Origin: Octopus vulgaris
Taxonomy: Eukaryota
Length of the DNA: 64,000 nt
Direction: 5' to 3'
NCBI GenBank assembly: GCA_951406725.2
Contig: OX597817.1
Coordinates: 138,570,001-138,634,000 of the forward strand
A model generated the notes under the pieces. The model saw only the letters and a list, made by a program, of their open reading frames with translations. It did not search any database and had not been told where the DNA came from. Of this stretch, positions 1 to 64,000 are shown piece after piece. How positions within the stretch are numbered: the first letter of the stretch is position 1; each line of letters opens with the position of its first letter. A program made the position numbers and the translations under genes.

Positions 1-50
1 GCTTAGTATTTCGCCCGGCGTGCTAACGTTTCTGCCAGCTCGCCGCCTTA
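1..50 (-). mobile_element. tRNA-derived SINE family A, 5' head, cut by the window edge
   Basis: Reverse complement reads TAAGGCGGCGAGCTGGCAGAAACGTTAGCACGCCGGGCGAAAT, matching the heads at about 10968, 42543 and 43901. Confidence 0.8.
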
Positions 51-53
51 CAT

Positions 54-180
<127 letters not shown>

Positions 181-404
181 TACATACATACAACATAATT
201 GATGTAAATCAATTGTTGTTCATCAGTACTTCTCCATTTTCTATTTGCTTTAAATTTTAACTCTTGATAAACTCATGTCTTTACCTCTGCCTTATGATAA
301 ACTCAGGTTTATCTTTGTCTTTACCTATACCTTATGATCGTAATATGTTTGCATATGTATGTCCATGGTTAAATATAGATAATATACCGGTAGTGTAATG
401 GATA

Positions 405-902
405 CTTCTATCCATTAGACATTCAGCACCTGGAACGGTTTCAGCACTTAGCCACCCGAATGGTCGCGGGCTTGTCTAAGCTTGCGTATGAGGAACGTCT
501 CCAACGGCTGGCATTAAATTCACTCGAACGACGGAGGATGCCGGGAGATCTCATCCTGGCTTTCAACATCTTTAACTGGAATGTAAACCTAGCATTTGCG
601 GAAGATTTTAACGTCTGTGCCGGATAGGCGTCTTCGTGGGCATGATCGCAAACTCTATCACCGACACTTTCGACTCAACAGGCGGAAGGCCGCATTCTCC
701 GTCCGTATCGCATCCCCGTGGAACAAGCTACCACAAGATGTAATTCAACTGCCCATCAGTCCCCTCTTCGAAGAGACTCCGGAGAACTGTGGCGACTGTG
801 TAAAAAACTGTATATAACAATAACTGTTTTTCTTTTTTACATGGCTTAAGCACATTGAGCTCTTCTCATGCCAATAAATTTGATTTGATTTGATTTGATT
901 TT
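405..902 (+). mobile_element. CR1-clade LINE 3' fragment (ORF2 C-terminus, 3' UTR, tail)
   Basis: Translates LERFQHLATRMVAGLSKLAYEERLQRLALNSLERRRMPGDLI, then RLRGHDRKL...FSVRIASPWNKLP, typical CR1 C-terminal motifs. Ends AATAAA plus (TTTGA)n. Confidence 0.85.
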
Positions 903-946
903 AACCCCTAACTCAACTAACCTATATATATATATATATATGTATG

Positions 947-978
<32 letters not shown>

Positions 979-1565
979 TGTATGTATGTATGTATGTATG
1001 TATGCATGTATATGCATATAGATAGATACATAAACAGTTACGTAGATAGAAAAATAGATCGACCACTAAACAGACACACAGACAGACAAATAAACAGATA
1101 GAGAGATCCAAAGATGGCACCTAACAGAATAAGAATCTAAGACTTACTGAAATGTTTAACAAAAGATTGATAAAAATGACATCGGAATTCGCCCTAAAAC
1201 GAAAATAAAGACAAACTTATTTTTTGGGAAAAAGTGATTCTAATGAAAGAAACAAATGAAAATGGAATGAAGATAGAGGTAGAAATGAATAAAAGTGTGT
1301 GTGTGTGTGGGGGGGGTTTAAAGGTATGAAGGATATGGAAATTAAAAGAAAGGTAAGAACTACAAGAAAGTAAATGAAGAATTGGTAGAGAAATATATGT
1401 GAAGATGGGGGAGGAGGAGGGGGAGAAGAAGAAGAAGAAGAAGAAGAAGAAGAAGAAGAAGAAGAAGAAGAAGAAGAAGAAGAAGAAGAAAGCTGTAGTG
1501 ATGGGAAGACTAAGAAAAACGTTTTTAATATAAATGGAATATGCACAGACACACATATGCACAAA

Positions 1566-1607
<42 letters not shown>

Positions 1608-1847
1608 AAACCTGAATCTACATCAGTTTTTTAAGACAAATATCTTCAGATTGGTTCGAATGGCATCATTGAGTATGAGAAAGAAAAGGTCAGGCGGATC
1701 GATGAACGTTGAAATGGCGGGTAAAAAAATCGACAAAATGTTTTAACTGAAACATTTCCAGTCGGTTTTCACCATCGTCTCCAGAGATTCGCTCTTCAGG
1801 CACCTGCGACTCACTGGTCTTATTGTGTGAGTATGTATGCGCGCGCA

Positions 1848-1904
<57 letters not shown>

Positions 1905-2062
1905 ATGTGTATTATGTAAGCATGCGTATAATATGTGTACGCGTATATGGGTATACCTTGAATTTTGGTTCGTTATTTATAAGACTGTAGGATTTGTTGT
2001 TGTTGTTGTTGTTGTTGTTGGTATCATCGTCGTCGTCGTCGTCATTATTATCATCATCATCA

Positions 2063-2115
<53 letters not shown>

Positions 2116-3204
2116 TGGAACGGGACGAAGCAGACTATTATTAAAATGTAACGACTAAATAAAATGAAATACAAACTAGTTCCTGAGGCCCACCCTGCGT
2201 ATCCCCACTGCACTTACTATATCTCATTATAAACATATCAATCAAAGAATTCTTAGTTATTCTTCGAGGAACAATTTCCGAAGACTCCCCATCCCGGCGC
2301 CGTTACCATTTCTACATTAACATTTCAACCAAAACATTATTAGTAATTCTTTGATTTCAATTCCGTTTTCCCCTCCACCTTTTCTATCTCCATTCAACTT
2401 AGATATACCAAGCATCGGTTTTCTTGTTGCTACCGTTTTTCTTTCCCATTCTTTTCCCTGTTTTTTTTTTATTAATATTTTATTTATTTATTTATTTATT
2501 TTTATTTCTGCTGTGCAATAGTGTGCAGCAGCTGCTATGATGTTTCAAAAGACAGCTAGTTCTGCTCACTGCATGTTCTCGGAAACTATAAGATGGTACA
2601 GATGACCTCAGATTCTTTTTTACATTTCATACACAGTCGGATGGTTGGTGGGTCTGACTGCTGTGGGGTGGGGTGGGGTGGATGGGAACATTGTAGAGGA
2701 TGTGGCATTCAGTCACGTGATAAGGTTGTACTGCTGGTGACGTCAGAAGACACAGACATAGTTGCAGAAGAGATTTGAAAACAAGAAGCCAAGCTCAAAG
2801 ATGGACGTCAGAATCGTTAAGGTTTTATTTTATACTTTACTGAAATAATTTAAAGAACAAGACAACTTTTCTTGGTCTCGTTTGTGTTTAGATGAGTGAC
2901 CGCGGAGACTGTGTCCGTGTTCATGACCCTCATGTGTCTTGTTTGTTTAAGCGGTGGTCACCGTGTCCAGAGCCTTACGAGGCCTCACTTGTCCGAGACG
3001 CAGTGAGAGAAGGATTGATTGGTATTTTATATGAGTTTCTGAAGGCTGCCATTCATATGACTTGGGCCGATCCAAGGCTGTGGTAAAAGAGACTTGACCA
3101 AGATGACGCACAAACGGATCGAACCTAAGGACCTTGAGGTTGCCGAACGAATTGCTTAGCCAGGAGCAAAATGAGAGAAACATAACTGGCTGCATCACTT
3201 ACTC

Positions 3205-3846
3205 TTTCTACACACACACAAAACACACACGCACACACACACGTACACACGCACACACACACACGAACACGCACACATAGACACAGACACACACATACAC
3301 AGACGCACACACATAGACACATACGCAGGCACACATACACGCACACATAGACACAGACACACACATAAACAAATACACACACGCACGTAGACATACACAG
3401 ACATACACACAGAGACGCACACACATAGACAAACACACAGACACACGCATAGACACACACACGCGCACCTAGACACAGACACACACATACACAGACGCAC
3501 ACACATAGCCACATACGCAGGCACACACCCACGCACACATAGACACAGACACACACAGACACACACATAGACACACACACACGCACATAGACATACACAT
3601 AGACATACACACACACAGACGCACACACATAGACACACACACACACGCACATAGACATACACAGACATACACACACACAGACGCACACACACAGACACAC
3701 ACACAGACACACACAAATACACACACGCGCGCACATAGACATATACACATATACAGAGATGCACACACATAGACATACACAGACACAGACACACACACAC
3801 AGACGCTAACAGACACAGATGCACAGACATAGACACACACACATAG

Positions 3847-3884
<38 letters not shown>

Positions 3885-3900
3885 ACACACACACGCGCAT
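3205..3900. repeat. Compound (CA)/(CAGA)/(CATAGA) microsatellite with an internal duplication
   Basis: Visible directly. The block ACATACGCAGGCACACA recurs at about 3320 and 3510. Confidence 0.9.
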
Positions 3901-4234
3901 GCACTCCTGTACATACGAAACAAGAAATAACCTAAAATGGCCAGTAGTTTGAATTTGATCAACAAAGATAAAGAAAGATATATTAAATACGATACAACAT
4001 TAATTCTTGCTTCATAAAAATTATTTTGACGTTAAGAAAAGGTGAACAAAGCTGGAAGTCAGGAGTGGCTGACTCCGAATAAGAAGAAGGAAGAGATAAT
4101 CTTATATATAGTGACGTAGATAAACAAAGAGATTATCTCTCTCTCTCTCTCTCTATCTATCTCTCTCTAGATTTACATGTATAAGCATTTGTTTATATAA
4201 CTCTTATTCAGGGACCTCTTGAGCGGGATGGTTC

Positions 4235-4297
<63 letters not shown>

Positions 4298-4309
4298 GAT
4301 GATGATGAT

Positions 4310-4465
4310 GATAGACCAGATGATTAGTACGCAGCTAGTACTTAATTTATCGACTCCAAAAGGATGAAAAGCAAAGTCGATTTCGGCGGAATTTGAACTC
4401 AGAACGTAAAGACAGACCGCTAAGCATTTCGTCCGGCGTGCTAACGTTTCTGCCATCTCACTGCC

Positions 4466-4468
<3 letters not shown>
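4310..4468 (-). mobile_element. SINE family A, degenerate copy
   Basis: GCAAAGTCGATTTCGGCGGAATTTGAACTCAGAACG...GCTAACGTTTCTGCCA matches the reverse complement of the family A head and B-box. Confidence 0.8.
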
Positions 4469-4554
<86 letters not shown>

Positions 4555-5056
4555 TGCAACAAGTCTGGACAGAGCAAAAAAGTGGTAAGAGGGCATCATC
4601 GAAAATGATAATGCAAAGATCCTATGGGATTTTATGATTCAATGCGACCATGAGATAGAGAATAGGAAACCAGACATAGTGCTAATTGAGAAAGAAAGCA
4701 AACTATGCTGGTCATAGACATAGCATGCCCAGCTGACAACAAGGTATGCGATAAGAAAGAAAGAAAAGTCGAGAGATATTACAGGTTGGCTTGGGAGGTG
4801 AAGCAGTTGTGATCGATGAAAAAGATAGCAGTGGTACCAATAATTGTCGGAGCTCTGGGAACAGTGAGCAAAAATCTCGTGAAGTACATGGAACAAATAG
4901 GGGCTGCAATAAGGGTGGAGTACTTGCAGAAAACAGCACTGCTTGGAACCACCCGAATACTCCGGAAGGTGCTCGAAAAATAAGGGGTGTTACCTTAGTT
5001 CACTGGTAGTGAACAGCTGACACTATAGTACATCTACAGCGATAGATGTGCAAAGA
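4555..5056 (+). mobile_element. R4/Dong-clade non-LTR retrotransposon 3' fragment (restriction-like endonuclease) within (TAA)n
   Basis: Frameshifted translation KILWDFMIQCDHEIENRKPDIVLIEK...IDIACP...VVPIIVGALGTV...LQKTALLGTTRILRKVL*. (TAA)n tracts on both sides. Confidence 0.88.
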
Positions 5057-5069
5057 CAACAACAACAAC

Positions 5070-5143
<74 letters not shown>

Positions 5144-5757
5144 ATAGGCAGAGGGCCTGAGATTTTGGGGGAGGACAATAATCGATTACATCGACACCCA
5201 GTACTCGAATTGTATTTATTTTGTAAACCCTCAAAATATGTAAGGCATATTTTCAATTTAAAACAGCCGGAACAAATACCGCATGGTATTCTGTCCGGCA
5301 CACTATTGATTTTATTAGTTCTAATGCCGATTGGGAAGGACTTCCTCCTCTCGACCTCAAATATTGCATATGTTTTTATTTTATCAACCTTGAAGCGATG
5401 AAAGTGAAAGTAAATTCATCCAGGAATTGAACTTAGATTTGAGCGAAAAGTTTAGAGAGCGGAGACCGTTGTAAACAAGAAAAGTTTTAAACAGATTTGA
5501 ATTATGTGATGGCGGGAAACTAGAAAATGGCCGTTAAACATGGAGAAGGTTGGGCAGTGGGGCACGTGTGGGGCATAGAACTGCTGTTAAAATACTGTGT
5601 TATGATGGGTTGTTTGGTGCATAGGAGAGAAAGAGAGAGAGAGGGGTGAAAAATGTGAGAGTGGGAGAAAGAGAGAGAGAGGTGTAAATGAGAGAGAAGG
5701 AGAAAGAAAGAGAGAGAGAGAGGAGGGTGAGAAAGAGAGAGGTATAAAAATTGGTGA

Positions 5758-5808
<51 letters not shown>

Positions 5809-5969
5809 GAGAATGAAAGAAAGACAAGCGGAAAGAAGAGAGCAGACGAAGCAAGAAAGACAGAAAGAGAGAGAAAGAAATAGAAAATACAAATGAGAAG
5901 GAAAAGTGAAGTCGAAACGAAGAAGTTGAAACGAAGAAGAAGAAGAAGAAGAAGAAGAAGAAGAAGAAG

Positions 5970-6000
<31 letters not shown>

Positions 6001-6696
6001 GAGAAGAAGAACAACAACAATAACAACAACAACAACAACAAAACTAAGAAAGAGGAAGAGCTAGAACATGACGAGTGGTGTTTTTGTGTGGCCCTGCGTC
6101 AAGCGCACGTGCTGAGTGTTCGAGGCACGTGTCCTATGAAAAGGTGAGAGTGAGGCGAAGTCGTTGGCAGCGTCAGTTTGACTGCTTCTGTTTTGGGTGT
6201 AAACAATATTTTAATATGTTATCCCAGCAGCAACAGCAAAATTCGGGGGTGGTGGGAAATTTAATAAAATAGGGAATCAAAGAAATAAAGAGAATTAAGG
6301 ACACTTTGAGGGGTGAAAGGGGAAGAAAGGAAAGGCTAAGTGCGTAAGAAAAAAAAAAAAATGGTAGCTGATAGGAAGAAAGTGATTGGCTTGTTATATT
6401 GGCATGAAGTGGGATGGTTGTTTTATTGGAAAATAGATATAAAAAAGCTATGGGTATGCATTTACCTGTTGTATTGGTGGTGTCATTGAAAATATAACGG
6501 TTAAGTACGATTTGAAATCTCATGTGTCGGGTTTGTTTGATAGTAATATAAGCAAGGCGATCGATTGTTAGAATCGGTAGCTCTTTTAACTCATGGCTCA
6601 ATTTAAATTAAACTTTCTATCGCCCTTCTATCCCTTGGAGTTATTAGCAGTTGTGGAGTAAAAAAAAATAGAAACAAAAAAGAAACATCACTATAG

Positions 6697-6858
6697 ACAC
6701 AGATGTAGATGAATGGTTGAGAATCTTGCTTCCTAGCCATATGGATTCGGGTTCAGTTCCACTGCGGGGATCTTTGAGAAGGTGTCTTATGCTATAGTTT
6801 TGGGCCGATCAATACCTTGTGAATAGATATGGCAGGCGGAAACAGGAAGAAATCCCTC

Positions 6859-6860
<2 letters not shown>
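6697..6860 (+). mobile_element. SINE family B, 5' half, degenerate
   Basis: GGGTTCAGTTCCACTGCG B-box and CCTTGTGAATAGAT...GGAAACAGGAAGAA resemble the family B copies. Confidence 0.7.
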
Positions 6861-6892
<32 letters not shown>

Positions 6893-6897
<5 letters not shown>

Positions 6898-7689
6898 GTA
6901 AGGACCGTCGTCTAAATTACACAAAAGTGAAAATAACACTGACATCTCATATTAGCAGAAATATGTACCAAAATTACATAAAAATATCCTGAAATACTAA
7001 AGAGTAAATGTATTCAATAAAATCGCCATTGGCTTCAACCATGGCCTCCAGACAACTTTGGAATCTTCTGCAACTCCTCTCCTTGTTTAAGTTGGGGAAT
7101 ACTGCCATAATTCTTGCCTTCAGTTCGTCTTTGATGCTACCAGGAGTTTTGTTGGTCTCTCGCTCAACTGCGCCATACACATAATAATCAAGGGGTTGCA
7201 GTCTGAGGAGTTAGGTGGCCAGATGTTAGGGGCAATATGATCGCAGAAATTGTCTGACAGTCATGACTGGGTTCTCCTGCTTGTGCAGCATAGTGCAGAG
7301 TCCTGTTGCCAGATATAGGGTCTTCCAGCAGCCACCCTCTTGACCCAGGGCAGCACTACCTCCTCCAGGTACTCTGTGTTGAGTCTAAGGCGGTGTAGGA
7401 AGATGAATGGAGGCATAACGTCGCCATCACTACTGATCACTCCAAACACCATGATGTTGACTGGATGTTTGATATTTATCACACTCGTATTGGAACTTCA
7501 GGAGCGAATGCCAAGCAGTATAGCATGTCGTTTCCAAATTTCTGGCAGAGTGAATAGCGTCTTGATGCTGTTTTTCTCACAGACGGTGTCTAACTGCACC
7601 TTCTATACTGTGTAGGCGATAAAATCAAAAACAAGGTGCACGCGCGAAATTAAAAATATAAAATGGTGAAAATCTACCATCGCACCTTG
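6893..7689 (-). mobile_element. Tc1/mariner DD37D (maT-like) transposon, internally deleted and defective
   Basis: KHPVNIMVFGVISSDGDVMPP...WQQDSA...WPPNSSDCNPLDYY, with 37 residues between the second and third Asp. Degenerate AGGGTG/CACCTTG ends. Confidence 0.85.
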
Positions 7690-8226
7690 TGTGTATGTGT
7701 GTGAGTGTGTATATATTTGCGTATGTATGTGCTTGTCTGTATGCATTTTCTCTATCATCGTGAGGGAGCCATTTAAGATCGATGAGTAGAGTAGAATAAA
7801 TTTGTGATGCAATATATGGATTCAGAGACTCCTGTGGTAACCACAGAAAGCTCCTCTAGTGGATCTGGCTATCATACAACCTAGTAATCCAATACGATGG
7901 AGTTTAATGTAGAATTGTATGCAGCCGAAATCCAGGAGATCCGATCGATGAAATTATTTCATGTAGAGTATATAGCTAATAAAATGACAGAAGGTATGAG
8001 AGATGTATTAATTTAACCACTTGATATCGGTAGGATTACAGCCGTTTTGCAACGTTCATCATGTAAATAATACCTTGAGTGTATAATAAATTATTTTACA
8101 TGCCAGCAGCAGTATGCATGCTACACTTTGTACCATTACAAATGAATGCAGATACAGAGGGCTAGCTCATCAGATCAACTGAACATCGTGGTTGCATCAG
8201 TACTTCAACATAAGTTGTGTGTAAGT

Positions 8227-8260
<34 letters not shown>

Positions 8261-8359
8261 AAGAGAAAGAGAGAGAGAGAGAGAGAGTGAGAGCGTGTGT
8301 GAGAGTGTGCGTCCGTGAGTGCGTATGTGTGTGTGTGTCTTCTTTTCATGATGTCACAT

Positions 8360-8570
8360 GCTGGTAGTAAACCAGCATCACCGTCACACAAGTGATGATG
8401 TTCGTTTCCAGCCTTACATGTAAAACATGTCTGTCCATGGGGAAATATTACCTTGCTTGGAAACAGATGAGGTTTGGTGTCAAGATGGACATAGAGCCGT
8501 AGAAATTCTACCTCAACAAATTCCGTTTGAGTTACTGAAGCATGAAATAAGGAACGTTAAACGATGATGA
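8360..8570 (+). mobile_element. Degenerate retroposon 3' end, related to 22033-22320
   Basis: Ends GAACGTTAAACGATGATGA. The GCCGTAGAAA and AACGTT motifs resemble the minus-strand copy at 22 kb. Confidence 0.45.
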
Positions 8571-8599
8571 TTCTTTCGAATCACTGTTTAATGTTTCAA

Positions 8600-9300
8600 A
8601 TGTTCAACGTACATAAAACCATTAATCACCAGTGTCAGCAGTACCTCCGGGCCACAAACTGCACCAACTCACAGCACCCCATATCAATTCTCAATAGCTG
8701 GTGCTTTCCAATTAAATTCGTTTTAGTATCTTTGCAACATTTAAGAATACAGCCCTCCCCCCGCCACTTTGTAATTGTTTAACAAATTAAGCTTTTGAAA
8801 TACAACTCCGAGGTGAAAGACATTCACACCTGACAGCAACCAACTGTTCACCAAGCTGTTTACTATTCAGAAATGACACCATACTGTGTCTCAAAGTGCA
8901 ACAAAGCGACAAAAACAATTAGCTTTTGATAGGCATTGCACCTCTCTATACGTCAGTGGGCGTTCATACTTTGCGTGTCTTTTTGTTATAAATTTACCGA
9001 AAAAGACGGTCTTGAAGTGCATTTGATTTGATAAGGTTGACAGCTTCCAATACAATGGTGAGGGCATCGTGCACACGGCCTCCTGTTTGTTTTGAAATCA
9101 AATGCTGAAGGTGGAACAAGCTATGTATGCAAAAACTTTAAACACAGAAATTTCTCTTAATAAGCCACAACCCCGCCCTCCGTCACCGCTCAATATCTCT
9201 CTACGACGTAAGCAACGCCATCTGTTGCACAAGCCTCTATATTGTTGTGTGCAATATTATTTTTCTTGAAATAAGTCCAACTTGTTAGGGCTGATTGTTG
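8600..9300 (-). pseudogene. hAT (Buster/Charlie-like) transposase relic
   Basis: Minus-strand translation ATDGVA...QHLISKQTGGRVHDALTIVLEAVNLIKSNALQDRLFR...YERPLTYREVQCLSKANCFCRF resembles the Buster TDGA, VNxIK and TEVRWLSKG motifs. Stops and frameshifts present. Confidence 0.7.
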
Positions 9301-9399
9301 TTCGCTGACAGTACTGATACCCATATATTTTCTTCACTTTTCTGACCACTATAGTGATGGAATAATTGGCACCAACCCAATATTTTTGAGCGGAAGGGT

Positions 9400-9590
9400 T
9401 GATTATCAGTAATCATCAGTAAAATATTGCGATCGATTACGTCGGCTCCAATATTTTATCGTTATTTTAATTTATCAACAGCAGAGATATGAATGACAAA
9501 GATGACCCGGAGCGCAAAATGTAAAACGCCTGAAGAAATGCGAGATATTTTTTCTGGCGTTCAAGCAATCCTGCGAATCCAGTGCCTTAA
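9400..9590 (-). mobile_element. SINE family A, highly degenerate
   Basis: TCGATTACGTCG...ATGAATGACAAAGATGACC...GCCTTAA follows the order of the family A reverse complement. Confidence 0.5.
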
Positions 9591-10045
9591 TTGTGAGGAA
9601 ATAGTGAAGTCTGGCGTAATCCAGTGGGACACTAGATAAATATAATCAGCCAGAATTAAGAAAGACCATTCGCTAAATCTAGTCAGCTGATTGTTATCAC
9701 CAAACCCAAGAACTATCAATGAATTACTCATGTGGAAACTCAGAGTAAGACTTGTGAGTTTCAGAGTCGCAATATTTGTTGAGGGATTCGTAATTTCACA
9801 GAGTCAAACTGAGTATTTCCTGAAGTTGACTGCAGAGGGCCGCTTTGAAGTCATGTGGTTTACTTTTGATACAATTCAAAGTTTTGCTGACGTTTTATTG
9901 ACTTTCCTTTGTAACTCATTTTCCCTGCTTTATATTCTTCTTTATAGGTGAGATTTTTTGAGGGGGCCCTTTGTCAGGTGGTCTGGCTTATATACATTTA
10001 GCCATCAATACAAACACGCATACACACATGCACGCACACACACCC

Positions 10046-10085
<40 letters not shown>

Positions 10086-10131
10086 GTATGTAGAAAAATA
10101 CAACATGGACAAGAACGTATAATATAGAAGA

Positions 10132-10172
<41 letters not shown>

Positions 10173-10218
10173 ATATATATATATACATACACATATATAT
10201 ACATATATATATATACTC

Positions 10219-10305
<87 letters not shown>

Positions 10306-10967
10306 CATATATATATTCATACATACGCATGTATGTATGTATGTATGTATGTATGTATGTATGTATGTATGTATGTATGTATGTATGTATGTATGTATGC
10401 ATGTATGTGATTGAGTACATCAGTGCGTATATGTGCGTGTGTGTCTTGTGTGTGCCGAAGAAAGTTGTAGAAGGTAACATTTCAGAGAGATTTTCACAGA
10501 ACTTCTCTTTATATGTTCCCAGCCACTCAAAATATGCAAATAATGTCTCAGACAAAGTTAAGAAACTCCATTTCTTCTGATCTAAAAGCATTGGATCCCC
10601 CCTCCCTCCTCTCTCTCTCTCCCTGCATAAGAAACAACTGACCGATATCATAAAGATTTGATAATGACGAGAAAGCTGAAGAATTCCAGATTATTGGCGA
10701 CATAATTCATTTCAAATTGCTAACGGTAACTGCATGCACATATATGCAAAAAGGCAAGCAGATATGCATCGATACATACACATAAGTATGTATATGCACG
10801 CATGTGCAGATGCATGCGTACGTGTATAGATAGATGCAGGCATATATAGAGACAGGGAAAATACGCATATATACATGCACACGTGTGTATAGATACATAT
10901 ACACGTGCATAGATATACACGTAAATCTATACACATCTATGCTTTGCGATATTATCTGCTGTTTTTC

Positions 10968-11550
10968 TAAGGCGGCGAGCTGGCAGAAACATTAGCACGC
11001 CGGGCGAAATGCTTAGCGGTATTTCCTCTGCCGTTACGTTCGGGGTTCAAATTCCGCCGAAGTCGACTTTGCCTTTCATCTTTTCGGGGTCGATAAATTA
11101 AGTACCAGTTACGCGCTGGGGTCGATATAATCGACTTAATCCGTTTGTCCGTCCTTGTTTGTCCTCCCTGTGTTTAGCCCCTTGTGGGTAGTAAAGAAAT
11201 AGGTATTTCGTCTGCCGTTACGTTCTGAGTTCAAATTCCGCCGAGGTTGACTTTGCCTTTCAATCTTTCGGGGTCGATTAAATAAGCACCAGTTACGCAC
11301 TGGGGTCGATATAATCGCCTTAATTCGTTTGTCTGTCCTTGTTTGTCCTCTCTGTGTTTAGCCCCTTGTGGGTAGTAAAGAAATAGGTATTTCGCCCATC
11401 GCCACGTTCTGAGTTCAAATTCCGCCGATGTCAACTTTAGCTTTCATCCTTTCGAGTCGCTAAATTAAGTACCAGTTGCATACCGGGGGCTATCTAATCG
11501 ACTGACCCCCTTCCCGAAAACTTCGAGTCTTATGCCTAGAGCAGAAAAGG
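10968..11550 (+). mobile_element. SINE family A with three tandem units of about 180 bp
   Basis: One head, then GGTATTTC..GTTCAAATTCCGCCGA units starting at about 11008, 11202 and 11386. Confidence 0.9.
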
Positions 11551-11570
11551 GTATTATCTGCCGTTTTTGA

Positions 11571-11780
11571 CGGCGGCAAGCTGGCTGAATCGTTAGTACG
11601 CCGGGCAAAAATGCTTATGACATTTCGTCCGTCTTTACGTTCTGAGTTCAAATTCCGCCGAGGTCGACTTTACCTTTCATTCTTTCAGGATCGATAAGAT
11701 AAGTACCTGTCGATGGGTAGATGTAATCAACTTACCCACTCCTCTGAAATTGCTGGCCTTGTGCCAAAATTTAAAACCAA
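11571..11780 (+). mobile_element. SINE family A monomer
   Basis: GGCGGCAAGCTGGCTGAATCGTTAG head and GAGTTCAAATTCCGCC B-box. Confidence 0.85.
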
Positions 11781-11842
11781 TATCATTTGCTACTTTTTTG
11801 CGTTATAAGTTATAGCTAAGTGGTTTTGAAACTAGCCAAATA

Positions 11843-11921
11843 GACACTGATGAAGCTGCACCGAAAATCGTGTCAGGTTGCATCTGTAACTGCACCTGTG
11901 CAGTGGAAACGCGTGTAGGTC
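11843..11921 (+). ncRNA. Type I hammerhead ribozyme-like motif
   Basis: GACA-CTGATGA-AGCTGCAC...GTGCAGTG-GAAAC-GCGT-GTA-GGTC. Perfect core, palindromic loop III, imperfect stem I. Confidence 0.75.
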
Positions 11922-11994
11922 ATAAAGCCTATAAAAATATACTGTAGTATAAAATTGTAAAATAATAGGAAATAAATTTTGAGGATGAACAAGT

Positions 11995-12152
11995 AGGCAT
12001 AGTAAGTAGCTTGCTTACCAACCACATAGCTCTGGGTTCAGTCCCACTGCGTGGCACCTTGGGCAAGTGTCTTCTACTATAGCTTCGGGCCGACCAAAGC
12101 CTTGTGAGTGGATTTGGTAGACGGAAACTGAAAGAAGCCCATCGTATATATG

Positions 12153-12215
<63 letters not shown>

Positions 12216-12442
12216 GCGTGTGTGTGTGTGTGTGTCTGTGTTTGTCCCCCCAACATCGCTTAACAACCGATGCTGGTGTGTCCCCCGTAACTTAGCGGTT
12301 CGGCAAAAGAAACCGATAGAATAAGTACTAGGCTTACAAAGAATAAGTCCCTGAGGTCGATTTGCTCGACTAAAGGCGGTGCTCCTGCATGGCAACAGTC
12401 AAAATGACTGAAACAAGTAAAAGAGTAAAAGAGAATAAAGAG
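11995..12442 (+). mobile_element. SINE family B, near full length
   Basis: GGGTTCAGTCCCACTGCG B-box, CCTTGGGCAAGTGTCTT, internal (TA)(TG)n, and a TGAAACAAGTAAAAGAGTAAAAGA tail. Confidence 0.9.
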
Positions 12443-12464
12443 TAAGTCCTCGTATTGTATATCG

Positions 12465-12507
<43 letters not shown>

Positions 12508-12598
12508 ACAAAGCATAAATAATTAGATATTTTCTTTATTGTAGTAAATTTGACTTACAACTGTCTCCAGTCATTATAGGTTCGTTATTGATTAGATT

Positions 12599-12987
12599 CG
12601 TGGAGGCGCAATGGCCCAGTGGTTAGGGTAGCGGACTCGCGGTCATAGGATCGCGGTTTCGATTCCCAGACCGGGCGTTGTGAGTGTTTATTGAGCGAAA
12701 ACACCTAAAAGCTCCACGATGCTCCGGCAGGGGATGGTGGTGATCCCTGCTGTACTTTTTCACCACAACTTTCTCTCACTCTTACTTCCTGCTTCTGTTG
12801 TACCCGTATTTCAAAGGGCCGGCCTTGTCACTCTCTGTGTCACGCTGAATATCCCCGAGAACTGCGTTAAGGGTACACGTGTCTGTGGAGTGCTCAGCCA
12901 CTTACACGTTAATTTCACGAGCAGGCTGTTCCGTTGATTCGGATCAACCGGAACCCTCATCGTCGTAACCGACGGAGTGCTTCCACC
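12599..12987 (+). mobile_element. Intact tRNA-derived SINE family C with 12-bp TSD
   Basis: A-box TGGCCCAGTGG, B-box GTTTCGATTCC, RTE-like 3' end. ATTGATTAGATT at 12587-12598 and 12988-12999. Confidence 0.9.
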
Positions 12988-13427
12988 ATTGATTAGATTT
13001 ATTCAATCAGCTCATTGATCGGTTAAGAAAAATTGAACGATCTAGAGAGTTGATGCACCTTTCGTCAGAGTCATTTTTGGTTAAAACCAATCAGAACACA
13101 GAAAGAATGATGGGGATGAGGGGAGCGACGAGAGGCTATAAGTACAAGGTTAGTGGAATGGAGGAGAGATGATATCTTTCAATGTAAAAAAAAAACCCCA
13201 GTATAACTGGGACGCAACCATGGATTTACAATATAGAATGATGATGAACCATGATCTTGGATTCCGCCACAAGAACACGCGAAGTTCTTTACTTATCTAA
13301 ACAATATTGTTAGCTTGATGTACTAATAGGGAGCTTATGAAGTACTTTGCCTGGATTGATACTTCTTCACTAATAACTACATACATACATACATACATAC
13401 ATACATTCATACATACATACACACACA

Positions 13428-13491
<64 letters not shown>

Positions 13492-13497
<6 letters not shown>

Positions 13498-13650
13498 AAC
13501 AAAAGACGAAGACAGGTGTATGAACAACAAGCAAATGCATTAGTTTGTCGCTCGGGAAAATGAAAAACGTCTTTTACGTTTCGAGCCTACGCTCTTCAAC
13601 GGAAAGGAATAAGAGAAAATAAACAGATAGAGAATGAAAAAAAAACTTGT
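13492..13650 (-). mobile_element. Hammerhead-like repeat, GAGC-N4-GCTC family, copy 1
   Basis: Minus strand CTTT-CCGTTGA-AGAGC GTAG GCTC-GAAACGTA-AAAG (13571-13606). Flanks are homologous to the 30.4 and 48.6 kb copies. Confidence 0.65.
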
Positions 13651-14109
13651 AGATTTCATCGGTGCATGGAACCTTATTATCCTTCATGCGTATTGAAGAT
13701 AATAGAGTTCCAAAGTAGTAGTTCTATGGTGAGCTATTCACTGTGCACGCGCGCGCGCGCACGCACACACACACACACATACACACACACACAGAGGCAA
13801 ACAGTGAAATTGCCTTTAGAAGTTACAATGTCAAAGCCATATTTGAGCTAAGCTAAAGTTTGTTCATTTACCATCGCTGTTTCATGCTACAGCTTATGTA
13901 TTCGTTCAGGTAGGGCGGCCTAAGAACGCAAATCATTCACTAGTATTATAAAGCTTTCTCTCAGCTGAGGGTTATCTGTCTTTGTGTTGATTGATTGATT
14001 GATTCTAGTTTCAGCTCACGAGCTGTGGCCATGCTGGGGCAAAGAAAGCATAACGACATAGAAATGTATTTAAGGTGGTGTGTGGGTGGGGGTGGGGTGG
14101 GCAAGAGAG

Positions 14110-14660
14110 GGTTCCATTGAGCAGACAGTCTTGTATCTACACCTTTTACCATAAGTGAGAGTTTCTCTCTACTTCCGGCACCCATTACAGACGATTCTAA
14201 TCTGCTGCGATCTATGTTTGCGCTTTTATACGCCAAGAGCCTATATGAGATATTCTTCAAAGGCCTCTTGTGCTTCCTGTTCTTGTTCTAACAAAACATT
14301 CACGTTAAGTTTGAAGAGGACAGAAGATCGATTGGTTACGATGCAAAGGGTCATGGTAAGATCCATGTTAAGTATAACATTGCGAGAACACATTCGAAAC
14401 GACAAAATTCGAGAACGGAGCGGAGTGAACGATGTGATCGCAGAATATCGAAAGCACGAGTTCCGCTGGGCCGGACGTGCCGCAAGATACACACGTACAA
14501 CAAGTGGGCACGTATAATTGCCGAGTGGTAGCCAAGAGATCTGAAAAATCCACCTGGAAGGCCTCCATAGCGATGGGGGTTAAGATGGAAAAGAATGACG
14601 CAATCAAGACAGAATTGAAAGCGCATTGTGACCAGCGGTGTATAACAACATCTAATGATC
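14110..14660 (+). mobile_element. RTE-clade LINE 3' fragment
   Basis: EDRLVTMQRVMVRSMLSITLREHIRNDKIRERSGVNDVI...FRWAGRAAR...GRPP*RW matches RTE C-terminal motifs. Confidence 0.8.
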
Positions 14661-14672
14661 TAGTAGATACTG

Positions 14673-14708
<36 letters not shown>

Positions 14709-14713
<5 letters not shown>

Positions 14714-15873
14714 TTTTCACGGAGCCTTGTTACTGGCTAGGGAGTCAATAGCCTTGGTGAGCTCTGCTATAGATTGGCAGACTGTCAAGTTCGCACATGA
14801 CTGGCAAGATCTTGACACCCTCGATTGCAGCCTCAGCTACCGTGGTCTCCCGTGAGTAGAGATCCTGGTAGTACTCCACCCATCTATCCATTTGCTTGCT
14901 TTGGTTCTTGATGAGATCTCCAGAATTTGATTTCAGAGGGACTAACTTGGTTGCGGATGGACCGAGGGCCTTCTTCAAACCGGCATACATCTCACGGGTA
15001 TCGCCACTGTCAGCAGCTGACTGGATACTCTGACAGATTTCCTACCAATACCCATTTGCACAGCGTCTTTATCTATCTTGGCTCTACTGTCACCTACAAC
15101 CCATCCCTTGATGCCGAGCTCAATATGCGCATTGGCAAGGCAGCTGCTGTGATAGCCCAACTCTCCAAACGGGCATGGGACAACAATAAGCTGACCAATA
15201 CCACAAAAATGAAGATTTACCAGGCATGTGTACTTAGCACTATACGGTATGGAAGTGAGACTTGGACGCCATACGTCGCCTAAATATCTTTCACCTGCGC
15301 TGCCTCCGGAAAATCCTTCGCATCAAATGGCAGAATCATGTCCCCAACAAAGATGTCCTCAAGCAAGCAAGAATACCAAGTATGTTTGCACTCCTCACAC
15401 AAGGACGCATGAGATGGCTTCGACATGTTAGCCCTATGGAAGATGGTAGAATCCCCAAGGACATACTCAACGGAGAGCTTGTTAGGGGCACTAGGTCTGT
15501 GGGAAGACCGTTCTTATGATACAAGGATGTTTGCAAAAGGGTTATAAATACCTGCAACATCAATATTACCAACTGGGAAGCAGTTGCCAGGAGCCGTGGA
15601 GATTGGCGACGTACCGTAAAAGATGGAACACAAAGGAGTGACAGAGGGAGAGAGGAGAAATGGATAGACAAGAAAAGACGTCAACAAGAAAGTATGACAT
15701 TACAACCAGCCAGGCAAAGTCTTTGCTACATTTGCGGCACCTGCCAGAGGGAGTGTTTGTCGAGGATAGGACTACACAGCCACAGCAGGAGATGTATTAG
15801 GACATGAAATGTAAAAGCCGGACTAGATTATTTTATGCACAACTCCATTGTCTCCCGAGACAAAAAGGATGCC

Positions 15874-15876
<3 letters not shown>
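14709..15876 (+). mobile_element. RTE (BovB-like) LINE, 5'-truncated with inverted 5' segment
   Basis: Plus strand from about 15060: FIYLGS...LDAELNMRIGKA...YGSETWT...RWLRHV...CGTCQRECLSRIGLHSHSRRC. Minus strand 14709-15060: ICQSIQSAADSGDTREMYAGLKKALGP...RWVEYY. Confidence 0.9.
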
Positions 15877-15908
<32 letters not shown>

Positions 15909-16061
15909 TATAGATATAGATATTTAAATTTAATTAGAGTATGAGTTAACCTCATGAAGGGATGGTTTCATCCAAGGAAATACTGGTTAATACCTAACAT
16001 TTGGGGGGAACGAGTTTCCTTAAAATAATAGGTATATGGATTATTATAAGTATATTCATTT

Positions 16062-16240
16062 AGAAGAAGAAGAAAATGGAAATTGGGAAGTTAATAATTG
16101 TTCATTATTAGCAGCAAATTGGTCATCTTTACTTACAACCGTTTCTACTCATTGAGTATTAATAGAAACGGCTGTAAGTGAGGATGGCCAATTTGTTGTT
16201 AATAATGAACAATTATTAGCTTCTTTTTCTTCTTCTTTTA
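16062..16240. repeat. Fold-back palindrome with a hammerhead 3' half at its apex
   Basis: Arms of about 75 bp. GAAACGG(C/T)TGTAAG lies next to the apex on both strands. Confidence 0.7.
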
Positions 16241-16261
16241 AATGTATATATATATATATAT

Positions 16262-17150
16262 AAAGGAATTTTACCACTATGTGGAAACCCTTATGCTAGA
16301 AGAAGATCCGCTATGGTCTTAACCACTAAGAATTGTTCTCTAGAAAATTTAGCAAATACCAGAAACGTAAGCGAGCAAGACAAATGAAAAGTAACAAAAA
16401 TAAAGATTAATCATAAACACATGTTTCACTATCAACAAATTACGTAATTTTAATGCATAATTTATCTGTAGATCTTTAGTATGATCGTCTATACAAATAT
16501 AATTTGCAGAACTACACGCCACACATCAACACGAGGTCGAAAATGCATGCAGTTCTACCTATTACAGTTGTGGTTATTTTTCAAAAGTCTTCGTTTTGGC
16601 GCGCTAAATTACCGGAAATAATACTGCATAAAATAATTCACTGCAGTAGCTTTTGCCGGTTTGAGAACGTATTAATTTAAAATTAAAATTTAAATGAGGG
16701 TGAAAAATTGGATATTAATTTGATAACATCAATTTTAACACCAGTGGTCTAGCAGATAAAAAAACTGAGATTCAGTAAATAGTATTACATATATAAATAT
16801 ATATATATATATGTAAGGAAAATTACATATTTATGTAAGTAAAATTACGTAATTTTTTGATAGTGAAAAGTGTTTATGATTAATCTATATTTTTGTTACT
16901 TTTCATTTTTCTTGCTCGCTTACGTTTCTGGTGTTTGCTAAATTTTCTAGAGAACAATTCTTAGTGGTTAAGACTATAGCAGATCTTCTTCTAGCATAAG
17001 GGTTTCCACATAGTGGTAAAATAATTTCCACTTATATTTATATATGAAATACTATTTACTGAATCTCAGTTTTTTTATATGCTAGACCACTGGTGTTAAA
17101 ATTGATGTTATCAAATTAATATCCAATTTTTCACCCTCATTTTAATTTTA
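16262..17150. mobile_element. Inverted, permuted pair of a hammerhead-bearing element (monomer about 540 bp)
   Basis: 16262-16450 is inverted relative to 16840-17025, and 16680-16800 relative to 17033-17150. Minus-strand fold GATCATA-CTAAAGA...GAAAC-ATGT-GTT-TATGATT at 16409-16486. Confidence 0.8.
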
Positions 17151-17366
17151 TATATATATGTATATATATATATATTTCCTGAGCGCCATACTAATACAAT
17201 TGTTCGTTTGTTTTCCACCTGCCTTCGTCTTTTGTTTATTTTCATAAAGCTTCCCGTTATATATATATATATATATTGGTAAAAACGGTAAGATAACAAA
17301 AGAAGGAAATATGTAAATAGAAGAAATTCATCTATAAAATAATATGTTACATTTACTCAATAGTCA

Positions 17367-17429
17367 AGATAAAACTCTGAGTTTCAGATACCGAAGTGGA
17401 AATCCACAACACCATCTCTTCGGTTATCT
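17367..17429 (-). ncRNA. Type I hammerhead-like motif, core variant CCGAAGA
   Basis: AGATAA-CCGAAGA-GATGG...TATCT-GAAAC-TCAGA-GTT-TTATCT with a perfect 6-bp stem I. Confidence 0.65.
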
Positions 17430-18250
17430 GGCCATCTGAAAAAAGGCTATGAAAAAATACCGTTATACAAAGGGAAATTACTGTATTATAATTCTGCTCG
17501 CGAATCCACGTGCGTACTTATACGTCACTATGAAAACGTGCACATCTTCACTCGCATTTTTCGCCGAATTTATACGCATATATATACAACTCATACACAC
17601 ACACATGCGTACCGTAAAAGTTCATACATACGTCTATATACGCACAAGCACAAGAAAAACCATGGTTAAAGGTAACAGAAAAAAACATAAGGAAGTATAT
17701 ATATATATACAGCTGTAACTTAGTTTCATGCAGTGTAGTCACGATTATCCAAACAATCTTTCAGGCTCAACTATGAGTACATGCCGGTCTTCTTGAAAAG
17801 CCGCGAAGAACGACGAGAGAAAGAATAAAAAAAAATGTAGAATGAAACAAAAGATTAAAAAAATTAAGTTTCGTCCCTTTGTTCGAATCAGAATTAATGT
17901 GGTCGGTGTAAATAAATTCATCGGGGAGATAACTTTTATTCTTATAGCTATTTCTACTATAAGATGCATTGCACACAGAGCTGTGCTCATGCAATATCTC
18001 ATAGCTTACTCAGAGCTATTTCAATGAAGTCTGAAAGCAGAAACACCTGCAAGCTAATGAAAAGGATTATGTAACTGCTGTTCTTTTGTTATTCATTAAT
18101 CGATATTCTGCTCGATATTCCCCTGATCGTTTACTCTAAAGCGTGAATACATTGAGTTCTAGCAACTGGTTATTACTATCACTGTGACTGAGATTAATCT
18201 CTCTCTTTCTCACACTCACACACACACGTAAACACTCACATATATACATA

Positions 18251-18319
<69 letters not shown>

Positions 18320-18346
18320 TTATATGTATCTATATATACATACACA

Positions 18347-18416
<70 letters not shown>

Positions 18417-19060
18417 TATACATGTATATGTATATATATATAGAGAGAGAGAGACAGAGAGAGAGTGAGAGGTAGATAGATAGATAGATAGATAGAATCA
18501 TTCATTTGTTGCATCTTTCGCTCTGGGACGCAATCTTATCCTTTGTCTTCTTAGGCTCACCTACAATGCAGCCAAGCAAGGGTTGATAAACGCAAGGGCA
18601 TATCAATCAACCAGGAGAACACACAGCATTTCAGGGGTGCCAAATGCAGCTCCGAGATCTCCTGCTAAGTTAATCAAAGACAAAAAGTATTGACACACCT
18701 TCTGCAGCAGAAGGGAAAACGGAAGGTACTCTTCGCGAGTCAGAAACTGTATAGGAAAGTCTTGAGAAGGAAAACTGTTTTGTGGTTCCCAACAGGGGTT
18801 AACCAGCGGCATTGAAGTGTAAGCAAAGAAAGTCGTTAGCAGGTGTTAAGTAACGGATCACATCGTCCAAACTACGCACTATTGCATGAGGTTACATCAT
18901 CTCCCCTCACACAGATTTCTGCCCCCACCTTTTAGATGAACGCAGCAACAAACAAATATTACAATGCATGTACATGTGAACATGATTAACGCTTTACTAT
19001 ACTAAACCCTGATTTGTCGTTCACGACAAGACAATTCATCGTATACATAATACATAATAC

Positions 19061-19109
<49 letters not shown>

Positions 19110-19110
<1 letters not shown>

Positions 19111-19274
19111 GCGTAGGGGTGGCTGTGTGGTAAGTAGCTTGCTTACCAACCACTTGGTTCCGGGTTCAGTCCCACTGCGTGGCACCTTGGGCAAGTGTAT
19201 ACTGTTATAGCCTCGGGCCGACCAAAGCCTTGTGAGTGGATTTGGTAGACGGAAACTGAAAGAAGCCCGTCGTA

Positions 19275-19324
<50 letters not shown>

Positions 19325-19344
19325 TATGTATATATATATATGTA

Positions 19345-19412
<68 letters not shown>

Positions 19413-19625
19413 TGTGTGCGTTTGTGTGTCTGTGTTTGTCCCCTAGCATTGCTTGACAACCGATGCTGGTGTGTCTATGTCCCCGTTAGCGGTTCGGCAA
19501 AAGAGACCGATAGAATAAGTACTGGGCTTACAAAAGAATAAGTCCCGGGGTCGAGTTGCTCGATTAAAGGCGGTGCTCCAGCATGGCCGCAGTCAAATGA
19601 CTGAAACAAGTAAAAGAGTAAAAGA

Positions 19626-19627
<2 letters not shown>
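19110..19627 (+). mobile_element. SINE family B, full length
   Basis: TGGCTGTGTGGTAAG A-box, GGTTCAGTCCC B-box, expanded internal (TA)n and canonical tail. Confidence 0.9.
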
Positions 19628-19675
<48 letters not shown>

Positions 19676-19864
19676 ATATTAGGGAATAAATCCAAATTTA
19701 CAGGGAAAAATTAGATTTAGGATTAAATCCAATTTTATAGTATAAATATATTATATTATATTATATTGAGTTAGAGATAAAACTACTATTAGGCAAATCA
19801 AACAGTGAAAAACATAAGCCAATACGTAAAATTAATTTTAAAATATAAAAGTTAAAATTAAAAA

Positions 19865-19931
<67 letters not shown>

Positions 19932-19939
<8 letters not shown>

Positions 19940-20400
19940 TAAGGGTAGAAATTGATATCAATCAATTAAAAACCACTGGCCTAGCATATTTTAAAAAATC
20001 TGAAGATTAAAATTTTTTATATACAAAATTTAGAGGATTGACCACTAAAAGCGGACAGCCTGTATGCTAGATGTAGACGTCAAAATCGCCATTTTCTACG
20101 TAGAATGTGTTCTCAAGAAAAAATTCAGCAAAAAACCAAAGCGTAAAAATAAGCAAGGCAAATGAAAATATACGAAATAAAAAACGATTACTATGTACTA
20201 ATTAGTTTCACTTCGTAATAATTTACATATATGAATACGTAAACATCTGCAAGATCATCAACATAGTCTATCGTTTACGAAACAAAATTTCCAGAACTAG
20301 ATACAGCGTGCTCGACCGAAATCTAGCACTGTATTAAGTTCCACAAATTATATGTATGTGTATCTTTCAAATGCCTTCACTTTAGCGCGCTGAGATCGGA
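19932..20400 (-). mobile_element. Hammerhead-bearing element, diverged relative of the 16.3 kb family
   Basis: ACTATG-TTGATGA...GAAA-CTAATTAG-TA-CATAGT at 20190-20267. Flanking blocks resemble 16270-16400 and 16690-16790. Confidence 0.75.
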
Positions 20401-21159
20401 AATTACTCAGCTGGTGTGTTTACGTCTCCGTAACTTAGCGCTCTGCAAAAGAGACTGATAGAATAAGTACTAGACTTACAAAGAATAATGATTGTGTATA
20501 TGTGTGCCATATGATTATGTATATGTGTGTGTATGGACGTATATATTTTATATGCATATGTTGTGTATGTCAACTCTTGGAGCTGGCTTGCAGTTGTAGA
20601 ACCATCCAAAATTGCCCACTTAAAAGCATCCCGCTTCCTAAATTTGTCATGCATTGACCAAGTATACTTATCACTCGCCGATGGTACTGAACGGAGTTAC
20701 ACATGACAAACGGAGAATATCTTAAAGACCAGCTTTGGTCAGCACTTACATTAGATTACGTTCAGAGACTGAATTAATTGCGAATCTCTTTTACAACATG
20801 TCACGAAATGAAAGAACTAGGCAATAAAAAAATGCTTTCTTTGCCATAGTGTGGAGTATTAGGGATAAAGCATACGCCGTACTCAAATGCATCTATTTCA
20901 AACGTTCCATACATTGACAGAACCACACAGATCATTGAAGTCTCAGATATTATCATTTTGCTGTTAGAAGACAACATTTTTATCACACACACACATTAAT
21001 GTCTGTTTTTATATCAAGCTATATAAAAATATGATTTAACATTAAATTGAAAGATTATTCAATATTTTATAATAAAGGAAAATGTTGGTAGTGACTTCAG
21101 TGACTCGGCTTCCTCCTCTTCGTCTTTTTATGTTTTTGTTTTTGGTTTTTCACACACAC

Positions 21160-21234
<75 letters not shown>

Positions 21235-22387
21235 GTGTGCATTACGTAGTCGGTTGATTCAGCTGAAAATATGCACACCTATGTTAAAAGTGCTGGCAAG
21301 TTTGCATGACAACTATTTTTTTCCTCAAATGAAAGGCGTCACCTCTAGGACAAAATTCCTCATCTTATAAAATGTGGCCCCAGTAGACCCGAATGAAATC
21401 GGGTTATATTAACCAAAATGTGAAAAGGGGTCTAAATGGGGCTGGAAGGGGATTAAAATTTCAAGGAGCGGGTGTTTAGGAATTCTCTGTTACATCAAGC
21501 TAAAAAATTTGCGCCAGCCTTTTAATCGTCAGTGTGTTGCCGTCCATGATAAAGAAGTTTTGAATGCTTGCCATGGTGAGTCTACTGTCGCGAGAAAGAA
21601 TCACTTCAAAACTTGGTGTTTACGAATTTTCTTTTACATCAAGTTCAAAATTTTACGCCAGCCGTTAAACTGTCAATATGTTGTTGTCCGTCGTTAAGAA
21701 ATGCCAGCCATGGTGACTCTACTATCCTCAGATTCTATCCCTTCAAACTTTGGTTTCTAATATTTTATTATTTTTATTCAGCTCGCAAGTTCGTCTGTCC
21801 CTTTTAAATGTTAGCGTTTTGCTGTCTGCCTTGAAGCAGACCTTTCCGTTGCCACTGCCTGATATTTATGATTGATCTTTCTAAATATTTTATTTCTCAA
21901 CTTACTCAAGATCTTCTGTTGTTTATAAATGGGAAAGAGATAGATAAAGATAGAGAGTAAGAGAAAGCGAGGGAGAGTCCGAGAGAAAAGAAAAGTAAGA
22001 GAGTGGGAAAGTGAGAGAGAAAGGAGAGAGAAAACGTCCGTTTTCCGTGCTAGCACGGGTTGGACAGTGTGACCGGGGTCTGGGAAGCCAGGAGGCTGCA
22101 CCAGGCTCCAGTCTGATCTGGCAGTGTTTCTACAGGTGGATGACCTTCCTAACGCCAACCACTCTGTGAGTGTAGTGGGTGCTTTTTTCGTGCCGCCGGC
22201 ACAGGTGCCAGGGGGCTCGCAGCGGCAACGATCGGTTGGTGCTTTTTACGAGCCACCGGCACAGAAGCAAGTCAAGGCGGCGCTGCAATCGGCCACGTTC
22301 GGATGGTGCTTTTTACGTGCTGAAAGGAAGCAACAGAAAGTAACAACCACACTCTTACCCGCGCGTAGAGCGGGTCACCTTCAGCTA

Positions 22388-22388
<1 letters not shown>
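21235..22388 (+). mobile_element. Probable non-autonomous Helitron with internal tandem repeats of about 145 bp
   Basis: 3' hairpin ACCCGC..GCGGGT then CTAG|T at 22357-22389. TTACATCAAG...GCCATGGTGA units at about 21490 and 21634. The 5' boundary is uncertain. Confidence 0.55.
22033..22320 (-). mobile_element. Retroposon fragment nested in the Helitron-like element
   Basis: Minus strand GGTTGGCGTTAGGAAGGTCATCCACCTGTAGAAAC...GGAAAACGGACGTT, a motif common in RTE-associated short elements. Confidence 0.55.
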
Positions 22389-22486
<98 letters not shown>

Positions 22487-22489
22487 TAT

Positions 22490-22648
22490 ACACGACGGGC
22501 TTCTTTCAGTTTCCGTCTATCAAATTCACTCACAAGGCTCTGGTCGGCCCGGTAGAAGACACTTACCCAAGGTGTTACGCAGTGGGACTGAACCCAGAAC
22601 CACGCGGTTGGTAAGCAAGCTACTTACCACACAGCACTCCTGCGCCTA
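22490..22648 (-). mobile_element. SINE family B, 5' half
   Basis: Reverse complement of GGCGCAGGAGTG..GGTTCAGTCCCACTGCG..GGAAACTGAAAGAAGCCCGTCG. Confidence 0.88.
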
Positions 22649-22857
22649 TTGTTGATATAATTATTCGAATTAGTCTGTCATTGATGGTCCTTGGAATATC
22701 CGATAGGCTTCTGCACTGTTTCCGCTGAAGGTCGACCTATGTTAAATAAGATTCGGCCAAGACGCCAGGCAGTTGGACCCGGAAATTCATTATCAAGCGA
22801 ACTTCTGAAATACACACACACACACACACGCAAAGATATTATTTTATAATTTATACA

Positions 22858-22912
22858 CTAGTGATAGTAGCTGTAGTAATAGTAGTTGCAGTAATAATAA
22901 TAGTAGTATTAA

Positions 22913-22953
<41 letters not shown>

Positions 22954-23035
22954 ATGGTAGCAGTAGTAGCAGTAGTAGTAGTAGTAGTAGCAGCAGCAGA
23001 AGCAGTAGTAGTAGTAGTAACACTAGTATTAGTGT

Positions 23036-23068
<33 letters not shown>

Positions 23069-23318
23069 CAGTAGCAGTAGTAGTAGTAGTAGCAGTAGCA
23101 GTAGTAGTAGTAGTAGTAGTAGCAGTAGTAGTAGCAGTGGTAGTAGTAGCAGTAGTAGTAGTAGTAGTAGTAACAGCAGTAGTAGTAGTAGTAACAGCAG
23201 CAGCAGTAGTAGCAGTAGCAGTAGTAGTAGCAGTGGTAGTAGTAGCAGTAGTAGTAGTAGTAACAGCAGCAGTAGTAGTAGTAGTAGCAGTAGCAGTAGT
23301 AGCAGTAGCAGTTGTAGC

Positions 23319-23358
<40 letters not shown>

Positions 23359-23384
23359 ACAGTAGTAGTAGTAGCAGCAGCAGC

Positions 23385-23415
<31 letters not shown>

Positions 23416-23495
23416 ACAGCCGTAGTAGTAGTAGTAGTAACAGCAGCAGCAGTAGTAGTAGTAGCAGTAGCAGTAGTAGCAGTAGCAGTTGTAGC

Positions 23496-23536
<41 letters not shown>

Positions 23537-23572
23537 CAGTAGTAGTAGTAGCAGTAGTAGTAGTAGTAGTAA

Positions 23573-23608
<36 letters not shown>

Positions 23609-23759
23609 TAGTAGTAGTTGTAGTAGTAGTAGTAGTAGTAGTAGTAACAGTAGTAGTAGTAGTAGTAGTAGTAGTAACAGCCGTAGTAGTAGTAGTAGTA
23701 GTAACAGCAGCAGCAGTAGTAGTAGTAGCAGTAGCAGTAGTAGCAGTAGCAGTTGTAGC

Positions 23760-23800
<41 letters not shown>

Positions 23801-23842
23801 CAGTAGTAGTAGTAGTAGCAGTAGTAGTAGTAGTAGTAGTAA

Positions 23843-23908
<66 letters not shown>

Positions 23909-23915
23909 CAGCATC

Positions 23916-23952
<37 letters not shown>
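22858..23952. repeat. 1.1 kb (GTA/GCA)n trinucleotide array with higher-order structure
   Basis: Visible directly. The rare variants ACAGCC and GCAGTT recur about 260 bp apart. Confidence 0.95.
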
Positions 23953-24505
23953 ATGATAACTTTTAAAATGTCTATTTCTCGCAACGTGTACAAGTGTTGT
24001 CTTGTTCCTCAGCTGCATTTGATGCTCTTTACAGGCACCAATTTTTTTGTTGTTGTTGTCGCCGTCGTCGTCGTCGTCGTCGTCGTCGTTGTTGTTGTTG
24101 TTCTTCTTCTTCTTTTTCTTCTTCTTCTTCTTCTTCCTCTTCCCCCATCTCCTCCTTCCCATCTTTCTTCCTTATAACATGTCTTGCGTTACCTCTATCA
24201 AAACATATTTCTAATGATATCGTTGTTATCGTTGTTGTTGTGGTTGTTGTTCCTACATAATCATCATCATCCTCATCCTCCTCCTCATCATCATCATCAC
24301 CACCTGCTCCTTGCCTTCCTCTCCTCCTCACCCTCTCCCTCTCTCTCGTCACCATCATCGTCATTATAAATGTGACAGCAACGTTTTGTGTCTAACTGTG
24401 AGGGCACGTGTTCGCTCACAGCCTGCCTCACCACCGCCACCACCACCACCTTACATACATACATACATACATACATACACACACGCACACACACACACAC
24501 ATGTA

Positions 24506-24536
<31 letters not shown>

Positions 24537-24856
24537 CGTGCACGTGACGGGCGTACGAGGTCATTCCACGAACCTTCTCCCAATTCCCCACACCTTGTCT
24601 AGACGCTCATGTTCCGTAATTGTGTGCGCCTGTGTGTGTGTTTGCATGTGTGTGTGTGTGTGCGCCTGTGTGTGCGTGTGTGTGTATGTGCGTAGAAGGC
24701 TGCTTTATTTAACGGTGTTCATCGAGACGGACCCCTCACTAAGAATCCGACAAACTCCTCTCCTATCAAGTTTCAGGCTTTGACGGATGAGAGGCACGAC
24801 TTGAAAATATCCCTTAACACTTTCCATACTCAGATCATATTGCATATTCTATTTTA

Positions 24857-24901
<45 letters not shown>

Positions 24902-25042
24902 GCTTGTGTGTACGTACATACATACGCACACATTTTACATCTATGGATATCTTTGTATCTCTCTCTCTCTCTCCTACACACACACACATAAATATATATA
25001 ACACTTATCCGCGTTGCGAGAAATAGACATTTAAAATATATC

Positions 25043-25043
<1 letters not shown>

Positions 25044-25073
<30 letters not shown>

Positions 25074-25452
25074 CTTCTTCTTCTTCTTCTTCTTCTTCTT
25101 CCTCCTCCTCCTCCTCCTCTTCTTCTTCTTCTTCTTTCTTCTTCTTCTTCTTCCTCCTCCTCCTCTTCTTCTTCTTCTTCTTCTTCTTCTTCCTCCTCCT
25201 CCTCCTCTTCTTCTTCTTCTTCTTCTTCTTCTTCTTCTTCTCTTCCTCCTCCTCCTCCTCCTCTTCTTCTTTTTCTTCTTCTTCTTCTTCTTCTTCTTCT
25301 TCTTTATCTCCCCCCTCCTCCCCTCCTCTTCTTCTTTTTCTTCTTTTTCTTCTTTCTTCTTCTTTTTCTTCTTTATCCCCCCTCCTCCTCTTCTTCTTCT
25401 TCTTTTTCTTCTTCTTCTTTATCTCCCCCTCCTCCCCCTCCTCCTCCTCCTC
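25044..25452. repeat. Polypyrimidine (TTC/TCC)n tract
   Basis: About 400 bp of almost pure C/T on the plus strand. Confidence 0.95.
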
Positions 25453-26292
25453 ATTATCATCATCGCTATAAGCAACAGCAGCAGTCGCTCCAACAACGAA
25501 GCGAGACATGTAATGTCAAAGAGCAAAACAAACACAAAAGCCGAAACAAATAAATAAATAAATAAATACATAAATAAATGACGTCCTCTCCCACCGTGCC
25601 GACCCCCAACTCACCCACTATTGCCTGTCAGCGATGTTAACGGATAATTTAATGACATTCTAATTGGCTTTGAATAATTAGTGAAGTCGTATTGAAAGTT
25701 GATGAAATTCCGTGTTCTAATGACACCGGTTTTAATGAAGCCATGGGTTGTGACAAGGGCAGGAGGAAATCGGCTGGGGTTAACAGGGTCGGGGGTTCGA
25801 AGTGAGAAGTCGTCGACTTATGAACAATTAATTTTAAAAATAATTTTTGACAATTAATTTAACGTTTTAATTTATATGCCCGTCATCGACGTGACATAAT
25901 ATCGGTGTGGCGGTGGGTAGAACAACAGAAGACAAAATTGTGTATATAAGAATTTTAAGGCATCTTTACACACACACACACACACATACACACACACACA
26001 CACACATATTCATAGATACATGCACACATACAAGCTTATGTACATGAATACATACATGCACATATTTACAGACATACATATATATATACATACACACACA
26101 AACACATTTATACATACATGCACGCACGTACATGTATACATACATACACACCTGCAAACGTACGTATGTACGTACGTAACTACGTACCTACACACATACA
26201 TGCATACATATATTCATGCATACACACATGCATATATACATACACAACCATGCATGCATGCATACATACATACATACATACATACATACACA

Positions 26293-27278
26293 CAGAGAGT
26301 AGAAAGCCTCGAGATGATAGTAGCATTGGTCATCAAAGCAATCTATCTTGGACCAATAACCGGATTACTACCTCCCACTTTGAAGGGTATGCGTTTGCAA
26401 TCCAGGAACAGGAAATATCAACCAAATACCTGATGCACAAAAGGGAGAGAGATGCAGGCAAGGCAGTAAAGTGTAACAACCGATGCAGACTTTGTAGAGT
26501 TCACACTGAAGATATCACCCACATCATAAGCAGTTGTCCGGAAATGTCATCACAGTATTATTTACCGATGAGACATGATGTAGGTAGGACACTCTATAAT
26601 GAAATCTGTCGGAAGGAAAATACTGAGGACAAAGAAATAAGAACCCACAATATGGTAGAAGCCATAGCCACTCATAATAAAAAGAAATACTGGTGGAATG
26701 TCCCAGTGATGACCTCATTGAAATGTAAGCACAATTGACCTGATGTAAGGATTTGGGATAGAGAAGAGAAATTGTACAGGTTGTGGAAATTAGCTGCCCA
26801 GCGTGTATTGACATAAAGCTGAAGATCAGTGAAGAAGAGAATACCTACGATGAACTGAGAAATCTGCAGTTACTCTATCCAGATTACAAGTTCAAGTTTA
26901 TACCTGTAATTATTGGGGCCCTGTATATGTAACACACTGCCTAAATACCAATCATAAGAAATTACGCTTCTCAAAACCAGAAACGAGAAAGCTAATTCGA
27001 AGACTCCACATCTAATCCATCGCTGGAACTGTAAAAATCTGTAAAACTTTTCAGAAGTTTATCATTTAAATATAAATGAGCATGTCTAGATATGTAACTA
27101 TATGCATGAGAATACATACATAGAATATTCAAATCTGTACATGCATGCATACATAAATACATACATACAAAAATACCCTGTTGTTGATGTTGAAATTCCA
27201 ATGAAGGAGACTTGGATCTAGGTTAGAAACTGGCTTTTTCTCTATTGGCAAAAAAATCTTGAAATAAATTGAATAATG
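26293..27278 (+). mobile_element. R4/Dong-clade retrotransposon 3' fragment (CCHC knuckle and endonuclease) flanked by (TACA)n
   Basis: EGYAFAIQEQEISTKY...CRLCRVHTEDITHIISSC...RHD...HN*PDVRIWD...VEISCP...FIPVIIGAL. CATA repeats at both junctions. Confidence 0.88.
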
Positions 27279-27331
27279 ACATACATACATATATATATAT
27301 TTCTTATATAATGACGTACATATATATATTT

Positions 27332-27540
27332 CTTAAGAAATTAGACTTCTCAAAACCAGAAAGGAGAAAGAAAATTCGAAGACTACAGATCCAATCCATC
27401 ACTGGGACTATAAAAATTTATAAAACTTTCAAGAGGTTTATCATTTAAATATAAATGAGCATATCTAGATGTGCAATTATATGCATGAGAATACATACAT
27501 AAAAGAAAACATACAAATCTGCACATATGCACACATGCAC
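27332..27540 (+). mobile_element. Diverged second copy of the ORF end and 3' UTR of the 26.3 kb element
   Basis: AAGAAATTA..CTTCTCAAAACCAGAAA..ATCATTTAAATATAAATGAGCAT repeats 26955-27150. Confidence 0.85.
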
Positions 27541-27615
27541 ACTCAGTTTGAGTATTGGTCTGTTAAAGTCTCTCTCTCTTTTTCTTTATCTCTCTCTCAT
27601 ATATATATTTACATC

Positions 27616-27650
<35 letters not shown>

Positions 27651-27652
<2 letters not shown>

Positions 27653-28392
27653 AGAAAAAAGCAACAAAAATGGATTAGTTGTTCAATACAATTGTTTCAT
27701 ACGAAGAACAGCTTTATTAAAAGCTGCAAATATTGCAGCAAATACAAGTGTCCCGTATTCATCAGCCAAAACACATATGAGTTTCCAAACATCTTAGTGG
27801 GTGAGGCTACACTCATGAAGTATCGAAGAGAGTTCTATAAAAAGCAAATTTAGATTGTAAGCAGACTTCAAAAGTTCTCTAATGATGCACAGTTTTATAA
27901 AAGGTTTTAAAAAGCTTGTTAGCTTCAGAAAAGGTAAATCCATCCATAATAATGGAAATTACACCTACATTATTATGGATGGATTTACCTTTTCTGTGAA
28001 GCTAACAAGATTTTTTAAAACCTTTTATAAAACTGTGCATCATTAGAGAACTTTTGAAGTCTGCTTACAATCTAAATTTGCTTTTTATAGAACTCTCTTC
28101 GATACTTCATGAGTGTAGCCTCACCCCCTAGGGTGTTTGGAAAACTCATATGTGTTTTGGCTGACGAATACGGGAAACTTGTATTTGCTGCAATATTTGC
28201 AGCTTTTAATAAAGCTGTTCTTCGTATGAAACAATTGTACTGAACAACTAATCCATTTTTGTTGCTTTTTCTTGTTTATAATCACCCCGCATTATTTTAT
28301 GGTTAATACCATATAGATTTCCGGTGCATCTAAGTTAAGTACCGCATTCATGTGAATTCATTGGAACTCACTTGAATCTTAATTGCTTTTAC

Positions 28393-28397
<5 letters not shown>
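27651..28397. mobile_element. Fold-back hammerhead element with inverted arms of about 305 bp, between (TA)n tracts
   Basis: Arms 27651-27956 and 27970-28274. Folds: plus 28154-28245 (CTGACGA-ATACG...CGTAT-GAAAC-AATT-GTA), minus 27681-27772 (CTGATGA). Confidence 0.88.
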
Positions 28398-28433
<36 letters not shown>

Positions 28434-28786
28434 AGGTTCACGAATCGGGATGTAGGAAGTTTGTAAGCTTTGAGCACTCCGTGGTAAGTAAAAAAAAAAA
28501 CATCTTTCAGGAAAAATAATTTATTTACATCGAAGTTTGTATGCTTTTCCCATATCGAAGTTCGATAAGCTGAAAAAATAATACACCCGGCGCGTTTACT
28601 TGGAATTCTTGAACGGAAATGTAGCCTTCATATAATAAAGATATGCCTTCGGCCAGATGAGCAGGTAGATGAGCACCCCTCGTTGATTAATTATTACTTC
28701 CGAAAAATCTGCTAGCTGTATACACACACGCATATATACATACACATACATAAGTACAAGCATATATATTGACATACATACATACA

Positions 28787-29824
<1,038 letters not shown>

Positions 29825-29851
29825 TACATACATACATACATGCATACATAC

Positions 29852-29921
<70 letters not shown>

Positions 29922-29927
29922 TGTTTA

Positions 29928-30058
29928 TAGGTTGCGATGGGTAAATTATCGTCTAAATTACGCAAAAATGAAAATAACACTGACATCTCATTTTAACAGA
30001 TATATCAAACAAAGTTACATAAGAATATCTTGAAATACTAAAGAATAAATTTACTCAG
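29928..30058 (-). mobile_element. Terminal fragment of the DD37D element family
   Basis: CGTCTAAATTAC..AAAATAACACTGACATCTCAT..GAAATACTAAAGA matches 6905-7015. Confidence 0.8.
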
Positions 30059-30303
30059 TTTTTCTGTTGTAAAAAAATGGCTTTTCCGTTTTCGTTTCTT
30101 GTTGAGTTCTACGTCTAGTTGTGGTGTCCTGTACTCACGTATATATATTTATATATGCATGTATATATACATGTAGATGTAGGTACGTACATATATGTTT
30201 GTATGTATGCATATATTTTATTTTTACACTATTGTCTGACAGTGCCTTCGTGTCGGGTTCGTTTCGATTCGTCGCTTCGTTCCGTTTCTTATACTCCCAG
30301 TAC

Positions 30304-30360
<57 letters not shown>

Positions 30361-30380
30361 TTATATATATATATATATAT

Positions 30381-30700
30381 AGGGAGAGAATTCACAAAAA
30401 ACAAAACAAAAGACGAAGACAGGTGGTGTACAAAACAAACAGATGTATTAGTCTTACTCTCGGGAATTGAAAAAGTCTTTAACGTTTCGAGCATACGCTC
30501 TTCCACAGAAAGAAACAAGGATAGAAAATAAAGAATGTGTAGTGGCTAGCGATCTATCATGGCGAATGCCGGACAGAGGGGTCACACAGGAGAGCTAGGA
30601 AGAAAGTGGGATAATAAAGTAATGGTGATCCCAGTACGAAGGTGCGCGTGCGTGTGTATAAAAGAGCATGTATGTTCCTGTAGAAAAGGGCTGGTGACCT
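30381..30700 (-). mobile_element. Hammerhead-like repeat, GAGC-N4-GCTC family, copy 2
   Basis: Minus strand CTTT-CTGTGGA-AGAGC GTAT GCTC-GAAACGTT-AAAG (30477-30512). The 3' end abuts (TA)n. Confidence 0.65.
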
Positions 30701-30849
30701 TGACGTCTGCGTGTGTGCATGTGTGTATATATATATATATACATACATACATACATATATAAATATATGTGCGTACATGCTTACATACATATTCGTACGT
30801 GCATACATACGATTCATTCACAGCAATTCATTCAGGATCTTGTTAGCAT

Positions 30850-31210
30850 CACGATTCACGATGCTAACCTGTAGAAGCTGGAGAAAAGGAGAATATCCGG
30901 GACTTTTTAGAGCAGAGGGAAAAAAAGTTAAAAACCACAGGAAGTCGGTTGTGGTGTAACTGGCCTAAACTGCCGGAAGGATTATTATAGCAGCACGATG
31001 AACCAAAGTCCAACATCCACTGGTAGCTACTCGCAACACGTAAACAAGTCTTGGTGTCAGATTTTACACTGCAAAAAGGCATCCTACAAGGCGATCGTTG
31101 GACATTGTTGCTCTTTGCTTTGTTGTTAAACCTATTGTCAGACTCGCAACAAAATGTAGCGTTTATGATAACAAATACTTAATCATCAAACATCTGTGTA
31201 AGAAGCAAGT
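30850..31210 (+). pseudogene. Degenerate non-LTR reverse transcriptase fragment
   Basis: FTLQKGILQGDRWTLLLFALLLNLLS resembles the RT motif GIxQGDxLSPLLF. Confidence 0.6.
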
Positions 31211-31589
31211 ATTAGCCACATCAAAACCACATCAAAATCTGGTTGCTCAATATTCAGCAGTCATTGGAATGAAATTCTGTGAGTCTAATGGAATTTTTTG
31301 ACGAGATGTCGGGTAAAACTCTTTCCTTTTCCTACCCCTTATTAAAACGAACGGTTTGTTTGACAATGCAGTAGTTATATATTTGAGTGTCTTGGAGAAG
31401 ATGGCAAGGTCGGGTTTGAAGAGAGGCCTTTCACAGGACCAATCCCTTCTCTAAACAACGTATGCATTTGCTCTAAAGGAAGAATTAATCTACATCATTG
31501 GGTGCAAATGGTTTCGCCAGTACTAAGTCAGTGTTTCTCTTCCTCTAAAGACATGTCTAGCAAAGATTAGGGATCGCTCACTTGCAGCT

Positions 31590-31762
31590 GTTGGATGGCC
31601 GTTGTGTCCATCCGTCCTTTAACAGGGTTTTATTTCCGTCCCACAGGGTGCTCAACGAAAACCATCATCAGGCGAATTTGGTTGGGTCACCGGTTTAGTC
31701 ACCAACGGCCCGACCATGCAAAAGTTCCTCTAGGTTACATGTTATCAGAAGCGCTAAAAGTA
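31590..31762 (-). mobile_element. Degenerate copy of the 5' part of the 52.6 kb RTE-derived element
   Basis: GGATGGCCGTTG..CCGGTTTAGTC..CCCGACCATGCAA..GGTTACATGTTATCAG is the reverse complement of 52575-52752. Confidence 0.75.
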
Positions 31763-32635
31763 TGGAGGTTGCTTTTGAGATGGAATATTGTGGTTTCATA
31801 GCTAAGTTTACCATGTCGTGAATGGTTGCAATCAGACCTACGAAAGATAGTGGAGCAGAGATTCTGGGCTCGGAAAGCGAGTCAGAAAATGCTTCAAAAG
31901 GTGTTTGACAAAAACATGTGGATATACATGAAATCCTTGTTAAAGACTAAAACATGTTTATCACATGGTTGGTGTGGCGACTACATGAAGAAGAGATGGC
32001 AAAGTGTCGGCCAAAAGAACTTTACCATTCTCTTGCTGCATCAATGCTGCGTGGCTCCGTTGCTGTCGGTGAAGCTGGAAAGTCTTGAAATTATCGTGTC
32101 CTTCTGTCGAGGAAAACTGACGCAAAAGAGGGGCGTCTCGCCACGAAAGCTGTCTCTATTCAGTGTGTATATGCAGTTGTGTGTGTATGTGTATTTCTAT
32201 ATTATACGTGTATACATATATATTAAGCTGTATTTGTGTCTGTTCGCTATGTGTGAATATATATATATATATATATATAGGTTTATGTGTACATGTGTGT
32301 GTGTGTGTGTGAGAGTGTGTGTGCGTGTGTATGTGTGTGTGTATGTGTACGCGCGTATGTGTGTGTAGCGATCACACCTGTAGAGAGGTGACGCTAGAGT
32401 ATGATGTTATCCTAGCGTTAACAGACAGCTGTCATGGCGGCTATGACATCTCGGTGGGACTTCTTTATTTGCTTTCTGATACTTTAAAGTAGTAGTAGTA
32501 GTAGTAGTAGTTGTTGTTGTTGCTACTGTTGTCGTTGGTGGTTGGCGAGTCTTTTATCTTCACTCCTCTCCACCTCTCTTTGACATCTTTCCCGTTTACT
32601 CTTCAGATAGCATTGCTCACACATATATGTATATG

Positions 32636-32740
<105 letters not shown>

Positions 32741-32771
32741 GTATATGTATATATATAACAAAGTGGAGTTG

Positions 32772-32810
<39 letters not shown>

Positions 32811-32899
32811 GCGCATTCCGTTTTTGGAACTCTCTGGCCTTATAAAACCATGTTTTGACCACCTTTTTCCCTCAACTTCTGTTCTGCGCGCTTCTACAA

Positions 32900-33334
<435 letters not shown>

Positions 33335-34759
33335 CAAAGTGGAGTTGTATATATATATATATATACAAACATGTATGCATGCATACGTGAATGTGTGTGC
33401 GCACGTGTGTGTGTGTTTGTGTGAGTGTGTGTGTGTGTGTGTGAGTGTGTGTGTGAATTTTACCATATCCTTCCTGCATGGACTAACTCTTGTTATTTTT
33501 TTTTTTGCTTCCGTGTCATTCTCTTCTCGTAGACTCTGTTACCAGTTTGATGTTCACATGCAAATGGTAACAGTAATGGAATTGGAATGGAGAATCGGCC
33601 ATGCCACCAATTACAAATTGAAACTACGATCTAGCTCGGTCAAAAGCCAGAAAATATGACCTCTATCGCTCAAAATGGTCGATGAAACCGTTCCCAAAAT
33701 ATGACTGGTACCTAGTTGATGATTGGGATATTTCGATTGTTGAACGTAAAATGTCGGAAACTCATGGTTTGAAAAGGATTTCTTTCGTCTGTCTTGTAAA
33801 CAACTTTCACATGCAAGTGTTACCAGTTGAGAACTCCGCATACCGGTAACCAGCAAGTGTATGAGGTCATCAGGAGAGAATGCGAACCGTTTCGGGACCT
33901 TCCTCTCGACAGCATCAATGCGCACCGGCTCTCCTCACTGATAAGATTGCTAGATCAACTGGTAATCAAATAAAGATCAATATTCTTCTAGCCATCGCTC
34001 ATCGTCTCTTTTTAACCAAATCCAGTGGTTAGCCTTTTCCACTGTAGTTTGGATATCGGTCATGGATAAATAAAAGAAAGAAGTCAGTGAGGTGTTGTGC
34101 TTGTTATTCACTGGTCAAATGTTCGAAACCATCGGGGACGTTTAGTGGTTCGTTTCTTTAACGTGTACGATGCATTATTCGACATAAATCAATTGATCTA
34201 AATTATTGGAAATATATTCCAGTTAATTTTGTTACCTGCGATTGATTGATGTTCGATCCTGGAGAGGGTAGGAATACGGTGTTATCTTACAAACACTAAC
34301 CATCGAAATCGGCAATGGTAACCACTAACTCACATGGACCTTAATGAGACAAGGCATTGCTCAAAGACATTCCAACCGTGACCATCACAGTATTTCATAA
34401 ATCAGAGTTTACAAAGTCCAATGAGTCCTTCTTTTGGTCAAATGGTGTAATTTGAGGAAGATTTGGTGGTTATTTTTATAGCCCAAGAGCTCGTGTTGAG
34501 TCCCCTTGTTGGTTTATTGTGAATATGGAGATAAGATTCACATTTCACTCGTCTTCTCCCAAGACATCTCACTCTATATATCTCACTTCTCATTGTTGCT
34601 GCATTTTCAGAGGAAAGCTTAAAGTAAGTTGCACTGACTCCTTATCCAGGAATAGATTGGTCTCACATTCACTAAAGGTCTTTGGATCAATCATCAACCA
34701 TGTAAACCCCTGTGACTGGTCGAATGATGATGAGAAGGAGGATGATTAAATTTTTCTAC

Positions 34760-34955
34760 TCTGGGCATAAGGCCTGAGATTTTGGTAGAGGGGAAAAATC
34801 AATCACATAGACCTCAGTGGTTAACTGGCATTTGTTTTAATGATGCTGGAATGGCGGAAGACAAAGGTGACCTGAGCAGAATTAGAACTCAGAACGTTAA
34901 GAGTCGAAAGAAATGCCGCGAAACATTTTGTCCAGCGAGCTAACAATTCTGCCGA
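34760..34955 (-). mobile_element. SINE family A, degenerate
   Basis: AGAATTAGAACTCAGAACG...GCTAACAATTCTGCC match the reverse complement of the head. Confidence 0.65.
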
Positions 34956-35516
34956 ATAGCAAATTAACAATAATGATAATGATGACGATGATGGTGATGA
35001 TGATGAGGAAGAGGAGGCGGAGGAGGTGAGGAGAAAGAGGAGGAAGAGGATAGTAGCAACAACAACAATTACGACAGCAATACTAATAATTTATCGCTAT
35101 CAGTAACGATCGTCTGCTCAAACGTGAACGATGTCAATCTGACTCGATCACGGACCATGAGTTTTTCTAGATGATTCCAAAAGAGAATCGGATATCGGAG
35201 ACAGGACTAACAGAGAATTAGCGTCATTTGAACGCTTACCCCCGTTGGGAGTCAACATGAGGTCGACTACTTAACTCCTGGGGCCAGTGAAGCGAGCACG
35301 TCTTTTTGTTTTAGGTGATTGTTGGTGGCCATTTTATTAAGTCTCATACTTTAAACGCCTTCCCTTCTTGCCCCACTAACAACTATTTCCTAACAACTCA
35401 GACATGCTTGCGTTGATTACACACACACACACCACCACCACCACCACCACCACCACCACAACTAAAACAATAACAACCACCAACACCACCAACACCATAT
35501 AGACACACACACATAC

Positions 35517-35597
<81 letters not shown>

Positions 35598-35940
35598 TAT
35601 GTATAAATACATATATGCATACAAAGGCAGAGAAAGTCATGTGTGTGTGTGTATGTGTGTGTGTGTTTGTGTGTGTGTGTGTACAATCAACGCAAGCGTG
35701 CCTGAGTTGTTAGGAAATTTACTTTGTAACCATAAGGCCCCGTTTTTAACTTTACTGTATGAAATGTTTTGACGATAGCCTTGGGTCAAGCCAAATCTTG
35801 AGAACGAAACCTGTTCGATGGAAACTACGAAAATGTATCAACCGTCGGTAATCCATTGGTCCAACTTGGTCACGCAATTCAACCAGTTTCGAGTTCATTT
35901 AACGAGAAATCAATTTGAATGAAGAACAAAATGTTGTTCC

Positions 35941-36094
35941 AGTTCTACCTTCGAGAGATGAGGAATTATGAACATTATTTACATTTGACGGATATTTGTC
36001 CTCATCGCCATATGCCCACGGGCATATGGCGTAGTGGTTAAGAGCGTGGGCTATTAACCCCAAGATTCTGAGTTCGATTCCGTGTAGTGACCTG

Positions 36095-36168
<74 letters not shown>

Positions 36169-36320
36169 GGATAATAACATCGAAAAATACCTTAGGGATG
36201 AGAACCCAGGTTCGGAATTTCCCGTAGACACCTGATGAAGGCTGGAGAGTATATCAGCTGAAACGTTGTGTTAACAACAAAGAAGATGAGGACAAATATC
36301 TGTCAAATGTAAATAATGTA
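35941..36320 (+). mobile_element. tRNA-headed, hammerhead-containing short element, preceded by an inverted deleted copy
   Basis: Head from 36020 with A-box TGGCGTAGTGG and B-box GTTCGATTCC, then (CTA)(TAA)n and a hammerhead at 36227-36272. 35941-36017 contains the inverted 3' end plus the inverted first 12 nt. Confidence 0.82.
36227..36272 (+). ncRNA. Minimal type I hammerhead ribozyme
   Basis: GACAC-CTGATGA-AGGCTG(10 nt)CAGCT-GAAA-CG-TT-GTGTT. Perfect core, 5-bp stem I, loop-less palindromic stem III (AACGTT). Confidence 0.8.
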
Positions 36321-36452
36321 AAATGTTATTCGTCGGAATATTCAGCTTCTTTCACAGCTGAACTTACATCTACAGTCTCGTCTTAGTATGATGTTAATCA
36401 TAATGGAAATCCTCTGACCTTGAAAATATAAACCATCAACATCTATATCATT

Positions 36453-36596
36453 ACATTATGTACATTATTTACATTTGACGGATATTTGTCCTCATCTTGT
36501 TTGTTGTTAACGCAACGTTTCGGCTCCAACCTTCATCGGGGAAATTTCGCACCTGGGTTCTCATTTCTAAGCTATTTTTCGATGTTGTTGTTATTA

Positions 36597-36664
<68 letters not shown>

Positions 36665-37152
36665 TTTTTCTTCTTTCTTCAAATTTCTTTCGTTTCTCGC
36701 CGAGTGTTTTCCGTACACCTAGGGCAGAGATGCTCATTGTATGCATTCCCAGATTACAAGCGCAAATTCACAGGTAAAATGTGTATTTAAAAATTAATAA
36801 ATAAATAAATTCATTCATGAATGGATGTTGTTTCCACAGCGATAATGCTTTACTCAGTACATGAGCCGTTCCAGTTAATACGATTTTTTGCACTTCCCGT
36901 AGGGATGGTAAGCCTGGTATCATTTTCAATTAGGTTTCAGTACCTTTTTTTTTAATCATTCCTACAGATCCTACAATCACTGGTACTGTAGTCGCCTTGA
37001 GATGCCACATTTTTTCAATTTCTATTAGCAAGTCTTTATATTTACTGATCTTATCAAATTATTTTGCCGCTATATTGTGATCCACTGCCTGGAATCGAAC
37101 TCGGAATCTTGAGGTTAGTAACCCACGCTCTTTACCACTACGCCATATGCCC
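36453..37152 (-). mobile_element. Second copy of the tRNA-hammerhead element, interrupted by a Dong fragment
   Basis: Head 37083-37152 (GGGCATATGGCGTAGTGG..GTTCGATTCC on minus). Body 36453-36590 carries CCGATGA-AGGTTGGAGCC-GAAACGTT. Confidence 0.82.
36665..37082 (-). mobile_element. R4/Dong-clade 3' fragment ending in (TAA)n
   Basis: Minus translation KISKYKDLLIEIEKMWHLKATTVPVIVGSVG...VQKIVLTGTAHVLSKAL. Confidence 0.82.
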
Positions 37153-37904
37153 GACTAGAATCCATAAGGCCCCTGGTGCTGGTGGTGGTGGGGGACCATA
37201 TAAGAATTTCTTGTTAAGTCATCTGTAATAAATAAATATGTTTTACAATTAACAAAATATTTTAATAAATTTTTTTATACAATTCCTAATAATATTTAAT
37301 TACAATGATACATCATTTTTAAACGTTGAATGGCGAAAAGGAACCATCCGAGTAAAACTAGAATCAAAGGCGTCTATAGTCTGAAGAATGGTTGAGAGAC
37401 ACGGCTCTACATTGAGGTTGAAGTTGAACTGTGAGCTTTTATGATTATCTTGCCAAGTAACAGAAATCAGGATTGGCGCAGAAAAGACGTTGCGATCGAT
37501 GTTAGTTTCTGGTTGAGGGTTCTAATCACCACATTTCCTTTACATCCTAGATGTATGCATTTCTTGTCCTCTCCTTATTGAAGGGTCCATTATACTTGAA
37601 AAAGTTTGAGGCCCAAGCATCCCTTGATTTTAACATCTCTATTACGAGTTGCGTACTATGGCTAACCGCAAAAAAAAAGTGCAAAACCTTTAATGAAAAA
37701 CCCCACAATCGAATATAGACATGGCTCAGCATGTTGGAACCTCTCTGAACATCTGCTGCAAGAGGCGTCCCTCATTGCTACACCGATATAAAAGAGTGTA
37801 GGCCCCTCTAAAGTCACATCCATGATGCTTGAGAAAAAAAAACAATCAAACTATGGCGTTGATCGAAATCAGGTTGAAGCCATCAGGTATGTTTGTTTGT
37901 ACGA

Positions 37905-37940
<36 letters not shown>

Positions 37941-37942
<2 letters not shown>

Positions 37943-38130
37943 CTACAAAATTAGAGAATGGAGAAACATACTTAAATCAGTAAAACATCAACTATCCGAT
38001 GATACTCAATCCATACTTTAATACACCATTACATATGAGTAAAGGTAATATATAAAATGAAATGAGATATACAGTAATAGTAAAAAGATAAAGAGATATA
38101 AGTAAAAAATTTCAAATATAATATACAAAT
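37941..38130 (-). repeat. Partial duplicate of the 39.2-39.7 kb element
   Basis: ACTACAAAATTAGAGAATGGAGAAACATAC...TTCAAATATAATAT is nearly identical to 39324-39502. Bounded by (TA)n. Confidence 0.88.
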
Positions 38131-38308
38131 ATATATATATATATATTCACATGTGTGTGTGTGAGAGAGTGTGCTTATATGCATATATATATATATATAT
38201 ATATATAATATAATATATATATTATACAATATATATAATATATAATATATATGTATAATATATACATATATATAATATTTATATACTTATATATATGAGT
38301 GTGTCTGC

Positions 38309-38368
<60 letters not shown>

Positions 38369-38407
38369 TGAATAAATATATATATCTTTTACATATATAC
38401 ATATATA

Positions 38408-38552
38408 GGCGCAGGAGCTGCTGTGTAGTAAGAAGCTTGCTTTCCAGCCATATGTTTCCGGGTTCAGTCCCACTACGTGGCACCTTGAGAAAGTGTCTCC
38501 TACTATAGCCTCGGTGAGTGGATAAGGTAGACGGAAACTGAAAGAAGCCCGT

Positions 38553-38608
<56 letters not shown>

Positions 38609-38840
38609 ATGTATGTATATATTTGTGTGTCTGTGTTTTGTTACCCCATCATCGCTTGACAACCGATGCTGGTGTGTTTACGTCCATGCAGCTTAACGAT
38701 TCGGCAAAAAGAATTGATGGAATAAGTACTAGGCTTACAAAGAATAAGACCTGGGGTCGGTTAGTTTGACTAAAGGCGGTGCTCCAACATAGTCGCAGTC
38801 AAATGACTGAAGGAAGTTAAAGAGTAAAATAAAAGAATAT
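38408..38840 (+). mobile_element. SINE family B, full length
   Basis: GGCGCAGGAG head, B-box, internal (TA)n and tail. Confidence 0.9.
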
Positions 38841-39023
38841 ACAATATACATACACACACACACACACATACACATATATATATGTACATATACAGTGTAT
38901 ATGTTTCCATTCCTGTGCATTGATTACAGCATTAGACCATTTTAACTCTTATTTCTATCAATGTAGGTGTTTCCAATTTAGTGACTTTTGTAATTCTCGT
39001 TTTTGGTGAAACATCGCAAACTG

Positions 39024-39078
<55 letters not shown>

Positions 39079-39084
39079 GTATGT

Positions 39085-39148
<64 letters not shown>

Positions 39149-39151
<3 letters not shown>

Positions 39152-39700
39152 TTATAAAATGAGATAGGGGTTGAAAATTCAACCCACCATGGGATAATAT
39201 ATATCCAATATACTGCCAGATAGGTACCCAACAAGATTAATACATAGATGTTAAAAATTGTCAAACAATCAGTTCATCTATTGTATTATATGGGTAAAGG
39301 TAATAATATTACCGTAAATTAATACTACAAAATTAGAGAATGGAGAAACATACTTAAATCAATAAAACATCAACCATCCGATGATACCCAATCAATACTT
39401 TAATACACCATTACATATGAGTAAAGGCATTATACAAAATGAGATATACAGTAATAGTAAAAAGATAAAGAGATATAAGTAAAAAATTTCAAATATAATA
39501 TGCAATTAAATCAAAACTGACAGCTGTTTCGGCAGTGAGGGCAGTCATACCTCATTTAACCTATAAGCCATAAAGGCAGGTATAAATGAGGCATTAACAA
39601 GGATGCCCCACGGCCTCTTCAGAGAATTAAATTAAATTTGTTATAATTGTGAAAAATATTATATAATCATATACATATAAATATAAAAATATAAAAATAT
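39149..39700 (-). mobile_element. Hammerhead-bearing element with a long stem II
   Basis: Minus strand CTGAAGA-GGCCGTGGGGCA...TGCCCTCACTGCC-GAAAC-AGCT-GTC (39513-39628). The 3' end abuts (TA)n. Confidence 0.75.
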
Positions 39701-39971
39701 AAAATATAAAAACTTATACATCATAATGCTACACTTATATAATATAATACTCATTGGTACAATGAAGGAAGGTAAGCAGAACAAAATAAAACAAAATATA
39801 TATCAGTGTATATATTAATATTAATAAGTACCGATATTATACATATTTGGCTAAAAGTTTTTTTTTAAAAAAACTAACACATAGGGAGATGAAAAATAAT
39901 AATTAAAATTAAAACCATGGTTCAGTTCATAAAATTCTAAAGTTATAAAAGTTAATAAAATTACTATTAAT

Positions 39972-40008
<37 letters not shown>

Positions 40009-40031
40009 GATACAGTTATCTATATGTATGT

Positions 40032-40102
<71 letters not shown>

Positions 40103-40382
40103 TATATTTTATATATATTATTTATTTATATATTTCCTATATATATGTATTTATATATATATATATATATATATGTAAAACATTCGTGAAGTAAAATCAT
40201 GTAGCAACAACAAATGGCGGTGCCCCAGCATGGCCACAGCTCGTGAGCTGAAACTAGATAAAATAAAAAAAATAAATTAAAATATATAGATAGATAGATA
40301 GATAGATAGATATGCAGTTAAAGGAAGAAGAAAATGGACAGTAGGAAGCTGACGAGGTTAATATATCCTCAAATTAAATATA

Positions 40383-40777
40383 TTCTTTTATTCTTTTATT
40401 CTTTTATTCTTTTATTTGTTTCAAGTATTTGACTGTGGCCATGCTGAAGCACCGCCTTTAGTCGAGTAAATCGACCCCAGGACTTATTCTTTGTAAGCCT
40501 AGTACTTATTCTCTCGGTTTCTTTTGCCGAACCGCTAAGTTACGGGGACGTAAACACACCAGCATCGGTTGTCAAGTTGCGCGACTAACAGACAAATACA
40601 GACACACAAGCTTATATATATACATATATACACCACGGGCTTCTTTCAGTTTCCGTCTACCAAATGCACTCACAAGGCTTTGGTCGGTCCGAGGCTATAG
40701 TAGAAAACACTTGCCCAAGGTGCCACGTCGTGGGACTGAACCCGGAACCATGTGGTTGGTAAACCACTTCTGCGCCT
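40383..40777 (-). mobile_element. SINE family B
   Basis: Reverse complement of family B with a (TTTTATTC)n tail. Confidence 0.9.
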
Positions 40778-40837
40778 ATATAAAATATATATAATATATA
40801 TAATATATATACATACATATATATGTGCGTACATATA

Positions 40838-40920
<83 letters not shown>

Positions 40921-42342
40921 TTTATAAACATGTTTATGTACATCTACATATGTGTATGTGTAGTATTTCCTGTTATTATAGAAGGTACTTTCCCTGCTGA
41001 AATGTTGGAGATCCTGATCAAATTATTCCAAACTAATCCACCACAAAACACCTAGGGTGACATGATTGCCTATGAACATAACGAAGGCCCTCGTTAGATT
41101 TATGGCACGGATGATCTTGTCCTGGCTCTGGATCTAATGTATTGTCGTGAAGTTAACCCCTTTTTCTGCACTTCTTAAAAGATTAGGAGGGGTTCTCGCT
41201 CAGGAAAGAAGCAGCGTGAAAACGTTTTCCATGCGTCTCCAGCCCAGACTAGAACATCCAGAGGTAGTCCGAAGAGCGTCATCCCAATAGAGTCCGCGCT
41301 TCGACTCCAGGTTCGGAAAACCTTCTCTGAAATGGTAGAGTTATATGTATCACTATATGTGTATGTGTGTACGTATATAGAGAGAGAAAGAGAGGGAGAG
41401 AGAGAGGGGGGGAGACAGCGAGGAAATGAAGAAATATAACAGAAAAAGAGAAGTGGAGTGAAAAGACAGCGGAAAGAAATAGTAGGAAGATATATAAATA
41501 GAAAGAATGAAAGAAAGAAAGGAAGGAAGGAAGGAAGAAAGGAAGGAAAGAAGGTATGAATGGAATGAATGAAGGAAGGAAGGAAGAAAGGAAGAAACAA
41601 TATTAAATAAAGAAAAGACGGTTTAAAAGAAGGCAGGAAGAAAAGATTTAAAAAAAAAACGGATTAGCAATGAGTATACAACAACAACGGCAACAACATT
41701 GAAATGTGGTTTGTTGTTGTTTCCGCTATATTTCGCTATATTCCTTATATTTGCCCCAATAATGTTTGTCGTCCCATTTTGCGTTGAAACAGCAATTATT
41801 GACAACTAATTTCAGTTGACTTTAGTTGCGGGGCAGTTTCCATTCTTCCCTCTGTTGCCGAATGGCGTAATTGGCGAATTGCTCCACCCATCGGATCCGC
41901 CTCACAACTCCACATTCTCGCAACAGCCAAAGCTGCTTTCGAAAACTTTCACACACACACACACACACACACATTTACTCTCCCACTTCCTCTTCCTCTA
42001 CCTCTCTCTCTCTCTCACTCTCTTTCTCTGTATGCCTTCCCCTCCTACCTCTCTCATGTATACCTTCTCCTCCCTTTCCTTCTTCTCAGCTCACACACTT
42101 CAAGCTGACGTCTTTCCTATTACAAACTCGACTCGAAACCGCATCCATTTACCTCTCCCTTTCCTTTCTCCTGCTCTCCATTCACTAGGACAAATATGTA
42201 GACACACACACACGCACGCACACACACACACACACATGTGTGTATGTTTATGGACATACATACACACATACACACGCATACGTACATATATTTATTTGTG
42301 TATTTGCGTATGTGATTGTAATGTGCATCTATGCTCATATGT

Positions 42343-42489
<147 letters not shown>

Positions 42490-42542
42490 TCTATGTAGGT
42501 ATAAGCGCATGTATGTTTGTATTATGTTTGTGTATATGTATT

Positions 42543-42774
42543 TAGGCGGCGAGCTGGCAGAAACGTTAGCGCGCCGGGCGAAATGCGTAGCGGTATTTCA
42601 TCTATCGTTACCTTCTGAGTTCAAATTCCGCCGAGGTCGACTTTGCCTTTCATCCTTTCGGGGTCGATAAATAAAGTACCAGTTTCGCACTGGGGTCGAT
42701 GTAATCGACTTAATCCGTTCATCTGTCCTTGTTTGTCCTCTCTGTGTTTAGCCCCTTGTGGGTAGTAAAGAAAT
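42543..42774 (+). mobile_element. SINE family A monomer
   Basis: Close match to the first unit at 10968. Confidence 0.9.
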
Positions 42775-43089
42775 ATATATGTATTTATGCATATATGTAT
42801 TTCGGCATGCACATGTGTATGTATTGTTGTTGTTGTTGTTGTTATCCCGGTGGCACATTGATTTCCTCCACCCGGGGAAATAGCAGTGGAGCGCACGGTC
42901 GCTTTTCAGGCCTCGACCGATCCAGCATGCTAACTTTTGTGTGTCTATTATGGTATTTCAGTGGGCCTTAGAAATACTTGGTGGTACCCATTTCCTTTCC
43001 AAGCGTGCAGTCGTTCACAAAGCTTAGCCTGCCAACAGAAGCAGTTACCAGAATGTGGCTGAGTATGGTCTTAGTGAGGGTTTGGTAGG

Positions 43090-43665
43090 AACTAGCATAC
43101 CCGTCCATCCTTAAGGATGCTGTTGCTGAAAACTAAGATATTAAATTTACCCGAACACAAAAACGTCAGAGAATTATTCAGGACAACAGTGGATGTTCGA
43201 CAAGGACGTCTCCTCGCTTCAGGAACACTCAGGTTTGCTTCTGTTGTCATGACGAAGCTGAACATCATTTGCAAAAGCAATCCCAGTAGTTTTCCAACAA
43301 GTCCCAAAGTGTACAAGTCCCTGGTGACTTCGACCCTTCTGTATGGGTGTGAGAGCTGGACTTTTAGCGCTGACATGGAGCGAAGTATCCAGGCATTTTA
43401 GCGCAAGTGCTTCAGAGCACAAAACGAACAGTTTTGCCAGGTAGCAAGTCAACAAATACACTGGCTGGGAGGAAATCATACCTTGTGCTGGTACAAAAGA
43501 TAAAAGCTTGCCTGGTACGGCCATGCATCCCGTCACGCCTTGCTGTTCAAAACCTTTCTTCAGGGCCCAGTTGAGGGAAAGTAAAAGAGAAGTAGACAGA
43601 GAAAAGCCTGGTTTGTCAGCATCAGCGACTGGACTGGTTACTATATAACGAATCTGCTACGACAG
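43090..43665 (+). pseudogene. Degenerate RTE-clade LINE fragment
   Basis: FRTTVDVRQG...KVYKSLVTSTLLYGCESWTFSADMERSIQAF...LAWYGHASRH. Confidence 0.75.
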
Positions 43666-43667
43666 AA

Positions 43668-43870
43668 CACTGCTGGATATGCAATCTAGCATCATGGCCG
43701 GTGCAGGTCCATCAGGGTCCTCACCCTCTGCTGACCCTGATGGAACTGCACCGGCCATGATGCTGGGGTGCATATTCAACAGTGTGCAGTCGCTGCAGTC
43801 GAAACACGTGTAGGTCCAATAAAGAATGCTGTAAATAACTGTTAAATAAAATTATAGATGCGAAACATCA
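43668..43870 (+). mobile_element. Hammerhead element with a 5' inverted arm, same family as 11843
   Basis: GACC-CTGATGG-AACTGCA...TGCAGTC-GAAAC-ACGT-GTA-GGTC (43733-43816). 43668-43719 is the inverted copy of 43733-43784. Confidence 0.8.
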
Positions 43871-43900
43871 CCGCGTCCTTATCGTTATTAATGCTATTAC

Positions 43901-44282
43901 TAAGGCGGCGAGTTGGCGGACTCGTTAGCACGCTGGACGAAATGATTAGCGGTATTTCATCTGTTTTTACGTTCTGAGTTCAAATTCAGCCGAGGACGAC
44001 TTTGCCTTTCATCCTTTCGGGGTCGATTAAATAAGTACCAGTTACGCACTGGGGTCGATATAATCGACTTAATCTGTTTGCCTGTCCTTGTTTGTTCTCT
44101 CTGTGTTTAGCCACTTGTGAGTAGTAAAGAAATAGGTATTTTGCCCATCGCTACGTTCTGAGTTCAAATTCCGCCGAGGTCGACTTTGCCTTTCATCCTT
44201 TCGGGGTCGATAAATTAAGTACCAGTGAAACACTGGGGTCCCCTCCCGCCAAATTTGAAGCCCTGTGTCTCCAGTAGAAATG
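43901..44282 (+). mobile_element. SINE family A with two tandem units
   Basis: Same architecture as 10968-11550 with one unit fewer. Confidence 0.9.
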
Positions 44283-44535
44283 ATTACTAATACTATTACT
44301 TACTCTACGGAACATATGCAGTCCTGAACTGGATAATCAGAGCTATCCAGCGAGGTAAGTTATCAAAGCCTAGCAACGTATGGTTAGCTCGGGTACCACG
44401 TAAGGATCGTTGTGGTCAGCCGGCATCTGAAACCGAATTAAGAGGAAACATGATTACTGCCAGAATAATATATCTCTTTATACAGATTGAAATACATACG
44501 CACACACATACACTCACACGCATACGTATATGTAT

Positions 44536-44584
<49 letters not shown>

Positions 44585-44714
44585 TGGCTGAGAGTGTCCG
44601 CAATTGCTTTTCTCGGCAGCAATTTTTGTGTTGTTCTTGAAGATGATAAGGATGAGGATTGAACAAGACAACGACGACGACGACGACGTCGTCAATGATG
44701 ATGATGATGATAAT

Positions 44715-44870
44715 TCTTTCTACTATAGGTATAAGTCGGTTACATCGACCCCTGGTGCTTGACTGGTACTTAATTTATCGAACCCGAAAGGATGATAAGC
44801 AAAGTCGACGTCAGCGGAATTTGAGATCAAAACCTAAAGACGGACGAAATGCTGCTAAGCATTTTGCTGC
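44715..44870 (-). mobile_element. SINE family A, degenerate
   Basis: TGGTACTTAATTTATCGAACCCGAAAGGATGA..GCAAAGTCGAC. Confidence 0.75.
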
Positions 44871-44929
44871 ACCCCCACCCTTACTATATTACCTTTAACA
44901 ATCCACCCACCAGAACTCGGGTGTAATTA

Positions 44930-45800
44930 CGAACCTAGGAAAAAGTGTCTTTCAAATGGAATCTGTGTCCAAACAAATATGGTATTTGAGTGTGTGGTAG
45001 CTCCCAGCTTCACTCCAAGATATTATATTGGAGCCACCACCAATTGATGACGCTAGGGATTTCACCCCATAGACATCCTTTTCGTCATATGACCCAAAAT
45101 CTAATACCTCCTTAGCTGAATATATTCTTGAGCTCAATCCCAAGGCATTCACTACGAAATTAGGCAAAGCCCAGCCCGAGAACGATAATGAGAGATTTTG
45201 CGAACCCTGCCTCTGCAAGACCTTCAAAATTCTATTTGCCGATAGAGAAAAAAGCCTGCTTTGTAAGCGTAACGAATATTTGTAAGTTGGGGCGAGTATT
45301 TTCCTTAGTTTTGGGTTTGTGATAGTATCAGAGTCAGCTGCACCGGGAACTTATCCTCGACAGTGAAAGGGTTGGTTTTAGCTGCCATTTCAATGTGACC
45401 TGTGGTACAAAATTTGAAAATTTGGGGTTTAATTTTCCCGTGTTGGCCCACGAGGGATGTGGATTTAAGATTATGAGGACTTTAATTTGTAGCTGTTAAA
45501 TGCAGCTAAGATAGCTTCTAGATTCGGGTTCGTGCAGTAGGATAATTTAAAGAGTTTTCTGTTAATGATTTCATCGTACTTATGATGAGGTGAGCGGGGT
45601 GAAATTTTATTTTTTTATAGATTATAAAAAAAGCTGGAAATATTGGTTTTAGCGTTATTAGTGAAGGGAAAAGTATACCAAGATATCTGGCGTTTCTTGG
45701 GCTTGCAAGTGTTTGTATGTCTATAAGTGGCGCCAGGCTTTGATATTATTGAGGGGAACTCGGCATTCTGCCGTTCACCAATATCTCCTCGTTTACCTTT
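44930..45800 (-). pseudogene. Penelope-like element ORF relic (RT-endonuclease linker and GIY-YIG region)
   Basis: KRQISWYTFPFTNNAKTNISSFFYNL...NSLKLSYCTNPNL resembles the PLE motif RxIIWFNPPFSxNVKTNIG...KLSYSCMPN. Downstream AGSYH..HICL fits the C-terminus. Heavily decayed. Confidence 0.68.
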
Positions 45801-45839
45801 CCTATAATTCGATCTTAGGCTGTTGTTGCTATATATGTA

Positions 45840-46045
45840 TTTTTTCCTTGTTTTAATCATTAGATTGCGACCATGCTGGGGCACCGCCTTGGAATATTTT
45901 TTCTAGTCGAATGAATCAACCCCACTACTTATTCTCTTGTTAAGCCTGGTACTTACCGTTCCCTATTGCCGAACCATTAAGTTACGGGCACGTAAACACA
46001 CCAAATGGTGATGGGGGACAAACAGAGAGAGAGACACACACACAC

Positions 46046-46103
<58 letters not shown>

Positions 46104-46256
46104 CACGCTTCTTTCAGTTTCCGTCAGCCAAATCCACTCACAAGGCTTTGGTCGCCTTGAGGCTGTAGTTGTAGACACTTACCCAAGGTGCCACGCATTG
46201 GGACTGAACCCGAAACCATGAGGTTGGGCAGCAAGTTTCTTACTACACAGTCACGC
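45840..46256 (-). mobile_element. SINE family B
   Basis: Reverse complement of the head, B-box and CCAGCATGG tail. Confidence 0.85.
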
Positions 46257-46967
46257 TTGTACCTATACGTATACACATACACAGGCAAACACATAAACAC
46301 ATATATACTCACCTCACACATATACACGCACACTTACCTGCATTACATGCATATATGTATGTATGCACACACACACAAACACACATACATATATACATGC
46401 ATACACACACTCATATATATATATGTGTGTGCGTGTGTGTGTATGAATAGTTTACGAAGCAGATCAAGAGATAAGCAACTAGATAGAAAGGTAGGTATGT
46501 AGGTGGGGTGTTTACGTGGGGTTTAATTGTTTGAGCTGAGGCAATAGGTAAGAGGGGAGGTAGAGGATGCAGTGGGACGATTAATGGTTAAACAATAAGG
46601 ACAGAAAGTCGAGGAAATAAAGAAGCTTGGAAAGAAACTAAAATCGGAAAGACAAAAAAACATATGTGGTTTTTAAAAGAGCAAAATATTTTATTTCTTT
46701 TTGCATAGAATGTCTTAGAAGAAAGGAAGAGATAAAAATGGGGGAAAGAAACAAATAGAAATTGTAATATTGATTTTTAATCGAGGCATATGGCTAGAAA
46801 TGGATAAAGGGAGCGGGGCAGGGTCGAGTGTATTGAAATCAATGCTTCAATGCTACTGTATTATGTTGACCTCGGTAGAGATGAACTTAAAATTAAGCCT
46901 GCATGGGGTTTGAACTCGTATCTTCGATGGATGCTAACGAATGCTCTCAGTCTACGGTCTGTGGCAT

Positions 46968-47042
<75 letters not shown>

Positions 47043-47049
47043 TATATAT

Positions 47050-47330
47050 ATATAACTGAGAATGTGTGTGTGTCTGTCTGTCTATCTGTTTCCTAAAACT
47101 TGAGAACTATACAACCAATTTCATTCAAATTTTACACATGCCTTACTTAAGGTCCGGGGAGTATCATCGGCAAAAAAAAGCTTTTTCCCTAGGGCAACCC
47201 CACAGCAATATCATAACTTCTCCACTATTTCAGTATTACGTGTTAAAGTGAAACAAAAACATCTCTCTATTGTAATGCAGACATTCACTTTAATACTGAA
47301 ACTATTAAAGTGAAAGTATTATATAACAGG
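47050..47330 (+). mobile_element. Possible Helitron-like 5' portion
   Basis: TATATAA..(GT)n(CTGT)n..ACCAATTTCATTCAAATTTT layout, similar to 56227. Confidence 0.4.
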
Positions 47331-47449
47331 GATGAACCATTAACAGTGGTCATCCATTTTGCTAGAAGAAGATCCGCTATAGTCTTATATGCTACACCAC
47401 TATTTTTCAATTCATATTAATCAAATTAATATTCAATTTTCACCCTTAT

Positions 47450-47490
<41 letters not shown>

Positions 47491-47939
47491 TAGCGATTCA
47501 TATAAAATTGCATCAATGACTTGAACTTGAATAAGTGGTTTCACATAAATGGGGATAAATTAAAAAGGTTTGTTGTTATTATTAATTACTGTTTGACTAT
47601 TGTAATCACATTTGTTGGTTCCTCGTCAGGGAAACGTTGTTGTGTTGCATTTGTTAAATAATTGTAAACCGTAACCCTCCCCCTTTCGGAGAAGGGGCTT
47701 TGGTTATTGTTTAAAAATTGAATTGTGTCCCTGTTTGGGGAAATTGACAATATTTTCACCGTCTTTACGAAAGCATTTTTGTTAAAATGCCTTCGATAGA
47801 AGAAAGTCCAAAAATGAATTTCGCTGCAGCCGTGTACACCTCTATACAAGAGGGAGGACAAGATCCAATTGATCGAAATTGCAAGAGACTGGCCTACAAT
47901 TCCAGTCTGTTATATATTTTGAGTATTGTTATCACAAAC

Positions 47940-48150
47940 GATATCAAGATATAACTTGGACACCACCTGTACTTGCTTGCAATGATTCATTCTTGAGAGT
48001 ATGAGACCATCGGCCCATTTGACGTTGGGGAAGTTGAAATCACCCATAAGAAATATGGTCACGTGGTGTTCAGGAGTCATGAGGATTTCTTTAATTCTTG
48101 TGAGGCAATCTTCAAACTTGCCTATGTGATTTTGAGCATCCGGTGGGCAA
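47940..48150 (-). pseudogene. APE-type endonuclease fragment of a LINE
   Basis: PPDA...TIFLMGDFNFPNVKW, the GDFN motif of CR1/L2-like LINEs. Confidence 0.75.
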
Positions 48151-48182
<32 letters not shown>

Positions 48183-48461
48183 TACACACACACATACACA
48201 CACATACATACACAAATATACATACATACACACACATACACACATACATACACACACATACATACATACACATACATACATACACATACATACATACACA
48301 TACATACACATACATACATACACATACATACACACATACATACACACACACACACACACACATACACACACATACATACACACACATACATACACACATA
48401 CATACATACACACACATACATACACACACATACATACATACACACATACATACATACACAC

Positions 48462-48554
<93 letters not shown>

Positions 48555-48579
48555 GAAGAGAGAGAGAGAGAGAGAGAGA

Positions 48580-48759
48580 GAGTTTACGAAAAACCAAAAG
48601 ACGAAGACATGTGGTGTACAAAACAAACAGATGTATTAGTATAACGCTCAGGAATAGAAAAAGTATTTTACGTTTCGAACCTACGCTCTTCTACAGAAAG
48701 GGACACAGAAAAAGCAAGGAGAGAAAAAAATGTGTGTAGTGGCTAACAATCTATCATGG

Positions 48760-48762
<3 letters not shown>
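48580..48762 (-). mobile_element. Hammerhead-like repeat, GAGC-N4-GCTC family, copy 4
   Basis: Minus strand CTTT-CTGTAGA-AGAGC GTAG GTTC-GAAACGTA (48665-48700). Flanks align with 30390-30562. Confidence 0.65.
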
Positions 48763-48814
<52 letters not shown>

Positions 48815-48944
48815 CAAATAAATGTATATACATATAAATACATGTATATATACTGATGTATATATAAACATGTATGTTTAGATGTATATATAGATGTACA
48901 AGTAATATGTACACACATATACATCCATACACTCATACCGATAG

Positions 48945-48991
<47 letters not shown>

Positions 48992-49618
48992 TGGCAACAA
49001 ACTTCGTTCCAAAACACTTGGTCCTTAGTTCAGTCCCACTTTGTGTTAAATTGGCATGCGTCTTCTGCTATAGCGTCGGGTCGGGAGAATTTCCATTATA
49101 TATTGAGAGAATTTGAGTTAGAAATAGAGAACTATAAATAGTGTATTATGCATAAAGTGGTAGCTTACATTCGGGGCTTCCAATTTCTCTGTAAAATATA
49201 AGATAGTCGCAAAATCATCGCGCATGTCACCATCGATTACAAACACCGGTGGAGGATAAAAGTTCCAGAGGACATTCTTGTTCTTTAGTTTGTACAGGGA
49301 TTGTATTATGTTTCGGCTTAAAATAAATTATAGATACAAATATAAAGTATAGAAATATATAAAAACCAGAATAGAAAATAAACGTCTTAGGCTTATAAAA
49401 TGAGATAATATGAGATATGAAGGTGTTATAAACTTGAAACCTACTAGAATATCATAGATTACATATATCAAGTCATCCAATCAGTTCTGTCCAATTTTAG
49501 TTTTTTTTTAGATTTGAATGAAATTTAATAGTATTTTCGAATGTCTAATTAAATTAAAAATTATTTTTATGCATTTGTGTACGTTTAAACTAATTCAATA
49601 TTGTTTTCCTAAATAATA

Positions 49619-50939
49619 GAGGGTGTCCACAAAGTCTGCGTACGTGGGGATTAACACATGCTTTTAAAACATACATCTGCTCTTCTCTCCATTCTCGCAA
49701 ATTTTATTTAATTATAATGTTAATAAATAATATTTTCAAAGTGATTTACATCATTTTTCAATGCATAACTTGATGCGCCTTGCAAAATTCAGGTGAACTT
49801 GATTAAATAAGTCTACATTGCCATCAATTTCAGCACACTGACTGGTAATGCGTTCTCTCATGTGTTTTAAATCTGTAATCTTTATTGTAATCTTTCTCTT
49901 TCAACATACCCCAGAAAAAGAAATCAAGGGAGAAAGGTCTGGTGAACGAGGGGACCTTTCCATATGAGCCCTTCTTCCAATCCAGTGAGGAAAAGTGTCA
50001 TTAAACCAATCTCTAACAGTTGTGGCAAAATGGGTAGGGGCCCCATCCTGCTGAAACCAATTCGGAAGGCCCTCACCTAGGCGCTCAATTTGAGATATTA
50101 ATTTGTCTCTCAATATGTTTACATAAGTCTCATCCGTTATATGTTCAATGAAGAAGGGTCCTAGAACATGAGCTTTCCACAAACCACACCATCACCATCA
50201 CCTTTTTGCTGCCTTGCTGCTTGGATGGATCCATCCACTGAGGATTACCTCGAGACCAGTATAGAAGATTCTGTCTGTTGACCTCACCATTTACATAAAA
50301 CGTAGCTTTGTCACTGAACAACACATAGTTTTTCGTAAAATTGATATTTTCATCCAATTTATCTGAAAACCATTCGCACGTCAACATTCGTCTATCAGGG
50401 TCGTCTTCGTTTAAGTGATGCAATATCTGTAGGTTGTATCGATGAAACTTTTCCTTAACCAGCATTTTGTGGATGGTTGGTTTTGGAACACCTAACACCG
50501 TGGATGTCCGACGAAGTGATTTCTTTGGGCTAGCAGAAACTTTAGCCATGACAGCCCCTTTCGTTTCATCTGAAGTCTTTGGTCACCCGGAACGGGGTTT
50601 ATCCAAAACAGTGCCTGTTTCTTTAAATTTCATGATCAATTTCCCGACGGCAGTAAAATAAATAGGTTACCTATAAGGGTGTCGAAGATTAAATTCTTCC
50701 GCAATTTTGCGATAAGACCACTCCTCTCGTTCACTTAATACTAACTCGATACTTTTTTCTTTAGACAGATTCATCATACGATCTGGGATTCTTTCTTCTT
50801 TAGACAGAGCTGTCATTCGATCTTCTGTATTTTTTAAATTTAATTTAAACAAAAGTAAAAAAGGAAAATTATTATTTCTTATATTTATTTGTTTCTGTTA
50901 TGATTTTATTCCATGTATCCAGACTTCATGGACACCCTA
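49619..50939 (-). mobile_element. Near full-length defective Tc1/mariner element (about DD40D, DD41D/rosa-like) with TIRs
   Basis: TIRs AGGGTGTCCACAAAGTCTG / CAGACTTCATGGACACCCT. VLFSDKATFYVNGEVNRQN...FQQDGAPTHF...WIGR...RSPDLSPL, with 40 residues to the expected third Asp. Frameshifted. Confidence 0.88.
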
Positions 50940-50959
50940 AAATTGCTTTGATTAAAACC

Positions 50960-51632
50960 CTTTCAACATGGAAGTATCCAAGGAGCATTTAAGGCACATA
51001 TAATTCTCTATGAGTACAATAAAGGTAACTCTGCAACCGATGTGACTCGAAACATACACTCAGTTTATAGGAAAGTGCTTGAATGAAAGAACTTGCAGGA
51101 GATCGTTTGCAAAATTGAAGATGAAGATCGAATAGGACGTCCAGTTGAGTTTGATGCATTACTTGAAGAAAATCCGTCATATTGAAGAATTGGCAATAAA
51201 GCTTACTTCAAACCATACAACAGTTCATCGTCATGTTCAACAACGTGGAAAAATTCCTAAACTTGGAAAATAGATGCCTCGTGTATTGTCCGGAAGCAAC
51301 CGCAAATCCCGAGTTGACATCTGCTCTTCTCTCCATTCTCGCAAACTCAGTTCACCCTTTTTCGATAGACTTGTGAGGAAAAATGGATTTTCTATCGAAA
51401 TGTTAAACGTCGTAAACAGTGGTTTGGTAAAAGGGAAAATGCTCAACCACAACCGAGAAGGGAACTTCATGGGAAAAAGGTTCTACTCTATCTGGTGCGA
51501 TTGCAAAGGCGTAATTCACTTTATATTGTTACCACCTAATGCAACATTCAATGCTCAAGTCTACTGTCAGCAATTAGAGCGTTTGAACCAAGCTTTGAAG
51601 GAAAAAAGAGCCGCTTTAGTGGGTCGAAAACA
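50960..51632 (+). pseudogene. mariner transposase fragment (N-terminal two thirds)
   Basis: EDEDRIGRPVEFD...GKIPKLGK*MPRVL (WVPHEL-like)...KWIFYRNVKRRKQW...IWCDCKGVIHFILL...YCQQLERL. Confidence 0.85.
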
Positions 51633-51892
51633 AAAACATCTCTCTATTGTATGTATATGGATGTATATATGTATATATATAGCTGCATATGTATACATGT
51701 ATATGTATAGCTGTATATGTATAGATACATTTCTATAGATATACATGTATGTGTATACATGTATTCTAGATGAATATATATATATATAGAGAGAGAGATG
51801 TACATGTAATATGTACACATATATATACACATATATGTATGCATACATATATACACCCATACACACATACACCCCCACACACATTCATAAGT

Positions 51893-52195
51893 GTAGGTGT
51901 AGCTGTGTGGTAACAAACTTGGTTCCAAAACACATGGTCCTCAGTTCAGTCCCACTGTGTGGTAACTTGGCATGTGTCTTCTGCTATAGCCTCAGACCAA
52001 CCAGTCAGTGGATTTTGTAGACAGAAACTGAAAGAAATCAATTGTATGTATATGTATGTATATATGTAAGTCTATGTGTGTGTCTTTGTGTTTCTCCCTC
52101 ACCACTGCTTCACAACTGGTGTTCGTTTATTTACATCCCCATAACTTACTGGTTTCAAAAGAAGACACTGATAGAATAAGTACCAGGCTTATCAA
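51893..52195 (+). mobile_element. SINE family B, diverged (related 5' fragment at 48987-49080)
   Basis: TGTGTGGTAAC..AGTTCAGTCCCACTG..GATAGAATAAGTACCAGGCTT. Confidence 0.8.
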
Positions 52196-52300
52196 AAGCA
52201 CTATGCAGTGTCTCATATTTTTGTTTGCCCACTCAGTTGTATCTATCAATTTATCTTTGTTTGTGTGTGTGTGTGTGAGTGTGTGTGTGTATACATGTAT

Positions 52301-52358
<58 letters not shown>

Positions 52359-52497
52359 GGGTTTCGTGAACGGGAACTAAAACAAATCAATCGTATGTAT
52401 GTATATATCAAAATATAAAAAAGCACTACGCAGTGTCTCATATTTTTGTTTGCCCACTCAGTTGTATCTATCAATTTATCTTTGTGTGCGTGTGTGT

Positions 52498-52559
<62 letters not shown>

Positions 52560-53114
52560 TGTGTCAGGTCACTTTTGAATGCTACTGATAACATGTAACC
52601 CAGGACAACCTGTTGCATGGTCGGGTCGTCGGCGACTAAACCGGCAACCCTACCAAGCTTGCTTGGTGAGGAGGGTGTTATTGGACACCCCGCGGGATGA
52701 AAAACAAAACCCGTCAAAGGGCGGAGGAACCCTTGAGAGTCAACGGCCATCCAATAAATGTCTTAAGGTTGTATCATGCGCGAGGACATAGAAATAATCG
52801 GACTGAATACCCGATCCCGCGGTTAAACCATTGGGAGTGAAGGACTCCTATCCTTTATTAGGGCATCCTTCTAGGAGAAGGTAACTCAAGTAACTGGAAT
52901 AACTCCGACATAAAACCTGCGGCTCAGTGGTTACCGATGATGTTGACTTGTTCTTCTTTTCGGATTATGGCTGCTGTTGCTTAGTGAGTGGGATTGACTC
53001 AGTGCACAGCCTTTCCTCACTTTAAAAAAAATCTTCTTGCACAGGCATTGCACGATAACAACATTGATTAAGCTTTGTGCAATGGCCATACTCGATAACG
53101 AGGGGGCATCCACC
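52560..53114 (+). mobile_element. Non-coding RTE-derived short element (5' UTR-like body and RTE-like tail)
   Basis: GC-richer 555-bp block between (TA)n tracts, with a second copy at 31.6 kb. Its end CATACTCGATAACGAGGGGGCATCCACCA resembles the RTE and family C SINE tails. Confidence 0.55.
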
Positions 53115-53196
53115 ATATATATATATGGATTTCGAGGACAGGAACTGAAACAAATCAATCGTATATATATGTATGTACATATGTAAGTGTATGTGT

Positions 53197-53928
53197 TTTG
53201 GTATTGGCAACATGAATGACAATTGCCAGAGACTACTTGAAGTTTGCACATACCATAACCTGTGCATCACTAACATTCTTTGCCAACAAGACATCCCACA
53301 AGGCATCCAAAATCTCACCACTGGCATCAGCTGGATTTCATCATTACATGAAGATCCTTTCTGAATTCTGTTCAACTGACCCGTAGTTACCACAGCGCGG
53401 ATTGTGACACAGATCATTCACTAATAAGAAGCAGGATGAGGATTCTCACAAAGACGTATGAGATGGCTTCGACATGTTAGCCGTATGGAAGATGGCAGAA
53501 TCCCCAAGGACATACTCAACGGAGAGCTTGCTAAGGGCACTAGGTCTGTGGGAAGACCGTTCTTACGATACAAGAATGTTTGCAAAAGGGAAATGAATGC
53601 CTGCAACATCAATATTACCAACTGGGAAGCAGTTACCAGCAACCGTGGAGATAGGCGATGTACCGTAAAAGAGGGACCAAAAGGAGTGACATAGAGGGAG
53701 AGGAGAAATGGAAAGACAAGAAAAGACGTCAACAAGAAAGTATGACATTACAACCAGCCAGGCAAAGTCTTCGCTACATTTGCGGCACCTGCCAAATGGA
53801 GTGTTTGTCGAGGATAGGACTACACAGCCACAGCAGGAGATGTATTAGGACATGAAATGTAAAAGCCGGACTAGATTATTTTATGCGCAACTCCATTGTC
53901 TCCCGAGACAAAATGAATGCCAACAACA
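53197..53928 (+). mobile_element. Internally deleted RTE (BovB-like) LINE, same family as 14.7 kb
   Basis: Endonuclease FGIGNMNDNCQRLLEVC...HWHQLDFII...SADCDTDHSLI is joined directly to a 3' end nearly identical to 15395-15876. Confidence 0.9.
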
Positions 53929-54203
53929 ATATATATGGATTTCGTAGACAGGAACTGAAACAAATCAATCGTATATATATGTATATATGTAAGTGTATGT
54001 GTGTGTCTTTATGTCTGTGTTTCGCCCTCATCACTGCTTCACAACTGCTGTTCATTTATTTACATCCACAAAACTTACTGGTTTCACAAGAACAAACTAA
54101 TAGAATAAGTGCTAGGCTTATCAACATAAAAAAGCACTAGGCTGTGTCTCATATTTTTGTTTGCCCACTCAGTTGTATCTATCAATTCATCTTTGTGTAT
54201 GTG

Positions 54204-54286
<83 letters not shown>

Positions 54287-54304
54287 ATATATATATATAT
54301 ATAT

Positions 54305-55344
54305 AACACCCTAATGGGAGCCTTAACTCTCGAATTTTAGTCATTTCTTTTATGAGCCAAAACTAGGTCAAAAGTACTGAATGGATCTTTACGAAATTTG
54401 GAAATTATATTCTAAGCATAAGGGCCATAACCCCCATGACAATTCATATATTTTTGCTGTTGATGAAATTTTAACCATAGATATTAGACACAAATGAAGT
54501 AATATTTATAAAATTTCATCTTCTTACAAATTTAGAAAGACCCCTCCATGGGGACTTAACACCCACAATTTTGTCATTTTATCTAAACAAAAACGAATAC
54601 AGTTGTGCTCTTGGAAGCTGTAGGGTTACCCGAGCATAAAAGTTGGGCATTATTTCTAATTCAATGGTACAACAATGTAACAGTTTGCTTTGACATACAC
54701 TTACATTGTGATTTCTGTAATGTGGTGCATAAATTGTTAATTAAATGAGAGGCATCTTTGTCTCCACTGATTCAGTTGCAAAGTGTTGAGTAAAGTTATC
54801 TGATTGCAGACCTCCTTTCAGTCTTTTTATTATTACTCGGTCACACATAGTCCCCAGATGGTAACATTGATTACAAGGCCTTCCCAGATGAGTGACTGGT
54901 TATTCAAAGACATTTATAGATTTTAAATTCAACCTGTCCAGTTACGTATCAGTATAGTGGTCATTTGCAAACTCCAGAGGTGACACTTTAATTTCCCCTA
55001 AGCCCTCAAGTCACACAGTTGTTAATGTTGATTTCAGTTGGGTCACACCCTTCCAATTGCTATAGATTCGTGAAGCATCTTACGGCTGTGCCTGTCACCT
55101 GAATGGTGAGGAATCCTACATTGGGAGTGGTAACGACTAGGGTAGGGTAACTGACTGCTTATTGTGATCATTCGTCTTTTGGTTTCCATGTGACACGATT
55201 TTTAGGGTGTGTAAAGAGGGAAATAACCCTCATCTGCAATTTTGATGAAATTCGAAACAGATATTCCAGTTCATTCAGAAAATATAACACAACAATCTAA
55301 TTCTTCAATTGAATGTAACCGGGCAACGCCGGGTATCTCTGCTA

Positions 55345-55345
<1 letters not shown>
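54305..55345 (+). mobile_element. Probable Helitron-type element (3' terminus clear, 5' end not)
   Basis: CCGGGCAACGCCGGG hairpin then CTAG|T at 55318-55346. Confidence 0.55.
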
Positions 55346-55413
<68 letters not shown>

Positions 55414-55420
<7 letters not shown>

Positions 55421-55952
55421 ATATTTCGGAATGGTCATATTTTTAGCCAATAAAAACACGCACTATATATTTGGTGTTATTTTGCTTCAGTGATATTTAT
55501 TTTTTACTCTTAATCTTATTTCGGCCAGAGTTCTTTCGTCACACTCCTGTGACCGCATCAGTGGTCCTTTGTTTTTTTCTTTCGTATTTGTGTCTCTCCT
55601 TACTAACCGTCAGCCATTTTGTATTTCTATTGTATGTCTTCAAATGCTTATATCTCTATGTGCGTCTATGTTTATTTAGTGTGTGTGTGTGGGGGGGATG
55701 CCTGTAATATATATATCTTCTGTTTATATACATTCATGCAATTTGTATTTTGTTTTTGTTGTTGTTGCTTTTGTTCTACGAAAAAAAAACAAAGGACCAC
55801 TTTTCACAGGAGTGTGACGAAAGAACTTGGCCGAAATAAGATTAAGATTAATGTAAAAAATAAATATCTGAAGCAAAATAACACCAAATATATAGTGCGT
55901 GTGTTTTTATTGGCTAAACTGGCAATATGACCATTCCGAAATATAACAATAT
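55414..55952. mobile_element. Inverted repeat of about 170 bp with a degenerate hammerhead in the left arm
   Basis: Arms 55414-55587 and 55777-55952. Minus strand GGACCA-CTGATGCG-GTCAC..GTGAC-GAAA-GAAC-TC-TGGCC at 55523-55567. Confidence 0.65.
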
Positions 55953-55985
55953 TGTTTCAATCACGACTTCACATAAAAATCTTGC

Positions 55986-56071
<86 letters not shown>

Positions 56072-56145
56072 GTTAATCCAAACATGAAAACAAAAAGAGA
56101 AAACAACAACGCGAGAACGTGGAACAATTATAGTGTTATAGGACG

Positions 56146-56198
<53 letters not shown>

Positions 56199-56226
56199 CA
56201 ATATAGTATATTTCCATGTAAGCTTA

Positions 56227-56486
56227 TCTATTATATAAAATCCGTTCTGTCTCTTTGTCTGTCTGTCTTCTAGGATCTCGGGCCTCCTCCATCCGATTGC
56301 GTTCAAATTTGATATGTAGATACCGACAGTATCAGGGCGTGTATAAGTCTTGAAAAAATTACAAAAATCGATTCCAGGTGAGAATGTGATCGATAAAGCT
56401 GTCGGGAACGTGCATTTGCACGCTCAAGTACATCAGCTGTTGCGATCGATACTACGCGTACTCGGGAAAAATGCACGGTGTCTCAA
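56227..56486 (+). mobile_element. Helitron-like 5' portion
   Basis: A|TCTATTATATAAAA start, (CTGT)n and CCGATTGCGTTCAAATTTG. Confidence 0.5.
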
Positions 56487-56749
56487 ATTTAGGTTAAATC
56501 AGTGTTTCTCCTCAAAGGGAGGCCTACGGGACGATCGGACAAGTTATTTTGAGAAAATTTGCTTTAAATGTTTGACAACTCAGCACTGTCCATTGGATAA
56601 TGGGCCTTTTGCTCATATATATAAACGAGCAAAAGGCCCCCATGCAATGGACGATGCTGAGTTGTCAAACATTTAAAGAAAATTTTCTCAAAACAACTTG
56701 TCCGACCGTCCCGTAGGCCTCCCCTTTGAGAAACACTGATTTAACCTAA

Positions 56750-56751
<2 letters not shown>
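56487..56751. repeat. 265-bp fold-back palindrome containing a hAT-like terminus
   Basis: CAGTGTTTCTC / GAGAAACACTG near both ends with a TA-rich apex. Partial third copy at 56855-56925. Confidence 0.8.
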
Positions 56752-56804
<53 letters not shown>

Positions 56805-57161
56805 TTATAATATATATGTTTCTATAAAATATAAATTACAAAGGGGACAAGAACCTACGGACAAGTTGTTTTGAGAAAACAGACGGGTCACTCGCTCTAA
56901 ATGTTTGACAACTCAGCATCGTCCATTTCTAAATTCTATGATTATAGAAGGAAATATATACAGGCATTGGACTATATCTTCTATAATCATATATATATAT
57001 ATATATATACATATATATATTCAGATAATCATATATATATATATATATATATTATATATAAAAAAGCCTTCAACGGCAAATATATATTGCTATAATCATA
57101 TGATATATATATAAGAAAGAATATATATATATATATTCTATAATCATATATATATTCTATA

Positions 57162-57198
<37 letters not shown>

Positions 57199-57621
57199 TA
57201 TAATTATAAACATAATTATAATCAGTGGTCAGCTAATTGCTTCGCCACGCACCGAATTTAGAAATGGGAGTTAAAATGCCTTTTCTACTACCATAAAGAT
57301 CTGCCAGACAAAAATAAAAAATAACGAATCCATACGAATCAGATTAGCTACATACGATGAATTAATCAATTAATTTTACTGTTTTATTATTATTGAAATA
57401 TATATATACAGAGAGAGAGGAGAGAGAGAGACACAACTAGACAGAGTGATTGCTAGATCGATAGTTTAAGACCAGACCAGTACCAGTAATATATTAGGGT
57501 AGAAGATTAATTCAGATGTATTCAACTGAGATTTAAATCTTTTCTACTGCAATGGGCGTGGCTTCTTGGGAGTAATTTTAATTCCTTGTTTTACTAACTA
57601 CATCAACAACAACTACTACTG

Positions 57622-57656
<35 letters not shown>

Positions 57657-57657
57657 G

Positions 57658-57691
<34 letters not shown>

Positions 57692-58172
57692 CTTATATAT
57701 CTTCCTTTCCTTATTCTCTTATTAATTATTCACATCCCCCACCCTGTCTCCCTCCCCACCTCCTTCTTACACGTCTCACCCCTCGTAGTTCCTCTCTCGG
57801 TCGTATTTCCTCATGTTTTGTTTTATGACTGATACTCCCATCTCACCCCCACCCCGCTTCTGGTCATTCTATACACTCATACACAGAAGAAACACATACA
57901 CATTCATGCAAATGCATATGAATACACACACACACTCACAAACACACACACACACACACACACACATGTATATACAGCTTAGTTTTGAAAACTGTACTCG
58001 ACTTAAATGAATGTGTGTGTGTGTGTATTATTGAAATCTAATCTGACCGTGCCAGCCTCCACAGAAAACTGTAATGGACACACCTGGACGTCTTCCTTGG
58101 TTGAGACGTAACTAAATCAGCAATGATAACATATACATATTATGTGAGCGTATATATATATAAATATATCTG

Positions 58173-58266
<94 letters not shown>

Positions 58267-58267
58267 A

Positions 58268-59328
58268 ACTGCTTCTATATGAGATCTAAATCATCTACAT
58301 GCTCGAATCAAGTGGTCCTGTTCATTTTGGACATTACTCTGACTATGGTAGCTTTCAAAGAATCTTTGGTGTTTTGGGCGTCTTCATTGACCTCTCTCTC
58401 AACAACACTCCACATATAACAGTCCAATTGATTGACACCTGGGGAATTAGGAGGCCGTATGTTAGGGGTTATGTGATCATGAAAATTTTCAGCCATCCAT
58501 TCGTATGTTACTAGAGCCATGTGTGATAGTGCAGAGTCTTACTGAAACACACATGGCCTTCCATTGCATACAGTGTCTATCCAGGGCTTAAAAATTATTT
58601 CCAGGACCTCAATGTAGGTGGCAGAGTTAACTCTAAGGCCCTGTGGAAATAAATAAGGAGGCATCCCATGTCTTTCATTGCTGACAACCCCTAAAGCCAT
58701 GATAGTTACAGGAAATTTTGTATGCATAACACTTGGAACTTCAGAAGGGTCTTCACATAACCGTCTGTCATTTCTTCTGGGTCTTGGTCGAAGTTTTTCC
58801 CGTTTGAGAAAAAATCAAATCAAATCTGCTAGATTTTTCAATTTCTTTAAGAGCATTTTAGATCTGAAGTAGTGATTTTCTTTTGCTTTTTCTGACAAAC
58901 TGGCCTTTCCTTATCATATAAGACGTATACCTGATGTCTTTGTAGACAACATTTCTGTCTGTTCCTTCGGACACATGGAGATCTTTTGCAATTGATCCCA
59001 TGGACTTTCTGGGATTGTAATCAACGGTCTGTTGAACTTCCTGGATAAATTCAGGTGTTCTGATGATTTCAGCGCGTTTAGAATGCTTTTTATGGCTGTG
59101 ATACGTTTCCATCTTCAGTCTCTAGCTCCTTACAAACTTTGAAGACGTAAGATCTGGCAACTTTTAATAACCGAGATATTTTTAACCAGAATAACAGCAT
59201 GCCTCTTCATTTCTTGAGTAAGTTGAAGGTCTGCCATTATTACTTTCTGAAACAAAGATTATTCAGAGTTAGCAAGAAAAGCGCAATGACTCCAAAAAGG
59301 TATGTCCTGAAATACCTTACGCACCCGA
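58268..59328 (-). mobile_element. Second, diverged DD37D transposon relic
   Basis: HTKFPVTIMALGVVSNE...FQ*DSALSH...PPNSPGVNQLDCYMWSVVER, plus an N-terminal HTH-like ORF at 58858-59112. Confidence 0.85.
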
Positions 59329-59348
59329 TATATATATATAATGGATGC

Positions 59349-59450
<102 letters not shown>

Positions 59451-59828
59451 ATATCGTTTAGAGAATTATTATTGCTGTCGAACAGATTTTCGAAATCAGT
59501 AAATGTATTTACGTGAAAATCTTTATATAAATATCCTGCATGGAGAGTCGTTCATCGAAGGGCGGTGCCTACCATACGTTGACGAGAGGCAAACACCTCG
59601 AAACCTGGGTCCGTATGTGGCTTCCGCTTCTTCGGTGGATGATCTCCCTTTGCAGGATAGAGGACGCCGTGATGGTGTCAAGCCTTCTGGTGACGTTGAT
59701 GTTCGCCTGGGGTAAATGCAACAGTAACACCCCCACTCTGCCCTGTCCCTAGCCACATTCAAATGGCTAATGTCCCTTTTGTTATGGAGCAGTTACTGTC
59801 TATATCTCGTTTAGAGAATTATTATTGC

Positions 59829-59910
<82 letters not shown>

Positions 59911-60494
59911 GCATCCATTCTAATATCCATCCATACAAAAGCCATGTGACTGAGTTAGCGTAATATGATAGAGGTTGTGTGATAGAGTTTCTGGGACAGC
60001 AAAAGTGTGATGGTCGTGTAAAGTGTATTATGTGCCAACAAGTGCCGTGGAGTAATTCTTTCTTGTTTACTCATTTTATCATCGATTCTGGTATGGCACC
60101 TACCGCCGCCGCCGCCACCGCCACCACCAGCACCCACCCACCCTTCAACACCCTCACCACCATCACCTTCATTTACGACACTAACAACAACACCTATATC
60201 ACCACGATTAACACTTTTCATACAACCGTCACCAATATGGTCAGCGTCGTCGTCGTCGTCATCCTCCTCCTCCTCCTCCTCCTCCTCATCATCATCATCA
60301 TCATCGTTATTATCATCACTGCAGACAGCATCGACCACATCGATATAATAAAACTTCCACTGCACCATCTCTCGTTCATCATCTTTATGTTGATGTGGAA
60401 ACGAATGGATTGATCTATCTACATACCGATGTATAATATATATGTATACATACACACATACATACATACATATATACATACATACATACATACA

Positions 60495-60530
<36 letters not shown>

Positions 60531-60829
60531 CATACACACATTTATAATCATATATATATATGTATATACACATACACATATATATATATATATATATGTA
60601 TACATGCATATATATATAGATGCATGTATATACCTAGTCATCTAATTGTATTTCCTTCCACCTGTCTGTATCTAATAAGTTTTCTCTGTAGCTCCATTAT
60701 CAATGTGTCTTTCCATGGATTCATTCATAATTCCCTCCTTCACTCTTCCTCCTGCATATTTGTTATAATATATATATATATACATACATACATATATATA
60801 TAGATATATATATATATAGATATAGATAG

Positions 60830-60882
<53 letters not shown>

Positions 60883-61654
60883 CATACATAAACTTATATA
60901 TACATCTATTCATGCGCATTTATTCATATATATGTCTACATATTCATACATAAACATGAACAATCTTTCTTATATATACATACACACACAAACACATACA
61001 ACACACACACATTTTCACACATACATACACACACACACACACAAAGTTGTGTTCATCATTCCTCATTCGCTGCTCACCGTTTTTCGTGATTAATTCCTCT
61101 CCTCATCGTTTCTCTCTGTCCAAGATGAAATGTGAGGCGAAGAAATTTGTACCCTGCTCCATGCTGATCTAAAGGGAACTAGTTGTGGTGATGGTGGTGG
61201 TGATTGGGATAGTATAAATTTAGGGAGGCCTGAGAGGAAGGGGTCGTGTCATAGCAAACCAGCTGACCCTTTTTCACGGCATCCTTTGACAAGGGCCTAA
61301 AGTGGAAAATGATTGAGTGTCGAAGGAAGCGAAAGAATAGCAGAGATTGTTTCTCTGGCAAGTTAAGGAGTCAAAAAGAAAAAAAAAAGGGTATAGAGGA
61401 GGAGTGTGGGCGAAACTGGGGCTGAGCTGGGGTGAAAGGACCATAGATGAGACAAAAACCTATTCACGTCTCCAATTACGCTGACAAGAAGGAAGAGGGG
61501 GAGGAGGGGAGGAGAGGAGGAGGAGGTAGTTCCCGGGGGTATTATGTATATAAAAAATGATTTTATATATTTCACCTATAACCATATTGTATCTACAACC
61601 ATATTGCATCAAAACGCGAAGCACCGCCACCAACACTAGATCCATCATCAAACA

Positions 61655-61709
<55 letters not shown>

Positions 61710-62398
61710 GAAATATGTGTGTACGCGTGTGTACAAAATATATTGTATATTCAAATATATAAATATATATGCGTGTGTTTGTGTGTGTGTGTGTGCATGC
61801 ACGGGCGCGTGTGTGCATATGAATATATATAAATTATATATTTAAATGCTTATATATGTATACATAAAATGATAAACGTGTATGTGTGTATGCATTTGTG
61901 CGTGTATGTGTGTGTGTGTGTGTTTGTATGTGTGTTTTCCTCTGTGTTTCCATCACAATTGACTAATGTTTTATTTTAACGAAGCAGACATATATTTGAT
62001 CAGATTTTCTTGTATGTAAACCTTTACTTTCGTTTTGATGTTTTGTCGTAGAACCAGATTTCACTTTCCTGATTTTGCTTTTCTCCGTTCCAGCCACAAA
62101 AATCTACCCTATATATTTCACATCAGCCGAGGCTTGCAAGCGTCACTAAAGTAGCGAGTTAGTCTGAGGCGTCGAAACTACTAGAATCTCTAACAAGGTA
62201 GCTAATGAGAGTACAATTTTCGTTTGGTCTGTCGCTCACAACAAAACGAACGAAACTTTGTGTCCGTTCCGTAATAGAATGCAAATATAGCTAAAGTGAA
62301 GTGACAATGGATAAATACAATCAAACTTAATGCATTGAAGTAGACAGTAGCAGAGAAAGAAAAATATTTGAAATATTTCCTAAAAATATGTAAAGTAT

Positions 62399-62557
62399 AG
62401 GAGCAGGAGTGGGTGTGTGGTAAGACGCTTGCTTCCCAACTGCATGGTTCCGAGTTCAATTCCACTGCGTGGTACCTTGGGCAAGTGTCTTCTACTATAG
62501 CGAACCACAGTCTTGTGAGTGGATTTGGTAGACGGAAAATTAAAAAAAGCCCGTCGA

Positions 62558-62637
<80 letters not shown>

Positions 62638-62860
62638 GTGTATATCTATGTGTCTGTCTCCCACTACCGCTTGACAACATGTGTTGGTATGTTTATATCC
62701 CCGTAACTTAACGGTTCGACAAGGATATCGATAGAATAAGTACTAGGCTTTAAAAAAGTATTGGGGGCGATTTATTCGACTAAAATTCTTCAAGGTGATG
62801 CCCCAGCATGGCTGCAGTTTAACGACTGAAACAAGTTGAAGAATAAAAGAATAAAAGAAT
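62399..62860 (+). mobile_element. SINE family B, full length
   Basis: TGGGTGTGTGGTAAG A-box, GAGTTCAATTCC B-box and (AATAAAAG)n tail. Confidence 0.9.
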
Positions 62861-63239
62861 ATAGTGAGATTCGGAGTGTTATCAATGGTTTAGAACTGAA
62901 GTGAATAATGGAGATTGCGAGTGTTCTTGACAAATTGTTAACGATTGATACCTTCTCTCTTCACAGAACATTTCTTATCCGTCAAACACTTTGCAGAATT
63001 ATTCAGTTTCCATGCACTACTTCAATATTCTGGTTTCAAATCTTACCATGTCAACGTTTTTGTCTTTCACGAGGTATAAACTCCGTATGATTTAGTGGAA
63101 GACGTAAATAAGAATACGCGATGTTCATTCTTTTCCTAAAAATATTTCCCAGTGTCAGGAGAGAATGTATAAGCTGCGAATTAAAATCGATTAACTGTTG
63201 GAATACGCCAGGAGCTTTCTACATCTTTCTGCGCGGTGG

Positions 63240-63286
<47 letters not shown>

Positions 63287-64000
63287 CTACTCATGATGAT
63301 CGTATTTTTTAAGAGAGAAAATGTCTGAGCTGAACGTAAATGCTTTCAAGCGAAATTTGAACCCAAATAGGAATTACCAAGAATTACTTCCCCATGAATA
63401 AGACTGAATAGACTCGATTCAACGAAAGAGCTTCTATATGGTCACAGGATCTACTAGAAATAACAGTCAAATTTCCTTCAAAGCATACTCTACCGTATTA
63501 AAAACGTTTGGAAAATATCGTCTTTGATACTTTAATTCTGAAAACGAAAAAAGGCGGGATGGTCATAGACAGAAGGACATTGATCATGAGTCTGGGGTGG
63601 TAGGGGTGGTTAAACAATGACAACAACAACCACAACAGTTCTAGTGTCGATTCACTTAACCATTCCAACTTTGTATTCTAGTAGCTATTCTATTTGATAC
63701 GACATGGCGTTTCAATGCAACATGGTATCTTCGTATTCTTGGCAATGTCACATCATTCGTATTTGTCTTCGCATCACACCATTCCAACTATTTCTGAGCA
63801 CAAAGATCAGTCAAATGACAGAACATTCGGAAGGCGAAAAGATTTATTGAAATATTCGCCAACTTTCTTGTTTCCACTCACGTAAATAAACTCAGGAAAG
63901 CAAATCTGCGAGCCGTTTACATTTTAAGTCAAATATTCTTTTAAATTAAATTCTCACAGGTTTGCCCTCGTCTATATATACGTGTATTTTGTTGCTAAAA

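What the first reader, a model, noticed from the sequence alone, without database searches (positions are those of the whole stretch)
16262..17150. Circularly permuted monomer of about 540 nt, suggesting a circular or concatemeric RNA template
Seen: the minus strand reads block B - middle - hammerhead - block A (16800 to 16262). The adjacent plus copy reads partial hammerhead - A - B, and the relative at 19932-20400 reads middle - hammerhead - A - B. Block B therefore both precedes and follows the unit. The minus copy starts and ends at the element's internal TATATTTATATAT junction, merging with genomic TA runs. Inference: retrozyme-like reverse transcription of a circle or tandem, primed by TA microhomology.
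Basis: partly seen in the sequence, partly recalled or inferred. Interest (0 to 1): 0.8.

Follow-up and report, generated by a model that had tools for sequence, protein, structure and literature searches.

The report
Penelope-pasted 540-base hammerhead retrozyme
This is an old insertion of a multi-copy, non-coding 540-base repeat carrying a predicted self-cutting RNA (broken in this copy), laid down as two back-to-back arms that end at two fixed points, likely because a Penelope-type jumping-gene enzyme copied a head-to-tail RNA into both ends of a DNA cut; the kind is known, and whether the RNA was a circle is untested.

Summary
The permutation is real: the minus arm (16801→16265) reads B-M-hammerhead-A, while the plus arm and two relatives read …A-B. 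It is not random. Both inverted arms (16265, 47329) end at site 1, after A. All three other copies (17149, 19933, 47451) end at site 2, after the ~115-nt block B. An unrelated hammerhead family at 27650-28398 has the same two-armed shape with a ~120-nt tail on one arm. This matches the published Penelope-like-element (PLE) footprint: inverted 5'-truncated copy, one-sided tail between two RT start sites, TA targets. The type I hammerhead is supported by compensatory pairs; this copy has G5A, but laid contigs show CUGAAGA in 97-100% of depth. B→M recurs in other copies, so the unit is head-to-tail. Both arms cross the predicted cut site, so the template was an uncleaved multimer or a circle; nothing here separates them. 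TA microhomology fits site 1 only. Verdict: new family of a known kind (non-LTR retrozyme / mini-PLE), longer than published units. The scan has noted the same footprint for other families in this genome.

The parts
16265..16801 (-). Left (inverted) arm: one full period, B-M-HH-A, ending at site 1 without tail
16688..16801 (-). Block B (~115 nt between site 1 and site 2; the 'tail'), here followed by M
   Evidence: B→M bridged in other copies
16487..16687 (-). Block M; its 5' part is predicted to pair with block A in a long rod
16409..16486 (-). Type I hammerhead: stem I 7 bp, core CTAAAGA (G5A at 16477; family CUGAAGA), U·U at base of a long stem II, GAAA at 16427, short stem III, predicted cut 16416|16415
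16265..16408 (-). Block A, ending in a hairpin just before site 1
16802..16837 (.). Centre junction: about (TA)4, then a ~20-nt slipped duplication of stem II sequence
   Evidence: sequence; slippage is inferred
16838..17149 (+). Right (direct) arm: 3' half of hammerhead (16838-16881), A, TA-rich junction, B; ends at site 2 in a TA run
16243..16264 (.). Left flank TA run
17150..17176 (.). Right flank TA run; shares ATG(TA)7 with the left flank (possible target duplication, low complexity)
19933..20403 (-). Diverged relative M-HH-A-B ending at site 2 in a TA run; 5' end abuts another repeat; hammerhead at 20190-20267 with TTGATGA core and GUA triplet
47329..47451 (.). Small two-armed copy of the same family: 3' part of A on minus (47387→47329, ends at site 1) joined through TTA to 3' part of B on plus (47385→47451, ends at site 2, then (TG)n)

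Best explanation
This is one two-armed insertion of a multi-copy, non-coding ~540-nt hammerhead repeat (non-LTR retrozyme / mini-PLE), likely written by a borrowed Penelope-type RT/endonuclease that would cut a TA run and extend both DNA ends on a head-to-tail RNA from two fixed internal start sites. Steps. (1) Shown: the unit order closes on itself (B→M→HH→A→B), and the unit has no Pfam match. (2) Shown: 3' ends fall at site 1 (after A) or site 2 (after B), and 5' ends vary. (3) Inferred: a PLE protein nicks both strands at (TA)n; one end primes at site 2 and copied ~310 nt (right arm), the other primes at site 1 and copied one full period (left arm). (4) Inferred: the two cDNA ends were joined by microhomology and slippage at the centre. 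(5) Inferred: both arms cross the hammerhead cut site, so the template was an uncleaved multimer or a re-ligated circle, not a cleaved linear monomer. (6) Inferred: G5A arose after insertion and this copy no longer cuts.
For: Ends: 2 of 2 inverted arms stop at site 1 and 3 of 3 other copies stop at site 2. An unrelated hammerhead family at 27650-28398 has arms 301/309 identical and a ~120-nt extension on the right arm only. Laid contigs (4 runs): depth over A and the 3' part of B is about ten times that over M and HH, with steps of 8.9, 8.8, 5.6 and 11.6-fold at 16683|16684. 3 of 32 listed pieces (2 distinct sequences, 15-24 other letters) bridge B→M with 31 or more letters on both sides. 6 of 15 listed joints are opposite-strand, at varied internal points. 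Hammerhead: descriptor with one core mismatch finds 5 motifs in the window against 1 in 12 shuffled windows. Stem I has 3 double changes in 6 pairs between this copy and the relative, stem II one, stem III one. 16477 reads C (G5 restored) in 97-100% of depth in all 4 runs. The unit folds at z -5.7 linear and -6.8 circular, 0 of 60 shuffles. The arms share the window's allele at 7 of 12 variable positions checked, including 16420 C, held by only 13-22% of family depth. Literature: inverted 5'-truncated copy, partial tandems, one-sided tail and TA targets in PLEs (PMC8557442); two internal RT start sites delimit the tail, both strands are cut and extended, and uncleaved RNA is the template (PMC11167929).
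Against: No autonomous partner was found: no genome is held and the motifs searched in the PLE supplement gave only short scattered hits. B (~115 nt) is three times the published 30-40-bp tail. The arms differ at 12 of 303 aligned positions plus a 2-nt gap, and by about 5 nt of indels in the site-1 hairpin; the centre holds a TA run, so two separate insertions remain possible. At 4 of the 12 variable positions the plus arm has the other allele or a gap (16357, 16403, 16691, 16421), and the shared 16420 C lies beside that gap. The two arms overlap by ~190 nt of template, which simple twin priming on one short linear RNA does not give. Depth from contigs is not copy number, and other families sharing only A and B could inflate it. 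The direction of the opposite-strand joints is not given. Rod covariation rests on two sequences (29 of 500 shuffles reach it). No complete dimer with two hammerheads lies in the window.
Confidence: 0.68

Rival explanations
1. Same family and enzyme, but two independent insertions into one TA run: a full-period copy and a 5'-truncated copy that happen to lie head to head.
For: About (TA)4 lies between the arms; they differ by ~4% and by indels at the site-1 hairpin; the family strongly prefers TA runs.
Against: Two other loci in the window (47329-47451, 27650-28398) have the same geometry with no TA run at the centre; the arms share a minority allele; only the right arm has the tail.
Confidence: 0.13
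2. The blocks are terminal (pseudo-LTR) pieces of an autonomous PLE, and B→M is an occasional internal deletion rather than a self-propagating short unit.
For: A and B are about ten times deeper than M, as expected for heavily truncated PLE ends; PLE pLTRs carry type I hammerheads (PMC8557442).
Against: B→M recurs in diverged copies and depth does not fall towards M's 5' start; M pairs with A in a rod kept in a 75%-identical relative; no Pfam hit in six frames.
Confidence: 0.09
3. One reading: a circle primed wherever TA microhomology occurs, giving permuted monomers.
For: The left arm is one turn long and starts in the TA-rich junction; circular folding is favourable; animal retrozymes do form circles (PMC7229834).
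Against: Ends are fixed; site 2 has only 1-3 nt of match to the flank and one copy abuts (TG)n; depth is polar, not flat; PLE RT starts at set RNA sites without homology to the target (PMC11167929).
Confidence: 0.06
4. A DNA-level local rearrangement or foldback of an ordinary repeat.
For: A and B contain inverted repeats (CTAGCATA/TATGCTAG) that could promote foldback; microsatellite-rich region.
Against: The same end geometry in three loci and two unrelated families; B→M in other copies; a covarying hammerhead.
Confidence: 0.04

Closest known systems
Metazoan non-LTR retrozymes (Cervera and de la Peña 2020, PMC7229834; passages and section 14 read)
   Same: Non-coding, low GC (31%), head-to-tail unit with one type I hammerhead; highly self-paired fold; U·U at the base of stem II and a 2-bp stem III with tetraloop, as described for axolotl HHR_Amex2.
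   Different: Unit ~540 nt against 150-450 bp repeats and ~170-400-nt circles; long stem II; no full dimer in this window; circle and cleavage not shown; this copy's core is mutated.
Penelope-like elements, insertion structure (Craig et al. 2021, PMC8557442; passages and supplement search hits read; Hydra-1_Obim and Naiad_Obim are listed there as (TA)n-targeting)
   Same: Inverted 5'-truncated copy at the 5' end, partial tandem, tail on one end only, (TA)n targets, hammerhead in the terminal repeat.
   Different: No RT/GIY-YIG ORF; tail ~115 nt rather than 30-40 bp; no sequence link to a named family was shown.
Poseidon PLE of Anolis, PAc (Frangieh et al. 2024, PMC11167929; parts 1-2 of 4 read)
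   Same: Two internal start sites downstream of the hammerhead cut; AT-rich target; template not cut at the hammerhead.
   Different: Here inferred from five genomic ends, not measured; sites lie ~150 and ~265 nt past the cut and each follows a predicted hairpin.
Retrozymes as non-autonomous PLE derivatives (Li, Clavereau, Pollet 2026, bioRxiv 10.64898/2026.07.22.740005; parts 1 and 3 of 5 and passages read, supplements not seen)
   Same: Same proposed relationship.
   Different: Their evidence is co-occurrence and pLTR phylogeny, mostly in vertebrates; the words 'tail', 'octopus' and 'mollus' do not occur in its main text. The evidence here is insertion anatomy.

Membership tests
Non-LTR retrozyme | Type I hammerhead in the unit | tested here: met
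   Stems I-III and covariation; family core CUGAAGA; this copy G5A
Non-LTR retrozyme | Head-to-tail repeat organisation | tested here: met
   A→B in two copies, B→M here and in 2 distinct other sequences
Non-LTR retrozyme | [quoted passage not shown] | tested here: inconclusive
   None in this window; contigs were too short to span the unit; no genome held
Non-LTR retrozyme | Non-coding, GC under 50% | tested here: met
   GC 0.31; 0 Pfam families in 6 of 6 frames
Non-LTR retrozyme | Unit of about 150-450 bp | tested here: not met
   ~540 nt; this is a reported range, not a mechanistic limit
Non-LTR retrozyme | Self-cleavage and circular RNA in cells | not testable with these tools
   Only contig runs were offered
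PLE-mobilised element | Fixed 3' ends with a one-sided tail and variable 5' ends | tested here: met
   5 of 5 ends at two sites; depth step at B|M
PLE-mobilised element | Inverted 5'-truncated copy adjoining the 5' end | tested here: met
   16.8 kb and 47.4 kb loci; 6 of 15 listed joints opposite-strand
PLE-mobilised element | Microsatellite (TA)n target | tested here: met
   3 of 5 ends in long TA runs, 1 in a short TA stretch, 1 beside (TG)n
PLE-mobilised element | Sequence shared with the pLTR of an autonomous PLE | tested here: inconclusive
   4 short motifs against the PMC8557442 supplement gave only isolated hits in unrelated-looking context; host genome not searchable
Autonomous PLE | RT plus GIY-YIG ORF | tested here: not met

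The most novel reading that the evidence does not exclude
The left arm records exactly one lap of a Penelope-type RT round a 540-nt hammerhead RNA circle, stopping at its own start, while the other DNA end was primed 115 nt further on. The family would then be the longest animal retrozyme circle I could find described, and would show that PLE enzymes paste RNA circles into both ends of a cut from two hairpin-marked start sites.
Probability: 0.3. Interest if true: 0.65.

Novelty: new member of a known kind. Interest (0 to 1): 0.38.

Why it matters
How animal retrozymes get back into the genome is proposed, not shown. The ends of these copies match the PLE tail and inverted-copy signature and name two exact start sites on a short RNA, which makes the PLE-mobilisation model testable in vitro with a defined template. 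This locus itself is old and has a mutated ribozyme, and the scan has already noted younger families with the same footprint in this genome, so it adds a family rather than a principle.

Tried and rejected
Rfam: 0 hits at gathering score in the window; 48 matches at E up to 10 in 16000-20600, none a hammerhead. Free folding of the two hammerheads alone was not better than shuffles (z -0.25 and -0.53); support comes from the descriptor and covariation. No genome held. No RNA holder listed among 24 runs; one guessed-RNA contig run was laid (X15) and is no evidence on expression. The TA-rich ends were masked, so joints at site 1 could not be counted, and read support for the A→B junction was not obtained. 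A 29-nt motif found 0 matches in metagenome and viral contigs. Earlier scan notes by sequence: nothing for either arm. The spacing was set too short, so its null says nothing. Hairpins before sites 1 and 2: 8 stretches folded, 3 with z below -2.8 (47 kb site 1, and both 16-17 kb copies of B), the other 5 not beyond chance; a lead only. MAFFT misaligned the four hammerheads; pairs were read by coordinate instead. Coding origin of M rejected. Cephalopod retrozymes in print: none seen in the listings (21 of 22 shown; 15 of 48 shown); listings only.

Full report
Setting. The window is AT-rich animal DNA full of microsatellites and short repeats, with no long plain-sequence ORF. It looks octopus-like; that label is recalled and echoed by earlier scan notes, and no call names the organism. 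No genome is held.

Observation. The minus arm 16801→16265 reads B-M-hammerhead-A. The plus arm 16838→17149 reads 3' half of the hammerhead, A, B. A relative 20403→19933 reads M-hammerhead-A-B. Matches have E values of 3e-66, 1e-42 and 3e-26; the arms are 176/185 and 115/118 identical, the relative 259/346. The minus arm begins about 3 nt after the point where A ends in the plus arm, so it is one period (~540 nt) long.

Ends are fixed. Both inverted arms stop just after a CC that closes a predicted hairpin at the end of A (site 1). The plus arm, the relative and the 47 kb right arm all stop within about 10 nt after CCCTYATT at the end of B (site 2). That is 5 of 5 ends at two sites. 5' ends vary. 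Contigs of four public runs laid on 16200-16830 agree: summed depth is about 68,000-340,000 over A and the 3' part of B against 5,000-28,000 over most of M and the hammerhead in run X1, with steps of 8.9, 8.8, 5.6 and 11.6-fold at the B|M boundary in the four runs. Single pieces in X1 have depths of 35-58, so the family runs to hundreds of copies for M and thousands for A and B; the tool warns this is not a copy number. Of 32 listed pieces (6,082 not shown), 3 bridge B→M with 31 or more letters each side; they are 2 distinct sequences with 15-24 other letters, so other loci. 6 of 15 listed joints (2 not shown) are opposite-strand, each with one side in A and the other at a varied point; their direction is not given. 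The TA-rich ends were masked.

The hammerhead is real. A type I descriptor allowing one core mismatch finds 5 motifs in the window and 1 in 12 shuffled windows. The motif at 16409-16486 has a 7-bp stem I, core CTAAAGA, U·U then three pairs opening stem II, GAAA, a short stem III and a GUU triplet, giving a predicted cut at 16416|16415. The relative has TTGATGA and GUA. Between them stem I shows 3 double changes in 6 pairs, stem II and stem III one each. In laid contigs position 16477 reads C in 6106/6106, 12775/12862, 868/898 and 98/98 of depth, so the family core is CUGAAGA and G5A is particular to this copy; stem III reads AAC-AATT-GTT, a palindrome, in most of the depth; the stem I partners 16481 and 16414 both vary in the compensating direction, unphased. 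That G5A kills and C3U weakens cleavage is recalled. Rfam misses the motif and it does not fold better than shuffles on its own.

The unit is a structured non-coding RNA. It folds at z -5.7 (linear) and -6.8 (circular), the opposite strand at -3.1, none reached by 60 shuffles. A rod between M and A is kept in the relative: 33 of 33 pairs in both, 4 with double changes, 33-44% paired when slid, but 29 of 500 shuffles reach it and the structure was derived from these two sequences. A and B pair across their junction through CTAGCATA/TATGCTAG. Six frames give no Pfam family.

An independent check in the window. An unrelated family at 27650-28398 has two intact hammerheads (C3 at 27765 minus and 28161 plus), arms 301/309 identical set head to head, TA runs on both sides, and a ~120-nt extension on the right arm only.

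Mechanism. PLE insertions are described as partial tandems, often with an inverted 5'-truncated copy at the 5' end, a 30-40-bp tail on one end only, and (TA)n targets in several clades (PMC8557442, passages). The Anolis PLE protein cuts and extends both strands, starts at two internal RNA sites that delimit the tail, needs no homology to the target, and uses RNA not cut by the hammerhead (PMC11167929, parts 1-2 of 4). The locus fits: B is the tail; one DNA end was likely primed at site 2 and the other at site 1; the cDNAs were likely joined at the centre, where (TA)4 and a ~20-nt slipped duplication lie. Both arms cross the cut site, so the template was uncleaved multimer or circle. The exact one-period length of the left arm is what a single lap would give, but a TA-rich join gives it too, and it is one post-hoc case.

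Against this reading. No partner PLE was found. The tail is three times the published length. The arms differ by ~4% and by indels at the site-1 hairpin; they share the window's allele at 7 of 12 variable positions (one more is ambiguous between runs), differ at 3 where the minus arm has the rare allele, and one is a gap. A TA run at the centre leaves two separate insertions possible. The ~190-nt overlap between arms needs two RNAs, a long multimer or strand displacement.

Comparison and verdict. It works like a non-LTR retrozyme (PMC7229834, passages and section 14) mobilised by PLEs, as proposed in bioRxiv 10.64898/2026.07.22.740005 (parts 1 and 3 of 5 and passages; supplements not seen, and they may list longer units or molluscan families). 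It meets the hammerhead, head-to-tail and non-coding tests, exceeds the reported size range, and is untested for cleavage and circles. I saw no cephalopod retrozyme in the listings. Earlier scan notes describe 360- and 485-495-nt families with the same two-armed footprint in this genome; these are unchecked notes, not support, and neither arm of this family matched them by sequence. New member of a known kind; interest 0.38.

Noticed in passing
window 27650-28398: Unrelated, younger two-armed insertion in TA runs: arms 301/309 identical, two intact type I hammerheads (CUGAUGA at 27765 minus, CUGACGA at 28161 plus, long stem II, GUA triplet, AATT loop), ~120-nt tail on the right arm only. A better candidate for a cleavage assay than the given locus.
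   Followed up: partly
window 28911-29830: Inverted pair 28999-29310 / 29531-29841 (93%) beside TA runs, plus a second inverted pair of ~70 nt (28911-28985 / 29311-29376). No hammerhead found by the descriptor.
   Followed up: no
window 55417-55993: Inverted pair of ~170 nt between TA runs with extra sequence on the right arm (55953-55993); possibly another two-armed insertion or a MITE.
   Followed up: no
window 59573-59617 (+): Compact single type I hammerhead-like motif (TTGACGA core, GTC triplet, 6-bp stem I) in a GC-richer insert between (TATC)n and (GATA)n runs, flanked by a 26-nt direct repeat (59450-59475 / 59803-59828).
   Followed up: no
window 14915-15889 and 53444-53936: Fragment resembling the 3' end of a LINE reverse transcriptase (recalled resemblance of the translation); 15395-15889 recurs at 53444-53936 at 93%.
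   Followed up: no
window 16265-16300, 16700-16745, 47329-47355: Both fixed end sites follow a predicted hairpin closed by GG/CC; significant in 3 of 8 stretches folded. Possible recognition signal.
   Followed up: partly
window 26952-27154 and 27331-27536: Direct duplication (84%) of a ~200-nt repeat end following an RT-like coding fragment near 26450-27060.
   Followed up: no
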